This document shows, in pieces, positions 1 through 58,612 of a stretch of DNA of 58,612 bases (positions are counted from its first letter, which is position 1; each line of letters starts with the position of its first letter). The notes under the pieces were generated by a model. It was not told the DNA's origin. It searched no databases and was given only the letters and a program-made list of their open reading frames with translations. A program made the position numbers and the translations under genes. This DNA comes from a virus, in IMG/VR virus record IMGVR_UViG_3300045988_050777; one strand, 5' to 3'.

Positions 1-54
1 ACTCTTTTAGCAAGGGTGGGCGTTTTCTTTTCCGCATTTACAGCAAAAAAAGCC

Positions 55-62
55 TATCTTTG
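55..62 (+). promoter_or_regulatory. Bacteroidota -7 promoter box TATCTTTG upstream of the integrase
   Basis: Matches TAnnTTTG, 39 nt upstream of the ATG at 101. Confidence 0.5.
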
Positions 63-71
63 CGGTACAAA

Positions 72-90
72 GTTCTACAAATGTTCTACA
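72..90 (+). promoter_or_regulatory. Pair of GTTCTACA direct repeats (72..79, 83..90), candidate integrase arm-type sites
   Basis: The same 8-mer pair with 11-bp phasing recurs at 58263..58281, on the other side of the tRNA. Confidence 0.4.
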
Positions 91-100
91 GAAAAAAGAT

Positions 101-1423
101 ATGGCTACATTCAAAGCGGAAGTATATGCCCATCAAAAGAAATCAGACGGGACATATAACATAAAGATAAGGGTTACGCACAACAGGCAGAAAAGGTATC
201 TTGCCACAACATACTATGTGACGAAAGAAGATCTGACCCGTGCGCTGAAACTGAAAAACCAGAAGTACATAGACCTCACAGACCAACTTGTGAAGAAGTA
301 CCGAAACATCTGTGACCGTGCCGGGGAAAGGATTAAAGATATGACGGTGGATCAGGTTGTGGATCTTATCACTTCTGACAATGGAGAACACTTCGATCTT
401 GACATCGTGGACTATGCCCGGAAGTATATCCAGAAACTCCGTGATAGCGGACATAACGGCAATGCCAATTCATACGAAGTGGCGATAAACAATCTGGTGA
501 AGTTTGTTGGCAGGGAAAAGATAAGCATCCATGAAGTGACATCACGATTCATTGAGGACTGGATAAGGTGGATTGCATCACAGCCAGCCAGAACAAACCG
601 AAAAAAAGGGGAAAGGGCGCAATCATTGTACCCAAGCCAGCTAAGAGCCATACACAATATGGCAAAGGCTGAATTTAATGATGAGGATATGGGAGTGATA
701 CGCATACCCTATTCCCCATTCAAGAAAGTAAAGCTGCCTAAGATCCCGGTAACACGAAAAAGGGCGTTGGATGTTGCGACCATGCGGAGATTTGCGGAAC
801 TTCCATATACGGAGATAATGCAACCGGGTAAAAACAGGTTCAATCTGGCAAAGGATGTGTTTTTGTTGAGTTTCGCACTGGTTGGTATGAATGCCGTAGA
901 TTTGTACTTCTGCACGGACTGCAAGAACGGACGGATCACCTACCAGCGGACTAAGACAAAAAACAGAAGAGCGGACAAAGCGGAAATATCTATCAGGATA
1001 GAGCCGGAGATACAGGCTTTGGTAGATAAGTACCGTGATCCGGCTGGTGAGCGTGTGTTTGGATTCTACCACTGGTATAGCCGGATGGATTCTTTTAGTG
1101 CTGCTTTGAATTATGGGCTAAAGAAGATCGGCAAGATTCTCGGAGTTGAAGATCTGGAATTTTACGCAGCCCGGCACTCATGGGCAACCATAGCAAACAA
1201 TGAGGCTGGAGTGGATAAGTACACCGTTCACACTTCGCTAAACCATGTGGACGAAACAATGAGGGTGACGGACATCTATATCAAGAAATCGTGGGACTTC
1301 ATAGACAAAGCTAATAGAAAGGTGCTTGATACCGTCAAACTCAACATTTGCTCTGTAGATGAGCCAGTATATTTGCCTAAGCAAAAAAGAATTTTGCCTA
1401 AGCAAATTTCTGAAAGTGATTGA
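101..1423 (+). CDS. int: Tyrosine recombinase / phage integrase
   Basis: 440 aa. Bacteroides-type N-terminal arm-binding-like region; C-terminal catalytic motifs ARHSWAT...H...TDIYI. Adjacent to tRNA/att region. Confidence 0.9.
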   Translation: MATFKAEVYAHQKKSDGTYNIKIRVTHNRQKRYLATTYYVTKEDLTRALKLKNQKYIDLTDQLVKKYRNICDRAGERIKDMTVDQVVDLITSDNGEHFDLDIVDYARKYIQKLRDSGHNGNANSYEVAINNLVKFVGREKISIHEVTSRFIEDWIRWIASQPARTNRKKGERAQSLYPSQLRAIHNMAKAEFNDEDMGVIRIPYSPFKKVKLPKIPVTRKRALDVATMRRFAELPYTEIMQPGKNRFNLAKDVFLLSFALVGMNAVDLYFCTDCKNGRITYQRTKTKNRRADKAEISIRIEPEIQALVDKYRDPAGERVFGFYHWYSRMDSFSAALNYGLKKIGKILGVEDLEFYAARHSWATIANNEAGVDKYTVHTSLNHVDETMRVTDIYIKKSWDFIDKANRKVLDTVKLNICSVDEPVYLPKQKRILPKQISESD

Positions 1424-1838
1424 TAACCAACAAAGTAATTTTTGCGTTTTGCCTAAGCAAATTTTCCATTTGCCTAAGCAAACGCAATTTTCATCAAAAT
1501 GCGGCATTTTTCGAGTGTCAAAAAGTACCATTTTGCCTAAGCAAAAGTTTATAACTATCTGTAAATCAATGTTCGGAAAATCGTGTTTTGCCTAAGCAAA
1601 ATTATTTCGGTCTGTTTTTGCCTAAGCAAAATAGCACTTTTATTGATTATCAATGCTTTACGCACTTTTGCCTAAGCAAAATCAATTTGCCTAAGCAAAA
1701 ATATAGAACGCTCTGAAAATCAGATGTTTAATTTTGCATATTTGCCTAAGCAAAATTTGACCGTTTTTGTTTTGCCTAAGCAAAAGTTTGCAAATGCCTA
1801 ATAATGAACAATCTAATTTTTGCGTTTTGCCTAAGCAA
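1373..1838 (+). repeat. Iteron array: 12 perfect same-orientation copies of TTGCCTAAGCAA
   Basis: Copies start at 1373, 1394, 1449, 1470, 1533, 1588, 1618, 1668, 1687, 1742, 1772 and 1827. The first two lie inside the int 3' end. Confidence 0.9.
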
Positions 1839-1852
1839 AAGTTATCCGGGGG

Positions 1853-1913
1853 TATATATATTATATTATATTATATATAAGTATAGATCTATAGATAAGA
1901 ATAGATAGTATAT
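1853..1913. repeat. AT-rich low-complexity tract (TATA/ATAGAT runs), possible DNA unwinding element
   Basis: tatatatattatattatattatatataagtatagatctatagataagaatagatagtata lies directly after the iterons. Confidence 0.5.
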
Positions 1914-1939
1914 GAAATAGGGGGTATGGGGGAAAGAAC

Positions 1940-1968
1940 AAAAAAAGGGTGCTTTCAATTTGCACCCT
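1940..1968 (-). terminator. Rho-independent terminator of the leftward lysogeny operon
   Basis: Stem AGGGTGC/GCACCCT followed by a T7 run on the minus strand, 20 nt after the stop of 1990..2493. Confidence 0.7.
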
Positions 1969-1989
1969 CTTTACTTGGTTAATCATATC

Positions 1990-2493
1990 TCATTTCAGAG
2001 ATACGGATATTGAGCAATGGTAGTATTTTGTTTGATCTCCAAAAACAACAGGTATCATAAAGCCTATTTCCTGATCGCCACGCTTCTTTATCCAGCCCTT
2101 ATTGTATAGTGACATATCCAAATCTATATAGTCAATAGGGGCAACGCTTCTTACGAGTTTCGTTTCTGGGGCTATCGGTGTTTGTCCTTTTGATCCGTCC
2201 TTGTTGATCATCTGTGTATCTTCAAATAGGACTGGAAGAGATTCACCCTCCATAACCATTAGGAACTTATCCCAATCAACCAAAACAACCTCATTCGTCT
2301 TGTTCTCTATAGACAATTCGCAGAAGTAGTTTAGTGAATTGAAGCGGAATGATATTTTTACGCTGTCATTTTCCATTGAAAGCGTATCACTCTGGTAGGG
2401 CTTTTCCAATCTCAAAAAGCACCCGGCATTTTTCACTTGCGAAAATCCGACAACAGGGATGATCGCAAAGAGCATGAGTATAAGTTTTCTCAT
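1990..2493 (-). CDS. Secreted or lipoprotein-like hypothetical protein (moron position)
   Basis: Signal peptide MRKLILMLFAIIPVVGFSQ. Last gene of the repressor operon. Confidence 0.55.
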   Translation of the reverse strand: MRKLILMLFAIIPVVGFSQVKNAGCFLRLEKPYQSDTLSMENDSVKISFRFNSLNYFCELSIENKTNEVVLVDWDKFLMVMEGESLPVLFEDTQMINKDGSKGQTPIAPETKLVRSVAPIDYIDLDMSLYNKGWIKKRGDQEIGFMIPVVFGDQTKYYHCSISVSLK

Positions 2494-2762
2494 TTTGATT
2501 CTGTTTTGTTGTTCTCAAACATACTTCCAAATCCGGTAAGTAGCCATCTGGCGTTTACACCATACTCTCTAACCATAGGTTGTAGCCACGATAACTGAAA
2601 CCATCCACGATCCAAATCTTTGCGCTGGGCAATGAAATTCCGTCTGTCTATGTTATTCAGTCGGCAATATGTATTCACTCCACGAATCTTCTTCATGGCT
2701 ATTATCGCATCAAGTGCAGTATAAAAACGCTCCATTATTTGTTTGCTCACAGCCGTATTCAT
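2490..2762 (-). CDS. Putative HTH DNA-binding protein
   Basis: C-terminal GVNARWLLTGFG motif, as found at the end of phage repressor-type HTH domains. 4-nt overlaps with both neighbours. Confidence 0.4.
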   Translation of the reverse strand: MNTAVSKQIMERFYTALDAIIAMKKIRGVNTYCRLNNIDRRNFIAQRKDLDRGWFQLSWLQPMVREYGVNARWLLTGFGSMFENNKTESK

Positions 2763-2968
2763 AGGATGTTATACTTCAAATAATCAATATCGGCTTTCAG
2801 ATGCTCCAGAAACTCCGTGCCAGTGTTTTCTATCCTTGCTTTGATTATCGCATTGCTAAGGGCTTCTTGCGCTTCCAGAATTGCATCTACATTAACCGTG
2901 TTCCCATTCACATAATCGGTGAAACTCTGTTTGTACAGGTCGATCACCATTCTACTAAAATTTTCCAT
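2759..2968 (-). CDS. Hypothetical protein
   Basis: 69-aa ORF tightly packed in the leftward operon. No motif recognised. Confidence 0.35.
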   Translation of the reverse strand: MENFSRMVIDLYKQSFTDYVNGNTVNVDAILEAQEALSNAIIKARIENTGTEFLEHLKADIDYLKYNIL

Positions 2969-2976
2969 ATCAATAA

Positions 2977-3666
2977 CTATTTAACAGACATACAAAGCAA
3001 AACCTTGTACACTCCGTAAATATCTTCAAATGCAACCTCAAAGGGTGCAAAGATAGGATCTTGATTAATAGATACACACTTTACATACCCCTCTTTTTCA
3101 GCAGGAACGAGTATCTTAATCACAGTACCGTTACAGGTATCAAGCACATACACCTTTCCCCATTCGATAAAAGCCCTTTCGTTTATCCTCTTTATGAAGA
3201 TCCGGCTACCGTTGGGATATTCAGGCGACATACTATCACCTGATACGGTCATAGCGAAGTCCACGCCACGGATCGGAGATACTACCTTTTCACAATCGCT
3301 TTCCTTGACCGATACAACGAAGTCATTCAAGCTGCCTCCTTGTGCGGACACTGGAAGAAGTAGAACCATCTTTGCAGTCTCTTCCGTTGCATCTTTCTGG
3401 TTGCGCTCTTTGGGATGCTCTTCTTTCGGAGTGTACAGAGTTTCCTCACTTTCTCCGTTATTCAGCATTATCCCAACTCCAGACTTTAGCCACGCTATGT
3501 TTAGTTCCGGGTAAACCTCACTTATTTTCTTCAATGTGTTTTCACGGATGCTATCACCTACTTTGTTCGCCCAACCGTTACTCATTCCGATTGAGATTTC
3601 AAATTTTTGCTGACCCAATCCCTTGTACCGAAGAAATTCCAGCAATCTATCTTTTGTTTCGCTCAT
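2977..3666 (-). CDS. CI/LexA-like phage repressor with S24 peptidase domain
   Basis: N-terminal HTH (…NIAWLKSGVG) and C-terminal GDSMSP…K autocleavage signature. Divergent from the Cro-like gene. Confidence 0.85.
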   Translation of the reverse strand: MSETKDRLLEFLRYKGLGQQKFEISIGMSNGWANKVGDSIRENTLKKISEVYPELNIAWLKSGVGIMLNNGESEETLYTPKEEHPKERNQKDATEETAKMVLLLPVSAQGGSLNDFVVSVKESDCEKVVSPIRGVDFAMTVSGDSMSPEYPNGSRIFIKRINERAFIEWGKVYVLDTCNGTVIKILVPAEKEGYVKCVSINQDPIFAPFEVAFEDIYGVYKVLLCMSVK

Positions 3667-3771
3667 TTTACCGACTTTAATTCTAATTTGATAATCAATA
3701 ACTTATAATTCCCTCGCAAATTTCTTAGAAAAAAACTCCGTAATTATTTGCTTTATTAGAATTATTCTCCG

Positions 3772-3812
3772 TATATTTGCGGTGTAATCAATGTTATTAC
3801 AGGGCAAATATA
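3772..3812. promoter_or_regulatory. 41-bp near-perfect palindrome in the lysogeny switch, containing two opposed TATATTTG -7 boxes
   Basis: TATATTTGCGGTGTAAT-caatgtt-ATTACAGGGCAAATATA. The arms match 15/17. The -7 boxes are at 3772..3779 (+) and 3805..3812 (-). Confidence 0.6.
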
Positions 3813-3854
3813 TGAAAAATGTGTTTGCCAAACGCTAATTTACTGGGTAAAAAT

Positions 3855-4070
3855 ATGGAAAAAAGTAAGTTCAGACAGATTTATGACGCTCTTCCGGCAA
3901 AAGCACCCGTAGCTCCGAAAACGGCTTTTGTAAAAGAAGTTGCGGAGTTATGCAAAGTTTCAGAGAAAACTGTACGCTGTTGGTTGGCAGGAGCGCAAAA
4001 GCCGGATGCTTTGAAAATTTCCCTGCTTTCCCAAAAGTTAGGCGTACCAGAAAACGAATTGTTCAACTAA
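3855..4070 (+). CDS. Cro-like / HTH early regulator
   Basis: ATG at 3855, in frame with track ORF 3819. HTH-like VAELCKVSEKTVRCWLAG. First gene of the rightward operon. Confidence 0.55.
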   Translation: MEKSKFRQIYDALPAKAPVAPKTAFVKEVAELCKVSEKTVRCWLAGAQKPDALKISLLSQKLGVPENELFN

Positions 4071-4088
4071 TCAAATGCAACACTGATT

Positions 4089-4298
4089 ATGAAGTTTGAA
4101 ACATTAATCAATTTGGCAGGATCGGTAATCTTCGGACTGCTTGGAATCACAGCCCTAATCGGGGCGATCTTCTTTGGCGCATGGTGGCATTTCGTCACAT
4201 TCGTTATGTGCGCTTTGATGGCTTATGTGCTATACACTGATGATGAGTACGGCACTGAAAGCGTGTCTGCATTCTTCAAACGTATCAAAAGCAAGTAA
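4089..4298 (+). CDS. Small membrane protein
   Basis: 69 aa with two hydrophobic helices. Confidence 0.45.
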   Translation: MKFETLINLAGSVIFGLLGITALIGAIFFGAWWHFVTFVMCALMAYVLYTDDEYGTESVSAFFKRIKSK

Positions 4299-4300
4299 TC

Positions 4301-4585
4301 ATGCCTATCATTCTGGAATTATACGAACTGAAAAACCTATGCGCTGAAATGGCTGAACTGGGTGCGGCAAATTACGCAAAGCGTATCGCCCCGGCAAATG
4401 ACCTTATTTCACAGCGTGAGGCATACAGGGAGTTTCAGGAGTGCCGGGTTAAGAAGTGGGTACAAAGAGGTACGGTATCTACTACTCGTGGCGGTGCTTC
4501 CATACGCTCCAAAGTTCTTTATTCCAGAGCGGAATTACTGGCTGCTGATAAATCGGAAAAACTTAACACTTTAATAAACAAGTAA
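4301..4585 (+). CDS. Hypothetical protein, possibly an excisionase-type HTH
   Basis: ISQREAYREF..VKKWVQRGTV...VLYSRAELL resembles Xis/MerR-type HTH. Weak. Confidence 0.35.
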   Translation: MPIILELYELKNLCAEMAELGAANYAKRIAPANDLISQREAYREFQECRVKKWVQRGTVSTTRGGASIRSKVLYSRAELLAADKSEKLNTLINK

Positions 4586-4586
4586 A

Positions 4587-6548
4587 ATGAGAACAATTAA
4601 GTTGGAATGTTTGACCCTAAACAATTTTAAGGGAATCCGTTACCTTACGTTGGACTTCACCAATGCGGAAACGTGGATATATGGTGAGAACGGTACAGGT
4701 AAGACAACGGTATGTGATGCCTTTTCGTGGCTTCTTTTCGGAAAGGATAGCAAAGGCAGATCCGATAGTAATTTCAACATTAAGACGTTGGATGAAAACG
4801 GAAAGCCTATCTTGAAGATAGAGCATTATGTTAGTGGTTTGCTTTCGGTAGATGGAAAGTCGGTGAAGTTACAGCGTAGGTATGTGGAGAAGTGGGTAAA
4901 ACCTCGTGGAACTACAGAAGAAACGCTGAAAAACCACCAGACAGAGTTTTATGTGAATGATGTGAAACTGGCTACCAAACAGGAATACGATAGTACGGTA
5001 GCTTCCATTTTGCCGGAAGATGTTTCACGGATGATCACCAATCCGTTTTATTTCACCTCTCTTAATCCCGAAATACAGAAAAGTATGCTGCTTGACATGG
5101 CAGGCGATGTGACGGATGAAGATGTGGCAGGATTGAAGCCGGAGTATGTGGAACTGCTTGCGCAGTTATCCGGCAAGTCGCTGGCTCAATACTCCAAAGA
5201 GATAGCCTCACGGAAAAAGGCGATCAAGGATGAGTTGTTGGTGATACCGTCCAACATTGAGACTGCAAACAGGTTGAAGCCGGAAGAAGAGGATTGGGTG
5301 GCTTTGGATGCCGAACTAACGGAAAAGCGCACGAAGAAAGCCGAACTGGAAGCCTCTTTGTCTGATAAATCCAAATTGGTAGAGGAAGAGTACAAGCGGA
5401 AAGCCAATATCCAAAAGACTATCGGAGAAAAGCGGATTTCCCTTACCCAAAAGGAGAATGAGTTGAGGGCAACAGCCGACAAAGGTCGCAATGATGTTTC
5501 ATTGAAGATCCGTGATATGGAATACAAGCTGAAACTACATGAGGGGGATTTGGTGCGGAAGCGCAACGAAATATCCTCTTATGAGGCACAAATCCAGAGA
5601 ATGAACACGGAACTTGATACGTTGCGTGGGCAATACAGGCAGATAAGCCAAGAGCAACTGACATACCCGGAGGGTGCTTTCGTATGCCCTACTTGCCATA
5701 GACAGCTTGAAGCGGATGATATTGCCGCCAAACAGCACGAAATGGAGGCTAATTTCAACCAAAGCAAATCTGCAAGGCTACAGGCTAATTCCACGAAAGG
5801 AAAAGGTATCAAATCCTCTCTGGAAGAAACAAAGAAAAAACGTGAGGATGCTTTGGCTAAGGTTGCTGAACTGGAGGCAATGATTGAACAAATCAAGGCA
5901 GATATTGAGGCTCAAAAGGCAAGTATGCCGGAAAGCGTGGATGTGCGCCAACTGATAGAATCTGATTCCGATTGCATTGCCATTCGCAATGAGATTGCGG
6001 AATTGGAAAACCAGCTTACAATGGAAGCAAAGCCAGTAGATACTACAGATCTCAAAGACGGTATCAAGGTGCTTGACAGTGCCATTTCCGAACTGGTTAA
6101 GAGGCTTGCAAAGCGTGAAGCCATAGAACGGGCTGATAAGGAGATTGCAACGCTGGAAGAAAAGCGTATTGCCAACAATCAGGCACTTGCCGATCTGGAG
6201 AAAACAGAGTTTGTTATGCTGGATTTCCAAAAGGCAAAGGATAATGAGCTTATGAAGCGCATTAATGGAATGTTCCAGATTGTTTCTTTCTCATTCGTGA
6301 ATGAGCAACTTAACGGAGGTGAGAAACTGACTTGCGTATGCACTATAGACGGTGTTCCTTATCCAGATCTGAATGATGCAAAGAAACTTAATGCAGGATT
6401 GGATATTATCAATGCCATGTGCAAAGTGAAAGGCATATCCGCACCTATCTTCATTGATAACAGGGAGCGTGTGAATGAGATCATACCAACCATTTCACAG
6501 GTTATTAATCTGGTGGTTAGCCATGACAAAGAATTAACCATTAAATAA
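4587..6548 (+). CDS. Rad50/SbcC-like SMC-family AAA ATPase
   Basis: Walker A GENGTGKTT at the N-terminus, long coiled coil with a central CPTC hook-like motif, C-terminal ATPase half. Confidence 0.8.
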   Translation: MRTIKLECLTLNNFKGIRYLTLDFTNAETWIYGENGTGKTTVCDAFSWLLFGKDSKGRSDSNFNIKTLDENGKPILKIEHYVSGLLSVDGKSVKLQRRYVEKWVKPRGTTEETLKNHQTEFYVNDVKLATKQEYDSTVASILPEDVSRMITNPFYFTSLNPEIQKSMLLDMAGDVTDEDVAGLKPEYVELLAQLSGKSLAQYSKEIASRKKAIKDELLVIPSNIETANRLKPEEEDWVALDAELTEKRTKKAELEASLSDKSKLVEEEYKRKANIQKTIGEKRISLTQKENELRATADKGRNDVSLKIRDMEYKLKLHEGDLVRKRNEISSYEAQIQRMNTELDTLRGQYRQISQEQLTYPEGAFVCPTCHRQLEADDIAAKQHEMEANFNQSKSARLQANSTKGKGIKSSLEETKKKREDALAKVAELEAMIEQIKADIEAQKASMPESVDVRQLIESDSDCIAIRNEIAELENQLTMEAKPVDTTDLKDGIKVLDSAISELVKRLAKREAIERADKEIATLEEKRIANNQALADLEKTEFVMLDFQKAKDNELMKRINGMFQIVSFSFVNEQLNGGEKLTCVCTIDGVPYPDLNDAKKLNAGLDIINAMCKVKGISAPIFIDNRERVNEIIPTISQVINLVVSHDKELTIK

Positions 6549-6554
6549 TCAATT

Positions 6555-6845
6555 ATGAACGGATGCTGTACAACAGACTTTCAAAAGAAAGTTTCAGAGT
6601 TTATTTCTTCTGCTACTTGCATGGTGGCGAAAGATAACAACAACAAACGAGCAATTATTGTAATTGCGGTAGAAGAAAACGAAAAAGGAGATAATGCGAA
6701 TACACAAGTTCTTGCCGCTGGTACGGAAGAAAAGTTGGTATATGCGATAGCCCAATTTGCAATTAGAAACGAATCAAGAGGTTTGTTTAATAGGGCTATT
6801 AAGTTTTTGAATTTTATGAAGTTATCTAAAATATTCGGGAAATGA
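6555..6845 (+). CDS. Hypothetical protein
   Basis: 96-aa ORF with an ATGA overlap to recT. Confidence 0.4.
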   Translation: MNGCCTTDFQKKVSEFISSATCMVAKDNNNKRAIIVIAVEENEKGDNANTQVLAAGTEEKLVYAIAQFAIRNESRGLFNRAIKFLNFMKLSKIFGK

Positions 6846-7834
6846 CACAAGTAACAACAGCGGTGGCGACTGCAAACAGTGGAGCGGTTGCCGCAAAGAA
6901 AACAAAGGGCGTGGATCTTCTGAAACAGATGCTTAACGCACCCTCTGTAATGGAACAATTCAAGAATGCCTTGCAAAAGAACGCTTCTACTTTCGTGGCT
7001 TCTGTGATTGACTTGTACAACAGTGATTCCAAGTTACAGTTATGCGAGCCAAAACAGGTAGTAATGGAGGCTCTGAAAGCTGCTGTATTACACTTGCCTA
7101 TCAACAAGGCTCTGGGCTATGCCTTTATCATTCCTTTCAACAATAGCAAGAGAGTTGATGATCTGGATGAGAACGGAAAACCAAAGATCGGACGTGACGG
7201 TAAGACACTACAGAAGTGGGTTAAGGTCTATGAGCCTACTTTCCAGATAGGCTACAAAGGACTTATCCAGTTGGCTTTGAGATCCGGGCAATACAAAACA
7301 ATCAATGCTGATGTAGTCTATGATGGCGAATTGCGCAAGGTGAATAGGCTTACTGGAGAAATAGCCTTTGACGGTGAAAGGAAGTCTGATAAGGTGATCG
7401 GTTACTTCTGCTACTTCGAGTTGATCAACGGGTTTGCAAAAACCTTGTATATGACAACCGAACAAATGGCTACCCACGCAAAGAGGTATTCTAAGGCTTT
7501 GAAGAACGACGAAAAGGCTACTGTTGAGCATCTGTTGAGCCTTTCAAATCTTCCGGTATCTCCAGATAGTACGGCTGTAGGCTGGATGGGTAACTTTCAC
7601 GGAATGGCTATCAAGACGGTTATACGCAATTTACTTAGTAAATACGGGTATCTGTCTATTGAAATGCAGAATGCTATCACAAGCGACTATGAGGGCGAAT
7701 ACACAGATTTCCGTGATAATCTGATTCAGGACAATGCCAACAAACAGGTATTGGATATGACGGATGCGACCTATGAAGAGGTTGCGACCGAAAGTAACGC
7801 TAATCCAAATGCGGCAAATGAGCCGGACTATTAA
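6842..7834 (+). CDS. recT: RecT-family single-strand annealing protein
   Basis: LPINKALGYAFIIPF...FQIGYKGLIQLALRSGQYKTINADVVYDGE is typical of RecT. Confidence 0.85.
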   Translation: MTQVTTAVATANSGAVAAKKTKGVDLLKQMLNAPSVMEQFKNALQKNASTFVASVIDLYNSDSKLQLCEPKQVVMEALKAAVLHLPINKALGYAFIIPFNNSKRVDDLDENGKPKIGRDGKTLQKWVKVYEPTFQIGYKGLIQLALRSGQYKTINADVVYDGELRKVNRLTGEIAFDGERKSDKVIGYFCYFELINGFAKTLYMTTEQMATHAKRYSKALKNDEKATVEHLLSLSNLPVSPDSTAVGWMGNFHGMAIKTVIRNLLSKYGYLSIEMQNAITSDYEGEYTDFRDNLIQDNANKQVLDMTDATYEEVATESNANPNAANEPDY

Positions 7835-7845
7835 CGGAGTGTGAT

Positions 7846-8574
7846 ATGGTTTTGAAAGTGTTAGGATCAAGTAGTCAGGGTAACTGCTACATTCTGGAGA
7901 ATAAGAATGAGGCACTTATCATTGAGGCTGGAGTAAGATTTATTGAGGTGAAAAAGGCTCTGGGCTTCGATATACGCAAAGTGTCTGGCTGCTTGATCAC
8001 GCACCAACATAACGATCACGCAAAATACATTAAGGCAATGGTGGAAAGTGGATTCCCAACGCTGGCACTGGAAGAGGTTTGGACTGCAAAGGGGGTTACT
8101 GGAAGCCGTGCCTATTGTATTGAGCGTGGAAAGGGCTACAGGTTTGGAAGATTCAAGGTGCTGCCATTCGATGCTTGCCACGATGTGCCTTGTGTCGGCT
8201 ACCTGATAGACCACCCGGAAACAGGGCGTATAATGTTCCTTACGGATAGTTGTATGTGTGAGTATGTGTTTCCCGGATTAAACCAAGTTATGATAGAGTG
8301 CAATTACTCTGATGCAAAGCTGGTGGAGGCTATCAATGCCGGGCGTACACTTCCCTCACAGCGTGAACGCCTGATGACTTCACACATGGAGCTAAATACT
8401 TGCAAAGGGTTCTTATGTGCCAATGACCTTACCAATGTGGCAAACATTGTCCTGCTTCACTTATCCGACAACAATAGCGATGAAAAGAACTTTGTTTCGG
8501 AGATAGAAAGGCAGACTGGAAAGGTGGTTTATGCGGCACATACTGGACTTGAAATAGAACTGGATAGGATTTAG
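7846..8574 (+). CDS. Metallo-beta-lactamase-fold hydrolase (probable recombination exonuclease)
   Basis: HxHxDH motif ITHQHNDH. Lies directly after recT. Confidence 0.75.
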   Translation: MVLKVLGSSSQGNCYILENKNEALIIEAGVRFIEVKKALGFDIRKVSGCLITHQHNDHAKYIKAMVESGFPTLALEEVWTAKGVTGSRAYCIERGKGYRFGRFKVLPFDACHDVPCVGYLIDHPETGRIMFLTDSCMCEYVFPGLNQVMIECNYSDAKLVEAINAGRTLPSQRERLMTSHMELNTCKGFLCANDLTNVANIVLLHLSDNNSDEKNFVSEIERQTGKVVYAAHTGLEIELDRI

Positions 8575-8576
8575 GT

Positions 8577-9053
8577 ATGGCAAAACTTCTGGTAGAGAAA
8601 AGAAACGGGCTGTTTAACCTCAAACCTCTTTATGAATGGTTCAAACATCAATTAGATGGGATGTATCGGATAGAGGTTAAAAGGGTGAGAAAACCACGAT
8701 CAAACGACCAAAACGGGTGGTTGTGGGGGTGTATCTACCCGATGCTTTTAGATGCTCTTCTGGATGCCGGATATGAGTTTGTAAGCGTGGAGCAAGTGCA
8801 TGAGTTCTTTAAGGCTCAAATGACTTCTGACAAAGTGGTAAACAAACACACGGGCGAAATCCTGACTTTCCCCGGCTCTACAGCCACTATGGACACGCTT
8901 ACTTTCTCCACCTATTGCGAAAAGCTAAGGGAGTACGGAAGAGAGTTTCTGAATGTGGAAATACCCGATCCTGATAAATACTGGAAGTGCAATGAAAAGA
9001 ATACCCAACGGTGTAGTTTCGGAACTGATCCGACTTCTGCCAGTGCTGATTGA
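8577..9053 (+). CDS. NinB/Orf-like recombination mediator (tentative)
   Basis: RSNDQNGWLWG resembles the lambda NinB motif RSLDQNRKLWA. Sits in the recombination module. Confidence 0.45.
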   Translation: MAKLLVEKRNGLFNLKPLYEWFKHQLDGMYRIEVKRVRKPRSNDQNGWLWGCIYPMLLDALLDAGYEFVSVEQVHEFFKAQMTSDKVVNKHTGEILTFPGSTATMDTLTFSTYCEKLREYGREFLNVEIPDPDKYWKCNEKNTQRCSFGTDPTSASAD

Positions 9054-9139
9054 AAACATTCCACCCGGACGGAGTACCAGAGTGGATAATGCGATAAGAT
9101 TAACTAAAAAACTGATTGTCAAACTAAAAACATTGAAAG

Positions 9140-9784
9140 ATGAAAATTCAAATTGAAAAGGAGAAAGTACAAGCCGCCTATAAAGATGCTTGTGATGGTG
9201 TAAAGGAAATGCTGATTAAGATGTTCGGCAAAGAAGTCTGTGAGGCTGCAAAACCGACACTTGACGATTACAAAACGATCAAGAGTTACGAAGATGCTTG
9301 TGAAGTGCTGGGGCTAACTCCGATCCTTTCGGAAAACAGAAACAAGGCTCTTTGCGCACAGTTTCCAGATCACTACGATTTTCGGCAAAATATGCCTAAG
9401 CACATTATAGCCCTTATGAAGCTGGAAATTATTAGCTGGGCTTTGTGGGGTAAAGACTTCCAGCCAAAGCCAGATGCAGAGGGTAAGGAAATTTATTGGT
9501 ATCCGTGGTTTGCCTTATACACCAAAAAGGAAATGGAAGAAATGAGCGAAGAAAAACGTAAATCTCTGCGTGGTGCTCTGCTCGCTGGGAATGCGTATTA
9601 TGGTGCGATTGCGGGTTTCGGTTATCTGTATACGAGTGATCGCTCCTCGCACTCGTATGCGTACATTGGTTTCCGCTTGTGCCAAGAAACGCCAGAGAAA
9701 GCGGAATACTTCGGAAAACAATTCATTGAGTTGTGGGCTGAATATCTGGCTTTCGGTTTCAAAGTTACAGGACACTTAGAATAA
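9140..9784 (+). CDS. DGR target protein 2 (remote target carrying VR2)
   Basis: C-terminal GALLAGNAYYGAIAGFGYLYTSDRSSHSYAYIGFRLC is encoded by a 108-bp copy of the TR. 35 codons follow the VR. Confidence 0.8.
   Translation: MKIQIEKEKVQAAYKDACDGVKEMLIKMFGKEVCEAAKPTLDDYKTIKSYEDACEVLGLTPILSENRNKALCAQFPDHYDFRQNMPKHIIALMKLEIISWALWGKDFQPKPDAEGKEIYWYPWFALYTKKEMEEMSEEKRKSLRGALLAGNAYYGAIAGFGYLYTSDRSSHSYAYIGFRLCQETPEKAEYFGKQFIELWAEYLAFGFKVTGHLE
9571..9678 (+). repeat. DGR variable repeat VR2
   Basis: 100/108 identical to TR 53903..54010. All 8 mismatches fall at TR adenines. Followed by GTGCC, as VR1 is. Confidence 0.85.
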
Positions 9785-9811
9785 TTCATTAATCACTAAA
9801 ATGTTTGTAGG

Positions 9812-10264
9812 ATGAAAGATGTAATGTTAGCGGACACCCCGATTGAGGAACGGGCGCAAATCTTACGGGATAGTTGCGATAAGATTGTTGAGAAGTGCTA
9901 CACCCGGAAATTCGACACGAAAGAAACGAATGAAAAACGTGCTGAACTTGCCAATGTTTCCATTCAGATTGCAGATCTGGAAGAGAAACTGGCAGAAGTC
10001 CGGGCTGACTTAAAAGGGCGTATAAAGCCACTTGCTGAACGCATGGGTAAGATCCGTGGCGAATTGAAAGCTGGTGGAGAATGGGTATCTGGAGAATGTT
10101 ACCAGTTCTTAGATGCTGATGAGGGAAAAGTGGCTCTGTATGATCCTAACGGTTACAAGATTGAAGAGCGTGATATGCGCCCGGAAGAAAGGACACGCAC
10201 CATATTTCAGGGAATACGGGAAAATATGACGGTACAGATGTCTAAGACAGGTACAGATAACTAA
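9812..10264 (+). CDS. Hypothetical coiled-coil protein
   Basis: 150-aa ORF in the early operon. Confidence 0.5.
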   Translation: MKDVMLADTPIEERAQILRDSCDKIVEKCYTRKFDTKETNEKRAELANVSIQIADLEEKLAEVRADLKGRIKPLAERMGKIRGELKAGGEWVSGECYQFLDADEGKVALYDPNGYKIEERDMRPEERTRTIFQGIRENMTVQMSKTGTDN

Positions 10265-10289
10265 TGTTTAACTATTCAAAATTACCAAG

Positions 10290-11054
10290 ATGGAAAGAAA
10301 CGAAAAAGAGAACGGTTTGACCGTGAACATTGAGAACTACACAGGCGAAAAGCCTATTGAGATTGTGTACCGTGAGGGAGCTGCACCGAAATCGCCCAAT
10401 CCGCTTGAAACCAAAGAGCCGGAGAAGATAGGTGTTAGTGGCGTTATCTCCACTCCGTTTGACTGGCTGGAGAAGCGTATAGGCACGATCGACCAGAAAC
10501 GGGCGAATGTGAAAGTGGATCGTGAGAAAATGACGATCACCCTTACCGTGAATGAGGATGATTACTACACGAAAAACACTTTCGTTGGAAAGGTTGAGTT
10601 TTCAGAAGCCTTTGAAAAGTTCGGTATCAATGATGCCAGTTCCGGCTGGATTCCGGCAAAGCTGGGTCAGTTCCTGCGAATTAACCGTGTGCTGTTTGCC
10701 GACAAAGAAGAGTGCATGAAACTTGTTTCTCAACTCAAAAACTTTTCGGCTAAGGCAAAGGCTGAAATCCAGAAACAGCATGATCCGTCCGGCTCTATGG
10801 CTGATGTGTACCGTCAAGAGGTGGAAAGCAACTTGCCGAAGAGTTTCACTATCAATGTGGCTATCTTCAAGGGGACTGCAAAGACACCCATTGAGATAGA
10901 GTTTGACCACTATCTGAAAGACGGTGAAGTGCTGTTACAACTTGTTTCTCCGGGCGCAAATGAACTGACGGAAACCTACCGTGACAGTTGCATTGACGAT
11001 GTTCTTACCAAGATCAAAGCCATTGCGCCAGACATTGCAATCATGGAAATCTAA
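10290..11054 (+). CDS. Hypothetical protein
   Basis: 254-aa ORF in the early operon. Confidence 0.5.
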   Translation: MERNEKENGLTVNIENYTGEKPIEIVYREGAAPKSPNPLETKEPEKIGVSGVISTPFDWLEKRIGTIDQKRANVKVDREKMTITLTVNEDDYYTKNTFVGKVEFSEAFEKFGINDASSGWIPAKLGQFLRINRVLFADKEECMKLVSQLKNFSAKAKAEIQKQHDPSGSMADVYRQEVESNLPKSFTINVAIFKGTAKTPIEIEFDHYLKDGEVLLQLVSPGANELTETYRDSCIDDVLTKIKAIAPDIAIMEI

Positions 11055-11105
11055 ATGTGTTTCGGGTGGGGGGCTTTGTTCCCCACCCTTATAAGAAGTT
11101 CCACA

Positions 11106-11912
11106 ATGGCAAGAAAGAAGAAAAATCCAATGCCTTTCGATACTGAATACTGGTTGAGCGATCCAGTATTGAAAGCACTGCCACTTGATGTTAAGGGGCT
11201 GTGGATTGATATGCTTTGCTATATGTGGGAAAGTGCGGATCGTGGCGTAATGGTTAAGCCTACAGGCGAAATATATACGCATGAGGAAATACTAAGGCTA
11301 TTAGGAAAAGAAAGCTCCGTAGGTGAAAACTGGCTTGATATGCTGATAGAAAACGGTTTGTGCGGAGTTCGTGATGATGGTGCTGTATTCAGTAGGCGTA
11401 TGGTTCGTGATGAGGCTATAAGGGAAAAGAGGCGTGAGGCTGGCAAGAAAGGCGGTGATGTTACAAAGGCTAAGGTTTTTGATGCAACGCCAGTACAACA
11501 GCCGCCTATGCAGAAGCCAGAAGAAAAGCCGGAAGAGCAAACCAAGCAGGGAACTGTAGGGGAACAACAGCCGGACTTATTCCCGGAAGAAAGCCCACCG
11601 CCATTAACCCCAGAACAGCAGGCAAAAGCGGAGAAAGCCAAGAAGTATAAATATGCCGAATTTGTCACCCTTACAAGGGATGAGTACGCAAAATTATGCG
11701 CCCAATACTCCGAAGAGGGGGCAAAGAGGATGATAGAAATACTTGATAACTACAAAGGTTCTAAAGGGAAGAAATACAGATCTGACTATAGGACTATATT
11801 AAATTGGGTAGTAGATAGATATAACGAAGAAATACAGAGAAATGGAAAAGCAATTAGCGGAAAGACTTCAAGCGATACTGGCAAGACAGGCAGCTACAGG
11901 GACACGCTTTAA
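11106..11912 (+). CDS. Putative replication initiation / replisome organizer protein (DUF1376/DnaD-like)
   Basis: ATG at 11106 (MARKKKNPMPFDTEYWLSDP...). Precedes the DnaC-like loader. C-terminal part is DnaD-like. Confidence 0.45.
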   Translation: MARKKKNPMPFDTEYWLSDPVLKALPLDVKGLWIDMLCYMWESADRGVMVKPTGEIYTHEEILRLLGKESSVGENWLDMLIENGLCGVRDDGAVFSRRMVRDEAIREKRREAGKKGGDVTKAKVFDATPVQQPPMQKPEEKPEEQTKQGTVGEQQPDLFPEESPPPLTPEQQAKAEKAKKYKYAEFVTLTRDEYAKLCAQYSEEGAKRMIEILDNYKGSKGKKYRSDYRTILNWVVDRYNEEIQRNGKAISGKTSSDTGKTGSYRDTL

Positions 11913-12495
11913 GGTCGATATGTTTCCGCAAGAAACGATAGAAGAAATGCTGCGTATGTGCTACCAGTCGGAAGTGGAACGTAGAAGAGTAAAGTACATT
12001 GCCGATGATAGCACGCTGGAGAAAATCAAAAAGGCTGCAAAATGGCTTTGTGGTGATTACAAAGTAGGGCTGTTGCTCTATGGAAGTGTTGGTTCTGGTA
12101 AAACAACATTGGCAAAGGCAATATGCAACTTGATAGGTATTCTTTATGGTGGAAGTTCAATATCCGCTGAAAGAAGAGGTGTGTACCGTGTTTCGGCTCT
12201 GAATCTGGCTAAATCCGTAGTGGACGATCCGGCTTATTTCGCAAGGCTGAAAAACCAAGAGTTGCTGTTTATTGACGATGTGGGTACAGAGCCGGAAAGC
12301 GTGAAGAGTTGGGGTAACGAATTTTCACCAGTAACGGAACTGATCTATGCGAGATATGATAGGCAGTTGTTCACTATCGCAACTTCCAATCTGAATGATG
12401 AAGAGTTTGGCGAGCGTTACGGTGTTCGTATTGCTGATAGGATGGAAGAAATGTTTGAAAGACTGCATTACAAACAGAACAGCTACAGAAGATAA
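11842..12495 (+). CDS. DnaC/IstB-like AAA helicase loader
   Basis: Walker A GSVGSGKTT and Walker B LLFIDDVGTE. The true start may be the ATG at 11920. Confidence 0.7.
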   Translation: MEKQLAERLQAILARQAATGTRFKVDMFPQETIEEMLRMCYQSEVERRRVKYIADDSTLEKIKKAAKWLCGDYKVGLLLYGSVGSGKTTLAKAICNLIGILYGGSSISAERRGVYRVSALNLAKSVVDDPAYFARLKNQELLFIDDVGTEPESVKSWGNEFSPVTELIYARYDRQLFTIATSNLNDEEFGERYGVRIADRMEEMFERLHYKQNSYRR

Positions 12496-12499
12496 GGCT

Positions 12500-13042
12500 A
12501 TGATTGAGTGGAATATATTAAGGGATAAAGCCCATGCCAATTCCGTAAGACACGGATTTTGGGAGAATAACCCAAGCGATCAACATTTCCTTTGTCTGGT
12601 TATCAGTGAACTTATGGAAGCTGTAGAAGCAGATAGAAAGGGCGATTACGCAGGCAAGGATATGAAGAAACTTTTTGAAGATGATTTAGCGTCTGGAGAA
12701 GATTTCAAAGGACTGTTTGAATCGCATTTGAAAGATACAGTAGAGGATGAGTTGGCAGATGCCGCAATTCGTTTGCTGGATCTTGCCGGAGCGCACAATC
12801 TGAACTTGAATAGATTATGCCTAAAGCACGTTGTTACTCCACGAAAGACTTTCACGGAAAACATCTTTGCCATAGTTAAAGATTTGGTGAATTACAAGTA
12901 TTCGCAGGAAGAGCAAGTAAACTATGCTTTGCACCAGATACGGAGATTGTCAGAAATTATGGGATTTAATCTTGAATGGCACATAGAACAAAAGATGCGG
13001 TACAATGAAAGTAGAGAGGTCAAACACGGAAAAAAGTATTGA
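12500..13042 (+). CDS. MazG-like nucleoside triphosphate pyrophosphohydrolase
   Basis: ATG at 12500. Motifs SELMEAVEA and ELADAAIRLLDLAG are typical of MazG. Confidence 0.6.
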   Translation: MIEWNILRDKAHANSVRHGFWENNPSDQHFLCLVISELMEAVEADRKGDYAGKDMKKLFEDDLASGEDFKGLFESHLKDTVEDELADAAIRLLDLAGAHNLNLNRLCLKHVVTPRKTFTENIFAIVKDLVNYKYSQEEQVNYALHQIRRLSEIMGFNLEWHIEQKMRYNESREVKHGKKY

Positions 13043-13530
13043 ACATGAATACAAGTTTTGAAAGATGCGCCAACACCACGGATGAGTGGTACACTCCGAA
13101 ATGGATCATTGATTCACTCGGTGAATTTGACCTTGATCCGTGTTCCCCTGAAAACCGATTGTGGGACACTGCCAAAAGGCATATAACGCCACAAGAGGAC
13201 GGTTTGAAAACCTCGTGGGGGGGGGTAAGAGTATGGCTAAATCCCCCTTATTCACGCCCTCTAATAGAGCGGTTTGTGGAAAAGATGGTAGCAAACAACA
13301 ATGGCATAGCATTGCTTTTCAACAGGTGCGACAGCAAGATGTTCCAAGATCTGATCTTCCCCAACGCAAGTGCCATACTGTTTGTTAGAGGCAGGATCAA
13401 GTTCTACAGACCAGACGGGACACAGGGCGATAGTCCGGGATGTGGAAGCGTTCTTATAGCATTTGGAGAAAGCAATGCCGAAGCTCTGGAGAAGTCAAAT
13501 ATACCGGGTAAATACATAAAACTGAAATGA
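13039..13530 (+). CDS. Phage DNA N6-adenine methyltransferase (Dam-like)
   Basis: EWYTPKWII...DLDPCS and NPPYS motifs. Confidence 0.85.
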   Translation: MNMNTSFERCANTTDEWYTPKWIIDSLGEFDLDPCSPENRLWDTAKRHITPQEDGLKTSWGGVRVWLNPPYSRPLIERFVEKMVANNNGIALLFNRCDSKMFQDLIFPNASAILFVRGRIKFYRPDGTQGDSPGCGSVLIAFGESNAEALEKSNIPGKYIKLK

Positions 13531-13691
13531 TGGACGAATTTGTAAAGACAGTACAGGAAATGAGAAAATACCAAAAGGAGTATTTCAAAACAAGGGATAA
13601 AGCTACCCTTGCTAAGTCAAAGGAATTGGAGCGGAAAGTGGATAATATGCTATCCAACTTAGCACCCAATATGCCTAATTTGTTTCAATAA
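13530..13691 (+). CDS. Small hypothetical protein (53 aa, below the ORF-track cutoff)
   Basis: MDEFVKTVQEMRKYQKEYFKTRD... fills the gap between dam and the next gene. Confidence 0.3.
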   Translation: MDEFVKTVQEMRKYQKEYFKTRDKATLAKSKELERKVDNMLSNLAPNMPNLFQ

Positions 13692-13693
13692 GT

Positions 13694-13708
13694 GTGTTCA
13701 ATAAACAT
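13694..13708 (+). promoter_or_regulatory. GTGTT-N5-AACAT palindromic element upstream of 13717
   Basis: GTGTTCAATAAACAT. Member of a 7-copy family. Confidence 0.4.
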
Positions 13709-13716
13709 ATTTAGCA

Positions 13717-14166
13717 ATGGAAAAGAAGAAAGTTATAGTTACCCTCTGCAAAAAGTTCCCGGCTACACACCCGAAAGCCGGAGTGCCTACAGGATTTGAA
13801 AGCAAGTTGAAAAATGGCACGAAGATCCACACTATACGGCACAATGCAAAAGGTGTATGGGATGAGCGTTACAAGGGCATTTCCTCTGGCAGAAAGTACC
13901 TATCTGTTAGGGAATGGACTGGCAGACCGTATAACTCCGAACAAAGGGAGTTTGCAAGGTATGAGGAAATAGGACTGCAACGCATAACAATGACTTATGA
14001 CAGCAGCGATGCCGTGCCTCAAATCTGGATTGATGATAAGAGAGTGCCTATTGAAGTGGTAGCCAAGAATGACGGTTTGAGCGTTGAGGACTTCATTTCA
14101 TGGTTCTTCACTAAGGATAATGTGTTTGAGGGTGTAGTTATTCATTTTACGGATTTTAGATACTAA
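13717..14166 (+). CDS. Hypothetical protein (possibly ASCH/PUA-like)
   Basis: 149-aa ORF. Weak ASCH-like KIHTIR motif. Confidence 0.4.
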   Translation: MEKKKVIVTLCKKFPATHPKAGVPTGFESKLKNGTKIHTIRHNAKGVWDERYKGISSGRKYLSVREWTGRPYNSEQREFARYEEIGLQRITMTYDSSDAVPQIWIDDKRVPIEVVAKNDGLSVEDFISWFFTKDNVFEGVVIHFTDFRY

Positions 14167-14170
14167 CAAT

Positions 14171-14437
14171 ATGAAGAAGATTTATAAATACAGGATTGAA
14201 GTAACGGATGATCAGAATATCGAAATGCCAGTTGGCGCAAAAATTCTGACGGTTCAAACTCAAAATGGTGTTCCTTGCATTTGGGCAATGGTTGATCCTA
14301 ATGCTGAAAAAGAAAGAGTACATATCAGAGTACATGGTACAGGGCATACAATTCAAGACAGCGACAGGCTGGAATACATAGGTACTTTTCAAATGTACGG
14401 TGGTTCGCTTGTGTTTCATACTTTCAAGGTGTGCTGA
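14171..14437 (+). CDS. Hypothetical protein
   Basis: 88-aa ORF in the operon. Confidence 0.45.
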   Translation: MKKIYKYRIEVTDDQNIEMPVGAKILTVQTQNGVPCIWAMVDPNAEKERVHIRVHGTGHTIQDSDRLEYIGTFQMYGGSLVFHTFKVC

Positions 14438-14438
14438 T

Positions 14439-14582
14439 ATGGATAAGGAGCGGAAGATTGAGCGGATTAAGGAGCGTGGTTTTAAGGTTGTCACATTGGG
14501 CAAACATATCCGTGCTTCAAAGGGGAATGAGGTTTATTCCGGCTCTGTAAGTTATGTTTTTAGAATGATATTCGGTTATTGA
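14439..14582 (+). CDS. Small hypothetical protein
   Basis: The ATG at 14439 follows the preceding stop by 1 nt. 47 aa. Confidence 0.3.
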   Translation: MDKERKIERIKERGFKVVTLGKHIRASKGNEVYSGSVSYVFRMIFGY

Positions 14583-14583
14583 T

Positions 14584-14763
14584 ATGGATAAGACTTGTGA
14601 AAATTGCTCCTATATGAAGCTATTGGAGATTAGAAAAGGCTATAAGGCTTATTGTTGTACGGCTCATTCCTATGTTAAGGGAGGAACACGCTATGAAGAT
14701 CCGAAAGGTGTAATGCCACACTTCAAATGTAACTGTGGGAAATTCCGTAGCAGATATGAATAG
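14584..14763 (+). CDS. Small Cys-rich (zinc-ribbon-like) protein
   Basis: 59 aa with CxxC...CC...CxC. Starts 1 nt after the previous stop. Confidence 0.35.
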   Translation: MDKTCENCSYMKLLEIRKGYKAYCCTAHSYVKGGTRYEDPKGVMPHFKCNCGKFRSRYE

Positions 14764-14932
14764 AAATGAAGAGTTGAAAGAAAGTCTGGGCGAAGAGCTA
14801 TGCGCATATTGCCCGTGGCGTAGAGGTGAAATAGACCATACCCCGGAAATAACGTGTGATGGTATGTTTTGCGATGATGCGCTGGAAGAGTTTCTGGAAG
14901 ATAACAAAGAATACTTTGATAGCGATGAGTGA
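14756..14932 (+). CDS. Small acidic Cys-containing protein
   Basis: 58 aa, MNRNEELKE...CAYCPW...CDGMFCDD. 8-nt overlap with the upstream ORF. Confidence 0.35.
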   Translation: MNRNEELKESLGEELCAYCPWRRGEIDHTPEITCDGMFCDDALEEFLEDNKEYFDSDE

Positions 14933-15065
14933 CGATAGGCATTGTAGCGAATGTAAGCACTTCTGGAGTAATCCGAAAGTAGGTCAGATGTATTGCTGCA
15001 AGCTGGCTAAGAGAATAACAGCAAGAAAGAAACCATGTAAGTTTTACCAACAAAACAATAAGTAG
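14925..15065 (+). CDS. Small Cys-rich (zinc-ribbon-like) protein
   Basis: 46 aa, MSDDRHCSECKHFW...CCKL...PC. 8-nt overlap with the upstream ORF. Confidence 0.35.
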   Translation: MSDDRHCSECKHFWSNPKVGQMYCCKLAKRITARKKPCKFYQQNNK

Positions 15066-15066
15066 A

Positions 15067-15873
15067 ATGAAAAATAATGCAACAAAGAAAACGGATGTGT
15101 TCCTGATTGATCCACGAAACATAGTAGTGGAAGATGGCTTCAATGTCCGTAGAGATTTTGATCTGGATGAATTGAAAGAGCAAATCAAGGCGAAAGGGGT
15201 GCTGAATCCCTTAACCGTGATCGCTTTCAAGGATGAAAACGGTGATGAGAAATACAGGCTGGTAGATGGTGAACGCAGATTCCGTGCCACTATGATAGCC
15301 ATTTCAGAGGGTGCGGATATTCCCTTTGTGAAAGCGTTGAAGCGACCGCCAACAATGAGCCGTGAGGATCTGTACATAGAGCAGATGATGAGGAATGAGG
15401 GAAAGCGTTTTACTGAATATGAATGCGCTTTGATGTTCCAGCGGTTCAAAGAAGAGTTCGGATATACACAGGTGGAGATAGCGGACAAATTCAAGAAGTC
15501 CCCGGCATATATCAGCAAGTGCCTTTCTCTTCTGGATCTTCCAAAGGAGTTGCAAGAGCGGATTATGAGAAATGAGCTATCCATAACAGCGGCAAGGGAG
15601 ATTGCTTCAAGCTATGAAACGGAATCGGATCAAGTGAAAGCGGCTCAAAATGCTGTTAAGGCGGCAAAGGAACAAGGAAGAGAGACTGCAACCAACAGAG
15701 AGGTAACAGCCCACCTGAAAGAATCAAATGAGGCTAAGGCGGTAGCCAATGCCTTGCGTAGTATCTGGGCATATCTGGACGGTGAAAAGATGGTAGATGT
15801 GGATCGGCTGATTACGCTTCTGGATAAGGAACAAAGCCTATACCAAGCAATGAAACAATATAAAAAGATGTAA
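15067..15873 (+). CDS. ParB/Spo0J-like DNA-binding protein
   Basis: ParB N-terminal box LVDGERRFRA, and HTH YTQVEIADKFKKSPAYISKCLSLLDLP. Confidence 0.75.
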   Translation: MKNNATKKTDVFLIDPRNIVVEDGFNVRRDFDLDELKEQIKAKGVLNPLTVIAFKDENGDEKYRLVDGERRFRATMIAISEGADIPFVKALKRPPTMSREDLYIEQMMRNEGKRFTEYECALMFQRFKEEFGYTQVEIADKFKKSPAYISKCLSLLDLPKELQERIMRNELSITAAREIASSYETESDQVKAAQNAVKAAKEQGRETATNREVTAHLKESNEAKAVANALRSIWAYLDGEKMVDVDRLITLLDKEQSLYQAMKQYKKM

Positions 15874-15875
15874 GT

Positions 15876-16448
15876 ATGAAAGTATTATTTTTTGATTTGG
15901 AAACTACTGGCACTCTGGTAAATCGGCACGGCATTCACCAGATAAGCGGTATGGTAGTAATTGACGGTGAAGTCCGTGAAAGTTTCAATTTCCATGTACA
16001 ACCCAATCCGAAAGCCGATATTACACAAGAGGCTCTGGATGTGGCAGGAGTTACAAAGGAGCAAATAATGGCTTACCCACCTATGGGCGAAGTGTACAGG
16101 CAGTTTGTGGATATGCTGGCTAAGTATGTGGATAAGTACAACAGGCAGGATAAGTTCTTTCTTGCCGGGTACAACAATGCCTCATTTGATAACCAGTTTC
16201 TCCGTGCATGGTTCGTGCAGAATGAAGATAAGTATTTCGGATCGTGGTTCTGGAGCAATTCTATAGATGTGATGGTGCTTGCCACTCCGTATCTTGCCGC
16301 CAGACGTGCGGAAATGGAGAATTTCAAGCAGGGGACGGTTGCAAAGTTTCTGGGCATTGATGTAGATTCCAACCGCTTGCATGATGCGCTCTATGATATA
16401 GAGATATGCAAGGCGATATTCGATATTGTTTCACCTTACAAAGTCTGA
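15876..16448 (+). CDS. DEDDh 3'-5' exonuclease (DnaQ-like)
   Basis: Exo I FFDLETTG, Exo II YNNASFDNQFL, Exo III HDALYDIE. Confidence 0.8.
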   Translation: MKVLFFDLETTGTLVNRHGIHQISGMVVIDGEVRESFNFHVQPNPKADITQEALDVAGVTKEQIMAYPPMGEVYRQFVDMLAKYVDKYNRQDKFFLAGYNNASFDNQFLRAWFVQNEDKYFGSWFWSNSIDVMVLATPYLAARRAEMENFKQGTVAKFLGIDVDSNRLHDALYDIEICKAIFDIVSPYKV

Positions 16449-16450
16449 TT

Positions 16451-16777
16451 ATGGCAAAGAAGAAAGAAAAAACATTTGATCCGATGCCGGATGATCTTCT
16501 GGCACTACAGGATGAGTATATTTCCGTTGATGCTGAAATAACCCGGCTGGAAGAGCGTAAGAAGCAGTTACAGGATCGTATGCTGGAGCTTATGCAAACA
16601 CACGACCTGAAGAAAGCGGAGAATGAGAGAATACGAATATCCTACATTGCACCGTCCAAGCGTAAGAATTTCGACAAAACCAGATTCCAAGAGGAACACA
16701 AGGATATGTATGCTCAATATCTGGTTGATGTGGAAACGAAAGCATCTATAAGAGTATCAATTAAAACCCAAGAATGA
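16451..16777 (+). CDS. Hypothetical coiled-coil protein
   Basis: ATG at 16451 (MAKKKEKTFD...), just after the exonuclease stop. Confidence 0.45.
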   Translation: MAKKKEKTFDPMPDDLLALQDEYISVDAEITRLEERKKQLQDRMLELMQTHDLKKAENERIRISYIAPSKRKNFDKTRFQEEHKDMYAQYLVDVETKASIRVSIKTQE

Positions 16778-16778
16778 T

Positions 16779-17171
16779 ATGAAAACTGACGAAACCAAGA
16801 AAGCAAGAGTTATCTACCCGGAATACTGGGCGAAACGGAAGAAAAGGCTTAATGCCGGATTCATTAAGATGCTGGAAGAAACGGCACAAAAAGAAGCGGA
16901 GTGTTCCGATGAGTACGGAGAATACAAGACGGGTACATTCCTCTACAAGTCCGCTATAGTAAGCGTGAGAAAGGAAAACGACCTCTGGACTTTGCACATG
17001 ATGAGCGAAGTTCCTATAGGCTTGCCGCTTATCAAGGAAATACGCTACAAGTTTTTGCCGGACAACCTTTTGATGGCGCAACTGTATGCACCAAGAAAGG
17101 ATGCAAGTGAAATGAAAGGCGTGATATTGTATGAGATTCCCAACAATCAAGAAAACGAAGTAGCGGAATGA
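16779..17171 (+). CDS. Hypothetical protein
   Basis: 130-aa ORF in the operon. Confidence 0.45.
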   Translation: MKTDETKKARVIYPEYWAKRKKRLNAGFIKMLEETAQKEAECSDEYGEYKTGTFLYKSAIVSVRKENDLWTLHMMSEVPIGLPLIKEIRYKFLPDNLLMAQLYAPRKDASEMKGVILYEIPNNQENEVAE

Positions 17172-17605
17172 TTTGTATTGGGATAGATACAGGCGTACAT
17201 ACGGGATTCGCTGTTTGGGACAGCAAGCAGCGATCCCTACTTATGGTGACTTCTTTGCCCATTCATAAGGCAATGGAAAATGTCCGATCCTTGCGTGATG
17301 AATATGTGGCTGTAGGCGATAAGGTGTTTGTGAGGGTGGAAGATCCGAGGCAAAGAAACTGGTTCGGCACTGAAAGGATGTCAAGGGAAGAGGAAAGGAA
17401 ACGGCTGCAAGGTGTTGGATCGGTGAAGCGTGATGCCTCTATCTGGGAAGATTACCTGAAAGATCTGGGAGTTGAGTTTGAAATGGTTGCCCCTAAAAGG
17501 AATGTAACCAAGCTCAAACAGGAAACTTTCAAGCGATATACCGGGTGGGGAAAGCAGACAAATGAGCATGGCAGGGATGCGGCTATGCTTGTTTTCGGTT
17601 ATTAG
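17168..17605 (+). CDS. RuvC-like Holliday junction resolvase
   Basis: MICIGIDTGVHTGFAVWD..., VRVEDP and HGRDAAML acidic motifs. Confidence 0.55.
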   Translation: MICIGIDTGVHTGFAVWDSKQRSLLMVTSLPIHKAMENVRSLRDEYVAVGDKVFVRVEDPRQRNWFGTERMSREEERKRLQGVGSVKRDASIWEDYLKDLGVEFEMVAPKRNVTKLKQETFKRYTGWGKQTNEHGRDAAMLVFGY

Positions 17606-17626
17606 GCTATTTTTATGCTTAAAAGT

Positions 17627-17658
17627 GTGTTTAGTAAACACATAAATTCATATCTTTG
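17627..17658 (+). promoter_or_regulatory. GTGTT-N5-AACAC palindrome followed 9 nt later by -7 box TATCTTTG
   Basis: GTGTTTAGTAAACAC at 17627..17641 and TATCTTTG at 17651..17658. Same layout as 52097..52128. Confidence 0.5.
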
Positions 17659-17676
17659 TATCATTAACCAAGTAAA

Positions 17677-18123
17677 TTGAAAGCTATGCTGATAATTGAT
17701 GTTCTTATCGTGTTTGCCGTGATAGTTGGCGTTCTGTTTGTGTTGCATAATTGGGGCGGCTACCTTGTAAACAAGTGGATGCCAGCCGACAATATGAAGC
17801 AAGGTGATGTGATGTACATTTACCTGAACAACGAATATAACAGGAAAGCGACCATTTCAAAGGTTGAGGAAAACCGTGTCTTTATCTATGACAAACTGCC
17901 TTTGCCTTTGTCCTATCGTGGCAAGTTCTATGCTGTTGGCGTAGATGTGTCGGATAACAGCCGTTTCCTATACATGAGGAAGCGTAGATATATCATACCG
18001 TGCCGGATTGTAGAGCGTTTCCGCAAATCTATAGGGCTGGATCAGTATCTGGATAATCTGCCAGTGAGTGAGGTTGAGGAAACGGAAGATAACGAGGAAA
18101 AGGAGGCAGAGGATGAAGTGTAG
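17677..18123 (+). CDS. Membrane-anchored hypothetical protein
   Basis: N-terminal TM helix and acidic C-terminus. Confidence 0.45.
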   Translation: MKAMLIIDVLIVFAVIVGVLFVLHNWGGYLVNKWMPADNMKQGDVMYIYLNNEYNRKATISKVEENRVFIYDKLPLPLSYRGKFYAVGVDVSDNSRFLYMRKRRYIIPCRIVERFRKSIGLDQYLDNLPVSEVEETEDNEEKEAEDEV

Positions 18124-19213
18124 CGAGATTACATATCGCCCTTTGTCGGAAATGGTGCTTTTGGAATCCAATCCGAGGACTATCAAGAAAGCCGATATGG
18201 ATCGGCTTGTGGATAGTATCAAGATTTACGGATTCTGGAAGCACCGACCTATTACGCTATCCGACCGGACGGGCAAACTGGTTGTGATAGCAGGAAACCA
18301 GCGTTTGAAAGCGGCTAAGAAATTGAAGCTGAAAGAAGTCCCTACCGTTGTCTATTCGGATCTTACGGAGGATGAGGAAAAGAATATCATTCTCCGGGAC
18401 AATATCAATAACGGAGAATGGGATTTCAACGCATTGCAAGTGGATGATGTCTGGAAAGATACCGATTTCAGCTTTATAGGTCTGACTATCCCGGAGGATG
18501 CAGAGCCTAAGAAGTCAAAGAAGAAAGCGGTTGAAGAGGATGAGCCGGAAGATGAGGCAGCGAGCGATGAGCAAGAGGATGGAAGCGAAGAGGCAAACGA
18601 CAAAGAGGCTTTCTACCGCTCCATGTTCAAAGATGTTTTGTATGAGAGCGACAACATTTTTGAGATCCCCAACTTGCTTCTGGAAATGCAAGCCGGAAAA
18701 CTGGAGTTGCCGTTATCTCCGTGGGGTGCAAACAGCCGTTTGAGGAAAGATGTAGCCACCTATCATTTCTATGTGGATGATTACAGGTTTGAGGCTCTTT
18801 TCAAAGATCCGATCAACTTGCTTGCAAGTGGCTGCAAAGCTGTGGTAGAGCCGAATTGTAGTTGCCACGACCAGACACCTATAGCGTGGGGCTTGCAACT
18901 CATCTACAAAAAACGGTGGTTATCCCGTTACTTCCAAGAGTGCGGTATAAGGGTGTATGCTGATTTGAATGTATCTCACAAATTCATAGAGTACAACAAA
19001 ATGGGGATTCCGAAAGGATATAATGCTTTCGCCACTCGTGGGCTGGACGGATGGATGGAAAGCCTTAAATCGGATCTCCAAGTAGCACAAGAGATTTCCT
19101 GGCTTGAAAAGCCTAACCTACTTGTTTATGGAGGCGGTAAGGATGTACAAGCGTTTTGCCGGAAACACGGGCTACTGTATGTAACCGATTTTATAAACGC
19201 AAAAAAGAAGTAG
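18113..19213 (+). CDS. ParB-like nuclease domain protein with DUF4417-like C-terminal domain
   Basis: ATG at 18113. LESNPRTI...VIAGNQRLKAAKKL (ParBc) and YHFYVDDYRFE in the C-terminal half. Confidence 0.6.
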   Translation: MKCSEITYRPLSEMVLLESNPRTIKKADMDRLVDSIKIYGFWKHRPITLSDRTGKLVVIAGNQRLKAAKKLKLKEVPTVVYSDLTEDEEKNIILRDNINNGEWDFNALQVDDVWKDTDFSFIGLTIPEDAEPKKSKKKAVEEDEPEDEAASDEQEDGSEEANDKEAFYRSMFKDVLYESDNIFEIPNLLLEMQAGKLELPLSPWGANSRLRKDVATYHFYVDDYRFEALFKDPINLLASGCKAVVEPNCSCHDQTPIAWGLQLIYKKRWLSRYFQECGIRVYADLNVSHKFIEYNKMGIPKGYNAFATRGLDGWMESLKSDLQVAQEISWLEKPNLLVYGGGKDVQAFCRKHGLLYVTDFINAKKK

Positions 19214-19218
19214 CGAAT

Positions 19219-19824
19219 ATGGGAAGAAATTCAAGCGGAACACGTGGAGGCTTACAGCCGGGCGATGCCACTTTCAAGGGTAAAGTTTCAAATGTAGAGC
19301 CGTTGGTGAACATGAAAGATCCAGCGGTGTACAAAGCGACCAAAGAAGCCATTTCCAGATACCATGCCGTACTGGGTGTAAGGCAGCGTAGTGTGAAGTT
19401 GGCGGATCTGCCAGCAGGAACATACGGAGTTCATGTAACGGCTAATGGCAAGTCTGATGGCGTGTATCTTAACAAGGCTCATTTCAACCAGTCAAGAAGT
19501 GCTATCGAGGCTTCGCATAGGAAAGGATATGCAAGCGGATGGAGTACCAAGACAAACAAGCCTATTGCGCACACAGTGACACACGAACTGGCACACGCAA
19601 CATGGAATCAGCACATGACGGGTGCAAAGCAAAAGGCGGCAGGAAAGGAGATCAACAAGCTATACACCCAATGGCGTAAGGATAAAAAGAAGTCCGGCTA
19701 TGGTAAGTATGCCGCAACCAATGTAAGTGAGTTCTGGGCTGAAACGGTGACGAAAGCCATACATGGAAAGTCCGACAAATACACAGCAGCGGTTAAGAAC
19801 ATAGCCAAGAAGTACAAATTATGA
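19219..19824 (+). CDS. HExxH-motif protein (putative zincin-like metallopeptidase)
   Basis: ATG at 19219. HTVTHELAHATW and SEFWAE. Confidence 0.4.
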   Translation: MGRNSSGTRGGLQPGDATFKGKVSNVEPLVNMKDPAVYKATKEAISRYHAVLGVRQRSVKLADLPAGTYGVHVTANGKSDGVYLNKAHFNQSRSAIEASHRKGYASGWSTKTNKPIAHTVTHELAHATWNQHMTGAKQKAAGKEINKLYTQWRKDKKKSGYGKYAATNVSEFWAETVTKAIHGKSDKYTAAVKNIAKKYKL

Positions 19825-19848
19825 GTATTTTTGTAACGTCTAAAGATA

Positions 19849-20085
19849 TTGAATATGAAAAAGATTGAACTTACAGAAAAAGAAATTGAGGTGATCCGCC
19901 AGCAACTCAACGGAGAAATTGAGGTGCATAGTGCCACCGAAGAGCAGCAACAGTTGCTCATGGGAGTAATTGACAAAGCAAACGATCTTCTGGATGAAGA
20001 AGATGCTTATGACGAACTGGAAGCGCAAGGCAATGACTTGATAGATTGGTATTGGAAGAAGTACCAAGAGCAGGAGAATGCCTAA
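19849..20085 (+). CDS. Small acidic hypothetical protein
   Basis: 78-aa ORF followed by a terminator. Confidence 0.4.
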   Translation: MNMKKIELTEKEIEVIRQQLNGEIEVHSATEEQQQLLMGVIDKANDLLDEEDAYDELEAQGNDLIDWYWKKYQEQENA

Positions 20086-20104
20086 GCAGACCGAATGAGA
20101 AAGA

Positions 20105-20136
20105 GAATCGGGTAAACTATATCCGATTTTCTTTTG
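20105..20136 (+). terminator. Rho-independent terminator at the end of the early operon
   Basis: Stem AATCGG/CCGATT followed by TTTTCTTTT. Confidence 0.5.
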
Positions 20137-20146
20137 GCTTTATAGC

Positions 20147-20161
20147 GTGTTCAATAAACAC
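20147..20161 (+). promoter_or_regulatory. GTGTT-N5-AACAC palindromic element upstream of 20170
   Basis: GTGTTCAATAAACAC, 8 nt before the ATG at the start of the packaging/late block. Confidence 0.4.
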
Positions 20162-20169
20162 AGATTGCT

Positions 20170-20571
20170 ATGATTAAAATGAGTTTCAGTATGCAGAAGA
20201 ATTTTTCCGATGTGGAAATTTCCACGCAAGGCGTAGAAGAAGCCGGAAGCGTTGAAGCCACATTGTACGATAAGATCAAGGAGGTAGTAAGGGAGTTGCC
20301 CCTATTCCTTGTTAGTGACAGCCTGAAAGTAGGAGTAGAAAACCATATTGTGACAGATGCGAGCAAAGAGGCTTTCCCGGTACTGACAAAGGGCTACAAG
20401 GTAACAACCAGCTTTAGCGGATATGAAACGGTGATGGGTAGTGTAGATACTACCATTGAAGCTATCTATCTGGATAAGGAGGGTAAGGAGTACAGCGAAA
20501 CGGATTGTTTGGTTGTGGCAAAGACATACGAAGAAGCAGAGAAAAAGAGGAAAGAATTGTTGAATGGCTAA
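20170..20571 (+). CDS. Hypothetical protein
   Basis: 133-aa ORF, first gene after the terminator. Confidence 0.45.
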   Translation: MIKMSFSMQKNFSDVEISTQGVEEAGSVEATLYDKIKEVVRELPLFLVSDSLKVGVENHIVTDASKEAFPVLTKGYKVTTSFSGYETVMGSVDTTIEAIYLDKEGKEYSETDCLVVAKTYEEAEKKRKELLNG

Positions 20572-20587
20572 CCCGTCTGTGGAATGA

Positions 20588-20609
20588 GAAAACAACGGGA
20601 AAACAACGG
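20588..20609 (+). repeat. Tandem 11-mer GAAAACAACGG x2 upstream of the small terminase
   Basis: Exact copies at 20588..20598 and 20599..20609. Confidence 0.6.
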
Positions 20610-20621
20610 AGAAGTTGAGAA

Positions 20622-21164
20622 ATGGCAAGATTTGAAAAGGGTAATTCAAAGGGTAACAGGTTCACGAAAGACAACCAGCCTGAAAACCCCGGCAGGAAGC
20701 CAAAGATATTTTCCATACTGAAAAAGAAGTACGGAATAAATCTGGCTTCCAATGGGACATTTACCCAAAGCCAGATTATTGATTTGCTCCAGTCGCTATT
20801 GAGTGTGGATATAAGGCAGACAACAGCCCTAAACCTATCGCTCAACAATGACATGAAGAAGATAGCGGAACAAATACGGAATGGCGAAACTCCAGATGCT
20901 CTAAGCAAGGATGAAGTGATAAGCCAAGTGTTTGTTGCGCTATCGCAGGCTATCAACAGGGAAACATCAAAGGGGGAAAGCTACACGATCCGTTGGATCA
21001 TTGAGTATCTGTTTGGGAAAGCCACACAGCCCATTGAGGGCGATGTGAATGCCCAAGTAACGACAACAAACAATGTGGATTTGTCCGCATTGAGTACGGA
21101 GGAACTATTGCAATACAATTCCTTACTTGAAAAGATCAGCATGAAGAAAGATGGCAAGAAGTAG
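20622..21164 (+). CDS. Putative terminase small subunit
   Basis: Basic N-terminus GNSKGNRFTKDNQPENPGRKP. Immediately upstream of, and overlapping, terL. Confidence 0.45.
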   Translation: MARFEKGNSKGNRFTKDNQPENPGRKPKIFSILKKKYGINLASNGTFTQSQIIDLLQSLLSVDIRQTTALNLSLNNDMKKIAEQIRNGETPDALSKDEVISQVFVALSQAINRETSKGESYTIRWIIEYLFGKATQPIEGDVNAQVTTTNNVDLSALSTEELLQYNSLLEKISMKKDGKK

Positions 21165-22584
21165 CAAGGCGATAACAGTACCTATGGGGCTTGCAGTCAA
21201 AATTGAGTTGTTCAAGCGTGGCTGTTTTGACTTCATTGTTTGCCGTGACGGTAAGAGGCACGACAAACAAGCTGATGCTTTGCGCATTCTTACCGATACA
21301 GAACACGTTGAAATCTTGTATGGTGGTGCGGCTGGTGGTGCTAAGTCGTGGACTGGTGCGGCATGGCTTATCTTCATGTGCCTTTGCTACCCCGGCACGA
21401 AGTGGTTTATAGGACGTGCGGAGTTGAAGCGTATAACCCAATCCACACTGATAACATTCTACCAAGTGTGCGCCCGTTACGGTGTGAATGATACGCTTTA
21501 TAAGTACAATGCCAACCTTAACTACATTGAGTTCTACAACGGATCACGCATTGACTTTCTGGATTTGCAATACAAGCCGGGTGATCCTCTGTATGAGCGT
21601 TACGGATCTATTGAGTTCACGGGCGGTTGGATTGAAGAGGGTGGAGAAGTAAACTTCGGTGCTTATGATACCCTCAAAACCCGTGTGGGGCGTTTCAAGA
21701 ATGAAGAATACGGGCTAAGGCGCAAACTGTTTATCACTTGCAACCCCAAAAAGAACTGGATGTATGATTTGTTTTACAAGCCTTTCACTACTGGCAAACT
21801 TCCAGAATACAAGTATTACATATCGTGCCTTGTGCAAGAGAATCCGTTTATTGATCCTGATTACATAGAGGGATTGAAAACGACCTCTGACAAAGTGAAG
21901 TTCGAGCGTCTGTTTAAGGGTAACTGGGAGTATGACGATAACCCAAATTCCCTTTGTTCCCATGATGCTATCATGGCGATATTCGGTAACAGGATCGCCA
22001 AGAAAACAGGCACTCACTACCTAACTGGAGATATTGCCCGTTTCGGTGCTGACTATGCGAGGATAGCCGTATGGGACGGATGGAATATCATAGACATAAG
22101 GAGTTTTCCCGTAAGCAAGACTACAGACATACAAGCGTACATTATCCGATGCCAGAAGAAGTACCGAATACCAAACTATCGGTGTATCGTGGATGAGGAC
22201 GGTGTGGGCGGTGGTGTTGTGGATAGTTGCGAGATACAGGGATTTGTGAACAACAGCCGTGCTTTGAAAGATGAGAACTACCAAAACTTGCAAGCGCAAT
22301 GCGGCTACAAGCTGGCAGAACATATCAACGCTTCCGATGTGGGCATAGATGAGGATCTGGTAAGTCAGGCGGACAAAGAGCAGATAGCGAGGGAACTTGA
22401 ACAACTGCAAACTTGGAAGCCGGACGATGACGGAAGTTTGAAGCTGAAACCAAAGGAGGCAATCAAGGAGGATTTAGGTTGTTCCCCGGACTGGCGGGAT
22501 ATGATGCTCATGCGATCGTGGTTTGACTACAACGAGTATGAGATACCAGACGATATAGAACGGAGATTAGGTTTAACCGGGTAA
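21151..22584 (+). CDS. terL: Terminase large subunit
   Basis: 477 aa. Walker A-like GGAAGGAKSW. Nuclease half with acidic motifs. Lies before the portal. Confidence 0.85.
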   Translation: MARSSKAITVPMGLAVKIELFKRGCFDFIVCRDGKRHDKQADALRILTDTEHVEILYGGAAGGAKSWTGAAWLIFMCLCYPGTKWFIGRAELKRITQSTLITFYQVCARYGVNDTLYKYNANLNYIEFYNGSRIDFLDLQYKPGDPLYERYGSIEFTGGWIEEGGEVNFGAYDTLKTRVGRFKNEEYGLRRKLFITCNPKKNWMYDLFYKPFTTGKLPEYKYYISCLVQENPFIDPDYIEGLKTTSDKVKFERLFKGNWEYDDNPNSLCSHDAIMAIFGNRIAKKTGTHYLTGDIARFGADYARIAVWDGWNIIDIRSFPVSKTTDIQAYIIRCQKKYRIPNYRCIVDEDGVGGGVVDSCEIQGFVNNSRALKDENYQNLQAQCGYKLAEHINASDVGIDEDLVSQADKEQIARELEQLQTWKPDDDGSLKLKPKEAIKEDLGCSPDWRDMMLMRSWFDYNEYEIPDDIERRLGLTG

Positions 22585-22595
22585 ATTCAAATAAT

Positions 22596-24020
22596 ATGGG
22601 ATTATTCAATGTACTGACAAACCAAGTGAAAGCGGCTGTTGGCTACCAGCAGAGCTTGACGGAGCTTTTGGATGCAAAGGATGTATCAAGAGCCTTAACG
22701 ATGATGCACGATCATTCCATTGTCGCTGCCAAGAATCTAAGAGATTACGAGGTAAGCAGCCACAAGATAATGGAAAGAAAGGATCGTGCGGTGTACGATA
22801 AGAAAGGCAATTTCTTACGCTGGAGCAAGAGGTGGAAAATTCCTATCCCCTACCAGCAGTTTATCAATGAAATTGCTTTGGTGTTCCTCTATGGCAGACC
22901 AGTAAAATGGGGGCAACTTTCAGAGGGGACGGATGAAGCATTTGAGAATTATAAAAACCTGAATGATGAAGTCCACTTCAATGCCCGTGTAAGGGAAGCC
23001 AAAAGAGCGGCTGGATCGGAGGGATCAGCGGCTATACTCTACCATGTGTATAGGGACAAAGAGGATAACCCACGTCTTTTGCTTAATGTGCTTTGCAAGA
23101 AGAATGGCGATGATATTTACACCGTAAAGGATCAGTATAGGAAACTCAAAGCCTTTGCGTGGGGCTACTATCTGACAGAGGCAGGGAATAGGACGGTTTA
23201 CCATGTGGATATTTACACAGCCGATACCATATACCGTGCGAAGCGTGGAAATATCGGCTGGGAGGTTGCGGTACTTCAAAACCCTATCGGGAAAATACCC
23301 GTGCTTCTGTTTGAACAAGAGGTTGAACACGCAGGAGTACAGCCGATGATCGAGCGATCGGAGGCTCTGGAAAGCACGGATGCTGATGTAAACGACCGCT
23401 TTGCAAATCCGGCTATGGTGGCAACTTCTGAAATTCTCAACTCATTGCCAAAGGCAGAGGATGAGGCTAAGTTGTTTATCCTCAAAAATGGCGGTGAGGT
23501 GAAATACCTTACATGGGATCAAGCCTCACAGAGCAAGGCTAACGAGTACGAGCGTCTGGATAAGCACATTCTTTCCAAGACTTTCACGCCAAACATTGAT
23601 TTTGACAACATGAAGAGTTTGGGCAACCTTTCCGCAAAGGCTATCCGAAAGGTTATGCTTCTGGCTGTTATCAAGGCGGAGAAGCGCAAGGAAACCCACG
23701 ATGATTACATGAATCGCCACGCAAGTATCATGCTTGCTATTATGGGGAATGTGTTGGACTATCGTAACAAATCCAAGTATGAGGCATTGAAACTGACACA
23801 CGAGTTTCAAGAGCCGTTCGGTGAAGATGTCAGTGAAACGCTTGCCGATGTGCTGAAACAGTACGGGGCTGGCGCACTCTCTTTGCAGTCCACTCTGGAA
23901 CTTTCCTACCTTGTGAAGAATGCCCAAAAGGAGTACGAGCAAATCAGCAAGGAGCAAGCCGAAGCAATGGAGCGGCAAATGGCACTTAACAGAACTGATG
24001 TATTTGGGGAGGGCGAATAA
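22596..24020 (+). CDS. Portal protein
   Basis: 474 aa, between terL and the minor head (gp7/MuF-like) protein. Confidence 0.75.
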   Translation: MGLFNVLTNQVKAAVGYQQSLTELLDAKDVSRALTMMHDHSIVAAKNLRDYEVSSHKIMERKDRAVYDKKGNFLRWSKRWKIPIPYQQFINEIALVFLYGRPVKWGQLSEGTDEAFENYKNLNDEVHFNARVREAKRAAGSEGSAAILYHVYRDKEDNPRLLLNVLCKKNGDDIYTVKDQYRKLKAFAWGYYLTEAGNRTVYHVDIYTADTIYRAKRGNIGWEVAVLQNPIGKIPVLLFEQEVEHAGVQPMIERSEALESTDADVNDRFANPAMVATSEILNSLPKAEDEAKLFILKNGGEVKYLTWDQASQSKANEYERLDKHILSKTFTPNIDFDNMKSLGNLSAKAIRKVMLLAVIKAEKRKETHDDYMNRHASIMLAIMGNVLDYRNKSKYEALKLTHEFQEPFGEDVSETLADVLKQYGAGALSLQSTLELSYLVKNAQKEYEQISKEQAEAMERQMALNRTDVFGEGE

Positions 24021-24313
24021 TGGAAATAAAGACAAAATTTAATGTTGGTGATAAGGTTTGGATCATGCGTGACAACAAGCCGGAGAATATCCGTATTGAC
24101 GGAGTAGAAATAAAGGTAAGGGGTGGAATCATACCCGGATCTGGCGGTATTCTTTCTGGTGAACTATATACAAACATTTTGTATGTGGAAATACAGCGCA
24201 ACGATAATCGTTGCGCTGGTGATAAAGATCCTATTTACTACCACAATGAATGTAGCTGTTTCAGCACCAAAAAGGAGTTGTTAGATAGCTTTCTAAATGA
24301 AGATGAAAAGTGA
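24020..24313 (+). CDS. Hypothetical protein
   Basis: 97-aa ORF with an ATGG/TAA overlap to the portal. Confidence 0.4.
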   Translation: MEIKTKFNVGDKVWIMRDNKPENIRIDGVEIKVRGGIIPGSGGILSGELYTNILYVEIQRNDNRCAGDKDPIYYHNECSCFSTKKELLDSFLNEDEK

Positions 24314-24489
24314 TGGCAAAGAAACTGAAACGATCCGAAATAAAGTACCATTGTAGGGAGTGCAAGCACTCTCACAGCTACCATGAATTGAACTGGAAAG
24401 GCGAGCCGTTTTTGTGCAAATGCCCGTTCCACAAGTATTCAAAGTTTCTGGATAGTGATTGGTGCGAACATTTTCAAAAGAAAGGGTAA
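24313..24489 (+). CDS. Small zinc-ribbon-like protein (58 aa, below the ORF-track cutoff)
   Basis: MAKKLKRSEIKYHCRECKH...CKCPFH...CEH. Its ATG overlaps the preceding TGA. Confidence 0.35.
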   Translation: MAKKLKRSEIKYHCRECKHSHSYHELNWKGEPFLCKCPFHKYSKFLDSDWCEHFQKKG

Positions 24490-24495
24490 CGGAGT

Positions 24496-26949
24496 ATGGC
24501 TAAGTACATAAACGAAAAGAAGCTACAGCAGGAGTTATTCAAGCGCACGGAGGGGTATGCTGCCGAAGTGCGTAAAATATATCTGGATTCACTGGGTAAA
24601 ATCATTGAGCTTGTGAAAGGCACGGAGCTTGAAGATGGTAAGCCGTTTTCCTTTTCGGAGTATGGCTACAGTGAAGATGTTACGCCCATACTTCGCAATA
24701 TGTACAGCCAGACTTACCAGACGATCCGAAACAGCGTACAAAAGGAGTGGCTTTTATCCAACGAAAATAACGATGCTTTGGTTAAAAGTGTGTTTGGTGA
24801 ACAATCTATAGAGGATAACCACTTTGCCCGGTTCTTTCTCCGCAACATGGAGGCTATGGATGCTTTCTTTGCCAGAAAGACAAAGGACGGCTTAAACCTA
24901 TCGCAAAAGGTTTGGAAGTACACAGGGATGTACAAAGAAGAGCTTGAAAAGACTTTGGATCTGGCTATCGGTGAGGGCATACCAGCCAACAGGCTTGCAA
25001 CCAAGATTAAAGAGTACCTGAACGACCCGGATAGGTGGTACAGGCGTTTCCGTGTGAAGATCGGAGAAGATGAGAACGGAAATCCTATCTATGGCAGGAA
25101 ATGGAAACGCAGGGTGTACGACCAAACAACAGAAACCTACAAATGGGTGGATGATGATCCGAAGAAATACCACCCCGGAAAGGGTGTTTACCGTTCCTCA
25201 TATCGTAACGCTCAAAGGCTTGCCCGGACAGAAACAAACATTGCCTATAGGACTGCCGACTACACCCGTTGGGAGCAACTGGATTTTGTGGTAGGCATTG
25301 AAATCAAGTTGAGCAACAACCACCCCATACATGACATTTGCGATGATCTGAAAGGGATCTATCCGAAAACATTCAAATGGACTGGCTGGCATCCTAACTG
25401 TAGGTGCTATCAAGTGCCAGTGCTGGCAAAGGATGAGGAAATAGAAAAGATGTTGGATCGGCTTCTGGAGGATGAGAACGCTACACTTGAAAACAGCGAG
25501 AATGCCGTAGAGGACTTTCCTACACATTTCAAAGGATGGGTAAAGGCTAATGAGGATCGTATCAATGAAGCGACCTCAAAGGGAACTTTGCCGTACTTCA
25601 TACGGGACAATAAAAGCGGTGTGGATGAGATATTGCACCCTCTGACACCAGAACAGAAGCATCATAAGGAATTGGTAGGTAAATACGGAGAAAGTGCCGT
25701 ACAAGCCTTATATGATGCTTTTGATGCGTTCAAGGCAAAAATATCCGTAGGGGATCTTCCGTACCAGATAAAGAAGCTGGAGTTTGAAAAGAAATGGGTA
25801 GCCGACAAAAACAAGTTTCCGACTTCGCCAGAAATGGTGAAGATGCTTGAAAAGGAACTGGAATCCGTAAAGGCTCAATATGAAATACAGTTAGCCGTAG
25901 ATGCTGCCAAACCTTTGCTGGAGTACAAGAGCAAAAGCAAGCCTTTGAAAGCATTGCAAAATGAACTGAATGAGGCTATCAATGGCGGAAAGACTGCAAC
26001 GGAGATTAGAACACTGACTGATAAGGTTAAAGCGAAGATCTATGAGGTAGAGAAAGCCAGACTTTCAAAGCTGGCAAAGCAAGGTGATGGATCTACCATT
26101 GACTTGTACGCTACAGCGGAAGAGAAGTTGGAAATTGCCCGGCTTCAAGATGCTTATGATAAGGCTTTGGCTCAATACGGTAGCCAGTGGGATAGTAATG
26201 TTGGGTATGCCTACAAGCGTCTTGCTGAATACAAGAAAGAACTTGCATTGAAGTATGTTGATAAGCAAGGCAAACTGGTTAAACTGAACGGAGAAACGGA
26301 AGAACTTGCGAAAAAGGCTCTGGATGAGTATGTCAATGCACCTGTAAACCATTCCGGGAATAATGCTATTGGTGGCAGATGGCAGAACTACAGTAGCGAA
26401 GAGGATAAGATGAGGGCATACAGCAAAAAGACTGGCATTCCAGTAGATGAGCTTGCTTTGATCAATCGCTACACCTATGGCTCTAAATGGTGCAATAATT
26501 ATGGCTATGGCATAGTAGATCCGTACTTCGGGAAAGTTGAGGATTACGGAGGATTGTGCCAGAAATACTATCCGGCTCATAACGCAGCACTGGAGAAAAT
26601 GCCACGGTATAACGGTACTGTTTTATCTGGTATTAGCTTTGATTCTATGAAGCTGGAGAAGTATATCAAGGAAATGCAACAGTGCTTATCGTCTGGAACT
26701 CCGTATGTAAACAAGGCTTTTATGTCAAGCACCACAAGCATAGAGAACACGGCAATCTTTGGCGATAACCTTATGCTGGTGATCAAGAGCAAGAAAGGTG
26801 TGGATGTGAAAGCCATATCACACTACCCCAATGAAGATGAGGTTGTGTTTCGTGCCGGATCACGCTTCAAGGTGCTAAAGGTGTACCAAGAAACAGAGCG
26901 CAAATTTGGCTTTGGTAAAGGATGGGTAGTTGAACTGGAAGAGTTATAA
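24496..26949 (+). CDS. Minor head protein (SPP1 gp7 / Mu F-like) fused to a C-terminal ADP-ribosyltransferase domain
   Basis: NAQRLARTETNIAYRTADY (gp7/MuF motif). C-terminal R-S-E ART motifs: PRYNG, FMSSTTS, NEDEVVF. Confidence 0.8.
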   Translation: MAKYINEKKLQQELFKRTEGYAAEVRKIYLDSLGKIIELVKGTELEDGKPFSFSEYGYSEDVTPILRNMYSQTYQTIRNSVQKEWLLSNENNDALVKSVFGEQSIEDNHFARFFLRNMEAMDAFFARKTKDGLNLSQKVWKYTGMYKEELEKTLDLAIGEGIPANRLATKIKEYLNDPDRWYRRFRVKIGEDENGNPIYGRKWKRRVYDQTTETYKWVDDDPKKYHPGKGVYRSSYRNAQRLARTETNIAYRTADYTRWEQLDFVVGIEIKLSNNHPIHDICDDLKGIYPKTFKWTGWHPNCRCYQVPVLAKDEEIEKMLDRLLEDENATLENSENAVEDFPTHFKGWVKANEDRINEATSKGTLPYFIRDNKSGVDEILHPLTPEQKHHKELVGKYGESAVQALYDAFDAFKAKISVGDLPYQIKKLEFEKKWVADKNKFPTSPEMVKMLEKELESVKAQYEIQLAVDAAKPLLEYKSKSKPLKALQNELNEAINGGKTATEIRTLTDKVKAKIYEVEKARLSKLAKQGDGSTIDLYATAEEKLEIARLQDAYDKALAQYGSQWDSNVGYAYKRLAEYKKELALKYVDKQGKLVKLNGETEELAKKALDEYVNAPVNHSGNNAIGGRWQNYSSEEDKMRAYSKKTGIPVDELALINRYTYGSKWCNNYGYGIVDPYFGKVEDYGGLCQKYYPAHNAALEKMPRYNGTVLSGISFDSMKLEKYIKEMQQCLSSGTPYVNKAFMSSTTSIENTAIFGDNLMLVIKSKKGVDVKAISHYPNEDEVVFRAGSRFKVLKVYQETERKFGFGKGWVVELEEL

Positions 26950-26968
26950 CCACTAATTATAAAACACT

Positions 26969-27289
26969 ATGAAGATAGTAAGAAACCATTTTATTCCGTT
27001 CAAAGGATTCAAGGCTGTAAACCTTTTCGGAATCCTGTTTGTGAGAAAAGAGGCTGAATTGACCTCTACAGTGATCAATCATGAGTATATCCATACAGCG
27101 CAAATGAAAGAGCTTCTGTATGTGTTCTTTTACTTGTGGTATCTGGTAGAGTGGATCGTGCGTTTGTTCCAGAAAGGCAACGCATACCGCCAAATTTCGT
27201 TTGAAAGGGAAGCATACGCAAATGAAGATGATTTTGCCTACCTTTCAAATAGGAAACATTACTCATTTGTCCGCTATCTGAAAAGGTAG
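26969..27289 (+). CDS. Small HExxH-motif protein with a hydrophobic helix
   Basis: VINHEYIHTAQ and FEREAY. 106 aa. Confidence 0.4.
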   Translation: MKIVRNHFIPFKGFKAVNLFGILFVRKEAELTSTVINHEYIHTAQMKELLYVFFYLWYLVEWIVRLFQKGNAYRQISFEREAYANEDDFAYLSNRKHYSFVRYLKR

Positions 27290-27303
27290 GCAACAATGGA
27301 AGA

Positions 27304-27330
27304 AAGAGAGGTTTTTAAGCCTCTCTTTTG
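27304..27330. terminator. Bidirectional hairpin between convergent genes
   Basis: 8-bp stem AAGAGAGG/CCTCTCTT with an 8-nt loop, flanked by A and T runs. Confidence 0.5.
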
Positions 27331-27638
27331 CCAGTTTCAAATGACTTTTCCCAATTCGTAGTATCTCCGTATGGATTTGGGGATTTACCGGGTAAATAGT
27401 CATTGATAAGTTCCTTTTTCCACTCATTGTAGGCTTCTGTAAGGCTTTTCTTTGTGTCAGCCTTATCAAGATACCCGAAGTGGAAATTACGCTCATATTC
27501 CCAAAAAGAAGCGGCTAAGGGATGGAATGTGTCTTTGGTGTACGGATTCTCCTTTTCGCCCTTATACCAATGGTAATTTGAGTAATCTTCTGTTATGCCG
27601 GAAAAGAATCCGGCTTTGTTCCAATCTTCATTTGCCAT
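27315..27638 (-). CDS. Hypothetical protein
   Basis: 107-aa ORF, last gene of the leftward accessory island. Confidence 0.45.
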   Translation of the reverse strand: MANEDWNKAGFFSGITEDYSNYHWYKGEKENPYTKDTFHPLAASFWEYERNFHFGYLDKADTKKSLTEAYNEWKKELINDYLPGKSPNPYGDTTNWEKSFETGKREA

Positions 27639-28407
27639 ATTGAGATCTGTTGTTTAGTTTCTGAAAGAAATCCCCAAACGCATTGAGCATATCAACGGGC
27701 AACCTGTTGAAAGCCTCTTTGCGCATATCCTCTGGTATATCCCATTGCGCTTCTGCCATAGATCCTACTATTGCGCCTATGGTGTCACTATCCCCACCCC
27801 AAGAGATCGCCCGTCTTATGGCATCTTCAAAGGAGTTGCTTACACGGACTATTTTCAGACAAACGGGAACTGTACCCGGACACGTTTCATCAAACACGCC
27901 AGAGAAGTAATTGCTAAGCATAAAGCATGGGTAGTACCGATTCATTTCTCTTTCAAGTCCGGGCAGATTATGCGTTGTGCGCAGGTGAAAAATAGCGTGT
28001 GCAACGGCTACAGCACCTTTTATTCCCTCTGGATGGTTGTGTGTCACACTTGCAGTCTTTTCCGCTTCTGTCAGCACATCTTCCAGCCTATCAAATGCCC
28101 ATGCTACCGGGCTAACTCGCATTGCCGATCCATTCCCGAAACTATTGTACGGTTGCGGATCACTTGAAGCTATCCAACGGGCAAAGCTACCACCGTATGC
28201 TCCTTTGGGATTAGGGTATTTTCTGCACCAGTCAAGCAAGCTGCTTTTGTAGTCAGTGCCTTTTGTTATGGCATCCGCTATCGCAATGGTGCAAATGGTA
28301 TCATCCGTGAAAGTGCTTTCATCGGTGAACATTTCAAAATCGTATTTGTCTGTATTGTTGAACTCAAATCGTGATCCTACAATATCTCCAATAATCGCTC
28401 CTAACAT
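27628..28407 (-). CDS. ADP-ribosylglycohydrolase (ARH/DraG family)
   Basis: MLGAIIGDIVGSRFE, GNGSAMRVSP and GGDSDTIGAIVGSMAEA. The ATG at 28407 abuts the upstream stop (track ORF extends to 28455). Confidence 0.85.
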   Translation of the reverse strand: MLGAIIGDIVGSRFEFNNTDKYDFEMFTDESTFTDDTICTIAIADAITKGTDYKSSLLDWCRKYPNPKGAYGGSFARWIASSDPQPYNSFGNGSAMRVSPVAWAFDRLEDVLTEAEKTASVTHNHPEGIKGAVAVAHAIFHLRTTHNLPGLEREMNRYYPCFMLSNYFSGVFDETCPGTVPVCLKIVRVSNSFEDAIRRAISWGGDSDTIGAIVGSMAEAQWDIPEDMRKEAFNRLPVDMLNAFGDFFQKLNNRSQYGK

Positions 28408-28408
28408 A

Positions 28409-28699
28409 TCACTTGAAATTTTGATTATAATACCTTTCCGCCTGTATTCTGGCATACTTCGCTTTCCTGTATTTCATTCGGTAATACCATCTTGTGAGCC
28501 AGTACGAACAAACCAGCTTATCCATCCACTTTATTTCTTCAATATATGCTTCCGCAACGGATTGTTTCATAATAGAATCCATGAGTGCATTAAACTCCTT
28601 TCCAGTTTCAGCAATGCTTTTCGCAACCTCTTCAAATGCTCTGGATAACTCGTTTGCGGAATCCTCGCATATCTTTCTGATTGATTTCTCATCTTCCAT
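28409..28699 (-). CDS. Hypothetical protein
   Basis: Start MEDEKSIRK at 28699 abuts the upstream stop (track ORF extends to 28795). Confidence 0.4.
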   Translation of the reverse strand: MEDEKSIRKICEDSANELSRAFEEVAKSIAETGKEFNALMDSIMKQSVAEAYIEEIKWMDKLVCSYWLTRWYYRMKYRKAKYARIQAERYYNQNFK

Positions 28700-28700
28700 G

Positions 28701-28937
28701 TCACGCTCCTTTCCTTGATTGTTGTTTACGTTTGAGCTTCCCCATCCGAATAATACAATACTTGTTTGAGTATTCCCCATCGGAAAGATCCACATTCCAA
28801 AGGCTTTCTTTGGCTATTCCTACCAGCTTTTCCGGCAGTGTGTCATAGATTGCTGCCTTTGAGCCAAAGTAGTAGTGTTTCTTTCCGTTGTATGGCTCTC
28901 TTAGTTCTACATGGATAACCTTAAATTCCTGCTTCAT
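28701..28937 (-). CDS. Hypothetical protein
   Basis: ATG (MKQEFKV...) at 28937, preceded by a palindrome and a -7 box. The track ORF starts at a GTG at 28991. Confidence 0.45.
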   Translation of the reverse strand: MKQEFKVIHVELREPYNGKKHYYFGSKAAIYDTLPEKLVGIAKESLWNVDLSDGEYSNKYCIIRMGKLKRKQQSRKGA

Positions 28938-28943
28938 AATACT

Positions 28944-28965
28944 GTGTTTATTGAACGCAAATATA
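28944..28965 (-). promoter_or_regulatory. -7 box TATATTTG (minus strand) abutting a GTGTT-N5-AACGC palindromic element
   Basis: Plus strand GTGTTTATTGAACGC at 28944..28958 and CAAATATA at 28958..28965. Confidence 0.45.
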
Positions 28966-28990
28966 CGAATTATATTACATATAACAAACA

Positions 28991-29269
28991 CTAAGCACGA
29001 TCTTCAATAGATACAACCGTATAAAGCAAGGTTATCGGAGATATTCTGCACTGACCACCTACAATGTTTTTATCACGGAAGTATTCAACCAGCTTGCCTA
29101 TTACTTCATCCCTCATGTACTGTCTTTTGTCGAAATAGAAAGTTGCATTTCCGAAATTCCCAACGCCATAGAATGATTTACCGTTTTCCTTTTTGTCGAA
29201 AGGCAACAGTTCAAACAGTGATTTAATGCCGTTTACGGCTTCTTCTTTGGTAATGTTCTTAATATCCAT
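28991..29269 (-). CDS. Hypothetical protein
   Basis: 92-aa ORF in the leftward island. Confidence 0.45.
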   Translation of the reverse strand: MDIKNITKEEAVNGIKSLFELLPFDKKENGKSFYGVGNFGNATFYFDKRQYMRDEVIGKLVEYFRDKNIVGGQCRISPITLLYTVVSIEDRA

Positions 29270-29273
29270 AAGT

Positions 29274-29546
29274 TTATTTGTTTTTTGAGTTTAATTTACT
29301 TAGTAAAGTTACGTGCCTCTTCAACTCTTTATGTAGGTACTTGTTTTCATTTCGGAGTTCCTTAATTATATTGTTCCGTTTCTCCAGCTCCTCATTGTAT
29401 CGCTTCCGTTCAAATCCGGCAAATGTCAGGTTTCCCATATCTGTATCACAGGTGCAATCCCTAATATCTCCGCTATGAACTACAGACCAGCAATAAGGGA
29501 TTAAAACTTTCCCTAACTTCTCATCGTATATGTAGTGGCACTTCAT
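29274..29546 (-). CDS. Hypothetical protein (Cys-containing N-terminus, coiled-coil C-terminus)
   Basis: 90-aa ORF in the leftward island. Confidence 0.45.
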   Translation of the reverse strand: MKCHYIYDEKLGKVLIPYCWSVVHSGDIRDCTCDTDMGNLTFAGFERKRYNEELEKRNNIIKELRNENKYLHKELKRHVTLLSKLNSKNK

Positions 29547-29551
29547 ATATC

Positions 29552-29902
29552 CTACTTTGTTTCAAGTTCTGGTATCAAGTCTTTCACATACGCCCATCCC
29601 AAAACAACATTCTTCATCAATACGTAATTTTCTCCGAAGTTCACAGAATACCCATTCCCGTATGTTTTTCTGCATTCAAATAATACAAGCTGATTCTTAT
29701 CCGGCTTTTCGCTTGCATCGTGCCACACAGAGTTAATGCGCCATTCAGCACCCCTTGTGAAAGCATAAACACCTACTTCATCTGTAGCATGAATACTGCC
29801 AGCATCGTAGTTATCTTCTTCGTAGTTTACATCAAAATGGTTTTCAGCAATCAAGTTATCGGTAAACTCTCTTGCAGCCTTTTCTATCTGTTCCTGTTTC
29901 AT
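29552..29902 (-). CDS. Hypothetical protein
   Basis: 116-aa ORF in the leftward island. Confidence 0.45.
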   Translation of the reverse strand: MKQEQIEKAAREFTDNLIAENHFDVNYEEDNYDAGSIHATDEVGVYAFTRGAEWRINSVWHDASEKPDKNQLVLFECRKTYGNGYSVNFGENYVLMKNVVLGWAYVKDLIPELETK

Positions 29903-30099
29903 TCTTCTAATGTGTTATAAGTTTCTACACTATGCAACCGATCTTTTATTAGCCGGAAAAACTCTCTGCTCTTGTGTGATATGTTCCACCTAAATGTAGG
30001 GGCTGTTTGCCATTCTGAATTTTCGGGCGCATCCTCATAGGTGAATACAGCCCATTTGTCGGCAAAAAGTATCTGGATCATTGCTTTTATCTTTCTCAT
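29899..30099 (-). CDS. Hypothetical protein
   Basis: 66-aa ORF with a 4-nt overlap to the downstream gene. Confidence 0.4.
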   Translation of the reverse strand: MRKIKAMIQILFADKWAVFTYEDAPENSEWQTAPTFRWNISHKSREFFRLIKDRLHSVETYNTLEE

Positions 30100-30100
30100 G

Positions 30101-30262
30101 TCAGAATACTATGTTAAACGGTTTGTTTCTCAAAGTAGGCAGTTTGCTAACCACAAATTCGGAAAGCTCTTCTATATCCAGAGGAAAAGCCGGGCAATAC
30201 CTGTATCGCAATGTGGCAACAAATCTGCCTTTGAGCATCACATCAATAAACAGTGTTTTCAT
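30101..30262 (-). CDS. Small hypothetical protein (53 aa, below the ORF-track cutoff)
   Basis: MKTLFIDVMLKGRFVATLRYRY... Its stop lies 1 nt from the next gene's ATG. Confidence 0.35.
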   Translation of the reverse strand: MKTLFIDVMLKGRFVATLRYRYCPAFPLDIEELSEFVVSKLPTLRNKPFNIVF

Positions 30263-30313
30263 GCCTCTATTATCTTAGTTATATATTAGTTTTATAGTTT
30301 TATGAATATCTCC

Positions 30314-30372
30314 GTTACTCTATTAGTTACTTCTCTCGTACTTTATCAGTTACTCTATCAATTACTCTGTTA
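30314..30372. repeat. Five tandem 11-12-bp repeats (consensus GTTACTCTATNA), candidate centromere-like or regulatory site
   Basis: GTTACTCTATTA / GTTACTTCTCTC / GTACTTTATCA / GTTACTCTATCA / ATTACTCTGTTA, directly 3' of the ParA-like gene. Confidence 0.7.
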
Positions 30373-30387
30373 AATTTTGATATGGTA

Positions 30388-31635
30388 CTAATTGATCCAT
30401 TCATTATAAATGTCCTCCCAATTATCAAGTAATCCAACTCTTGCCCCAAAAACATTATAACAACATTCTACTGTTTCTTTTGGCGGTAAATATCTACCAT
30501 CGCTTAACATGATATATCCCTCGTTTATTTGTTGTTGTAGCAATTCCATATCTACTGGCATAACTTCATCCGGGAACAAAACAACATTACCCTTACTTGT
30601 TTGATAACTTACTCTCGGTATTTCATAATGGTATCTCTGACCTGTAAGCAATGAGCATATACCTATCTCGCCTGTGATAAGATGAACTTCCGTATTAGGA
30701 GCATTTATTACCATAAAATATGCGTTCTCATCATTCTTAAAATGATTTACCGTTCTACCCACAATTTTTGTATCGCATTTATCAATCCTTGCATCAAATT
30801 TGAATCCTGTATCATCGTGGTTTAATATATAATGTCGTACATGTTCCCATGTCCTAACGGATAAAAATTTGGGTGCTGGAAGATTTAGTGTTTTTTCAGT
30901 TCCATCATCATATTTAAGTTCATGCTGAACGTAACTACTCCGTGAACCAGTAAGGCACATTTCAACAATATCAAAACTCTCATCATATCCATTTTCTGTA
31001 GAGTATTCTTCAAGTACAACGCTTTCACTTGAAACTACTTCATCAATTATCTTTTGAAATTCTTCTTTTGCATTATGAAGCAAATTCCCGGTATTCATTT
31101 TGTCCTGCATGGGGATTTGTGCAACAAGTTTTATCGGATATTCCCTTTTCTCGTTATCATAGCACATGTTTTCTACAATACCGCATTTTACATTTCCGCA
31201 TTTTTCGTGAAAGAAATTCATTGTTCGTATCACGTCTTTTGTGCTTAATTTTGTTGGCTGTGTTACAAACACTACATAGCTAACTTTTATTCTACTAAGC
31301 AACTCTATGTGAACATTTGTAACACTCGGTGGAGTATCTATAAGAACGAAATCAGGGTTAATAAGCCGGAGTTTCTTTTTTGCCAGTTCGAGATACTGCC
31401 TTACCATAGACTTTTCCAGATATATAAAGTTATCAAACATATTTCCAGAAGAATGAATCCAAATGTTATCTTCCGGGTGATCTCCAGAAAATTCTGTATT
31501 CATAGAGGGGGTATTTATATCTGCATCTATGATAAAAACTTTATTGCCTTGCTCTGCAAATAACCTTGCAATATTGGCTGTTGTAGTAGTCTTTCCTACT
31601 CCACCCTTACCTGAATAAACAATAATTGCTTTCAT
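30388..31635 (-). CDS. ParA/MinD-family P-loop ATPase with a ~220-aa C-terminal extension of unknown function
   Basis: Deviant Walker A SGKGGVGKTTT at residues 8-18. IIDADINTPS and VLIDTPP motifs. No motif recognised in the C-terminal half. Confidence 0.7.
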   Translation of the reverse strand: MKAIIVYSGKGGVGKTTTTANIARLFAEQGNKVFIIDADINTPSMNTEFSGDHPEDNIWIHSSGNMFDNFIYLEKSMVRQYLELAKKKLRLINPDFVLIDTPPSVTNVHIELLSRIKVSYVVFVTQPTKLSTKDVIRTMNFFHEKCGNVKCGIVENMCYDNEKREYPIKLVAQIPMQDKMNTGNLLHNAKEEFQKIIDEVVSSESVVLEEYSTENGYDESFDIVEMCLTGSRSSYVQHELKYDDGTEKTLNLPAPKFLSVRTWEHVRHYILNHDDTGFKFDARIDKCDTKIVGRTVNHFKNDENAYFMVINAPNTEVHLITGEIGICSLLTGQRYHYEIPRVSYQTSKGNVVLFPDEVMPVDMELLQQQINEGYIMLSDGRYLPPKETVECCYNVFGARVGLLDNWEDIYNEWIN

Positions 31636-31832
31636 TTATTTTCTGATTCTAATTGTTTTTTGTACTGATCGTATATCTTATACGCTTCTTCCATTTCACA
31701 GTGAGTAATAGCGCATATAGAAGCCATTGCCGGAAACTTATCTTTGTATATTTCAACTATTCTCCTTATATGTACTTCATCTGGAGTATTTACCCATTTT
31801 ATTATATGTTGTTCAAATTCAGGGCTTATCAT
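31632..31832 (-). CDS. Hypothetical protein
   Basis: 66-aa ORF with a 4-nt overlap to the ParA-like gene. Confidence 0.4.
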   Translation of the reverse strand: MISPEFEQHIIKWVNTPDEVHIRRIVEIYKDKFPAMASICAITHCEMEEAYKIYDQYKKQLESENK

Positions 31833-32010
31833 TACAAACCTCCTTTCTTGCTATGTGCACACCTCTGGTATAGTTCCGCTCTACCTTGCGCAGATCATCA
31901 TACTTGCTTTGTGCAGCCGTTTTCAACACTCTGGGCTTTTCTCCTACCCATTCCGCTTTTACACCCTGCTCTCTTAGGGCATCCATTATTGCATCTTTCA
32001 GTATTCCCAT
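31819..32010 (-). CDS. Hypothetical protein
   Basis: 63-aa ORF in the island. Confidence 0.35.
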   Translation of the reverse strand: MGILKDAIMDALREQGVKAEWVGEKPRVLKTAAQSKYDDLRKVERNYTRGVHIARKEVCNDKP

Positions 32011-32018
32011 ATCCGTAG

Positions 32019-32321
32019 TTATTCGTTGTAGATCAATCGCATTATTCCAAGATTAACGGCATTGACTATTGCAATGCGCTTGTAGTACCGTTCACACGCC
32101 ACTTTGAAGCCGCCACACCAAGCTGTTTTTGCTTCGTATTGGGCTATTATGTTCTTTTCCACCTGTTCCAAGTCTGTAGCTGGAAAGGCTTCACCTATGC
32201 GTATCTGGTCGTTCTTATCGTGCTGTAGCACTCTGATGTAAATTGGATTATTCATATTCGATGTTGCATTTTGTTGGTTAAGGGTGGGTTTCCCCACCCG
32301 TTTTGTTATTGTCTTGCCCAC
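32019..32321 (-). CDS. Hypothetical protein
   Basis: 100-aa ORF. The true start may be the internal ATG at 32255. Confidence 0.4.
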   Translation of the reverse strand: MGKTITKRVGKPTLNQQNATSNMNNPIYIRVLQHDKNDQIRIGEAFPATDLEQVEKNIIAQYEAKTAWCGGFKVACERYYKRIAIVNAVNLGIMRLIYNE

Positions 32322-32680
32322 TCTTCAAAGGCTCTATAGTAACTATGTCTGATAAACAGCATATCGCCTGAACCATCACCCCACCAGTCGTTACAGTGGG
32401 AAATATATCTGCCTGTCTGGTTTCGGTTTGCCGGGCATAGCTTTTTGTAGATTGATCGGAACATTGCGGCAACCTTTCTACCCGAAAAATGCCCGGCTTC
32501 TTTTGCATCATTGGTACAATAGCCATACATTCCGACTGTTTCTATATTCCCGTTCTCATCCAGAAATTCCATATCTGCATCACCCCATGCACCATAGTTG
32601 ATAGTGTCTTTCAATAGCTGCTGTTGTTCCTCTGTGAGAACTGATACAATTTCCTGTACTTGTTTAATCGTTGCTTCCAT
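32306..32680 (-). CDS. Hypothetical protein
   Basis: 124-aa ORF in the island. Confidence 0.45.
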   Translation of the reverse strand: MEATIKQVQEIVSVLTEEQQQLLKDTINYGAWGDADMEFLDENGNIETVGMYGYCTNDAKEAGHFSGRKVAAMFRSIYKKLCPANRNQTGRYISHCNDWWGDGSGDMLFIRHSYYRAFEEWARQ

Positions 32681-32732
32681 ATCTTTTTGTTTTTAAGTTA
32701 TTCATTATTAGGTGCGTCTTTGCGCTCATAAT

Positions 32733-33098
32733 CTATTTTCTTAGAATGTTGTCCAATAACTCTTTATCGGCATCCCAAAGGTTATATCCTCTGGCAATCT
32801 TGCGCCTTAGATATTCCCTTTCACCTATCATGGCGATTGCTTTTTCTCGCAAGTCTGATGCACTCCATTTTTCAGCCTGATCAATCAGGAAGTTTGCAAG
32901 GCTCTTGCGCTCTTCGTACAGTTCACGAACCAGCACCGTTTTCACCTCAATCTCTCTTAGTGCATCCGGGTTTTCCACCCACAACTTACAGAACTGATCT
33001 TTGTCAAGGTCTGTTTTCATATAGCTTTCTTCTATCTTAGAGTAGCTATCATCTTGTACCTTTAATCCCGTTCTCTCTTCAAATTCTTTTTTAGTCAT
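32733..33098 (-). CDS. Hypothetical protein (first gene of the leftward island)
   Basis: 121-aa ORF downstream of the minus-strand -7 box. Confidence 0.45.
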   Translation of the reverse strand: MTKKEFEERTGLKVQDDSYSKIEESYMKTDLDKDQFCKLWVENPDALREIEVKTVLVRELYEERKSLANFLIDQAEKWSASDLREKAIAMIGEREYLRRKIARGYNLWDADKELLDNILRK

Positions 33099-33135
33099 AT
33101 CCGAAATCTTTTTAATGTTGCTATTCTTGTTATGT

Positions 33136-33162
33136 GTGTTCCTTAAACACAGTGCAAATATA
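33136..33162 (-). promoter_or_regulatory. Minus-strand -7 box TATATTTG with a GTGTT-N5-AACAC palindrome 4 nt downstream
   Basis: Plus strand GTGTTCCTTAAACAC at 33136..33150 and CAAATATA at 33155..33162. Confidence 0.5.
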
Positions 33163-33269
33163 GTGTGTTATTTGTAATATACCAAATAATTTGCGGAGAT
33201 TTTTTCTGTAAAATTCTAACTTATTTTCTAACACACAGAAAATAAATACATTAACCAAGTAAATTTTCT

Positions 33270-33312
33270 GTGTTCTATGAACACATTTCTACGGAATTAT
33301 TTTCTATATTTG
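33270..33312 (+). promoter_or_regulatory. Perfect palindrome TGTGTTC-TAT-GAACACA upstream of -7 box TATATTTG (head operon promoter)
   Basis: GTGTTCTATGAACAC at 33270..33284 and TATATTTG at 33305..33312. ATG at 33359. Confidence 0.5.
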
Positions 33313-33358
33313 CAGTCGTAGAAGTCACATATTAACGGACTATAAATGCAATTCAAGT

Positions 33359-33976
33359 ATGAATAAGAAACTCTTTGAAAAAGTAAAAGGCTTGTGTAAG
33401 GACACTGGTCTATCGGAGAAGTACCTTAAAGCGATAACCGAAAAAATGGGTGGCAGCATTGAGGATGATTCGACCGATGATGCGGCGATTGAAACAACGG
33501 CAAACCTGATAGCGGACGTTGCTAAGGAAAGTCAAGGTGAAGCTACCAGATGGGCTAACAAGAAAAAGGATGATCCGAACAAAGGCGGCAAAGGCGGTGA
33601 AGATGATGATCCCGACAAAAAAGGGAACAAAGGCGGAACTGATGATGCTGATGATAAAAAGGATGATCCGAATGAGAAGCGGATTAAGGCTTTGGAAGAT
33701 GAGTTGGCTAAAATGAAAGCTGGCGAAAGCAAGGCAAAACGCATGGCAGAAATCAACGCTGCTATGGCAAAGCACAACATTCCGGCTAAGTTCCGTGACC
33801 GTTTCGCCAAATCCATTTCTGATGATGAGGATGTGGAAGAGGCTGTAACAACTCTCAAACAAGACTTCATTACGGCAGGTCTGGTTACTGATGATTCAGA
33901 GGGTACAAAGGCGGCAAGCGAAAAACAGATAGATGAGGCTGCGGATAGCTTGCTGGAATCAATCACAGTTAAATAA
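33359..33976 (+). CDS. Putative scaffolding protein
   Basis: Acidic, K/D/G-rich 205-aa protein upstream of the capsid genes. Confidence 0.5.
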   Translation: MNKKLFEKVKGLCKDTGLSEKYLKAITEKMGGSIEDDSTDDAAIETTANLIADVAKESQGEATRWANKKKDDPNKGGKGGEDDDPDKKGNKGGTDDADDKKDDPNEKRIKALEDELAKMKAGESKAKRMAEINAAMAKHNIPAKFRDRFAKSISDDEDVEEAVTTLKQDFITAGLVTDDSEGTKAASEKQIDEAADSLLESITVK

Positions 33977-33984
33977 TTATCGCA

Positions 33985-34623
33985 ATGAAAAGGAAAACCC
34001 ACTCATTTACAGGGGAACGCCCGATATTTACGGGTAGTCCCTCTATTGTGCAAGGCGGTTTCAATCTGGATGTTGCCAAACAGCGTTTCAATGTTGGCGA
34101 TATGATTCCGGCTGGAACACTTGCGATCTATGATGAGCAAACCCGGCTTGTTAGCGTGTTGAAAACCGCTAAGGTGGTTGAGGTAGATAGCGATGATAAG
34201 AAGATTGTCCGCCTTTTGGTGGATGAGTTCTACGCTCCGATCTTCGCTGTTGGTGATAAGGTAGCTAAGGCTGGTGCTATCTCTGGCACTTTTGCCTCTG
34301 CTGTTTCCATTACCAAGATTGAAGAAAAGAACGAGAACTATGTTATCACGCTCTCTGGTGAGATCTCCGGGCTTGCAAAGGATGATGTGCTGGTGGAGGT
34401 GGTAGAGAAATCTTCCAATGCCGCTGAAATCGGTGAGGCAAACGCTGTAACTATCTACGATGTGGATGTGAAAGAGTTTGAAACTGGTATTGACGTATCG
34501 GCTGACACGATGCAATACGCAATGTATGAAAGGCGTGTTCCGCCTATCCCGGCAAGCCAGAAAGATGCTACAGGCAAGTTCCTGAAAGCAAATCCACACG
34601 TTAAACTCACTCAATCATTCTAA
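33985..34623 (+). CDS. Head-associated protein (possible decoration protein)
   Basis: 212-aa ORF between the scaffold and the major capsid gene. Called on position only. Confidence 0.35.
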   Translation: MKRKTHSFTGERPIFTGSPSIVQGGFNLDVAKQRFNVGDMIPAGTLAIYDEQTRLVSVLKTAKVVEVDSDDKKIVRLLVDEFYAPIFAVGDKVAKAGAISGTFASAVSITKIEEKNENYVITLSGEISGLAKDDVLVEVVEKSSNAAEIGEANAVTIYDVDVKEFETGIDVSADTMQYAMYERRVPPIPASQKDATGKFLKANPHVKLTQSF

Positions 34624-34640
34624 AGAAAGGAGGCTAACGT

Positions 34641-35876
34641 ATGAAATCAATTTATTCAAAACTCAAAGGGCTGTACAAGGATGGCAGACCTATTGACTTT
34701 CTGGCAACGTGGCGCAAGGCTTTCGACAAGGCTTCTGAAAGAGAAGTAGCCTTGTTCCAGAAGATGTATTCCGATAACTGGTTTACCTACAATACCCCTC
34801 AAATGTCGCTGACAGCGGAGGGTATCATGGGTAAGTATCGGCTTCGTTTCATGGCTACGCTGTTGGCTGATGAATCACCTACCCCTCAAAGACGCTCTGA
34901 CGGCTTCGATATTTGGACTAAGGAGATCCCCCGTGTGGGACACAAGTTCTTTATGTCCGCCCGTACCTATCGCAAGCTGATGGAAGTGTACGAGAATCCC
35001 CGTCTTTCGGATGCTCAAAAGGTTAGGGAGATTGAAAAGACACTCAAAGCCGATTTGCAGGATGCCTATCTGGGCTGCAAAGATGTCATGGACTTCATTG
35101 CGCTTATGGCATTCTCCAACTGGGGTGTCGCACAGTTCAAACCAGCTATCAACAATCCGGGCGGTCGTGAGTTCGAGATTGATTACCGCATGGATGAGGC
35201 TAACAAGCTCATTTCGGCTTTCAACTGGACTACGGCAAACACCAAGGCAGGAAAGGTTAAACCCGTGCTGATGCTTGCCGCTCTGTGTGCGGAGCTTCGC
35301 CAGAGAGGTATTGAGCCGGGCGAAATCCTGATGTCGCAAGATCTGTACTACTGGTTGCGTATGGATCAAACCACACGCTTGCTGGTACACGGTAACGACA
35401 AACAGGCTCAAACCGTCACCAAAACCGAACTGGAAACCCTTTTGGGTGAAAACGAAATCCCGAATGTTACGGTTATTACCCGTAAGATGGGACAAGATAA
35501 GGACGGTAAGCGTGGATCTGTTGAGCCGTGGAATCACAACTTTATCTGTATCAAGCCAGCCGGAGTTATCGGTGAAATCCAGCCGTCTATTGAGGACAGC
35601 GAACTCATGGAAGAGGACGATGTGGACTACATGAACGCTGGTAACGGAATCCGTATCGCCAAGTGGCGTACTGGTGAATCCACTGGTCAGGTAGCAGGTG
35701 AAGTTACGCAAGGATCTGGACGCTTGCTGCCTATCATTACGGATATTAATGCCATTATCTGTATGCAGGTAAGAGGCATTTCCGAAAAGACGATCCCGGC
35801 AGATGCCAACGGAAACGAGCGTATGTATTGCACCAAGCAGGAGTTTGAGGGCATTGATGCTCTTATGGAGGGCTAA
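34641..35876 (+). CDS. Major capsid protein
   Basis: 411 aa. Called on position after the scaffold and on size. Confidence 0.65.
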   Translation: MKSIYSKLKGLYKDGRPIDFLATWRKAFDKASEREVALFQKMYSDNWFTYNTPQMSLTAEGIMGKYRLRFMATLLADESPTPQRRSDGFDIWTKEIPRVGHKFFMSARTYRKLMEVYENPRLSDAQKVREIEKTLKADLQDAYLGCKDVMDFIALMAFSNWGVAQFKPAINNPGGREFEIDYRMDEANKLISAFNWTTANTKAGKVKPVLMLAALCAELRQRGIEPGEILMSQDLYYWLRMDQTTRLLVHGNDKQAQTVTKTELETLLGENEIPNVTVITRKMGQDKDGKRGSVEPWNHNFICIKPAGVIGEIQPSIEDSELMEEDDVDYMNAGNGIRIAKWRTGESTGQVAGEVTQGSGRLLPIITDINAIICMQVRGISEKTIPADANGNERMYCTKQEFEGIDALMEG

Positions 35877-35879
35877 ACT

Positions 35880-36236
35880 ATGAAACTGGTAGTATTAAAG
35901 CCTTTCAGAGATAAGAATGATCACCAGACTATTTACAAGTCTGGCGATCTTCTTACCACAAACGACCTAAGCAGGGTAAACGACCTTGTGAAGCGTGGTA
36001 TGTGTGAGATTACTTCTGTTGATGATGGGAATGATGAAAAGGCTGATGAGAAGAAGCCTGAAACAATCTCATTCCAGCAGAAAGAATACGGACTTGATGA
36101 GGTGAAAGCAGCACTTGAAGAAATCGGCAATCCAGCCGCCAAGAATGCCGGAGTAAAAGGCGTTTCCAAGAAGCTGGATGAACTGACGGAAGAGCAAGCC
36201 GCTTCACTCTCTGAAATTCTTAACAAGGAGGTCTAA
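35880..36236 (+). CDS. Hypothetical head-associated protein
   Basis: 118-aa ORF in the structural operon. Confidence 0.45.
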   Translation: MKLVVLKPFRDKNDHQTIYKSGDLLTTNDLSRVNDLVKRGMCEITSVDDGNDEKADEKKPETISFQQKEYGLDEVKAALEEIGNPAAKNAGVKGVSKKLDELTEEQAASLSEILNKEV

Positions 36237-36238
36237 AG

Positions 36239-36574
36239 ATGGTAAATCTGACAAAATACGATGCTCTGATCGGTGAACTTGAACCGTACACCGTAAGCCC
36301 TATCACATTGAAAAAGGCTCTTGCTGATGCAAATGTGGGCGATCTGGATGCCGAATACGATGCGGAAGCCGATAGGAAACCTATTGCCATTGCCGCTATC
36401 AAGGTATTAAAGAAACTGGTTGTCCTTACGAGTGACAGCATGGGCAAATCCTCACAAGGATATGATGTGGATGAGCTAAAGAACCGTATCAAGGCTATTT
36501 GCAGTGAAAACGGTCTGGAAGTGTCGGATTTTGTGGAAATATCGTCTATCACGGACGGATCTAACAGGTGGTAG
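36239..36574 (+). CDS. Putative head-tail connector protein
   Basis: Position and size (111 aa). Confidence 0.35.
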   Translation: MVNLTKYDALIGELEPYTVSPITLKKALADANVGDLDAEYDAEADRKPIAIAAIKVLKKLVVLTSDSMGKSSQGYDVDELKNRIKAICSENGLEVSDFVEISSITDGSNRW

Positions 36575-36576
36575 CC

Positions 36577-36906
36577 ATGAGATATAACGGTACTTTCAAA
36601 TACAAGGAGATTCAGGACGGGCAAAGAGATCCGAACACCGGATTTATTGTTTCAGAGCCTCAAACGGGCGACTGGATCAACGGTTGTGAGTGCCAGATAG
36701 AAACTTTCGTGCCAGCCAAACAGAAAATCGGTACGGACGGGCAAGTATTCACTTATACCTACGATGTACTTATACCAAAGTGCTTCAAAGGTACGCTGGA
36801 TATTGCAACGCCAGTACAGATAACAAGCGAGGATGGCAAGGTGTCAGTTTTCGAGATTCAAGGCGTGGATAACCTTAACAGAAGATACATTGAGATATGG
36901 GGATAA
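36577..36906 (+). CDS. Putative head-tail adaptor / head closure protein
   Basis: ATG at 36577. Position and size. Confidence 0.35.
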   Translation: MRYNGTFKYKEIQDGQRDPNTGFIVSEPQTGDWINGCECQIETFVPAKQKIGTDGQVFTYTYDVLIPKCFKGTLDIATPVQITSEDGKVSVFEIQGVDNLNRRYIEIWG

Positions 36907-37373
36907 TTCCGACCAACAATCATAGCAGTGTCATTTCAAAGGCGGTGGCAGCGTTTCAAGTAAGGCTTGAAAACGCTACACTATACCTTTTGAAGTTTCT
37001 TGGCGAAAGCCTTGTGAAGTACGCTAAGGAGAAGCACAGCTATACTGACAGGACGGGCAACCTCACAAACTCAATATCCTATGCGATAGTGCGTAACAAG
37101 AAACTGGAATACTTTAGTGAGGAAAACCAGCCTAACAATGAGGGGGCTAAAGCAAGCCTTAATGTGGCTATGCAGATGGCTAACAGCTTGCCGGATGCTT
37201 TCTCTCTCATTATAGTAGCCGGAATGAATTACGCAGCCTACGTTGAGGCTAAGGGGTACAATGTGATTCTGCCAGCGGAATTGAAAGCAAAAAAGGATTT
37301 TCCAGCCGCCATGAATACGCTTATGGCTAAAGCTAAGGCAAAGGCAAATGAATTATTCGGAGGTGTGTTATGA
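36897..37373 (+). CDS. Putative head-tail joining protein (HK97 gp10-like position)
   Basis: Position and size (158 aa). Confidence 0.35.
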   Translation: MGIIPTNNHSSVISKAVAAFQVRLENATLYLLKFLGESLVKYAKEKHSYTDRTGNLTNSISYAIVRNKKLEYFSEENQPNNEGAKASLNVAMQMANSLPDAFSLIIVAGMNYAAYVEAKGYNVILPAELKAKKDFPAAMNTLMAKAKAKANELFGGVL

Positions 37374-37795
37374 TTACAACGGAAGAAATAGCGGTACGGG
37401 TGTATCAAATGCTGATGGAAAGTGAGGTAAAAACCATGATTACAGGCAGCATTGACTACGAGCGTAACGACTACAGCAAAGAAGATGTGATTATAGTACC
37501 CCATGCGATAGACGGTGAGGAATCCGTGCGTTTCGGGCAAATCAACGTAAACATTCATGTGCCGGACATAGTGAGCAAGCGCAAGAATCCACCCGTGTAT
37601 AGGATAGACTACCAAAGACTGATAGCGATAAGGAAACAAGTGATTGCAGTGCTTCAGAACCACTACGAGAAAGGGAGCGGTTACAACTGGAATATCGGTT
37701 TGATCAATCCCCCTATCAAAGAGCCGGAACATAACGAACACTTTGTTTCTATCGCTTTAGAGATAACAGTAAGAGAAAAGAAGTTGAACCAATAA
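37370..37795 (+). CDS. Putative tail completion/terminator protein
   Basis: Position and size (141 aa). Confidence 0.35.
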   Translation: MITTEEIAVRVYQMLMESEVKTMITGSIDYERNDYSKEDVIIVPHAIDGEESVRFGQINVNIHVPDIVSKRKNPPVYRIDYQRLIAIRKQVIAVLQNHYEKGSGYNWNIGLINPPIKEPEHNEHFVSIALEITVREKKLNQ

Positions 37796-37807
37796 ATTTT
37801 TACGACT

Positions 37808-38317
37808 ATGCCAGTATATACAGCAATGGGCTTAAAGAAGATCTATGTAGCCGAAGCAAAAAAAGATGGCTCTATGCCAGCCAAAGGCACGGATTGGTTA
37901 GATCTTGGCGATGTGTATCAGGACACTTGTCAGCTTGTGGATTCCGACCCGGAAACCACCGTACATAAGTCTGAAACTTCCAACAGGAAACTTACACAGG
38001 TAGGCGAAACCGAAACAACGGTAAACCTTTCTCTGATGGATCCTGATCTGGAATTGCTTTCAAGATACTTCGGTGGTACTATCTCTGGGCAGAAAGGATC
38101 AAGGAAATGGACACGACCGAAGAAGTTGCCTTACAAAGAATGGGCGATTTGGCAGCAGCCCGAAGAGGGTATTTTCGTTGGATGCGCCAATGTCCGTATC
38201 ATTCCGAAGTTTGAGATTACTTACTCAAAGACGGGTATCTGCCTTGTTCCTCTGACTATCCAGTATCAAGCGGAGTTACAGGTTGATGAGGCAATGACCG
38301 ACCCGACTAAAGCGTAA
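37808..38317 (+). CDS. Putative major tail protein
   Basis: 169 aa, followed by a strong terminator, the chaperone pair and the TMP. Confidence 0.5.
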   Translation: MPVYTAMGLKKIYVAEAKKDGSMPAKGTDWLDLGDVYQDTCQLVDSDPETTVHKSETSNRKLTQVGETETTVNLSLMDPDLELLSRYFGGTISGQKGSRKWTRPKKLPYKEWAIWQQPEEGIFVGCANVRIIPKFEITYSKTGICLVPLTIQYQAELQVDEAMTDPTKA

Positions 38318-38339
38318 TCCTGATGCTTAAATGTAACAG

Positions 38340-38377
38340 GAAAGCCTCCTGCAAACAACGTAGGGGGCTTTCTTTTT
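38340..38377 (+). terminator. Rho-independent terminator/attenuator after the major tail gene
   Basis: 10-bp stem GAAAGCCTCC/GGGGGCTTTC followed by TTTTT. Confidence 0.65.
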
Positions 38378-38390
38378 AACAGCAACGTAT

Positions 38391-39035
38391 ATGGAAGAGA
38401 AGCCCAAAGAACTAACAAGAGAACAACAGCTTGAAATAGAAGAGCAAGCAATACAGGCACTAATTCAGATGGGAGTTAAATTCTCCGTGCCTTTGAAGAT
38501 TAACCCGGTAAAGCCTCCTAAGTGGGTACGCTGGTGGAACAAACATTTCCCTAACCATGTCAAGGTATGGCATGACAGGCGGATTCCGAAAGATTGGAAT
38601 GTTTCTGTGATGGAATTGCCGGACACCGATAAGGGAAAGATGGTTGAGGTGTATATGCGCCAGTTCCATATAAAGCCGCTCTATCTGGGTACTATTGACT
38701 ATTTGAGGAAACTGTACCTACAAATAGAACTCAATGAGGAAAAGATACAGGAACAGCCCACGCAAGAGGCTAAGAAGTATTTCAAGTACATTTCCCTCAT
38801 GGCAGAGATAGCCGCAGTTGCAGTAATCAACAACGGCTCAATCACCAATCCCGTAAGCAAACAGACAAAGATACTCCGTGACTTCTTCATTGAGCATCTG
38901 ACCGTACCACGCTTGAAGCAGCTTGCCGATGTGATAAGCCAGATGATGAATGCCGGGGGTTTTACGTCCTCTATCATATCAATACGGGAAGTAGGGACAA
39001 CGAAACCGAAGAGCAGAGCGGATATGATAGAGTAA
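38391..39035 (+). CDS. Tail assembly chaperone (G-like)
   Basis: The ORF immediately before the TMP region. Contains a slippery heptamer near its 3' end. Confidence 0.55.
   Translation: MEEKPKELTREQQLEIEEQAIQALIQMGVKFSVPLKINPVKPPKWVRWWNKHFPNHVKVWHDRRIPKDWNVSVMELPDTDKGKMVEVYMRQFHIKPLYLGTIDYLRKLYLQIELNEEKIQEQPTQEAKKYFKYISLMAEIAAVAVINNGSITNPVSKQTKILRDFFIEHLTVPRLKQLADVISQMMNAGGFTSSIISIREVGTTKPKSRADMIE
38957..38963 (+). promoter_or_regulatory. Candidate -1 programmed frameshift slippery heptamer G GGT TTT
   Basis: X XXY YYZ in the zero frame of 38391..39035. The -1 frame is open from 38894 through 39289. Confidence 0.5.
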
Positions 39036-39070
39036 CAGGGCTAAACAGCCCGTGGGGTAATCGTGCGGAA

Positions 39071-39289
39071 TTGCTGAAACTATTCGGCTGGAGCTATGAT
39101 TACTTGCTCTGGGGTATCTCTTGGATGAATGTAGAGATCATGTTGGCGGATATGGCAAAGACTAAGCCGATGCCGAAAACAGAAACGGATGAGAACGGGT
39201 TTCCGAAACCACCGCAGGGAGGCAAGGTTATCCATAGGGAACTCAAAACGAAAGAAGATATTAAGAACTATGTCAAAGGTTTAATTTAG
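39071..39289 (+). CDS. Tail assembly chaperone -1 frame extension (T-like part; no ATG start)
   Basis: The frame is open from 38894 and overlaps the G-like ORF. It ends 1 nt before the TMP start. Confidence 0.45.
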   Translation: MLKLFGWSYDYLLWGISWMNVEIMLADMAKTKPMPKTETDENGFPKPPQGGKVIHRELKTKEDIKNYVKGLI

Positions 39290-39290
39290 T

Positions 39291-42200
39291 ATGGAAAATA
39301 TAGGTGGAGCATTAGCATTCAAAGCCACTCTTGATATAGATGATTTCAAGGTATCAAGCGAAGCGATGGGGCGTTATATCAAAAACGCTTCTGATAATGC
39401 CGTGCTGGAAGCAAACCGCATGGAGCAATCGTTTCTGACCTTTGCGCAAAACGGAGCGAGATATATTGTTTCCTACCTTGTTGGGCAAGGAATGATGAGC
39501 CTTGTGCAAAGCATAGTGCAAGTGCGTGGGCAGTTCCAGCAACTTGAACTGGCTTTCAATACCATGTTGAGAAGTACCGAAAAATCACAGGTGCTTATGT
39601 CGCAACTGGTAGATACAGCCGCCAGAACTCCGTTTGACCTTACCAGCATAGCGCAAGGCGCAAAACAGATGCTTGCTTTCGGCTCGAATGTGGAAAGCGT
39701 GGTAGATGAGATCGTGATGCTTGGAAACGTGGCTTCTGGTGTGAGTGCGCCACTTGGTGATCTTATCTATCTGTATGGCACATTGAGATCGCAAGGCAGG
39801 GCATACACGGTGGATATTCGCCAGTTTGCCGGGCGTGGTATTCCTATCTATGAAGAGTTGGGCAAGGTGCTTAACGCAGACAGGCAAGAACTGAACAAGC
39901 TGGTAACGGAGGGAAAAGTTGGATTCCCGGAAGTTGAAAAGGCATTTAAGAACATGACCAGTGAGGGCGGTATTTATTTCAACCTCATGCAAGAGCAAAG
40001 TAAGTCGCTTACTGGTATGCTTTCCAACTTGGGCGATGCTTGGGATAGTGCGCTCAACAAGATCGGACAGGATAATCAGGATTTGTTCACTGGGGCTATT
40101 CAGGGTGCGATAGACCTTGTGGAGAATATGGATCAGATTATCCGTATCGTACAGGCTGTTACCATTGCTTACGGAAGCTATAAAGCGGCAATCGTGCTGA
40201 ATACCCTTGCAACAAAGGGCTACACGGGTGTTGCCATGATAGACAATACCGTTAAGCAGGCAAAGATCGCTCTACTGAAAGCGGAAGCCAACATAACGGG
40301 ACAAACAGCAGCCCAAACAAAGGCTATGACAGCCGCACAACAGGCTCATGTTGCCGCCTTGCAAAAGGAACTTACAGCGGAAGAGCAAGCCAATCTGGTA
40401 AAGAAACTCCGCATTGCCACCATACAGCAGTTATTGACAGCCCAACAGCAGGAATACTTATCAAACCTTAACCTTACCACTTCCTCTGCCAATTATGAGG
40501 CAGTGGCTACCTCTGTATTGACGGTTGAGCAAAGGGAGGCACTTAGCAAAACCGACCTATCGGCTAAGAGTGCCGTATATCGTGCCGCTTTGGAGCAAGA
40601 AGTGGCAGCGAAGCAAAGGAACAATGCCGCCACTCTGGAGGCTATGCGTACCGATGTCAAGGCGGCAGCACAAAAGATGGAATCCGCCAAACAAACGGCT
40701 GTTTCTGCCATGCAAGCAACCGAAATGGCACGGTATGAATTGTATTGGGCAAGGCAAGCCGGGGATGCCACCAGAATTGCAACGGCTGAAAAGAAACTGG
40801 AGGCAGCACAGGACAACCAGAGTGCCGCCAGAAAAGCCGCATTAGCCGCTCAAACGGACTTATACACCAAACGCAAGCAGTTGGAGGCTACAGCCACAAA
40901 ACAAGCTACAGCGGCTTCTGTAGCGGACACAGCGGCAAAGACAACACAAGGTGCTGTTACGACTGCATTAACATCAATCACGAAGAAAGCCACCCTTGCA
41001 ATGAAAGCTCTTTGGGCTTCCATGAAGAGCAATCCTATCGGGTGGATTCTTTCACTGGTTGGAATGCTGGTTAGTGCGCTCACATTGTTCAAAAGCTCCG
41101 AAGAGGAAGCCACCGATGCAATGGGAGAGTTTCAGGACACGACAAAGAAGCAGATTGATAATCTGGATTTGTTGTTTGCCATTCTTCGCAATACGGAGAA
41201 AGGTACAAAAACGCATGGTGATGCCATTCGCAAGGTGAATGCGATTTGCAAGGAGTATAACAAAACCTTGCTGGATGAGAATGCCACCATTGATGAGCAA
41301 AAGTTGAAGTATGCAGAACTGACAGCCGCAATCCAGCAGACTACAGCCGAAAAAATCAAGGCTAAGTATGTCGAGCAGGAACTACAGGAATATCTGGAGA
41401 AGTCGGATGAAAACTATGCAAACTTCATAAAGAATCTGGGGAATGCAAGCTATGATACTGGAAAGACAAGGACGGTAACGAACCGTAGCACTGGTGGAGA
41501 TTCATACGAAGTGCCGATATATGAAGCCTCTGAAAACATTCGGAACATGGGCGGTGCTGTACAGGAAGCCATAAGAAGCCAGATTGAGGATAACGCAAAG
41601 TTACTGGCTTCCATGTCCGGGGATGCGTTCACCAAGCAATACAATGAAGTTGTAGCAAGCATATTGAACTCCACTAAGGCAGCGACCAAAGCCACCGATG
41701 CGGAGATAGCCGGATTCAAGGGCATAGTTGAATCCTACCTAACCTCACAGATCAACAAGGCTAAGGAAATGAACGAGGCTATTAACCAAGTTGATAATAG
41801 CCTTAGTGCCTATTTTGCCCCAAAGGATGCCACGCCAGTAACTGACAGCGTGGACTATGTAAGTATGTCCTTTGAAGAGCTTGATAAGAAGATACAGGAA
41901 ACCCAAACTCAAATAGATACGCTCAATGCAAAGAAAGTAAAGGTTGAGGCGGACACAACGGAACTACAGAGCCTTAAAAAGCTGATGGATGAGCTTACGG
42001 GCGCAAGGGACACCAAGACTGCCAACCTTAACACGGAATCTGGCATAAACGAGCGTATCAAGCAGCTAAAAGAAGAGCGTTCCAATGTGGTTATCAACAG
42101 TGCCAAATACAAGGAACTGACTAAAACCATAAACGGACTTGAAGCGAGGTTGCCAAAGACTTCCACCAAACAGGCTAATAATGCAGATCCTTTGAGAGAT

Positions 42201-44642
42201 AAGCAACTGGAAGCGGATCGCAAGCTGGAAGAGGCACGGATCTCTATCATGGAAGATGGGTATGAGAAACGGAAAGCCATTCTGGACTTACAGCATAAAG
42301 AAAATCTGGATCGTATAGACCGTGAGGAAAGGGAACTGGAGAAAGCCCGGAAAGCAGCCGGAAAGGGTGGATTGACTGCAACGGAGCAAGAGGGATTCGA
42401 TGAGAGAAGAAGCATTGAGAATACCAGCTACCAGAGAGAACAAAACAAGCTGTTTGACGGTGAAATTGCCTACAAGAAACAGCAGTATGAGTTGTATTTC
42501 CGCTGGGTAAGGAATCTGGGCGAAGATGTGGCGAACACACAGTTTGCAAACTTGCTGAAAGGCGGTGCTTCATTCAAACAATATCTGGAAAACCAGATAG
42601 CGGAAATGAACCAGAAGAAGCAAGCCGGAACATTGACAGAGGGCGAGGGAAACCACCTTATTTCCCTGAATATGCAATACGATGAGATCACGGGTGCAAA
42701 GTCCGCAATGGATCTTTTCAAGGAAAGTGTGACAGAAGCCATATCACAAGCCACCACGCTTGCCGAAAAGGTGCAAGCCATAGCAGATGCCAAAGAAAGG
42801 CTGGCAAACGGAAGTACGGGGCTTGTCGGTGCTGATGAGCAAGCGGAAGCAAGCCTATTCGTATCGGAGAAGCAGGCGGAAGCCGATAAGGAGATACAGG
42901 AAAAGATCCTTACTAACTATCGGAGTTATGAGGAACAAAAGAAAGCCATTCAGGATGAGTATGCGATGTTGCGCTCACAAGCCATTGCGCAAAACAATGA
43001 AGAGATACTGGCAAAACTGAATGAGGGCGAGAATGAGGCTCTTTCTGCCTTAAACGCTTCTTTCCTCATGCAGAGCGAAAGTTGGCGCAATCTGTTTACT
43101 GACTTGGATGCTTTGACCGTTGAGCAGATAGATAAGCTGGTTAAGGATATTCAGGATAAGATGAATACAGCCGACCTGAAACTGAATCCGGCAGACCTTA
43201 GCGCAGTTCTGGATAAACTGGATGAGGCAAAGAAGAAGATACTTGATGTGAACCCATTTAAGGCTCTTGGAAATTCACTTACACAGGTATTCAAGAAACA
43301 GCAGGACGGATCAAAGAAAACTTCAAAGCAGATAAAGACGGACTGGAGCAACCTTGCGGATGCAACCGAGGGCTGTTTCAACTTCGTAAATGATGCGATC
43401 AACAGTTGCGATGTTCTGGGAGATTTACTGGGTGAAACAGGAAAGTCCACTATTGCGATGATACAGGGTGTTGCCACCGCTGGTATCGCCATGTCAGCAG
43501 CCATAGCAACGGCAGAAAAAGGCTCTGTTATCCTTGCCGCCATATCCATTGCTTTACAGGCTATCCAGTGGATTGCCGGGCTGTTTAACAATGATGATGA
43601 ACTGGAGGAAAGAATACAGAACATACAAATGGAAGTGGATGCGCTATCCAATGCCTTTGATAGACTGCAACACTCATACGACCAGACTTTCTGGGTGTAC
43701 AGCGATGAGGAAAGGGCGGCACATCAACAAAGGTTACAAGGTATTGAAGATGAAATAGCCGCTTTGGAGCAACAAAAGGTAGTCGCTCTACAAAGTTGGA
43801 ATTTCGTAAAATATGCCCAACTGACAAAGCAGATAAAGGAACTCAAAAACGCTCTGGAGAAAGAACAAAACAACGGAGATATGTTTGAGATCTACGAATT
43901 GCAGAAACAGAATCTCCGGGAACAACAGGAACTCATTAAACAGCAGATACAAGCCGAAAAGGATAAAAAGGACACCGACAACAATAAGATTGCCGAATGG
44001 GAAGAAGCCATTAAGGACATTGACACGCAGATTGAGGATCTGGAGCGTGATATGCTTGAAACGCTTGCCGGAACTGATGTACAAACTGCCATAGATGATT
44101 TTGCCGATGCGCTGGTAGATGCCTATTGTCAAGGTGAGGATGCCGCAAAAGCATTGGGCGAAGTGACGAAAGAAACGCTGAAAAATGCGGTTGTGGAAGC
44201 TCTGAAACGCCAGTTCCTTGCAAAAGCCATTAATGATGCCGTGCTTTATCTTGGTGAAGCTATGCAAGACGGTGTACTTTCCGACTATGAAAAGAAACGG
44301 TTTGAGGAAATGGTTAAGGAGGGTGCGGATAAGTTCAATATGGCTCTGGAGGGTGTAGGTGACTGGATCAAGGATCAGACGGAAGAAGAAGAGGAATCCG
44401 ATCCCCTTACTGGTGCTGTTACTTCCATGAGCGAGGAAACAGGCGGTGTGATTGCCGGGCGGTTGAATGCCTTTGTGATCAACCAGAGCGACCAGATAGC
44501 CATTATGAAGCAGAACATTATCTATCAGGCTCAAATAGCGCAGAACACAAAGGTAAGTGCGGATGAACTGACAGAGATTAAAGAAACCCTGAAAAGGATT
44601 GAGAACAAAGACAACTCATTACTATCACAAGGAATATCGTAA
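39291..44642 (+). CDS. Tape measure protein
   Basis: 1783 aa, largely coiled-coil with hydrophobic segments. Position is canonical. Confidence 0.9.
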   Translation: MENIGGALAFKATLDIDDFKVSSEAMGRYIKNASDNAVLEANRMEQSFLTFAQNGARYIVSYLVGQGMMSLVQSIVQVRGQFQQLELAFNTMLRSTEKSQVLMSQLVDTAARTPFDLTSIAQGAKQMLAFGSNVESVVDEIVMLGNVASGVSAPLGDLIYLYGTLRSQGRAYTVDIRQFAGRGIPIYEELGKVLNADRQELNKLVTEGKVGFPEVEKAFKNMTSEGGIYFNLMQEQSKSLTGMLSNLGDAWDSALNKIGQDNQDLFTGAIQGAIDLVENMDQIIRIVQAVTIAYGSYKAAIVLNTLATKGYTGVAMIDNTVKQAKIALLKAEANITGQTAAQTKAMTAAQQAHVAALQKELTAEEQANLVKKLRIATIQQLLTAQQQEYLSNLNLTTSSANYEAVATSVLTVEQREALSKTDLSAKSAVYRAALEQEVAAKQRNNAATLEAMRTDVKAAAQKMESAKQTAVSAMQATEMARYELYWARQAGDATRIATAEKKLEAAQDNQSAARKAALAAQTDLYTKRKQLEATATKQATAASVADTAAKTTQGAVTTALTSITKKATLAMKALWASMKSNPIGWILSLVGMLVSALTLFKSSEEEATDAMGEFQDTTKKQIDNLDLLFAILRNTEKGTKTHGDAIRKVNAICKEYNKTLLDENATIDEQKLKYAELTAAIQQTTAEKIKAKYVEQELQEYLEKSDENYANFIKNLGNASYDTGKTRTVTNRSTGGDSYEVPIYEASENIRNMGGAVQEAIRSQIEDNAKLLASMSGDAFTKQYNEVVASILNSTKAATKATDAEIAGFKGIVESYLTSQINKAKEMNEAINQVDNSLSAYFAPKDATPVTDSVDYVSMSFEELDKKIQETQTQIDTLNAKKVKVEADTTELQSLKKLMDELTGARDTKTANLNTESGINERIKQLKEERSNVVINSAKYKELTKTINGLEARLPKTSTKQANNADPLRDKQLEADRKLEEARISIMEDGYEKRKAILDLQHKENLDRIDREERELEKARKAAGKGGLTATEQEGFDERRSIENTSYQREQNKLFDGEIAYKKQQYELYFRWVRNLGEDVANTQFANLLKGGASFKQYLENQIAEMNQKKQAGTLTEGEGNHLISLNMQYDEITGAKSAMDLFKESVTEAISQATTLAEKVQAIADAKERLANGSTGLVGADEQAEASLFVSEKQAEADKEIQEKILTNYRSYEEQKKAIQDEYAMLRSQAIAQNNEEILAKLNEGENEALSALNASFLMQSESWRNLFTDLDALTVEQIDKLVKDIQDKMNTADLKLNPADLSAVLDKLDEAKKKILDVNPFKALGNSLTQVFKKQQDGSKKTSKQIKTDWSNLADATEGCFNFVNDAINSCDVLGDLLGETGKSTIAMIQGVATAGIAMSAAIATAEKGSVILAAISIALQAIQWIAGLFNNDDELEERIQNIQMEVDALSNAFDRLQHSYDQTFWVYSDEERAAHQQRLQGIEDEIAALEQQKVVALQSWNFVKYAQLTKQIKELKNALEKEQNNGDMFEIYELQKQNLREQQELIKQQIQAEKDKKDTDNNKIAEWEEAIKDIDTQIEDLERDMLETLAGTDVQTAIDDFADALVDAYCQGEDAAKALGEVTKETLKNAVVEALKRQFLAKAINDAVLYLGEAMQDGVLSDYEKKRFEEMVKEGADKFNMALEGVGDWIKDQTEEEEESDPLTGAVTSMSEETGGVIAGRLNAFVINQSDQIAIMKQNIIYQAQIAQNTKVSADELTEIKETLKRIENKDNSLLSQGIS

Positions 44643-44644
44643 TT

Positions 44645-45166
44645 ATGGAACTGGTGCATCAAATCAAACAGGATGGAATAGCAAAGGGATTGTGCCGCTT
44701 GTGGCAAATGAAACTCAAACCAGATTTGGGTGTGGATTCCCTTGCTGGATTGTATATACGAGGGATAGACTTCTGCATAAAGAACGACTATCCAACACTG
44801 GACTTCATACGCAGGAACTTCAAAGGAAAGTGTGAGGCTTACGGTGTGTATGTGGATGATGAGGTGGTGGAGAGAAACAGGAAAGATGTAGTGCTGAACG
44901 GGGACTGCAAAGCGATGCTGGAGTATGACGGTTTTACCGTTTCCAACATCTATATCCGGCACAACTCCAAAGCCTCTGTAACTGTTGGCGATCATGCTAT
45001 TGTGACCATTGACGTTTTCGATGATTCATACCTTGCTATCGCTGTGGCTGGCAGCGATGCAGAGGTGCTTGTGAATGTGTACGGTAATGCCACCGTTGAA
45101 ACCGTTGGTGGAAGAGTTAAGATTATACGAACCAATAAAAAGACTTACGGATATGATAGACAATAA
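44645..45166 (+). CDS. Hypothetical tail protein
   Basis: 173-aa ORF directly after the TMP. Confidence 0.45.
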   Translation: MELVHQIKQDGIAKGLCRLWQMKLKPDLGVDSLAGLYIRGIDFCIKNDYPTLDFIRRNFKGKCEAYGVYVDDEVVERNRKDVVLNGDCKAMLEYDGFTVSNIYIRHNSKASVTVGDHAIVTIDVFDDSYLAIAVAGSDAEVLVNVYGNATVETVGGRVKIIRTNKKTYGYDRQ

Positions 45167-46337
45167 TTTAATCCTCTACTTGCCGTTTGACGATCCGGAC
45201 GGTAGCAAGGCATACGATTTTTCATTAAGCAGGGCTGATGCAACGCTTTCTGACGGTGCAACCTTTTCCAAAATAGCGAAGAGCGGTAAATCTTTGTCTA
45301 TGAATGGTGCTGGTGAGTGCCAGACGGACAAGGCTATACCCCTAAGCGGAGATTTCACGCTGTGTTGCTATGTGTACCCGGCAACAAACAAACTGGGCTG
45401 GCTTCTGAACTTTGACGGTGTGGATAACTATCTGGAGCAATGGGTGAGCGTAATGCCTAACAACTGGTATTTCTTTGCCTTTGTGAAGTCCGGCAACACA
45501 TTCGAGGTGTACCAGAACACAAGCCGGATCTTCAAAGATACCATATCCGGCACTCCGAAAGGTCTATCACTGAATGATGAGAGCCTTAACGGTACAAAGT
45601 CACTCATTGATGAGTTGCGTTTGTTCAATGTGGCAAAGTCTGCCACGGAGGTAATGAAGCTACAGGCAAATACCGATGTGGAATACTATATAGACGGAAA
45701 GAACACTAAAGACTTTGGCGTATATGTTTCCGCTTCTTCCGGGCTTCTGGGTAGGTTGGAAAGGAAAGAAAGTCTGGAAGTGGATTGGGATAACTACCAC
45801 GGAAAGGTGATTGACTTGAAGCGACCACGATACAAGGAGCGCACGATCACGCTTGATTGCTTTATAGAGGCTTCCAGCCGATCGGAGTTTGTAAACTGGG
45901 TAAATCTCTTTATGGAGCAATTCGACAAAGAGGGTACGGTGCGCCTGAAATGCGAGTATGACGGAAAGGCAAAGCCTCTGGTGTATGAGGTGTATGTGCC
46001 TGATGAGGTTGATGTGGAAAAGACTTGGGGGACATACAACAATGATCTGATGGTTGGCACATTCTCTTTGAAGCTGGTAGAATGTGAGCCAGTGAAAAAA
46101 GTATTGCGCCATATCGGAAATGCCAACAGCAAGGCTACAATAACCGTTACCAGTACAAAGTTCCTTAATGTGTATTGGGGTGATGGAAGCCACACATTCA
46201 ATGTGCATGGGACGGATGTAGCTTTGGAACACACTTATACCGAAGCCGGAGAATACGACATTATTGTAAGCGGTGTAATTGAGGATATAGAGGAATTTTC
46301 CACTAATGCGATCGTGATATGGGAGAAATTGAGGTAA
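45153..46337 (+). CDS. Distal tail protein-like, with an N-terminal LamG-like domain
   Basis: ATG at 45153. LILYLPFDDPDGS... (LamG-like). The C-terminal half is Dit-like. Confidence 0.5.
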   Translation: MIDNNLILYLPFDDPDGSKAYDFSLSRADATLSDGATFSKIAKSGKSLSMNGAGECQTDKAIPLSGDFTLCCYVYPATNKLGWLLNFDGVDNYLEQWVSVMPNNWYFFAFVKSGNTFEVYQNTSRIFKDTISGTPKGLSLNDESLNGTKSLIDELRLFNVAKSATEVMKLQANTDVEYYIDGKNTKDFGVYVSASSGLLGRLERKESLEVDWDNYHGKVIDLKRPRYKERTITLDCFIEASSRSEFVNWVNLFMEQFDKEGTVRLKCEYDGKAKPLVYEVYVPDEVDVEKTWGTYNNDLMVGTFSLKLVECEPVKKVLRHIGNANSKATITVTSTKFLNVYWGDGSHTFNVHGTDVALEHTYTEAGEYDIIVSGVIEDIEEFSTNAIVIWEKLR

Positions 46338-49300
46338 TCAAGCGCAAAGGCGGCACTATCCAGCTATTCAGCAGAGATCCGTTCTGTACCATAAAATCGG
46401 CAACGCAGAACATATCTCTGATGGGGGATGATAACATACAGTTGTCTATTATCTCCACTGAATTGCTGGACTTCGAGAAAGGAGATAAAATCATAGTGGG
46501 CGGTGAAGAGTACACTATCCGCACACGTGTAGCCCGTGAAATGAAAACGGATAGATACTACCAGTATGATGCAGTATTCTATGGAGTGATGTATGAACTG
46601 ATGAAAGCCCAATACAGGAATACGGACGAAAGCGGAAAATCTACTTCCATGACTTTTGACCTTACTTATTCCATTCGGGATTTCGTCAAGGTGATCATAT
46701 ACAATATGAACCGTGATTATCCGGGCTTGTGGGCTTTTGATGAAGCGAATTGCCCGGACACAGAGCCACGCACTATATCCTTTTCACGTCAAAACTGCCT
46801 ACAGGTGTTGCAATCGCTATGTAGCAAGGATAATTTCAAGCTGGAGTTCCGTATTACCCAAGACAACGGAGTGCGTACTATCCATATTGGAAAGTTCGGC
46901 ACAAAGGTTATCCCACCAAGCGGAAGTGATTACTTTGAGTGGGGTAAGGGTGGTGGTTTGTTTACCCTCAAAGATCAAAAGGTGGATGATAAAGCCATTA
47001 TTACCCGTCTTTGGGTGGAGGGCGGCACTACAAACATACGGAGCGACTACAGGGACTATTCAGAACGCTTGCAACTGCCTTACCCAAAGCGTATGAATAA
47101 GAATGAGCATACGTTGGCAGACGGAACTGTTATCCCGGCAAACAGTGAAATGATCGGTATTGATGATGATACCAAGCGTTATATTGAGGATGCGGAACTG
47201 GCGCAGGAGATAGGCAGCGAAGAGGATAGCGAACAATATGATGATATTTTCCCGAAGCGTACAGGAAAGGTTACTGCCATTGTTGAGGATGATATAAATT
47301 CATTCGTTGATGATACAATGGATTTCGACCTGAACGAAAAGGACGAAAACGGGACAAAGTACCTTATCAATGGCGTAACGGCAAAAATCACATTCATAAC
47401 TGGCAGGCTTTCCGGACAACAGTTTGAAGTAAAAGCAGATGGCGGATATGACCATTCGGCTAAGAAGTTCACGATCATACCTTTCACTGACAAACGAGGG
47501 CTGACCATACCGACCACCGACAATGATGCTTTCCGCATTGAGGTTGGAAACAGCTATAAGATCACGGATATAAATCTGCCAAAGTCCTATGAGGATAATG
47601 CGGAAGAAGATCTTTGGTATGCCGGGTATGATGATTTCAAGCCACGCACACAGTCCAGAGTGCAGTATGCTCTGACCTTTGACCGCTCCTATTTTCTGGA
47701 GAATATGCCGGATGATAGCGAAACCAGCGTGTTCAAGGTTGGGGACTATGTGCCAGTGCGTGATGTGCGTTTCGGTGTGGAGAAGAGCATAAGAATCCAG
47801 AAGATAAGCCGTAACTTGCTTGTGGATCACGATTACAGCCTTACCCTATCCGACACTACCACCATATCCATAAGCCAGCAGACGGTGATAGATGTGATAG
47901 AGCATAACAAGATCATAGAGGCAAACCGACTGAAAGATTTGAGCAAGGCACGCAGGGGATGGCGTACAACAGAAGAGCTAAGGAATATGGTGTATGACAC
48001 AGACGGGTATTTTGATCCAGAAAACATACGACCTAATTCTATTGACACCAATATGCTTACCGTTGGATCGAAGAGCCAGCAGTTTGTTCTGATCGGTGTG
48101 GTGATGCAAGCCAATGTAAACGGTAATGCCAACAGATTTGATGCTTCTTCCGGCATATTGGCACACTTGACAATAGACGAAACCACCATTAAGCAATGGA
48201 CTTTGGGCGAATTGAGCGTTACGCTATCCGAGCAGGGAGGTTACTATGTATTTGCCAAATGTAGCAAGACTGGATCGAATGGCGTGTTTGTCGTTACGCA
48301 AACACCCTACAAGTTTGAGCCTACAGAAGATCCGAACAACTACTATTTTCAGATAGGTATCATAAGCTCATTATATCCTGATGATAATTTCCGTGACTTC
48401 GTAACCACTTATGGATTTACCAGAATCAACGGAAAGACTATCACCACTGGAACGATTGTTACCAGTGACGGTGAGTGCTATTTGGATTTGGATGGGAACA
48501 AATTCAGGATTGGGGATGCCACAAGCTCTATTGATTGGAATGTGACGGCAAGAAAACAGCTTACCTTGCATAATGTACGCCTATTAAGCGATTCTGGCGA
48601 TGTGTCGTTTATCGGTGTGTATCGTGGAGATTACAACGAGGAATATGTGTACTATACAGGCGATGAGGTTAGCTATAGCAATGGTGCGGAAACTTGCACA
48701 TACAGGTACATTTATCCTACTCCGGCAAAGGGGATTACACCAACCAATACGACTTATTGGAAAGTAGTAGCAAAAGGGCAGCAAGGACAGAAAGGCGATG
48801 ATGGTTTACCCGGTGAAGATGGGCTACCCGGAAAGAGTTACTACACATGGATTCGTTATGCTGATGATGTAAACGGTACTGGCATTTCTGATAATCCTAC
48901 AGGAAAAGGCTTCATAGGTTTTGCATACAACAAGGAAACTCCGACTGAAAGCAACGACCCAAAGGATTATAAATGGTCTGACATAATGGGTAAAGATGGC
49001 GTTCCGGGTGAGCCGGGCGAAGATGGAAAAACGCTTTATACATGGATTGCCTATTCTGACAATGCAGACGGTAATCCTATGTACCAGCAGCCCAAAGATA
49101 CCACCATGTACATAGGTATTGCTACAAATAAAGAAACGGCTACAGAAAGCGATGATCCGAAAGATTATGTTTGGAGTAAATTTAAGGGTGACGATGGTTT
49201 GCCGGGCGTTCCGGGTGCTGATGGAAAGACAAGCTATTTCCATATCAAATACTCTTCCGTACAGAATCCAACCAGTGCCTCACAAATGACGGAAACACCG

Positions 49301-51820
49301 TCTGATTACATAGGTACTTATGTGGATTATACGCAGGCAGATAGTACAGATCCTAAGAAATACACTTGGGCAAGATTCAAAGGATTCAATGGTGAGGACG
49401 GATTGCCGGGCGTGAATGGTGAGGACGGAAAGACTTCATACCTACATATCAAATACAGTGATAATGGGGGATTATCGTTCACTGCAAACAATGGTGAAGA
49501 TCCGGGCGCATATATCGGTCAGTATGTGGACTTCGTACAGAAAGATAGCGACAACCCTACTGACTATACTTGGAGTTTGATAAAGGGTGAAAGCGGTGCG
49601 GCTGGAAGCGATGCGACAACAGGAGAATACTATGAGTATAGGTATGCCAAAAACGGATCGACGGTTACACCTCCGGCTCTTGATGCAGATGCCGAAAACC
49701 CGGCTGGGTGGAGTACGACAATGCCGACCGTTGGCACACTGGAATACTTGTGGTGTACGATGGCTAAGAAATCCGGGCTATCGGATAAGAAAGTGTTTGA
49801 TATTCCCGTACAGCAAGGGGAAACTACGCTTCTGGATATTACCGGGCATGGCATATCTGGAGCGTTGAAGAATGGTGCTTCCGTTGTGCAAGACGGTAGC
49901 CGATATGCCGTTGATCTTAGCGACAATGCGGAGTGTCAGATTAATTGGGATCTTCCGTTTGGTCAAAGTTTCACGCTCTGTTTTTGGATGAAAACGGATC
50001 AGACGCTCATACGGTGGATGCTGAACGGCTACAATGGCAGGGACTATGTGGAGAAGAGTATAACCGTGTCAAAGAACACTTGGTTTCATGTTGCCTTGCG
50101 TTTCAATGACAGAACTGTATCTATATTCATTAATGGATCTCTGGTGCAGACAGGCAGCATAAATGAAGAGGTGGTAGGCTTTTCCATGTACGATGATAAT
50201 ATGTTTGGCTCTTCCGTGTTCTATGACAACATAAGGCTTTATGATGGTGCATTATCGGCAACCGATATAGGCAAGGATAAGAGCGGAGCAAGCGACAAAC
50301 TGGTACAGAACTGGTGTACCCCTTTCCGTATCAATCCTTACGATGGAAAGGATGGTGTAGGTATAAACGCCGTTGATGTGGAGTATGCCAAAAGCTCTTC
50401 TAACACTACAGCACCAACAAGCGGATGGCAAACCACCGCTCCAGCGTGGGAAGATGGGAAATATATCTGGTCAAGGACAAAAACCGTGCTTACCGATGGA
50501 TCTACCGAATACACTAAGGCTGTTTGTATCACTGGCGGCAAGGGTGCAACTGGCTCTACTGGCGTGGGTGTGAAATCCATTGTGGAACAATACTACCTAT
50601 CCAGTAGCCCTACTTCGCAAACTGGCGGCTCATGGAGTACCACCAGACCTACTTGGAAAGATGGCTGGTATATCTGGACGAGATCCGTTATTACCTATAC
50701 CAACGGCACTTCTACCACTACAGCGGCTATCTGTGTAACAGGTGGAAAGGGAGAAACTGGTGATCCGGGTGAAAAAGGCGATCAAGGAGAAAGCCCGGCA
50801 GCGGTATATCAAGGCACATACAGCAGTTCCAAAACCTACTATGGTACAAAGTACAGGCTTGATGTAGTGAAGTACAACGGTATTTTCTATATCGCCCGTA
50901 TTGATGCAGGAACTTTTTCGGGTGTCGTGCCTACCAATACAAGCAAATGGAATCCTTTCGGTGCGCAATTCGAGAGCGTGGCTACCAACTTGCTTCTGGC
51001 TGAAAATGCCAACATAGCAGGATGGGTATTCAGGAACAACCGACTGGAAGCGCAGAATGGTAGTGTATATCTGGACGGTGTGAACGGAGAAGTACGTTTG
51101 CAGGGAACAATGCAGTTATCTACTGGCTGGTCTGGTGTTTTCTCTGATGTGAATATATTCTATCTTCCAGCGACAACAAGCTTAAAAACTATATCTATGG
51201 GGCAAGATATGGATGATATTGGTAAAGTGTGCCGACTGTACAACGGTGGAGAATATGGTCAAGGCAATTACCTAATTGGAGTATATAGTTTTACAGCAGA
51301 GGCAGGATTTTCAAGTAGCGTTCTTGATTATTACGCCTTAGTAAGACCTCAAGAAATAGTAGAAATGACTTGTTTTGAATTGCCCGGATCAACATCAACG
51401 GTAAGAAAAGGAAGATGGGAAATAACAAGCCGTTTCGCATGGACTGATTTTGTTAACTCTGGAGCAAAAGGCAGACATCCTCTTATACTGGCAATAGGCA
51501 GGATTAGTGGAACTAATTCAGGAGCTTCGATAAGCGGAACTTGGTGGAATGGAAAGTCTATCACTTCCATTCTTTCGGTGTCACGACAAGCAGAGGGTAA
51601 ATATAGGGTTTCATTTTCGAGTTCCAATATACCCTCTGGATATAGGGTAATGCTAACTGGATATGGAACTGTGTATAACAACTCTGATTCACCAGTAAAG
51701 GGTACTATTATGGCTCTTTCAACAACTTATTTCGATGTTTGGACTTCTGACGATTCAACAAGAAATGACGGAAGTTGTGAGTTTATAATCTTAGCTCCAG
51801 AATGGCAATACAAATTTTGA
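46319..51820 (+). CDS. Large tail fibre / host-specificity protein with collagen-like repeats and a LamG-like domain
   Basis: 1833 aa. Gly-X-Y runs (GDDGLPGEDGLPGKS and others), four ~60-aa tandem modules, LamG-like LCFWMKTD...WFHVALRF. Confidence 0.8.
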   Translation: MGEIEVIKRKGGTIQLFSRDPFCTIKSATQNISLMGDDNIQLSIISTELLDFEKGDKIIVGGEEYTIRTRVAREMKTDRYYQYDAVFYGVMYELMKAQYRNTDESGKSTSMTFDLTYSIRDFVKVIIYNMNRDYPGLWAFDEANCPDTEPRTISFSRQNCLQVLQSLCSKDNFKLEFRITQDNGVRTIHIGKFGTKVIPPSGSDYFEWGKGGGLFTLKDQKVDDKAIITRLWVEGGTTNIRSDYRDYSERLQLPYPKRMNKNEHTLADGTVIPANSEMIGIDDDTKRYIEDAELAQEIGSEEDSEQYDDIFPKRTGKVTAIVEDDINSFVDDTMDFDLNEKDENGTKYLINGVTAKITFITGRLSGQQFEVKADGGYDHSAKKFTIIPFTDKRGLTIPTTDNDAFRIEVGNSYKITDINLPKSYEDNAEEDLWYAGYDDFKPRTQSRVQYALTFDRSYFLENMPDDSETSVFKVGDYVPVRDVRFGVEKSIRIQKISRNLLVDHDYSLTLSDTTTISISQQTVIDVIEHNKIIEANRLKDLSKARRGWRTTEELRNMVYDTDGYFDPENIRPNSIDTNMLTVGSKSQQFVLIGVVMQANVNGNANRFDASSGILAHLTIDETTIKQWTLGELSVTLSEQGGYYVFAKCSKTGSNGVFVVTQTPYKFEPTEDPNNYYFQIGIISSLYPDDNFRDFVTTYGFTRINGKTITTGTIVTSDGECYLDLDGNKFRIGDATSSIDWNVTARKQLTLHNVRLLSDSGDVSFIGVYRGDYNEEYVYYTGDEVSYSNGAETCTYRYIYPTPAKGITPTNTTYWKVVAKGQQGQKGDDGLPGEDGLPGKSYYTWIRYADDVNGTGISDNPTGKGFIGFAYNKETPTESNDPKDYKWSDIMGKDGVPGEPGEDGKTLYTWIAYSDNADGNPMYQQPKDTTMYIGIATNKETATESDDPKDYVWSKFKGDDGLPGVPGADGKTSYFHIKYSSVQNPTSASQMTETPSDYIGTYVDYTQADSTDPKKYTWARFKGFNGEDGLPGVNGEDGKTSYLHIKYSDNGGLSFTANNGEDPGAYIGQYVDFVQKDSDNPTDYTWSLIKGESGAAGSDATTGEYYEYRYAKNGSTVTPPALDADAENPAGWSTTMPTVGTLEYLWCTMAKKSGLSDKKVFDIPVQQGETTLLDITGHGISGALKNGASVVQDGSRYAVDLSDNAECQINWDLPFGQSFTLCFWMKTDQTLIRWMLNGYNGRDYVEKSITVSKNTWFHVALRFNDRTVSIFINGSLVQTGSINEEVVGFSMYDDNMFGSSVFYDNIRLYDGALSATDIGKDKSGASDKLVQNWCTPFRINPYDGKDGVGINAVDVEYAKSSSNTTAPTSGWQTTAPAWEDGKYIWSRTKTVLTDGSTEYTKAVCITGGKGATGSTGVGVKSIVEQYYLSSSPTSQTGGSWSTTRPTWKDGWYIWTRSVITYTNGTSTTTAAICVTGGKGETGDPGEKGDQGESPAAVYQGTYSSSKTYYGTKYRLDVVKYNGIFYIARIDAGTFSGVVPTNTSKWNPFGAQFESVATNLLLAENANIAGWVFRNNRLEAQNGSVYLDGVNGEVRLQGTMQLSTGWSGVFSDVNIFYLPATTSLKTISMGQDMDDIGKVCRLYNGGEYGQGNYLIGVYSFTAEAGFSSSVLDYYALVRPQEIVEMTCFELPGSTSTVRKGRWEITSRFAWTDFVNSGAKGRHPLILAIGRISGTNSGASISGTWWNGKSITSILSVSRQAEGKYRVSFSSSNIPSGYRVMLTGYGTVYNNSDSPVKGTIMALSTTYFDVWTSDDSTRNDGSCEFIILAPEWQYKF

Positions 51821-51830
51821 TAGTATAACT

Positions 51831-52064
51831 ATGAACTGGTTAAAAGAGAGCAACAGGACAAAGCATTTGGTGTATGCTATACCATGTGCGTTTTTGCTGA
51901 CGATTCTGTTTGTGGCAGGATTGGCGGCTGGTATGGAGTTTAAGGATCGTGCCTACGGTGGCAAATGGGACTGGCTGGATCTCATTGCCACGCTGTTAGG
52001 CGGCTTGGTAGGTCAAATCTTGCAAGCCTTAGTAATCTATCTTATATGGAAAGGAGGTGTATAA
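51831..52064 (+). CDS. Small membrane protein
   Basis: 77 aa with 2-3 hydrophobic helices. Confidence 0.45.
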   Translation: MNWLKESNRTKHLVYAIPCAFLLTILFVAGLAAGMEFKDRAYGGKWDWLDLIATLLGGLVGQILQALVIYLIWKGGV

Positions 52065-52096
52065 TGGTTTGAGGGCATATTTTTTCGTCTAAAAGT

Positions 52097-52128
52097 GTGT
52101 TTAAGGAACACATAAATAAGTATATTTG
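52097..52128 (+). promoter_or_regulatory. GTGTT-N5-AACAC palindrome followed 9 nt later by -7 box TATATTTG (promoter of the DGR target operon)
   Basis: GTGTTTAAGGAACAC at 52097..52111 and TATATTTG at 52121..52128. Confidence 0.5.
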
Positions 52129-52153
52129 CAGTTAGAAATTAACTCGGTGAATT

Positions 52154-52453
52154 ATGGATAATGATATGTACAGCCTTAGAGTGTTGGCTAAAGGTCAAGT
52201 GTCGGATCTTAGCAAGGGATTCAATCTTGGCGGCAAGCCGTTTTCGGTCTATGTGCGTAGCAAGAGCGCAACGGAAATGGCTACTGATACGCTTCTGAAT
52301 TGCAAGCTGATCTGCGATACTTCGTTTGGCAACATACCAGTACCAGTTGGCGACTGGACACCAGCGGCTATAGTGGAGATTGCCCCAAACGCTATAGACT
52401 TGCAGAAGTATGAGATTTATTGGGGTGCAGGTGAAATCATTAGAAACAACTGA
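52154..52453 (+). CDS. Hypothetical protein upstream of DGR target 1
   Basis: 99-aa ORF. Its stop lies 1 nt before the target ATG. Confidence 0.45.
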   Translation: MDNDMYSLRVLAKGQVSDLSKGFNLGGKPFSVYVRSKSATEMATDTLLNCKLICDTSFGNIPVPVGDWTPAAIVEIAPNAIDLQKYEIYWGAGEIIRNN

Positions 52454-52454
52454 T

Positions 52455-53816
52455 ATGGGACTTTTGTTAGGTAGCGGTAACACGAAACCGCAATATCCGT
52501 ATGATATGTGGTACGGAATAGAGGGAGATTTTACAAGCCGTGATTACAAGCTCAAAAGAGTTGGTAATCTGGACTTGCACAAGACGCTTCCGATTCAGGC
52601 GAAACTGAAACGCTTCGTTGAGAATCCAGACGGATCGGTAAAATACTACTTGCATCCGAATGACAGCCGTAAGAAAGACAGCGGTGCTGCCGCTGTGATT
52701 GACAGCACGGACGGTAATGTGATGCTGGAGAAGCCGGAGTATTATTTCAGGCTGGAGATTGAGGGTACAAAGTGGATTCGTGCCTACTCTGAATATCCTT
52801 TGCCGGGCTTTGTCAAGATGGAGCGCAAAACGGTATCTCCGTGGTTTGCTACTATCAAGATTGATACGAATGAAGCCGTTTCCGGCTGTTTCCTCACTTG
52901 GGACGGTGACAATATCGCCCGTGATGCAAGCGGCTATGTGAAGCTGACCGCCAATGCTGCCAACTACAGGGGTGGTTCTGGCTCTGGAGATGCTGCCAAA
53001 GATGGCACTTACAACTCCATGCTTGGTATGCCTCGCACTTCTATCTCTAAGGTAACAGCCCGTGCCGCTTGCAAGAATGGCACTCACTTGGGCGTGTACC
53101 GTGTGTACAATGAAATCGCTTGGTTGCAGAGGCTGGAGTATGCTTCATTGCATTGTCAGGATGCCTACAATGAAACTCTTACCGCTGATGGCTATCATCA
53201 AGGCGGACTGGGCAACGGTACGGCTGTGAACGGTACGGAGTGGAACACTTGGGGCGGCTATAAGCCTTTCATTCCTTGCGGTGTGACTGCAACGCTGGGC
53301 AACAATACTGGCAGAGTGCCTTATGTGATCAAGGGCTGGACTGGTGGCGATAAGACGGTACAGGTTACTTCTTATCGTGGATTGGAAGTGCCTTATGAAT
53401 ACATTTGGTATCTTGCGGATGATGTGCTTATCTGGCACAAGGCAGATGTTTCTATCGCCTATGTCTGTGAAGATCCTACCAAATTCACTTCACACTCCGA
53501 TTCCGCTACTTCCGTGCCAGATGGCTATGAGGCTATCACTGAATTGCCACGCAATGATGGATATATCCTACAGTTCGCCCATTCAAGCAAGGGCTATGCT
53601 TTCCCTGAAACGGTAGGTGGTTCTGCCGCTGCTGGTGGCTGTGATTATTTCTACACTTGTGTAGATGATTCCGGCTGGGCTTCTCCGGGCTGGTATGGTG
53701 CTCTGCTCGCTGGGCGTGCGAATTCTGGTGCGGCTGCGGGTTTCGGTTATCTGGATACGAATGGTCGCTCCTCGCACTCGGGTGCGTACATTGGTTTCCG
53801 CTTGTGCCGTTTTTAA
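52455..53816 (+). CDS. DGR target protein 1 (C-terminal VR1; probable receptor-binding/tail accessory protein)
   Basis: ATG at 52455 (track ORF starts at 52410). Ends ...GALLAGRANSGAAAGFGYLDTNGRSSHSGAYIGFRLCRF. Confidence 0.85.
   Translation: MGLLLGSGNTKPQYPYDMWYGIEGDFTSRDYKLKRVGNLDLHKTLPIQAKLKRFVENPDGSVKYYLHPNDSRKKDSGAAAVIDSTDGNVMLEKPEYYFRLEIEGTKWIRAYSEYPLPGFVKMERKTVSPWFATIKIDTNEAVSGCFLTWDGDNIARDASGYVKLTANAANYRGGSGSGDAAKDGTYNSMLGMPRTSISKVTARAACKNGTHLGVYRVYNEIAWLQRLEYASLHCQDAYNETLTADGYHQGGLGNGTAVNGTEWNTWGGYKPFIPCGVTATLGNNTGRVPYVIKGWTGGDKTVQVTSYRGLEVPYEYIWYLADDVLIWHKADVSIAYVCEDPTKFTSHSDSATSVPDGYEAITELPRNDGYILQFAHSSKGYAFPETVGGSAAAGGCDYFYTCVDDSGWASPGWYGALLAGRANSGAAAGFGYLDTNGRSSHSGAYIGFRLCRF
53696..53803 (+). 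repeat. DGR variable repeat VR1
   Basis: 96/108 identical to the TR. All 12 mismatches fall at TR adenines. Confidence 0.9.
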
Positions 53817-53902
53817 CGGACTGCAAAGCGGCGGTACACGGGGGCTTTTTTGCGAACGTGAATTGAGAAAGAAATGAGAATAAACAGGTTGATGGTGATA
53901 GG

Positions 53903-54010
53903 TGGTGCTCTGCTCGCTGGGAATGCGAATAATGGTGCGAATGCGGGTTTCGGTTATCTGAATACGAATAATCGCTCCTCGCACTCGAATGCGAACATTG
54001 GTTTCCGCTT
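53903..54010 (+). repeat. DGR template repeat (TR)
   Basis: Noncoding copy with nine AAY codons in the VR frame. 22 adenines. 150 nt upstream of the RT. Confidence 0.9.
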
Positions 54011-54160
54011 TTACCGTGGTTTCAACTTTACAAGATATAACTGTGATCACCATGACCTTACCACACAGGGGCTATCGGCACTGCTGGTAGCTGGTAAAAA
54101 AAGACGAATTAAAACGGTGTTAGTAAGTAATTGAACGCTCCGATTTAGACCAACGGCACA

Positions 54161-55348
54161 ATGGGCTTGATAAAGACAGAATACGGCTTATGTTACAGTA
54201 GCGATACGATGTTTAACGGCTATAGTGATATGGAGGATTGCGGATATTATATTGGCGATACTGGTAGCCTCTATATATCCCAAAGCAAGAAGCTAAAGAA
54301 TATCTATCCTCTTATCTACGAATCCGCAAACCTCGTTAGGGCGCAATATAATGCACAGAAAGGCAAGGGCGATCGTACAGAGATACGGAAGTTCAACAAT
54401 AACATTATTGAGTGCCTGACAGACTTGTATTTCCAGCTAAGGAATATGACCTACCAGCCGGGCGAATACAAGACTAAGACTATATATGAGCCGAAAGAAA
54501 GGCTGATTATGATTGCGCCTTTCTATCCTGATCGTATAGTCCACCATTGCGTTATCAATGTGCTTGGGCAACATTGGACGCACATATTCACGTCAAACAC
54601 TTACGCTTGTATCAAAGGCAGAGGCGTACACAAGTGCATGGAAGATCTGCATAGGGATATGATGCTGGATAAGAAAGGCACTAAGTATTGCTTGAAGATA
54701 GATATAAGAAAGTATTTCGACAATGTGGATCACGAATCAATGAAGCGGATAATCCGTTACACCATAGCGGATGATCAGATGCTTTGGCTGTTGGATAGAA
54801 TTATAGATAGCAACGGTAAAACAATCGGTTTGCCAATAGGTAATTTCACAAGCCAGTATTTTGCCAACCTATACCTCGCATACTTCGATCACTGGGTGAA
54901 AGAAGATCTTGCAAGAATGGTGATGGCGAAATTTGGGGTGAAGATATACTACTACCGATATATGGATGATATAGTAGTCCTTTGCTCCAGCAAGGAAGCA
55001 CTGCATTTCATACTTGACATGATGGGGCTTTACTTGGCTTCGGAACTGAAACTGGAGATAAAACCGAACTGGCAGATCTTCCCGGTCGATGATCGTTGTA
55101 TAGACTATGTGGGCTTCAAACAGAATCACTACGGTATTTTGCTCCGAAAGGGCATACTTATGAGGTTCTATAGGAAGCTGAACAAAGTCAAGAAGAGATA
55201 CGAGATCAAAGACATAAACGATGTAAAACACCTCTTCCCGTCTGAATACGGCTGGGTAATCAGATGCTCGGAGGAACACAGTAAATTCATCTTTAATAAA
55301 TGTTTGAACAATGGAAACAACAGGATTATTTATCGGGTTGCTGGCTGA
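54161..55348 (+). CDS. DGR reverse transcriptase
   Basis: YRYMDDIVVL (YxDD) and IGLPIGNFTSQYFANLYL (the DGR-type SQ motif). Adjacent to the TR. Confidence 0.9.
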   Translation: MGLIKTEYGLCYSSDTMFNGYSDMEDCGYYIGDTGSLYISQSKKLKNIYPLIYESANLVRAQYNAQKGKGDRTEIRKFNNNIIECLTDLYFQLRNMTYQPGEYKTKTIYEPKERLIMIAPFYPDRIVHHCVINVLGQHWTHIFTSNTYACIKGRGVHKCMEDLHRDMMLDKKGTKYCLKIDIRKYFDNVDHESMKRIIRYTIADDQMLWLLDRIIDSNGKTIGLPIGNFTSQYFANLYLAYFDHWVKEDLARMVMAKFGVKIYYYRYMDDIVVLCSSKEALHFILDMMGLYLASELKLEIKPNWQIFPVDDRCIDYVGFKQNHYGILLRKGILMRFYRKLNKVKKRYEIKDINDVKHLFPSEYGWVIRCSEEHSKFIFNKCLNNGNNRIIYRVAG

Positions 55349-55742
55349 CGAAAAGCCGGAGGTTATCTATGACTTGTACAACGGGCAGGGTACATTCATG
55401 TACAACCACAACATCAAAGAAGTATCGGTAATCAAGGAAAAAGAGGGTGGCATAACTGTTACCTCTGACGATGACGAAAAGGCTACTGGCAAGATGTTCC
55501 AGTATGACAGCGTTAGGGTGGAATACCCAAAGACAGCGGACAACATTTTCAGCACATTGCTTACTGCAAAGTACCCGTCTAAGACGGAAAGCAAGCTGAT
55601 GAATGAATACCAGTCTGCCATGCTCGGACTGCTGGATGAGAGCTACAAGAAGCCTTATGAGGACTTTTTGAAAGATCGTCTTGCTATACGCAACATGATT
55701 GATGCCGATGCCGAAACGTACAACATTCCAACTGATTTATAG
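55311..55742 (+). CDS. Hypothetical acidic protein
   Basis: 143-aa ORF overlapping the RT 3' end. The start is uncertain. Confidence 0.4.
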   Translation: METTGLFIGLLADEKPEVIYDLYNGQGTFMYNHNIKEVSVIKEKEGGITVTSDDDEKATGKMFQYDSVRVEYPKTADNIFSTLLTAKYPSKTESKLMNEYQSAMLGLLDESYKKPYEDFLKDRLAIRNMIDADAETYNIPTDL

Positions 55743-55743
55743 T

Positions 55744-56130
55744 ATGATTGAAGATTTTGAAGATGAGCTGGATTCCAACGCTGGAGATAGTGATCTGTTT
55801 GATTGCGAATACTCCAGCGTGGATGCCCTAATTAATGAAGTGATCGTATTCACTGGCGTAAAGTCTGATGTGCAGACAGAGAACGGAACGAGAACGCTTG
55901 TTGCTTTTGGTGAGTGTGCAGGAAGATCCGCATTTTTCACCGATAGCAAGAGGCTGAAAGATGTGGTTTGCAATCCAAACCGAACATTCCCATTCCGTGC
56001 TATCATTAAGGTAGTGCGCTTTGGAAATAACACTGGATTCAAGTTCTTTTCTCCGAAGTCAAAGATCACGCAAGAGGATAAGGATAACTTCGAGTATTAC
56101 AAACGTAACAAGTATAGAAGAAAAAGGTAA
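55744..56130 (+). CDS. Hypothetical protein (acidic N-terminus, basic C-terminus)
   Basis: ATG at 55744. 128 aa. Confidence 0.4.
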   Translation: MIEDFEDELDSNAGDSDLFDCEYSSVDALINEVIVFTGVKSDVQTENGTRTLVAFGECAGRSAFFTDSKRLKDVVCNPNRTFPFRAIIKVVRFGNNTGFKFFSPKSKITQEDKDNFEYYKRNKYRRKR

Positions 56131-56639
56131 TGAATGACTGGAAAGAAATTTTACTTGCCTTTGCCTCCGTAGTAACAGCACTTGGCGGATTGGAGTTCTT
56201 AAAGTATCTTCTTAACAGGAAAAATATAAACCGTGTTACAGCGGCAGATGCTTTTAAGGCGGAATATAAGTCTATCATTGAGGATTACCATAGGGTAAGA
56301 AAAGAGGTAGATGATGCAAAAAGGGAAATTTCATCTCTGAACGAGAAAGTGGATGAGCTATACAGGCAAGTACGCTCACTTGAAAATGAGAGGCTGGATC
56401 TGATCAAGAGAAATGCGGAGTTGGAACTTGCGCTAAGAGAGGCACGACACAATGAATGTGTCAGACCTGATGATGAGTGCTTTAAGGGTAGGCTACCTAA
56501 AAGGACTTATTGCCGATTGAAAAAACTTGCCTCTGGAGATTATGATGCTTTCTATGAAGATGATGATATAACTGAAAACAAGAAGAGCAATGCAGAGAAT
56601 AAGGATAGCGGAGTATCTAAAAAGTCTGATAAGGGCTAA
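56130..56639 (+). CDS. Membrane-anchored coiled-coil protein (lysis accessory, possibly spanin- or holin-associated)
   Basis: N-terminal TM helix, then coiled coil. Lies upstream of the holin-like gene and the amidase. Confidence 0.4.
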   Translation: MNDWKEILLAFASVVTALGGLEFLKYLLNRKNINRVTAADAFKAEYKSIIEDYHRVRKEVDDAKREISSLNEKVDELYRQVRSLENERLDLIKRNAELELALREARHNECVRPDDECFKGRLPKRTYCRLKKLASGDYDAFYEDDDITENKKSNAENKDSGVSKKSDKG

Positions 56640-56886
56640 TACGCTTGATAGTAGCAAATCCTTTGCGCTTGTACTATCAATTCTGGTAGGTGCGTTTATC
56701 GGGCTGTGTGTCGGATTTTGCCTTATATGGGATGTATGCACCAACGGCTATCTGAAAACAGATCTTGATGCTCTTGGAGTATTCATGCTCTGTATCGGTG
56801 GTTTCATGGCTGGCGGTGGAATAAATAAAGCAATTAGTGAACGAAGCAAAAAAGGAAAGGAACAAAACAATGTTGGTACTGATTGA
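56590..56886 (+). CDS. Putative holin
   Basis: 98 aa with two TM helices and a charged C-terminus. Immediately before the endolysin. Confidence 0.5.
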   Translation: MQRIRIAEYLKSLIRANTLDSSKSFALVLSILVGAFIGLCVGFCLIWDVCTNGYLKTDLDALGVFMLCIGGFMAGGGINKAISERSKKGKEQNNVGTD

Positions 56887-57466
56887 TAACGGGCACGGTG
56901 AAAATACACCGGGCAAAAGATCTCCAAAATGGGCTGATGGCTCACAGTTGTTTGAATGGCAGTATGCCAGAGAAGTAGCAAACGCTGTATATAACCAGCT
57001 TATCGCAAAAGGTGTGGATTGCGAGTTACTGGTTAAGGAAAGTGTAGATGTACCGCTGGCAGAGAGAGCCAGAAGAGCCAATGAAGCGGCTGCAAAACAT
57101 GGTAAGAGCAAGACTATCCTTGTATCTATCCATGTAAACGCTTCCAATGGAAAGGGTACAGGCTGGGAGATACACACCTATCCCGGAAAAACAAAAGCCG
57201 ATGATCTTGCGCAGATCTTCTGGGACACCGCAAAAGAAATGTTCGGTAATGACTGGAAGATCCGTGGTGATTGGAGCGATGGGGACGGTGATTGGGAAAG
57301 CAATTTCTACATTCTCCGAAAAACCACTTGCCCGGCTGTACTTACAGAAAACTTCTTCATGGATAACGAAAGGGATTGCAAGTTTCTTCTTTCCCCGGAG
57401 GGCAAGGCGGCTGTTGTGAAACTTCATGTGGATTCAATAACCAAATACATTGAGAAGTATGCGTAA
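56870..57466 (+). CDS. Endolysin, N-acetylmuramoyl-L-alanine amidase
   Basis: ATG at 56870. LIDNGHGENTPGKRSP, VSIHVNAS and ENFFMDN. Confidence 0.8.
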   Translation: MLVLIDNGHGENTPGKRSPKWADGSQLFEWQYAREVANAVYNQLIAKGVDCELLVKESVDVPLAERARRANEAAAKHGKSKTILVSIHVNASNGKGTGWEIHTYPGKTKADDLAQIFWDTAKEMFGNDWKIRGDWSDGDGDWESNFYILRKTTCPAVLTENFFMDNERDCKFLLSPEGKAAVVKLHVDSITKYIEKYA

Positions 57467-58094
57467 GTATGTAATCATAGCGTTTGCCGTTCTTTTGGCG
57501 GCAATCGCTTTCCTATCACACCGTGTCCGATCGCTCCAAACGGAGCGTGACAGACTACAGAACAACCAGACAGCACTGCTGGAGGATGTAGCCTACTACA
57601 AGACAGAATCCGGCAAGTATGCCGCATCCGTTCAATCATTGGAGTTGTCTAAGTCGGAGCTACAGAAACATTGCGATGAGCTTGTTAAGACGGTTGAGGA
57701 TCTCAATGTGAAGATAAAGCGCATCCAGTCTGTTTCAACGACTGCAACGAAAACGGAAGTGCCGATAAAGACGGAAGTACGGGATAGCATAGTTTACCGT
57801 GTGCCGGATAGTTTGAAGTTGCTTCCAGTTCGCCCTACCTTGATAGACACATTGAAAAGGATCACATTCAAAGATCCGTGGGTTGAGCTTGACGGTACTA
57901 TTGACAAAGGTATGTTTACTGGCAGGATTCAAACAGTAGATACGCTCATTCAGGTAGTACATAGAGTGCCGCATCAATGGTGGTTCTTCAAATGGGGGAC
58001 AAAAGCCATAAGGCAGGAGATAAGAAGCTCCAGCCCGTACACCAAGATAGTTTACTCTGAATACATAGAGTTGAAACGAAAGAAGAAGAAATAA
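57450..58094 (+). CDS. Membrane-anchored coiled-coil lysis protein (spanin-like)
   Basis: N-terminal TM helix VIIAFAVLLAAIAFL, then coiled coil. Last gene of the late operon. Confidence 0.45.
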   Translation: MRSMRKYVIIAFAVLLAAIAFLSHRVRSLQTERDRLQNNQTALLEDVAYYKTESGKYAASVQSLELSKSELQKHCDELVKTVEDLNVKIKRIQSVSTTATKTEVPIKTEVRDSIVYRVPDSLKLLPVRPTLIDTLKRITFKDPWVELDGTIDKGMFTGRIQTVDTLIQVVHRVPHQWWFFKWGTKAIRQEIRSSSPYTKIVYSEYIELKRKKKK

Positions 58095-58118
58095 TTTGTG
58101 GAACATAAGAACTTTTTG

Positions 58119-58157
58119 AGCCGTGCCAACTGTGAAGTCCGCACGGCTTGTTTATTT
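58119..58157 (+). terminator. Rho-independent terminator of the late operon
   Basis: 8-bp stem AGCCGTGC/GCACGGCT followed by TGTTTATTT. Confidence 0.65.
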
Positions 58158-58170
58158 GGAATGGAATGCC

Positions 58171-58178
58171 TATCTTTG
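58171..58178 (+). promoter_or_regulatory. -7 box TATCTTTG in noncoding DNA upstream of the structured region and tRNA
   Basis: Same octamer as the int promoter box (gcctatctttgc). Confidence 0.4.
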
Positions 58179-58262
58179 CACCATCCGATCCGAAATCGGT
58201 GTTGCATTAGAAATCCTCTGCCGCTTTCGGGTGACAGGGGATTTTCCATAGAAATTGCAGAA

Positions 58263-58281
58263 GTTCTACAATAGTTCTACA
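58263..58281 (+). promoter_or_regulatory. Pair of GTTCTACA direct repeats (58263..58270, 58274..58281), candidate integrase arm-type sites
   Basis: Same 8-mer pair and 11-bp phasing as at 72..90. Confidence 0.4.
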
Positions 58282-58430
58282 GAAAATCAAAAAAGCCTTG
58301 CAAGTGGTTGATTTACAAGAATAGGACATAAGTTTCCTAAACGTATGGCAGGGGGCAAGGCACAAAAAAGATGAGGTGAGCCGGATTCACCAAGTAAACA
58401 AATCCGGCAAGCCTCTTGAAATTTACATAA

Positions 58431-58502
58431 GGCTCTGTAGTTCAACGGATAGAACGGCGGTTTCCTAAACCGCAAATATGGGTTCGATTCCCATCGGAGC
58501 TA
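58431..58502 (+). tRNA. tRNA-Arg (anticodon CCT)
   Basis: Hand-folded cloverleaf, 72 nt. D-stem GTTC/GAAC, anticodon stem GCGGT/ACCGC with loop TTCCTAA, T-arm ATGGG-TTCGATT-CCCAT. The acceptor stem has two G-T pairs. Confidence 0.75.
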
Positions 58503-58513
58503 CTTTTTCGCCC

Positions 58514-58612
58514 ACTCTTTTAGCAAGGGTGGGCGTTTTCTTTTCCGCATTTACAGCAAAAAAAGCCTATCTTTGCGGTACAAAGTTCTACAAATGTTCT
58601 ACAGAAAAAAGA
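58514..58612. repeat. 99-bp direct terminal repeat, right copy
   Basis: Identical to 1..99. Contains the integrase promoter region. Confidence 0.95.

Follow-up and report, generated by a model that had tools for sequence, protein, structure and literature searches.

The window, the whole 58,612-nt stretch of viral DNA analysed here, begins and ends with the same 99 nt, and the genome is therefore circular, with a length of 58,513 bp. Just ahead of the integrase gene there is a tRNA-Arg gene, as in phage Versailles (ON453897), the closest sequenced phage. The integrase gene is followed by a CI-like repressor gene on the reverse strand, a promoter-like site and the genes for a Cro-like protein, an SbcC-like ATPase, RecT, an MBL hydrolase and NinB. 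Next comes a gene for a 214-residue protein and, after it, the genes for phrog_12688, a DUF2303-like protein, a replisome organiser, DnaC, a pyrophosphatase and ParB. This gene order is lambdoid, and from the Cro-like gene onward all these genes lie on the forward strand behind one promoter-like site. The gene for the 214-residue protein contains variable repeat 2 (VR2) of a diversity-generating retroelement (DGR) whose template repeat (TR) is found 44.2 kb away in the linear sequence, or 14.07 kb across the junction of the circle, together with a reverse transcriptase (RT) gene and a first target, a tail protein that ends in variable repeat 1 (VR1). The annotation and the computed distances bear out a preliminary description of this DNA, which had placed the gene in an early operon, between a NinB-like gene and the replication genes, and VR2 at 44.2 kb from the TR, or about 14 kb across the circular junction. 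As part of this early operon, which runs rightward, the VR2 gene precedes the head and tail genes by 24 kb. The features are collected in Table 1.

Table 1 Positions of the early-region landmarks and of the DGR components in the window
Feature	Position	Strand	Remarks
Assembly overlap, 99 nt	58514..58612		100% identical to window 1..99
CI-like repressor gene	2977..3666	-	Left of the promoter-like site
Bacteroides-type promoter consensus match (TTTG...TAnnTTTG)	3747..3779	+	Between the CI-like and Cro-like genes; heads the rightward early operon
Cro-like (HTH) gene	3819..4070	+	Right of the promoter-like site
Gene for DGR variable protein 2, 214 aa, phrog_11581	9140..9784	+	Full-length phrog_11581 match
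Variable repeat 2 (VR2)	9570..9678	+	Codes for residues 144-180; 101/109 identical to the TR
VR2 3′ boundary, GTGCCAA	9679..9685	+	GTGCC is an IMH-like marker common to VR1, unlike the TR (TTACC)
Target 1, 468-aa tail protein (phrog_5302)	52410..53816	+	phrog_5302 match, E = 1.9e-119
Variable repeat 1 (VR1)	53695..53803	+	At the C-terminal end of tail target 1; differs from the TR at 14 positions, all on A
Template repeat (TR)	53902..54010	+	22/109 bases are A, as AAY codons in the VR frame
TR-RT spacer RNA, RT-17-like	54054..54161	+	Rfam RF03020, 25 bits, E = 0.025, below gathering score
DGR reverse transcriptase, 395 aa	54161..55348	+	RVT_1, E = 1e-18; phrog_1423, E = 4e-117; IGNFTSQ and YMDD

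A repeat search recovered exactly one three-copy repeat family in the window (9570-9683, 53695-53808 and 53902-54015) and no third VR. VR2 aligns without gaps to both the TR and VR1, and is the same repeat that had first been delimited as 9571..9678, with 100 of 108 positions identical to the TR. All eight mismatches fall on TR adenines, at exactly the positions reported earlier (53928, 53931, 53941, 53961, 53968, 53970, 53988 and 53994; P = 8e-7, hypergeometric, with 22 A among the 109 TR positions), and they change AAT or AAC codons, those of residues 153, 154, 157, 164, 166, 167, 173 and 175 of the open reading frame. For the 14 mismatches of VR1 the same test gives P = 2e-12. Relative to the TR, the two VRs share one reading frame, with nine AAY codons, and each VR2 change lies within one of these, where no substitution of the adenines can produce a stop codon. 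With four further codons that hold a single A, the recoded positions allow about 1e13 variants of a 37-residue segment. Both VRs continue into GTGCC (9679..9683 and 53804..53808), as had been noticed before, at a place where the TR reads TTACC. The VR 3′ end is CGCTTGTGCC in all VR1 and VR2 copies of the window, Versailles and eight related IMG/VR contigs, and CGCTT(T/A)TACC in all their TRs, so that a fixed 3′ difference, CTTGTGCC in every VR versus CTT(T/A)TACC in every TR, runs through the 10 genomes. The repeat is internal to its gene, as first described, and is followed by 34 codons rather than the 35 then counted.

The TR lies 150 nt upstream of the RT gene, whose product carries IGNFTSQ and YMDD, in agreement with the patterns [I/L]GxxxSQ and YxDD of DGR-type enzymes. 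Between them, the RT-17 motif matches over its full length at a sub-threshold score, and in a related cassette from a Bacteroidales MAG (L119) the motif occupies the same position at 43 bits, above the gathering score. No Avd/HRDC-type accessory gene was found with Pfam and NCBIfam in the small ORFs that flank the cassette. DNA folding of 9660..9740 gave no GC-rich hairpin or cruciform 3′ of VR2 that was better than in shuffled sequence (z = -0.64), and no conserved 3′ stem-loop was seen in Versailles or in phage BI-TP1 (LoVEphage type) either. The GC-rich stem-loop of the BPP-1 type is not universal among DGRs. Since neither hairpin nor Avd was detected, recognition of the VR2 target may differ from the BPP-1 paradigm. 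A 51-nt element ending in a TAnnTTTG box precedes both the packaging genes and the gene just upstream of target 1, and the cassette is probably expressed late. A PDB sequence search with target 1 returned no match.

The two targets share nothing but the repeat. In a BLASTP comparison, similarity between the 214-residue protein and target 1 is limited to residues 145-182 and 430-467, respectively, and a profile-profile comparison of the two families (hhalign) aligns only the same 38 columns. A duplication of target 1 as the origin of the VR2 gene was rejected on these grounds: the two proteins are different scaffolds that carry a common templated module, as the preliminary description had proposed. 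VR2 is a true second VR, for which the single TR/RT cassette acts in trans.

Is VR2 still rewritten? It might instead be a relic, a former target or a product of recombination with VR1 or the TR that the RT no longer reaches, and both its distance from the RT and the absence of a BPP-1-type hairpin downstream would fit such an origin. An invariant VR2 beside a variable VR1 had been named beforehand as the sign of a relic; the population shows the opposite. Among 3529 homologues of the 214-residue protein in a protein database, we analysed the best 120, near-identical sequences from independent assemblies, all of 214 residues and 91-97% identical. In these 120 homologues, Shannon entropy exceeds 2 bits only at residues 151, 153, 154, 157, 164, 166, 167, 171, 173 and 175, and amounts to exactly 2.0 bits at residue 162, 1.6 at residue 176 and 0.8 at residue 165. 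These 13 residues correspond to the 13 codons that hold an adenine in the TR. Conversely, 13 positions of the protein exceed 1 bit, and 12 of them are among the TR-adenine codons (P = 1e-17). Outside these codons, the protein is nearly invariant in these homologues and always full length; the hypervariable codons thus sit in a conserved and intact scaffold, where a relic would have gathered non-A differences and frame disruptions.

Related genomes lead to the same conclusion. Versailles is syntenic with the window and encodes an orthologue at 10181..10762 (53% amino acid identity), in which all 14 mismatches between VR2 and the TR of that phage fall on A. The TRs of the window and Versailles differ at non-A positions (GGTGCTCTGCTCGCTGGG versus GGTGCCCTTTTGTCTGCT), and in each phage both VRs follow their own TR. 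In eight IMG/VR contigs that hold both the gene and the RT, 97 of the 98 VR2 mismatches are on A (P = 1e-63), as are 103 of the 110 VR1 mismatches, the seven exceptions lying at the 5′ edge of the alignment; here too, non-A positions of the TR vary between genomes while both VRs match their own TR. The VR of gp84 in BI-TP1, which lies on the strand opposite to the TR, differs from that TR at 14 positions, again all on A. A-specific differences, which had been suggested as a check on related phages, are therefore found at both VRs in the eight contigs, and at VR2 in Versailles and BI-TP1. Such concerted evolution of the VRs with their own template is explained only if rewriting from the TR has continued, and VR2 tracks its own TR at non-A positions and differs from it at A in each of 10 related genomes. 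We conclude that VR2 is almost certainly an active DGR target and that a relic is very improbable. These data demonstrate a one-way flow of information from the TR to two VRs, with changes restricted to adenines. They also show that VR1 and VR2 vary independently, both between genomes and across populations, as the early reading of this locus had held, and that the scaffold is under purifying selection.

Assemblies tend to break or collapse at hypervariable repeats, a VR2-type gene is joined to the RT in one IMG/VR contig (L016/L078), and several database homologues are frameshifted within the VR, so that the repeat at 9570..9678 could in principle reflect VR1 or TR reads misplaced in an unrelated gene. 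Against such an artefact, complete genomes of induced or isolated phages (Versailles, BI-TP1) show the same arrangement, as do thousands of assemblies made independently of one another; on either side, the VR is flanked by sequence that is both unique and conserved, and the helix after it is conserved as well. Of all the explanations that we weighed, this one is the least credible. In conclusion, a gut Bacteroides phage uses one mutagenic RT cassette to rewrite a tail protein and a small protein of the early operon about 14 kb away.

The 214-residue protein belongs to phrog_11581, which it matches over residues 2-209 (E = 1.7e-70). A profile search retrieved more than 7000 clusters at 90% identity, with members of about 160-220 residues; at 50% identity the family comprises 573 clusters, 190 of them at E < 1e-10. 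Its conserved motifs, invariant or near-invariant columns of the family alignments that are all present in the window protein, are YEDAC..LG, KL..I..AL(N/W)xGW, YYPWF, G.RL at the end of the VR and the post-VR helix A.Y.G.QF..LW. The VR is thus internal and followed by a conserved C-terminal helix, unlike that of Mtd-type targets. The protein (N-terminus MKIQIEKEKVQAAYKDA...) has no signal peptide, lipobox, hydrophobic N-terminus or membrane segment. Pfam gave no match for it alone or for 66 family members at E <= 1, NCBIfam gave none for it, and PADLOC assigned no family, with just a chance match of 13.6 bits. AlphaFold2 predicts the scaffold with confidence and as mostly helical (pLDDT 86-96 for most blocks, pTM 0.72); residues 145-175 stay below pLDDT 50 in both runs, with alignments of 66 and 138 rows, the deeper one being of no help. 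A PDB sequence search with the family profile yielded spurious matches only (E > 0.03). Foldseek found no match in the PDB (best E 3.8, with the VR part of the model below pLDDT 50) and, in BFVD, only uncharacterised gut-phage proteins, some of them from crAss-like viruses and podoviruses. A C-type-lectin fold was thus not detected by Pfam, PDB sequence search or Foldseek, with models in which the VR is of low confidence; the Quimbyvirus homologue has been called a C-type lectin domain protein (Benler et al. 2021, PMC8008677).

The position of the gene bears on where its product acts. The promoter-like site that heads the operon is one of eight matches to the Bacteroides promoter consensus in the window, against 2.3 expected, and is a consensus match only. 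Because the forward strand has no other match from position 3779 up to the VR2 gene, the simplest reading of the sequence is a shared transcript, and the gene is probably transcribed with the early genes for recombination and replication. A scan of the early region for sigma-70 promoters and terminators, which is unsuited to Bacteroides, returned sites that were fewer or no more numerous than in shuffled sequence. Alternatively, the protein could be an extracellular virion component, an accessory receptor-binding or decoration protein attached via its conserved N- and C-terminal helices, whose gene merely lies outside the structural module. In favour of this view, tail proteins make up most phage DGR targets (PMC8144416), VR2 shares its TR with a tail protein and would form the same kind of variable surface, and the Versailles orthologue is annotated as 'tail protein'. 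That label results from a match to the tail family phrog_5302 which, in the 214-residue protein, covers only residues 139-183, that is, the VR itself, and which is the only match to a structural family. The lack of a signal peptide and the purely uncharacterised Foldseek matches likewise speak against a virion component.

The distribution of the family provides further evidence on this point. In three other phage types, family members also lie among early or DNA-metabolism genes. The neighbours in BI-TP1 are methyltransferases, a TIGR02757/DUF2400 protein, an ASCH protein and a tRNA ligase; in a prophage on a 273-kb contig, the gene lies between those for an HTH protein and for YqaJ, a helicase and a DnaB-primase; in a 77-kb phage contig, it is upstream of YopX, PNK, SbcC-like and RecT genes. 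A single-protein scan over one genome per species revealed relatives of 26-32% identity in Dyadobacter, Sphingobacterium, Daejeonella, Chitinophagaceae, Flavobacteriaceae and Bacteroidales MAGs. At seven of these loci, the family member is directly upstream of an RT that is 42-46% identical to that of the window. These are cis-cassettes, in which two or three tandem paralogues, each with a VR of about 80 nt, directly precede the TR and RT. Their VRs differ from the adjacent TR almost only at adenines: 17/17 and 18/20 mismatches are on A in the Bacteroidales MAG cassette L119, 12/12, 12/12 and 14/14 in a Dyadobacter cassette (L121), and 14/14 and 15/15 in a third (L125). PHROG annotation of the neighbours, which covers two of the loci (L119 and L121), gave the order CI-like repressor on the reverse strand, targets, TR, RT, HNH, replication initiator and DnaC or primase-helicase. 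No tail target was found within ±6 kb of the cis-cassettes.

Taken together, these results show that temperate Bacteroidota phages use the phrog_11581 scaffold as a dedicated DGR variable protein. Wherever it was examined, the family occupies the early, non-structural part of the genome, with the RT either adjacent or 14-44 kb away. This early-region position wherever neighbours were examined, which includes prophages with the whole cassette between repressor and replication genes, is the strongest argument here for a non-structural role, and it makes a virion component unlikely. The VR2 protein is, on balance, probably non-structural and intracellular. Gene position and the lack of a signal peptide also suggest that it could function as an intracellular binder.

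The preliminary description had called the target unusual. Unusual it is, but precedent exists, in Quimbyvirus and LoVEphage (PMC8008677) and in four gut prophage species (PMC12629997). Benler et al. 2021 (Microbiome 9:78) reported a second, non-structural, A-mutated target in Quimbyvirus. Quimbyvirus and LoVEphage both align at about 95% to one B. dorei prophage (CP011531), which identifies the second Quimbyvirus target as the homologue of BI-TP1 gp84. This protein, of about 195 residues, belongs to phrog_11581 (35-37% identity over 94% of the length; 37% over the tblastn alignment with the 214-residue protein) and has an internal VR followed by a conserved ...AxYFGxQFxxLW helix. As in the window, it is encoded in a non-structural part of a temperate Bacteroides phage and is diversified in trans, with A-only mismatches, from a TR and RT beside a tail-protein target. 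The two phages differ in type, with 71 kb for the Quimby type and 58.5 kb for the Versailles type, in the sequence of the TR, in the orientation of the VR, which in BI-TP1 opposes the TR, and in the genes around the target, which are NinB, RecT and the replisome organiser in the window and the methyltransferases and their companions listed above in BI-TP1. Dahlman et al. 2025 (Nature 647:698, PMC12629997) described four gut prophage species with a distal second VR, LoVEphage, Saffi, Wilby and Shia, without the protein family, population variation or cis-cassettes. By description rather than by sequence, Bacteroides phage Shia (57,951 bp, with two VRs, an RT and no Avd; Table S3 of that paper) agrees with the window in its size, its host genus and the composition of its DGR, and the two may belong to one phage type. 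The papers on Versailles, LoVEphage and BI-TP1 make no mention of the VR2 gene, and the Versailles paper none of a DGR. Remote non-structural VRs are thus already known; what is added here is the assignment of the protein to a family, the evidence from populations and the cis-cassettes of the early region, and we found no literature report of such cis-cassettes for the phrog_11581 family.

Other DGRs resemble the present one in part. The Bordetella phage BPP-1 system (Mtd, TR, Avd and bRT) shares adenine-restricted mutagenic retrohoming from TR to VR, the use of AAY codons, the xGxxxSQ motif of the RT and a 3′ difference between VR and TR that gives directionality. Its target, the C-terminal C-type-lectin tip of a tail fibre, adjoins the cassette, and it has Avd and a GC-rich IMH with a hairpin; by contrast, the target in the window is a small early protein with an internal and remote VR, and neither Avd nor a hairpin was detected. 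The cis-cassettes of environmental Bacteroidota (Dyadobacter sp. CY261, Sphingobacterium thalpophilum and others) share with the window the protein family (E = 1e-22 to 1e-36), the related RT, the RT-17 spacer RNA and, where annotated, the position between repressor and replication genes, but have tandem targets in cis, shorter VRs and no counterpart of an insertion of about 25 residues present in the gut-phage forms. Putative antigen sensors of multicellular bacteria (Doré et al. 2024 PNAS, as cited in PMC12629997) offer a precedent, on the level of the literature, for DGR-diversified binding inside the cell; as presented there, they are large multi-domain cellular proteins, whereas the protein studied here is a stand-alone phage protein of about 200 residues. 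Tentaclins were considered as a match and set aside, being a different two-target family.

We propose that VR2 is a working second target of the single DGR and that its product is a cytoplasmic, non-structural binder expressed early in the next infection, a reading to which we assign a probability of about 0.8. The terms early and cytoplasmic follow from gene order, the consensus promoter match and the absence of a hydrophobic N-terminal segment. In this mechanism, the RT would copy the TR RNA with its RT-17-like spacer into cDNA, misincorporating opposite adenines, and the cDNA would replace one of the two VRs: VR1, next door in the tail gene, or VR2, at a distance of about 14 kb on the circle and 44 kb in the prophage. 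The choice of target would most likely be made through the 3′ end common to both VRs (GGTTTCCGCTT-GTGCC), unlike the TTACC of the TR, and this shared end (…GGTTTCCGCTTGTGCC) is our candidate for the homing determinant. New VR2 alleles would arise during replication or lysogeny, so that progeny phages would carry different alleles and express them at an early stage of the infection that follows. With up to about 1e13 variants, an intracellular binder could then serve as a hedge against polymorphic host factors inside the cell, as the tail VR does against surface variation. Candidate ligands include polymorphic host defence proteins, host partners of the replisome organiser or DnaC, and proteins of competing phages.

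For annotation, the locus holds a lesson. Surveys based on cassettes miss remote VRs, as is stated explicitly in PMC8144416, and Roux et al. 2021 describe their own survey as blind to remote targets; in Versailles, the 'tail protein' label stems only from the VR. The family consists of small proteins, with about 200 residues, and is abundant, gut metagenomes containing thousands of its variants. Phages that can be cultured and induced (Versailles, BI-TP1) encode it, and it occurs repeatedly across the Bacteroidota, remote from the RT or beside it. It therefore constitutes a tractable system for finding the ligands of an intracellular phage protein that a DGR diversifies.

The usual view of phage DGRs is that they serve host range at the cell surface. 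That a second target lies among genes for recombination and replication suggests a use of targeted hypermutation in an intracellular step as well. More tentatively, and with the odds somewhat against so broad a view, phrog_11581 might represent a phylum-wide class of early, cytoplasmic DGR-diversified proteins in temperate phages of the Bacteroidota, ancestrally the sole target in cis between immunity and replication genes, that act as intracellular determinants of host range or counter-defence, for instance through the binding of host defence or replication proteins that are polymorphic. If this is true, gut phages such as this one would use a single template to diversify two consecutive steps of infection, with the tail VR serving adsorption and VR2 the establishment inside the cell.

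In environmental Bacteroidota prophages, the phrog_11581 family, to which the VR2 gene product belongs, is represented by two to three paralogues, each carrying its own A-mutated VR, with a single TR templating all of them. In the Dyadobacter locus L121, one paralogue lies 4 kb upstream of the remaining two. In one IMG/VR contig (IMGVR_UViG_3300029486_000118; L016/L078), a VR2-type gene is fused directly to the RT region, and in several homologues of the VR2 gene product (P0126, P0134, P0141, P0151, and P0153) the reading frame changes within the VR. Both the join and the frame switches are probably assembly collapses or errors resulting from the hypervariable repeats.

Coordinates of phrog_11581 paralogues, the 51-nt repeat and the MBL-fold hydrolase gene
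Feature	Sequence	Coordinates	Location
phrog_11581 paralogues	L121 (Dyadobacter)	1971-2342, 5950-6483, 6483-6959	
phrog_11581 paralogues	L119 (Bacteroidales MAG)	5944-6474, 6499-6873	
phrog_11581 paralogues	L120	412-1276	
51-nt repeat copy	window	17608-17658	upstream of packaging/late genes
51-nt repeat copy	window	52078-52128	upstream of ORF 52154-52453 and of target 1, TR and RT (DGR cassette)
MBL-fold hydrolase (phrog_392)	window	7846-8574	between RecT and NinB

The RT of BI-TP1, a LoVEphage/Quimby-type Bacteroides phage (gp11, L003 5441-6256), is annotated as just 271 aa, in agreement with the Quimbyvirus RT, which is reported to be split across overlapping frames (Benler et al., PMC8008677); despite this short annotation, both VRs of BI-TP1 display A-diversification. 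In the syntenic phage Versailles, the orthologue of the VR2 gene (WAK79127.1, ON453897.1 10181-10762) is labelled 'tail protein', probably a misannotation, since the label stems from similarity to phrog_5302 that is restricted to the VR. Within the window, ORF 53874-54134 (86 aa) was rejected as a gene: it is merely the TR translated in the VR frame, and this accounts for its PHROG matches, which are to tail and RT families; it should be left out of gene annotations. The TR-RT spacer (54054-54161) matches the Rfam RT-17 RNA motif (RF03020) at 25 bits, below threshold, and the related Bacteroidales cassette of L119 matches it above threshold (43 bits, 7001-7079). DGRs whose RTs belong to the same clade as the window RT apparently have RT-17 as their spacer RNA.

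In the early region, the L112 counterpart of the MBL-fold hydrolase has a weak Pfam match to Anti-Pycsar Apyc1, suggesting that the window enzyme may be an anti-defence enzyme that degrades cyclic nucleotides. The palindromic motif TTTGCCTAAGCAAA occurs about eight times within the 450 nt directly downstream of the integrase gene (1392-1839); these sites may be bound by a recombination directionality factor, the integrase arm domain or a regulator.

Finally, the two copies of a 51-nt direct repeat are 78% identical. Within this direct repeat lies an inverted repeat, GTGTGTTTA..TAAACACA, and the direct repeat ends with a TAnnTTTG box resembling the Bacteroides -7 element. It may serve as a late promoter or as an activator site, in which case the DGR would be expressed late.

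Follow-up and report, generated by a model that had tools for sequence, protein, structure and literature searches.

The minus-strand block at 27315–33098 of the window, the 58,612-nucleotide stretch of viral DNA analysed here (IMGVR_UViG_3300045988_050777), is probably a two-part leftward accessory region, in which a cargo hotspot is joined to a toxin-immunity unit beside a gene for a MuF head protein fused to an ADP-ribosyltransferase (MuF-ART). The last genes of the block are most likely antidotes to this neighbouring ADP-ribosylating toxin, an arrangement known from earlier work on Bacteroides phage Bxa.

The preliminary description placed a leftward block between the head-morphogenesis and scaffold/capsid genes, and in this gut Bacteroidales phage the block is confirmed as real and as reversed in gene orientation. 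It is filled by 15 tightly packed minus-strand ORFs, with both GC skew and AT skew flipping sign within the window only over 27–33 kb, and the flanks are as proposed, with the MuF head-morphogenesis gene on the left (24496–26949, plus strand) and, on the right from 33359, a scaffold-like gene and the major head protein with an unnamed gene of 212 aa between them. Several genes start inside their longest ORF, including ARH, i12, and probably i13 and i03 (the i03 ORF reaches 32321, with its match to PHROG 35785 starting at residue 23 of the longest ORF), and with corrected starts the gaps measure −14 to +8 nt at 10 of the 14 junctions and 50–125 nt at the remaining four. Whilst the tight leftward packing proposed earlier stands, the genes number 15 rather than ~14, and the label of mostly ORFan genes does not hold, with 10/15 ORFs matching a PHROG family and 15/15 having homologues in related loci. 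ARH and the P-loop ATPase are, as had been claimed, the only block products with recognisable domains. The block and its surroundings comprise the following features:

24496..26949, plus strand: MuF (SPP1 gp7-like)–ADP-ribosyltransferase fusion, 817 aa; PHROG 16625, Pfam PF01129; convergent with the block
26969..27289, plus strand: 106-aa ORF with HEYIH motif, inserted between the MuF-ART gene and the block end
27303..27328, no strand assigned: hairpin between the convergent units, overlapping the i15 stop codon
27315..27638, minus strand: i15, 107 aa; PHROG 28232; last block gene, in the Bsi position
27628..28407, minus strand: ARH, ADP-ribosylglycohydrolase, 259 aa (corrected start); Pfam PF03747, 119 bits
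28409..28699, minus strand: i13, probably ~96 aa; PHROG 32472; homologue and positional equivalent of BACSTE_RS09440
28701..28937, minus strand: i12, 78 aa; sole near-universal block gene, first after P2
28958..28988, minus strand: P2, internal Bacteroides-type promoter-like site, TTTG-N19-TATATTTG
28991..29269, minus strand: i11, 92 aa; rare cargo gene
29274..29546, minus strand: i10, 90 aa; PHROG 24654; 6/106 loci
29552..29902, minus strand: i09, 116 aa; PHROG 32914; family in 20/62 islands
29899..30099, minus strand: i08, 66 aa; no family match; 12/106 loci
30101..30262, minus strand: i07, 53 aa; PHROG 24381; 25/62 islands
30314..30372, no strand assigned: five tandem 12-nt repeats (Tandem Repeats Finder), in the 125-nt gap between the ATPase gene and i07
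30388..31635, minus strand: ATPase, 415 aa, two domains; Pfam PF10609, 98.6 bits
31632..31832, minus strand: i05, 66 aa; rare cargo, 3/106 loci; end overlaps the ATPase start
31819..32010, minus strand: i04, 63 aa; PHROG 23198; 42/106 loci
32019..32255, minus strand: i03, probably 78 aa; PHROG 35785; 25/106 loci
32306..32680, minus strand: i02, 124 aa; 21/106 loci; common to DGR-carrying phages
32733..33098, minus strand: i01, 121 aa; first after P1; PHROG 15742, 8e-60; 30/62 islands
33155..33186, minus strand: P1, Bacteroides-type promoter-like site, TTTG-N20-TATATTTG, heading the block

Judged by its profile matches, the flanking head-morphogenesis gene encodes a MuF protein fused to a Bxa-family ADP-ribosyltransferase toxin, the toxin half having been missed under its earlier label. 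The product scores 1099 bits against PHROG 16625, “Bxa ADP-ribosyl transferase”, matches several head-morphogenesis PHROGs, and exceeds the cutoff for the Pfam ART family PF01129 (32.2 against 22.3 bits). The ART domain sits at the C-terminal end with motif residues R704, S744-S745-T746-T747, and E780-D781-E782, and the R / S-T-T / E-x-E motif is kept in 13 of the 14 distinct window-type ART sequences, with HopU1, Tre1, and Lmo0066 being the closest solved structures. Experiments have shown Bxa to be antibacterial and to be neutralised by the products of two adjacent genes, the ARH known as BAH (catalytic E15) and the small protein Bsi, which binds it (Alexei et al. 2024, PMC11699363). As the window ART falls in a different sequence cluster from that of Bxa, its antibacterial toxicity is extrapolated, and by analogy it would be expected to act as a toxin. 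The 106-aa ORF that follows the toxin gene matches PHROG 15610, “protease” (2e-39), with zero matches in Pfam or NCBIfam, and is optional, being found in 3/106 related loci and missing from L107–L110.

Four genes follow P2 in the order i12, i13, ARH, and i15, separated by 1-nt gaps and then joined by an 11-nt overlap. The window ARH shares 76% identity with that of phage Versailles, the neighbour of a Bxa orthologue, and in alignment Glu15 of the window ARH falls at the catalytic E15 of BAH. By these sequence likenesses it is the counterpart of BAH, which has been published as an enzymatic immunity protein against Bxa (PMC11699363). Since its MuF neighbour is an ART toxin, ARH is not the free-standing accessory cargo that it had been taken for. 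The last gene, i15, shows no sequence similarity to the Versailles Bsi orthologue, nor is similarity to Bsi or any characterised immunity protein detectable; its position in place of Bsi and its strict co-occurrence with the toxin subtype of the window nevertheless make it a candidate cognate non-enzymatic (binding) immunity protein for that subtype. The link between i15 and the toxin consists of adjacency and co-occurrence, a pattern that co-inheritance of neighbouring DNA would also give. The unit downstream of P2 is not composed solely of immunity genes, as BACSTE_RS09440, the homologue of i13, failed to neutralise Bxa in a published test (PMC11699363); i13 is also 40% identical to the Versailles gene beyond ARH.

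Alongside this anatomy and these homologies, the distal genes co-vary with toxin subtype in a set of 61 loci. Where the ART is of the window type (n = 13), ARH and i15 are present in 13/13 cases and Bsi in 0/13, whereas loci with the Bxa-type ART (n = 24) carry ARH in 22/24, Bsi in 19/24, and i15 in 0/24, and none of the 23 loci without a toxin domain carries ARH, Bsi, or i15. ARH is present in 35/37 ART-bearing loci against 0/23 toxin-less loci. Within the Bxa-type loci, a 381-residue subclass lacking Bsi has a small gene of family 38 instead (L011, and the tail pattern of a few islands). The 455-residue subclass (L004, L026) lacks ARH and has a Bsi homologue, with two Bsi paralogues in the L004 island. 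In phage Versailles, an 869-aa Bxa orthologue with E820 lies ahead of the Bsi orthologue (KYAE motif), ARH, and the i13 and i12 homologues, which are encoded on the opposite strand in the order seen in the window.

The closest known system is the Bxa-BAH-Bsi locus of the Bacteroides stercoris prophage PhiBxa, the subject of Alexei et al. 2024 (PMC11699363) and reportedly of Brown et al. 2021. In both this locus and the window, a MuF head protein ends in an arginine-type ADP-ribosyltransferase, and the opposite strand holds an ARH with the same catalytic Glu15, flanked by a small ORF on the toxin-gene side and by an RS09440-like ORF on the far side, and the backbone and gene order of the window match those of Versailles, a carrier of the Bxa orthologue. 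The window differs in that its toxin domain comes from another sequence cluster (817 versus 869 aa, the C-terminal domains being without significant similarity), its small ORF in the Bsi position belongs to a different family, and its toxin gene is followed by an additional HExxH ORF. The published Bxa work is confined to the three ORFs adjoining bxa and does not extend to the remainder of the block (PMC11699363). As outlined in the same paper, the Apk2-Aph1-Tis1 MuF loci of temperate phages likewise combine a MuF-fused toxin in the head module with a product-reversing enzyme and a binding immunity protein, however the toxin there is a (p)ppApp synthetase, with alarmone chemistry in place of ADP-ribosylation, and the hosts and phages differ (PMC11699363). 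Tre1-Tri1 (PDB 6dre, 6drh) also sets an arginine ADP-ribosyltransferase toxin against an ADP-ribosylarginine hydrolase, with the window ART matching Tre1 weakly (E ~1e-3) and the window ARH matching the NCBIfam Tri1 model below its cutoff. In contrast to Tri1, a single bifunctional immunity protein in a T6SS context, the two functions are apparently split over two phage genes in the window.

Both P1 and P2 fit the Bacteroides −33/−7 consensus and are two of just six matches to this pattern in the window, where 1.43 would be expected. The minus-strand −7 box of P1 (TATATTTG, 33162..33155) is preceded at 20 nt by TTTG, and the −33/−7 pattern is retained at the equivalent position in 61/78 distinct relatives, bearing out the claim that the block has a −7 box of its own. 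Upstream of i12 homologues, the full P2 pattern occurs in 28/67 distinct relatives and the −7 box in 46/67. From these motifs we infer the promoter activity of P1 and P2 and its timing. As the scaffold gene also has its own plus-strand −7 box (33305–33312), the host-type box does not mark the block off from the late genes. The bidirectional hairpin proposed for the block end was also recovered (27303–27328), and is terminator-like, with low folding energy on both the plus (−19 kcal/mol, z = −3.8) and minus strands (−14.3 kcal/mol, z = −2.9).

Across relatives, the block is a swap-prone cargo region that stands in every one, being found at the same position in 62/62 distinct related islands, with neither an inversion nor an island-less genome seen among them. 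These 62 islands hold 222 gene families, among them 100 singletons and one near-universal family, that of i12, which always lies where the variable genes meet the distal module. This mosaic content agrees with the earlier proposal of a variable hotspot of non-structural cargo; the cargo in relatives includes methylases, RtcB, KilA-N/ANT antirepressors, YopX, and radical SAM proteins. Among the promoter-proximal genes of the window, i02 is 65–68% identical to a gene in L111–L114, and i11, for which Pfam, PHROG, and further profile searches returned no family match, is 93–100% identical in L107 and L108 and 35% in L075. Phage morons, or plasticity regions in late operons, are non-structural genes between structural ones that carry their own promoter- and terminator-like signals and vary in content between close relatives. 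The block resembles them in all of these respects, however its position is fixed in all relatives rather than sporadic, it includes a near-universal core gene, and some of its genes appear to be functionally tied to the adjacent structural-toxin gene.

The constancy of the block and of i12 (59/62 distinct islands), along with the conserved promoter-like sites, would also suit a backbone regulatory or early operon needed for the life cycle, with i12 as the regulator and its neighbours accessory, although we consider this unlikely as a description of most of the block. In seven islands the distal position is taken by KilA-N/ANT antirepressors (after i12 where i12 is present), and a possible helix-turn-helix-like segment can be read by eye, without tool support, in the i12 alignment. 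However, the genes other than i12 are all dispensable across relatives, with singletons making up 100 of the 222 families, and i12 has no DNA-binding family match in Pfam, NCBIfam, or PDB; none of the 734 database clusters of its family bears a name or a Pfam hit, and a profile search of solved structures returned nothing significant. A regulatory i12 is moreover compatible with an immunity role for ARH and i15, and offers no replacement for that role.

The N-terminal domain of the ATPase (~residues 1–200) has a deviant-Walker-A Mrp/MinD fold, being nearest to ApbC, Cfd1, HypB, and MinD in both sequence and fold, and shares with the Mrp/NBP35/ApbC and MinD ATPases (PDB 8zkc, 6g2g, 3vx3, 3q9l) the KGGVGK[TS], DxD, D-x-PP, and ENM motifs. 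The protein differs from these ATPases in that it lacks CxxC cluster ligands and any conserved cysteine, lies far below family cutoffs, falling under all those of NCBIfam, including the curated ParA, MinD, and Mrp/ApbC families, and adds a 210-residue C-terminal domain (~204–415), for the model of which (pLDDT 91) neither PDB nor BFVD gave a match at E ≤ 0.001. The ATPase is present in 3/62 distinct islands, that of the window included, and is ~80–97% identical over three unrelated phage backbones (~80% in LoVEphage-type and DGR-carrying phages), with no constant neighbour in 68 distinct loci. In L107 the ATPase slot is 82% identical and the flanking genes, gene by gene, 98–100%; GC falls to 0.35–0.36 at the ATPase gene. 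On these sequence comparisons, the ATPase behaves as a mobile single-gene cassette.

Its strong conservation on unrelated backbones and its C-terminal domain without structural relatives, together with a Tad2-like anti-Thoeris gene three genes from the ATPase in DGR-carrying phages and the methylases and RtcB of other islands, which are typical counter-defence genes, would favour an undescribed multi-gene defence or anti-defence system hidden around the ATPase and its small neighbours. We regard this as quite improbable, as the ATPase lacks a constant neighbour, with i05 missing from L107–L110 where the ATPase is present, and the distal immunity module is the only gene set of the block to co-travel as a unit. 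The defence cargo suggested earlier likewise found no backing, with none of the 15 products matching a known defence family and PADLOC matches limited to the shared P-loop. That the ATPase is a ParA partition protein segregating an extrachromosomal prophage, as its initial “ParA-like” label, the “ParA-like partition protein” of related phages' GenBank records, its deviant Walker A box with signature lysine (GKGGVGKT), its ParA/MinD-like fold, and two ParB-N-domain proteins encoded elsewhere in the window might suggest, is barely credible and largely refuted, since it scores 50.8 bits against the NCBIfam ParA_partition cutoff of 180 and matches Mrp/ApbC-type proteins best, it is present in only three of the 62 distinct islands, the phage carries an integrase and an S24 repressor, the ParB-like gene belongs to the backbone (74% identical in Versailles, where the ATPase is missing), no linked ParB or centromere was found, and the nearby 12-nt repeat array, limited to the ATPase/i07 junction of the window, travels with neither gene. 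The preliminary interpretation is therefore upheld in part, with the hotspot, promoter motif, and terminator-like hairpin standing, the ORFan and ParA-like claims falling, and the undescribed-system claim finding no support.

The preferred reading of a cargo hotspot joined to an immunity unit would make the block a standing feature, a leftward accessory region shared by the temperate Bacteroidales siphophages of a widespread lineage to which PhiBxa and phage Versailles belong. Its promoter-proximal part, from P1 to i11, would be a recombination hotspot gathering interchangeable small cargo, here including the mobile Mrp/MinD-fold ATPase, and its distal part would consist of P2 and the unit i12, i13, ARH, and i15. 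By analogy with Bxa, ARH and i15 may shield the producing cell from the ART toxin carried by the convergent MuF fusion, with ARH hydrolysing the ADP-ribose that the toxin would put on proteins, and i15 probably binding and blocking the toxin active site as Bsi does on Bxa. Encoded on the opposite strand with host-type promoters, this immunity would not have to depend for its production on the late operon from which the toxin is expressed.

The block of minus-strand genes at 27315-33098 stands as a strand-switched segment, with GC skew and AT skew positive almost genome-wide and negative only at 27-33 kb, but it holds 15 minus-strand ORFs (i01-i15, numbered from its promoter-proximal end) rather than the about 14 counted in the preliminary description. 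The longest ORF overstates several genes, for which the true starts are shorter, and with corrected starts the tight coupling noticed earlier persists, with gaps of -14 to +8 nt at 10 of 14 junctions. The genes are not, as had been thought, mostly ORFans, since 10 of the 15 match PHROG families and all 15 have homologues in related phages. The features on which the analysis turns are as follows.

15067-15873 and 18068-19213, + strand: two ParB-N-domain proteins of the early region, one with HTH_ParB and one with DUF4417
24496-26949, + strand: MuF-ADP-ribosyltransferase, 817 aa (PHROG 16625 “Bxa ADP-ribosyl transferase”, 1099 bits)
27315-27638, - strand: i15, 107 aa
27628-28407, - strand: ADP-ribosylglycohydrolase (ARH)
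28409-28699, - strand: i13, ~96 aa
28701-28937, - strand: i12, 78 aa
30388-31635, - strand: ATPase, 415 aa

The first 99 bases of the window recur at 58514-58612 as a direct repeat at its two ends, and the window is on this evidence a phage genome of ~58.5 kb, either closed or with terminal redundancy. Its left part encodes an integrase, an S24-type repressor, RecT, an SbcC-like ATPase, and the two ParB-N-domain proteins, with the terminase, portal, head, and tail genes coming after this region. A complete tRNA-Arg(CCT) gene lies at 58431-58503, just upstream of the integrase gene; a search against Rfam matched no RNA family in the block, the sole match being a tRNA outside it. Among named phages, the closest is Bacteroides phage Versailles (from B. 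caecimuris), whose size and gene order match those of the window, and whose genome (ON453897; L001) carries an equivalent leftward block mid-genome, at about 26.9-33.4 kb. For what they saw in that genome, its authors propose a deletion or problems of mapping, and the region concerned may overlap this block.

The gene flanking the block, taken earlier for a head-morphogenesis gene, is one in its MuF part, but its fusion to a C-terminal ADP-ribosyltransferase toxin had been missed (PHROG 16625, Pfam ART). The protein has an N-terminal MuF/SPP1 gp7-like domain and matches PHROG 16625, 7625, 1657, and 115, with residues 1-400 sharing 72% identity with the Versailles orthologue of the published toxin Bxa, and NCBIfam TIGR01641 matches the protein weakly (17.7 bits vs a cutoff of 39.65). 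The C-terminal domain matches the ADP-ribosyltransferase family PF01129 of Pfam (32.2 bits vs a cutoff of 22.3) and contains R704, S744-T747, and E780-x-E782, the catalytic triad customary in arginine-specific transferases; these motifs are kept in 13 of 14 distinct relatives. The domain falls into a different sequence cluster from that of Bxa, and we refer to the two clusters as window-type and Bxa-type. In the window-type toxin of locus L059, Gln replaces the Arg of the catalytic motif (MPQYNG), and this toxin may be inactivated, with ARH and i15 still there. Immunity genes usually lie directly after the toxin gene, and in the window this place is taken by an ORF of 106 aa (26969-27289, + strand; PHROG 15610 “protease”) that contains an HEYIH motif and a hydrophobic segment; it is found in only 3 of 106 relatives, each with a window-type toxin.

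Bxa, which a B. stercoris prophage encodes as a transferase fused to MuF, was shown to kill bacteria (Alexei et al., PMC11699363). In the same work the products of two adjacent genes neutralised it, namely BAH, an ADP-ribosylhydrolase of which the E15A mutant is inactive, and Bsi, a small protein that binds Bxa; a third neighbour, RS09440, gave no protection. The window ARH, likewise adjacent to its toxin gene, matches Pfam PF03747 with 119 bits. With its start corrected to 28407, the N-terminus (MLGAIIGDIVGSRFE) is the same as that of the Versailles ARH, to which the protein is 76% identical, and the conserved Glu15 counted from this start is the counterpart of the catalytic Glu in BAH. Versailles encodes an 869-aa Bxa orthologue with Glu820, and behind it on the opposite strand, in order, a 107-aa Bsi-like protein with a KYxE motif, the ARH, and homologues of i13 and i12, so that the gene order of the Versailles locus (small ORF, ARH, i13, i12) equals that of the window. 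The small ORF of the window, i15, is not similar to the orthologue of Bsi in Versailles; as it occupies the position of Bsi and co-varies with the toxin subtype, it would be an analogue of Bsi and not a homologue. The MuF scaffold and hydrolase are hence common to the window and the Bxa-type locus, whereas the toxin cluster and the small partner differ. The functionally anchored part of the block appears to belong to the published MuF toxin-immunity systems, and by analogy with Bxa the window toxin is predicted to kill bacteria and to be neutralised by its neighbours.

The distribution of these genes was followed in 105 related loci collected via the major head protein, with the C-terminal extension of MuF classified in 61.

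Distal genes beside each class of MuF C-terminal extension
Window-type transferase (13 loci): ARH in 13, i15 in 13, Bsi homologue in 0
Bxa-type transferase (24 loci): ARH in 22, i15 in 0, Bsi homologue in 19
Short MuF, no toxin domain (23 loci): ARH in 0, i15 in 0, Bsi homologue in 0

ARH is thereby present in 35 of 37 transferase-bearing loci, compared with 0 of 23 toxin-less loci. Within the Bxa-type cluster, a 381-residue subclass (L011-L014, L106) has ARH and lacks a Bsi homologue, and in a 455-residue subclass (L004, L026) a Bsi homologue is present and ARH is missing, the island of L004 showing two Bsi paralogues. In the 381-residue subclass, where islands were read (L011, and the tail pattern of a few), the last gene is of another small family, family 38 (106 aa, in 5 islands). 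Adjacency by itself could equally yield the co-occurrence of toxin and distal genes. The co-variation is the pattern to be expected if a polymorphic toxin is inherited with cognate immunity genes, and suggests that every subtype of the toxin domain comes with a small partner gene of its own, as polymorphic toxin systems predict. Because of this co-variation, ARH is assigned with high confidence as the predicted enzymatic immunity protein, and i15, with moderate confidence, as a candidate binding immunity protein.

The transcription signals of the block are in keeping with its preliminary description, which placed a minus-strand -7 box at its head and a bidirectional hairpin at its end. The box is present at 33162..33155, with TTTG 20 nt upstream of it, and this site (P1, 33155-33186) fits the Bacteroides -33/-7 promoter consensus, the pattern recurring at the equivalent place in 61 of 78 distinct relatives; the hairpin (27303-27328) is more stable than shuffled sequence on both strands. 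A second -33/-7 site resembling P1 in sequence (P2, 28988..28958, - strand) lies within the 53-nt gap immediately upstream of i12. The pattern is rare in the window (6 matches vs 1.43 expected, three of the six on the minus strand inside the block) and P2-like sites also precede i12 homologues in many relatives, from which i12, i13, ARH, and i15 plausibly form a separate unit. At the level of motifs, the block carries the promoter (P1 and P2, both conserved) and terminator (hairpin) signals of its own that are looked for in a moron or accessory cassette. The scaffold gene is likewise preceded by a -7 box (TATATTTG, + strand, 33305-33312, ~50 nt upstream), an inverted repeat (CACAGAAAAT-N19-ATTTTCTGTG, 33234-33272) lies between the divergent promoters, and several ACACA/TGTGT motifs are found around P1; the repeat, the box, and these motifs may be regulatory sites. 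Sequence comparison for a repressor operator shared by P1, P2, and the early promoter gave half-site-like resemblances only. No transcript data for the block were found in the literature on phage Versailles (a search excluding Brown et al. 2021), and, the promoters being motif-predicted, the timing of its expression is not readable from the sequence.

Outside the distal module, the block is a plasticity region whose position is fixed in a common lineage of gut phages. Comparison with relatives upholds the suggestion of a variable hotspot, with 62 distinct islands (2.4-7.6 kb, 4-22 ORFs each) holding 887 ORFs, 222 families, and 100 singletons. A minus-strand block lies between MuF and the scaffold-like gene in every relative, and no island-less relative was found among those compared. 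An invertible or excisable island was considered and rejected, as no long repeats flank the block, which is nowhere inverted or missing among the relatives. The order within the islands is constant, with variable genes followed by i12, and then by immunity genes, an antirepressor module, or nothing; in toxin-less phages the antirepressor module fills the toxin-immunity position. The i12 family, present in 59 of the 62 islands, is the sole near-universal family; a profile search of the PDB gave no significant match to i12, and a database search returned 734 unnamed clusters. Other islands encode YopX, C5 and other DNA methyltransferases, and HU-like proteins, together with RtcB ligases (L025, L044, L046, L105), radical SAM proteins (L016, L059, L061, L064), DUF2400 proteins (L004, L026), and KilA-N/ANT antirepressors (L003, L010, L024, L028, L029, L059, L094).

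The proposal that the block might house defence genes or an undescribed system found little to sustain it. PADLOC-DB 2.0 matched no known defence system among the 15 products, the 106-aa ORF, and the MuF protein, the individual matches being those of ATPase residues 3-46 (the P-loop) to PDC-M28B and PDC-S73 and one weak, chance-level match to Cas11b, with none for the other proteins. Searches of the small ORFs against Pfam up to E = 5 gave chance-level matches, six of them had no match in NCBIfam, and their PHROG matches carry no function. A multi-gene system is disfavoured in that only the distal module travels together. The block is mostly explained by published biology and ordinary phage mosaicism, and its greatest novelty lies in the ATPase with its orphan domain, the universal i12 (78 aa), and the candidate inhibitor i15.

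Residues 1-200 of the ATPase have a deviant Walker A fold, with the best sequence and fold matches to ApbC, Cfd1, Mrp-type HypB, and MinD. The former label of “ParA-like” is not apt, the NCBIfam model ParA_partition scoring 50.8 bits against a cutoff of 180. Scores also lie far below the cutoffs of the Fe-S carrier models MrpORP (75.6 vs 450) and ApbC (59.8 vs 348), and of the MinD models TIGR01968 (47.6 vs 212.9) and TIGR01969 (53.2 vs 201.75), with the likeness to MinD being at the fold level. The CxxC cluster-binding motif that follows the ENM segment in Fe-S carriers was sought, and no invariant or nearly invariant cysteine was found among 47 members of the ATPase family. Residues 204-415 have a confident predicted structure (pLDDT 91, pTM 0.84), which, a small SH3-like sub-barrel aside, has no PDB or BFVD match at E<=0.001. 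This domain is found in about 100 clusters at 50% identity and, apparent fragments aside, is always C-terminal in proteins of about 400-440 residues.

The ATPase gene occurs in 3 of the 62 distinct islands, that of the window counted. It is ~80% identical in LoVEphage-type phages, where it adjoins a short tyrosine recombinase, and is similarly conserved in phages carrying diversity-generating retroelements (DGRs). In the LoVEphage-type BI-TP1 (L195, PQ571265, 5001-7078), a 272-aa tyrosine-recombinase-like gene follows the ATPase at once, at the end of the replication operon, and in the DGR-carrying phages (L111-L114) the ATPase adjoins radical SAM and DUF2400 genes, with a Tad2-like/Sequestin gene three genes away. 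In L107, the ATPase slot is 82% identical to that of the window, compared with 98-100% for the flanking genes, and GC falls to 0.35 at the ATPase, so that by these sequence features it behaves as a mobile single-gene cassette.

That the ATPase is a new single-gene phage accessory function, in which an Mrp/MinD-fold dimerising switch is joined to the 210-residue orphan domain, and, separately, that i15 defines a new family of ADP-ribosyltransferase inhibitors, we offer tentatively and consider rather improbable. In the accessory-function reading, the ATPase, which moves as a cassette among at least three unrelated Bacteroidales temperate-phage lineages and stays ~80% identical, could act on a conserved host target, with counter-defence, superinfection exclusion, and disruption of host division or of metallocluster delivery as examples of its role. 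An Fe-S carrier with a radical SAM partner, an idea from the DGR-phage context, was rejected as a general explanation, as the window carries neither a radical SAM nor a DUF2400 gene, the ATPase family has no conserved cysteine, and the ATPase is missing from the islands that do have radical SAM genes. A partition role is not supported: the ATPase falls below the ParA cutoff and no neighbouring gene accompanies it constantly across 68 distinct loci, and a ParB-like gene, the partner expected of ParABS, is also present in Versailles, which lacks the ATPase. The first ParB-N-domain protein is part of the backbone, with a 74% identical counterpart in Versailles, and shows no linkage to the ATPase. 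A 12-nt unit (TAATAGAGTAAC, coding strand) is repeated five times in tandem at 30314-30372, within the gap of 125 nt that follows the ATPase gene. These repeats are confined to one junction (in the window, L115, and, of L107-L110, L109) and travel with neither flanking gene, and a centromere-like role was rejected because they do not travel with the ATPase.

The window represents a second toxin subtype on the Bxa head-protein scaffold, in which the hydrolase antidote is kept and the candidate inhibitor is different, and the comparison of subtypes gives a list of candidate toxin-inhibitor pairs. Bxa-type phage toxins are reported to influence Bacteroides colonisation of the human gut. The hotspot, fixed in place within an abundant lineage of gut phages, is a mining ground for new phage accessory genes, one of which is the orphan-domain ATPase, common to several major groups of Bacteroidales phages.

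Follow-up and report, generated by a model that had tools for sequence, protein, structure and literature searches.

The DNA analysed here, referred to below as the window, is the whole 58,612-nt stretch of the IMG/VR virus record IMGVR_UViG_3300045988_050777. It carries, on one strand, a compact block composed of a tail-module gene, two repeats, a non-coding spacer and a reverse transcriptase (RT) gene, together with a third copy of the repeat that is placed in a remote gene:

52078..52128, plus strand: promoter-like element, an inverted repeat ending in TATATTTG, ahead of the orf99-target-TR-RT block
52154..52453, plus strand: orf99, encoding a small acidic protein (99 aa, pI 4.9) just ahead of the target, with a phrog_22750 match
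52455..53816, plus strand: target gene 1, a tail-module protein of 453 aa whose C-terminal ~40 residues are diversified
53696..53803, plus strand: variable repeat VR1, codons 414-450 of the target, which would receive adenine-mutagenised cDNA
53802..53811, plus strand: IMH-like 3′ boundary of VR1, TTGTGCCGTT, a perfect complement of the RNA segment 54152-54161
53807..53819, plus strand: short hairpin CCGTT-TTT-AACGG that overlaps both IMH and stop codon (DNA fold z = -2.1)
53903..54010, plus strand: template repeat TR, non-coding; it contains 22 adenines and, read in the VR frame, nine AAY codons
54009..54018, plus strand: IMH*-like TR flank, TTTTACCGTG, partially pairing with the primer-like segment
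54011..54160, plus strand: structured spacer RNA between TR and RT (RNAalifold on 29 sequences)
54152..54161, plus strand: primer-like RNA segment, AACGGCACA(A), its final A doubling as the first base of the RT start codon
54161..55348, plus strand: RT of diversity-generating retroelement (DGR) type, 395 aa, with RYMDD and IGLPIGNFTSQ (RVT_1, E 1e-18)
[quoted passage not shown]
9571..9678, plus strand: second, remote variable repeat VR2, inside ORF 9140-9784 (214 aa) of the early/recombination module

The start of target gene 1 at 52455 agrees with that of its annotated homologue in phage Versailles; a longer ORF, from 52410, would overlap the upstream gene. Its product matched phrog_5302 ('tail protein', E 4e-119), with no hit in Pfam, and its C-terminal domain of 150 aa is shared by fibre-like proteins of 150-1624 aa, again at their C-termini. 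The earlier note had located this gene just after an 1833-aa fibre gene. Such an ORF does exist (46319-51820) and matches tail-fibre/host-specificity PHROGs, but the adjacency is only approximate because two small ORFs of 77 and 99 aa intervene; an orf99 homologue was found upstream of the target in 70 related loci. Given the gene position, the PHROG annotation and the sharing of the domain with fibre-like proteins, it is plausible that target gene 1 encodes a receptor-binding accessory protein, whose diversified patch would probably bind the host receptor. DGR variable proteins display the VR on a C-type-lectin (or Ig) fold. Two AlphaFold2 models of the target reached a mean pLDDT of 61-63, with values below 40 in the VR, and a Foldseek search of these low-confidence models against PDB gave nothing at E<0.001, as sequence searches of the target against PDB gave no hit. 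With a wider family profile, the best PDB match, and the only hint of such a fold, was the VR segment of Mtd, a weak one (E 0.016-0.026; hhalign probability 3%), beyond which no sequence homology to Mtd was detectable. Further upstream, a 28-nt core of the promoter-like element occurs in only two copies in the window (17620-17647 and 52090-52117) versus zero expected. Its terminal TATATTTG is presumably a Bacteroides-type -7 box (TAnnTTTG), and the element is predicted to act as the promoter of the orf99-target-TR-RT block.

In DGRs, the VR sits within a coding target, usually at the 3′ terminus, a non-coding TR adjoins the RT, and the differences between both repeats are limited to TR adenines. 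In the window, 13 nt separate the end of VR1 from the stop codon of ORF 52455-53816, and a spacer of 150 nt separates the TR from the RT that follows it on the same strand. The repeat alignment reproduced exactly the coordinates and mismatch positions reported in the earlier note, in which 96 of 108 positions are identical and all 12 mismatches fall on TR adenines, a distribution with a chance probability of 2.3e-10 given 22 adenines; every mismatch occupies codon position 1 or 2 of an AAY codon. A recount gave the same 22 adenines, 18 of them in nine AAY codons (8 AAT, 1 AAC) of the VR reading frame, so that mutagenesis turns these codons into NNY, a set that covers 15 amino acids without a stop. 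This design allows ~1e13 variants of a surface patch of ~37 residues. The same pattern was observed in VR2, in which the eight mismatches to the TR are again all at TR adenines (P = 9e-7), and none of the 86 non-adenine positions is changed in either VR. The placement of VR2 is atypical, with 35 codons following it in ORF 9140-9784, and a second target of this type was also found in Versailles and in an IMG/VR contig.

RTs of the DGR clade are recognised by YxDD and by (I/V)GxxxSQ where group II RTs have QG...SP. The RT of the window presents YMDD and, as had been claimed, the DGR-type IGLPIGNFTSQ, its segment IGLPIGNFTSQYFAN aligning with VGIPIGSLTSQLFAN of bRT. In PDB, the best match was Bordetella bRT (8ub7, 2.9e-27, 98 bits), ahead by ~18 orders of magnitude of retron and group II RTs (~1e-9, at most 41 bits), and BLASTP gave 29% identity to bRT over 312 aa (E 2e-33), which covers almost all of bRT. 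The nearest phage RTs were those of Versailles (73% identity) and of crAss-like phages (42-45%), and Bordetella phages also appeared in the 105 records that matched. For crAssphage LMMB, a DGR has been published (PMC7290462). Judged by motifs and similarity searches, this RT belongs with the DGR RTs.

The accessory protein Avd is poorly conserved and occurs in ~74% of DGRs, so it is not strictly defining, and it is essential in BPP-1. In the window, neither 23S_rRNA_IVP nor a four-helix bundle was found when six neighbouring ORFs were searched against Pfam and NCBIfam. A single-sequence phmmer search with BPP-1 Avd through all 489 ORFs of the window with 50 aa or more had no match below E 0.26, and the genes flanking the cassette showed no similarity to Avd, HRDC or MutS-like families in Pfam, NCBIfam or PHROG. 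The position after the RT is occupied by orf143, which was found directly downstream of the RT in 109 loci, including loci whose RT is only 43-50% identical. This conserved acidic ORF could be the factor that replaces Avd.

The asymmetry between IMH, at the VR, and IMH*, at the TR, sets the directionality of DGRs. The 3′ boundary reads GTGCC at VR1 (53804-53808) and TTACC at the TR (54011-54015), as previously described for this locus, and this asymmetry turned out to be a family trait: it is kept in the large majority of ~85 loci, GTGCC(G) being retained in all family VRs and TTACC or ATACC being conserved in the TRs. However, the VR flank also encodes a conserved Cys (GFRLC), so coding constraint alone could fix it. 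The primer-like segment at the end of the spacer is a perfect 10-nt complement of the VR1 flank (53802-53811) and a 7-nt complement at VR2 (9677-9683), whereas its pairing with the TR flank TTTTACCGTG is limited to four consecutive base pairs and some isolated ones. The segment does not vary among 29 family sequences and complements the VR flank in family members. Since this segment and the long-range helix P0 (54014-17/54153-56) are invariant in the family, covariation support comes from a single distant locus, L105, in which the primer segment and the VR flank have changed in a compensatory manner; in another distant relative, L103, the complementarity was looked for and was absent.

The spacer itself folds into a conserved structure supported by covariation, with helices P1 (54059-62/54093-96), P1b (54070-76/54086-92) and P2 (54115-20/54137-42) besides P0. 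In the alignment, 98.9% of the cells are paired and eight pairs show compensatory changes, a result reached by none of 500 shuffles. Rfam, in which RT-17 (RF03020) is a candidate structured RNA upstream of RT genes, matched this family at 54054-54161 with 25 bits (E 0.012-0.021). Because this score stays under the gathering score of 40.4 while the distant relatives L103 (51 bits) and L108 (54.8 bits) exceed it, the window RNA is better described as a divergent, expanded relative of RT-17 than as a scored member. Both RNAs lie directly 5′ of the RT ORF, align over the full length of the model (positions 1-95), and share a first hairpin of the UGCC...GGCA type, an A-rich linker, a second hairpin with a GUAG/UCGAA-like loop and a 3′ ...GCA.ACA tail. 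They differ in a 27-nt insertion in hairpin 1 of the window RNA, which forms an extra helix supported by covariation.

The earlier note had proposed a test of whether polymorphism is confined to positions matching TR adenines, and comparative assemblies and protein clusters were used here in place of a read pile-up. Three contigs nearly identical to the window (L003, L004 and L010) differed from it at 15-18 of the 108 VR1 positions; the remainder of the target gene had 3-21 differences in 1241 positions, the TR a single one in 108, and the 99 positions that follow the VR none. Within one protein cluster at 90% identity, with 16 members, columns with four to nine different residues were limited to residues 421-446 and, there, to TR-adenine codons. 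Both the near-identical genomes and this cluster thus bore the expectation out. The mismatches were adenine-specific in ~85 related loci as well: among 77 unique TR/VR pairs, 984 of 1735 TR-adenine sites differed (57%), as against 33 of 6581 non-adenine sites (0.5%), with a median of 59% of TR adenines substituted. Moreover, TR and VR have evolved in concert, as lineage-specific non-adenine substitutions of a TR are also carried by its own VR in related loci; in the window, the TR has a C at 53982 where relatives have A, and this C is also present in VR1 and VR2.

These results altogether leave very little doubt that the cassette is a functional DGR of a temperate Bacteroidales phage of siphovirus type, with a circular genome of ~58.5 kb, and all testable parts of the DGR interpretation, namely the RT type, the adenine-only mismatches, the variation among near-identical genomes and the boundary asymmetry, held. 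We infer from the comparisons between assemblies that it has recently been active. The most serious alternative, although very improbable, is a fossil DGR whose parts look intact and whose VR/TR differences are ancient, diversification having ceased. It would be compatible with the failure to detect Avd, a protein that BPP-1 cannot dispense with; Avd-less lineages are, however, on record (PMC5758913). An element long silent would hardly leave very different VRs in genomes almost identical elsewhere, nor many VR variants inside a single 90% protein cluster, and related target-protein clusters hold up to 36,228 member sequences. The mirroring of non-adenine TR changes in the cognate VRs, including the window-specific C found in both, also speaks against it, as do the intact RT ORF, catalytic motifs and spacer RNA.

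Two further explanations dispense with DGR activity altogether, and both were considered to have a negligible probability. The TR might be a duplicated 3′ fragment of the target, lying by chance next to the RT of a group II intron, retron or defence system, with the adenine pattern due to coincidence or compositional bias. The top NCBIfam model of the RT is indeed a group II intron RT/maturase, and PADLOC RT models also match the RT domain, but these are generic RT-domain matches far under the family cutoffs (115 bits versus 300 for the NCBIfam model). As no DGR-specific model was among the NCBIfam hits, the library seems to be without one, and the group II match is thus weak counter-evidence. 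Neither intron RNA domains, a maturase/endonuclease extension nor a retron msr/msd was found, RT-17 being the only Rfam match. This reading is effectively refuted by the standing of bRT as by far the best solved relative, by mismatches confined to adenines (P ~2e-10 in the window, with a contrast of more than 100-fold between adenine and non-adenine sites in the 77 pairs), and by the order target-VR, TR, RT kept in ~85 loci. Alternatively, VR hypervariability could arise from phage recombination or from diversifying selection on a receptor-binding tip, with no reverse transcription involved. The upstream fibre gene is mosaic between close relatives (324-545 differences in its last 1.6 kb), and recombination is therefore frequent in this module. 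Nevertheless, neither process would confine changes to columns that correspond to adenines of a neighbouring non-coding repeat, nor would it preserve 99.5% identity at the interleaved non-adenine columns.

The DGR thus recognised was compared with the mtd-avd-TR-brt system of Bordetella phage BPP-1, the archetypal DGR. Both place a tail-protein target with a 3′ VR, then the TR and then the RT on one strand, and share adenine-only mismatches, an IMH that differs from IMH* and a hairpin near the VR 3′ end; the hairpin at 53807-53819, kept in position in most relatives with varying sequence, may correspond to the BPP-1 stem-loop downstream of the VR. In both, a spacer segment of 9-10 nt pairs better with the VR IMH than with the TR IMH* (AGGTGGTCA in BPP-1 versus AACGGCACA(A) in the window). 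Unlike BPP-1, the window has no avd between target and TR, and none was detected elsewhere; its TR is shorter (108 versus 134 nt), the (GC)14 element is absent, the RT has ~40 extra N-terminal and ~45 extra C-terminal residues relative to bRT, the primer-like segment is placed directly at the RT start codon and not in mid-spacer, and there is a second, remote target.

A closer counterpart is offered by Bacteroides DGRs. Wu et al. (2018) described Avd-less Bacteroides DGRs of Lineage 3/3A, with Architecture A (TR-RT, no accessory gene) or E1, in which CH1 proteins, small and acidic (160-169 aa, pI 4.7), are encoded (PMC5758913). These DGRs resemble the window in the absence of avd and in the target-TR-RT core, and relatives of the window were found in genomes of Bacteroides, Parabacteroides, Duncaniella, Prevotella/Segatella and other Bacteroidales. 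The acidic orf143 always adjoins the RT and is a candidate accessory gene, possibly of the CH1 type; its 143 aa fall short of the CH1 range. The layout fits the Avd-less Lineage 3A, Architecture A/E, an assignment judged by gene layout. The element is hence of a kind already described and does not in itself change what is known of DGRs. Macadangdang et al. surveyed prophage-encoded Bacteroides DGRs (bioRxiv 10.1101/2024.11.15.621889), which are likewise phage-borne and have tail-fibre-like targets; ~50% of adenines are substituted per event in those elements, compared with the median of 59% in the window family, and the five that were studied experimentally all encode Avd-like proteins, whereas none was detected in the window. 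The closest named genome, whose cassette is 75% identical to that of the window in nucleotide sequence, belongs to Bacteroides phage Versailles (ON453897.1), a prophage induced from B. caecimuris I48 (OMM12). Its DGR is likewise Avd-less, serves two targets, has mismatches at adenines only and shares the GTGCC/TTACC boundary; the window represents a different species-level phage. The Versailles record annotates only 'tail protein' and 'reverse transcriptase', not a DGR, and a DGR was not mentioned in the literature naming this phage, as searched.

In the proposed mechanism, the target gene, TR, spacer and RT would probably be co-transcribed, and the TR-spacer RNA would adopt the conserved fold. 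The RT would then copy the TR into cDNA, with misincorporation opposite template adenines, and this cDNA would replace the homologous 108-bp VR at the 3′ end of gene 52455-53816, as well as the second VR at 9571-9678. By analogy with BPP-1, the segment at 54152-54161, folded back onto the TR flank, is the most likely primer. Naorem et al. (2017) presented a model in which the spacer RNA segment Sp48-56 of BPP-1, AGGTGGTCA, takes part in primer and IMH functions (PMC5703328), a model with which the window segment agrees, and the identical computation on BPP-1 recovered this known pairing with the IMH. The complete proposal, in which AACGGCACA(A) primes on the TR flank through P0, the RT starts at about TR 54008-54009 and the same segment also selects the VR as recipient, is a tentative one, with the chances somewhat against it; the last part follows from the perfect pairing of the segment with the VR flank and not with the TR flank. 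If true, it would provide independent comparative support for the primer-IMH directionality model, outside Bordetella and in a system without Avd, and a given transcript could then serve either for priming (or RNA nicking) or for RT translation, but not for both.

The DGR dissected here is evidently active, and the family of temperate gut phages of Bacteroidales that carries it is large and abundant, with 414 RT relatives found in IMG/VR and 140 in bacterial genomes. Versailles, residing in the OMM12 mouse-model strain B. caecimuris I48, is the closest cultivable representative of this family, and that strain offers a tractable system in which DGR function without Avd, the cDNA priming site and IMH directionality can be addressed.

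The element, located where the tail module meets the lysis genes, is a true two-target diversity-generating retroelement (DGR) that has been active recently, and it belongs to an Avd-less Bacteroidales phage lineage, Avd being the accessory protein of the BPP-1 DGR. Its parts and flanking elements were located as follows:

9140-9784: second DGR target, 214 aa, phrog_11581, with the variable repeat VR2 at 9571-9678 and 35 codons after the VR
17620-17647 and 52090-52117: 28-nt element TAAAAGTGTGTTTA-N3-AACACATAAAT, containing an inverted repeat, exactly two copies, with 0 expected
52154-52453: orf99
52455-53816: first target, 453 aa, with the variable repeat VR1 at 53696-53803
53903-54010: template repeat (TR)
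54152-54161: primer-like segment AACGGCACA(A), invariant, its last A shared with the RT start codon
54161-55348: reverse transcriptase (RT)
55311-55742: orf143, 143 aa, acidic, pI 4.5, phrog_11557, overlapping the RT stop by 38 nt

The earlier note had described a TR matching VR1 at 96 of 108 positions, and this was confirmed. All 12 differences fell on TR adenines (53922, 53923, 53931, 53932, 53940, 53941, 53961, 53970, 53971, 53988, 53989 and 53994), in the first two positions of AAY codons in the frame of ORF 52455-53816 (P = 2.3e-10 for all 12 mismatches falling on adenines). The TR indeed contained 22 adenines, 18 of them within nine AAY codons, and the remaining four belonged to the codons TAT, ACG, CAC and ATT. 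When the whole window was scanned allowing adenine mismatches, one further TR copy was found, VR2 within the 214-aa ORF, whose eight mismatches to the TR were all at TR adenines. An ORF overlapping the TR (53874-54134) was rejected as spurious, since it is only the VR reading frame staying open through the TR, in a region with a covariation-supported RNA structure; in the annotation of Bacteroides phage Versailles (ON453897.1), the matching region is divided into two small CDSs.

Activity was judged from three comparisons of assemblies and protein clusters, in place of read recruitment. Three IMG/VR contigs (L003, L004 and L010) encode an RT 99-100% identical to that of the window, and their VR1 carried 15-18 differences in 108 positions; the target gene outside the VR differed at only 3-21 of 1241, the TR at 1 of 108, and the stretch after the VR at 0 of 99. 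Sixteen sequences from the 90%-identity cluster containing the closest target homologue showed four to nine different residues per column only at 421, 423, 424, 427, 432, 434, 436, 437, 441, 443, 445 and 446, which are precisely the codons with TR adenines, while the other variable columns held at most three residues each. Across the family, represented by 77 distinct TR/VR pairs, the VR was changed at 984 of 1735 TR-adenine sites (57%), versus 33 of 6581 non-adenine sites (0.5%). The median share of TR adenines substituted in these pairs, 59%, is close to the published value of approximately 50% for DGRs of Bacteroides and Bordetella (bioRxiv 10.1101/2024.11.15.621889). The VR of L010 (3536-3643) carried one non-adenine difference from its own TR (TTCGGGTTT versus TTCGGTTAT), exemplifying the rare non-A changes in the family. 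Non-A substitutions specific to the TR of one lineage were always found in the VR of the same lineage; the C at TR 53982 is specific to the window (A in the relatives), and both VR1 and VR2 carry it. These sequences show that information passes from the TR to the VR. One related target cluster, defined at ≥90% identity, comprised 36,228 distinct sequences.

The RT had been read as DGR-type rather than as a group II intron or retron enzyme, and the database and Bordetella RT (bRT) comparisons bear this reading out. The RT matched Pfam RVT_1, and its top solved-structure relative was the Bordetella DGR RT 8ub7 (E 2.9e-27), far ahead of the retron and group II RT structures (E 1e-8 to 1e-10). BLASTP against bRT from the BPP-1 genome gave 29% identity over 312 residues, with IGLPIGNFTSQYFAN aligned to VGIPIGSLTSQLFAN and YMDD to YMDD. 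The top NCBIfam model was a group II RT/maturase, but its 115 bits fall short of the cutoff of 300; the NCBIfam hits included none that is specific to DGRs, and PADLOC models gave generic RT-domain matches only. The ranking of relatives from deposited phages began with Versailles, followed by the RTs of crAss-like phages; these next relatives included crAssphage LMMB, which has a published DGR (PMC7290462), and the archaeal virus ANMV-1, and Bordetella phages were present among the 105 matching records.

No match to Avd-type families was found in six neighbouring ORFs (Pfam and NCBIfam), phmmer with BPP-1 Avd found nothing among the 489 ORFs of the window, and searching PDB sequences with orf143 likewise revealed no Avd. 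This situation is already known from Wu et al. 2018 (PMC5758913), who reported that avd is absent from 26% of DGRs, that Lineage 3 is wholly without it, Lineage 3A being confined to Bacteroides and relatives, and that Architecture E1, found only in Lineage 3a, encodes a small acidic accessory protein, CH1. In 109 related loci, orf143 was found directly after the RT; some of these have an RT only 43-50% identical, and there the identity of orf143 itself falls to 27-44%. orf143 is a possible accessory factor for DGRs that lack Avd, perhaps similar to CH1.

The asymmetry between the VR 3′ flank (IMH) and the TR 3′ flank (IMH*) that the earlier note pointed out is real and conserved, as seen from its conservation in the family and from its pairing with the primer-like segment. 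The last bases shared by TR and VR1 are CCGCTT, followed by GTGCC in the VR and TTACC in the TR. The segment AACGGCACA(A) is perfectly complementary to the VR1 flank TTGTGCCGTT (53802-53811) and to the seven bases TTGTGCC following VR2, whereas its pairing with the TR flank TTTTACCGTG is limited to four consecutive base pairs and isolated ones besides. Complementarity of 8-10 nt between primer and VR flank was kept in the family loci with a resolved TR/VR boundary. Of the two partner sequences, AACGGCAC before the RT was found in 29 of 29 aligned spacers, and GTGCCG after the VR in 37 of 38 distinct VR flanks. In locus L105 (RT 50% identical), both partners were altered together, the VR reading CTGGGTCGT and the RNA ACGACCCAG. 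The complementarity was not seen in locus L103, and no consistent pairing was observed in the loci of more distant RT lineages (L107-L162), where the TR/VR boundaries are imprecise.

These observations are consistent with the model of Naorem et al. 2017 (PMC5703328), who showed that nicked spacer RNA primes cDNA synthesis in BPP-1 from A56 and proposed that directionality results from the primer pairing with IMH better than with IMH*. The identical computation applied to BPP-1 as a control recovered Sp48-56, AGGTGGTCA, whose last base is A56, the established priming nucleotide; this segment pairs perfectly with 9 nt of the VR IMH, but with only 5 nt of the TR IMH*. By the same pairing, cDNA synthesis in the window is predicted to begin at approximately TR 54008-54009, with A54160 or A54161 as the primer end. 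The route of cDNA integration is still called unresolved in the 2026 literature.

The 150-nt spacer between TR and RT is conserved and comprises two hairpins and a long-range helix. RNAalifold predicted 20 pairs over 29 diverse family members, with 98.9% of cells paired and compensatory changes in eight pairs; none of 500 column shuffles matched this signal, and shifting the partner columns abolished it. Rfam RT-17 aligned over its full length to 54054-54161 but reached only 25 bits, the gathering score being 40.4, and at the same position in more distant relatives it reached 51-55 bits; relative to RT-17, hairpin 1 is expanded by 27 nt in the window. A short hairpin at 53807-53819 overlaps the IMH, and most relatives have a hairpin there, with varying sequence. 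An outer inverted repeat, CCGCTT/AAGCGG, around the IMH of VR1 and VR2 was rejected as a conserved feature because no more than 3 of the 38 distinct VR flanks in the family have it.

The target stop codon and the TR are just 86 bp apart, and no convincing terminator or sigma-70 promoter was found in this interval with a scan tool that does not cover Bacteroides promoters. One copy of the 28-nt element (52090-52117) sits just before orf99-target-TR-RT, and the other (17620-17647) precedes a + strand ORF block running from 17677 to the terminase gene; each is followed by a TAnnTTTG box that we take to be of the Bacteroides type. The element is possibly a late promoter or an operator specific to this phage. 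It is thus plausible that orf99, target, TR and RT are co-transcribed, given the lack of such signals between target and TR and the promoter-like element upstream of orf99.

The 453-aa target matched PHROG 5302, "tail protein" (E 4e-119), and no Pfam family. The final 153 residues, used as query in an exhaustive HMMER search, yielded 394 representatives, proteins 150-1624 aa long that have the domain at the C-terminus; a few also bear phage-fibre repeats, CBM_5_12, fn3, collagen or T4 gp9/10 domains. This arrangement fits a receptor-binding tip module. Two AlphaFold2 models (full-length and C-terminal) were of low confidence, especially across the VR, and gave no Foldseek hit against PDB. A C-type-lectin fold was not confirmed by phmmer or profile searches of PDB sequences, by Pfam at E up to 10 or by hhalign against Mtd; with a wider family profile, the top PDB match was the VR segment of Mtd, although weak (E 0.026; hhalign probability 3%).

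A perfect 99-bp direct terminal repeat (1-99 and 58514-58612) identifies a complete, circularly assembled genome with 58,513 bp of unique sequence. Its gene content, namely an integrase-like protein, a CI-like repressor, terminase, portal, major head protein, endolysin, a 1783-aa tape measure and an 1833-aa protein with tail-fibre/host-specificity matches, is therefore that of a temperate siphovirus-type phage. Two small ORFs lie between this gene and the target, so that the "just after" of the earlier note is approximate. Of the named genomes, Versailles comes closest; this prophage, induced from B. caecimuris I48, has the same cassette, although its record says only "tail protein" and "reverse transcriptase". 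A possible link to BV01 (Salyersviridae) was set aside, as its paper mentions neither an RT nor a DGR. In contigs that share 97-99% identity with the window over the DGR cassette, the 3′ end of the fibre-like gene (50161-51820) was highly mosaic, with 324-545 differing positions in its last 1.6 kb (L003, L004, L005 and L011), which indicates that the fibre tip is frequently exchanged by recombination alongside DGR diversification. Elsewhere, an 817-aa ORF (24496-26949) combined head-morphogenesis (minor head protein) matches with phrog_16625, "Bxa ADP-ribosyl transferase" (E = 0), suggesting a virion-associated ADP-ribosyltransferase toxin domain. Approximately nine copies of the palindrome-like TTTGCCTAAGCAAA in non-coding sequence at 1372-1839, between the integrase-like gene (101-1423) and divergently oriented regulatory genes, are probably operator or origin-type repeats.

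The second target sits outside the tail module, among early/recombination genes (RecT-like, MBL hydrolase and NinB-like), and circular closure places VR2 only approximately 14 kb downstream of the TR via the junction. The same second target was found in Versailles, with 15 adenine-only mismatches, and in one IMG/VR contig, and homologues of approximately 35% identity in LoVEphage, BI-TP1 and PV4-TP1. The DGR itself belongs to a kind already known, and its interest for specialist follow-up is limited to the comparative support for primer-IMH pairing, the overlap of the primer-like segment with the RT start codon, the conserved acidic orf143 and this second target, a diversified protein in the early region being unusual.
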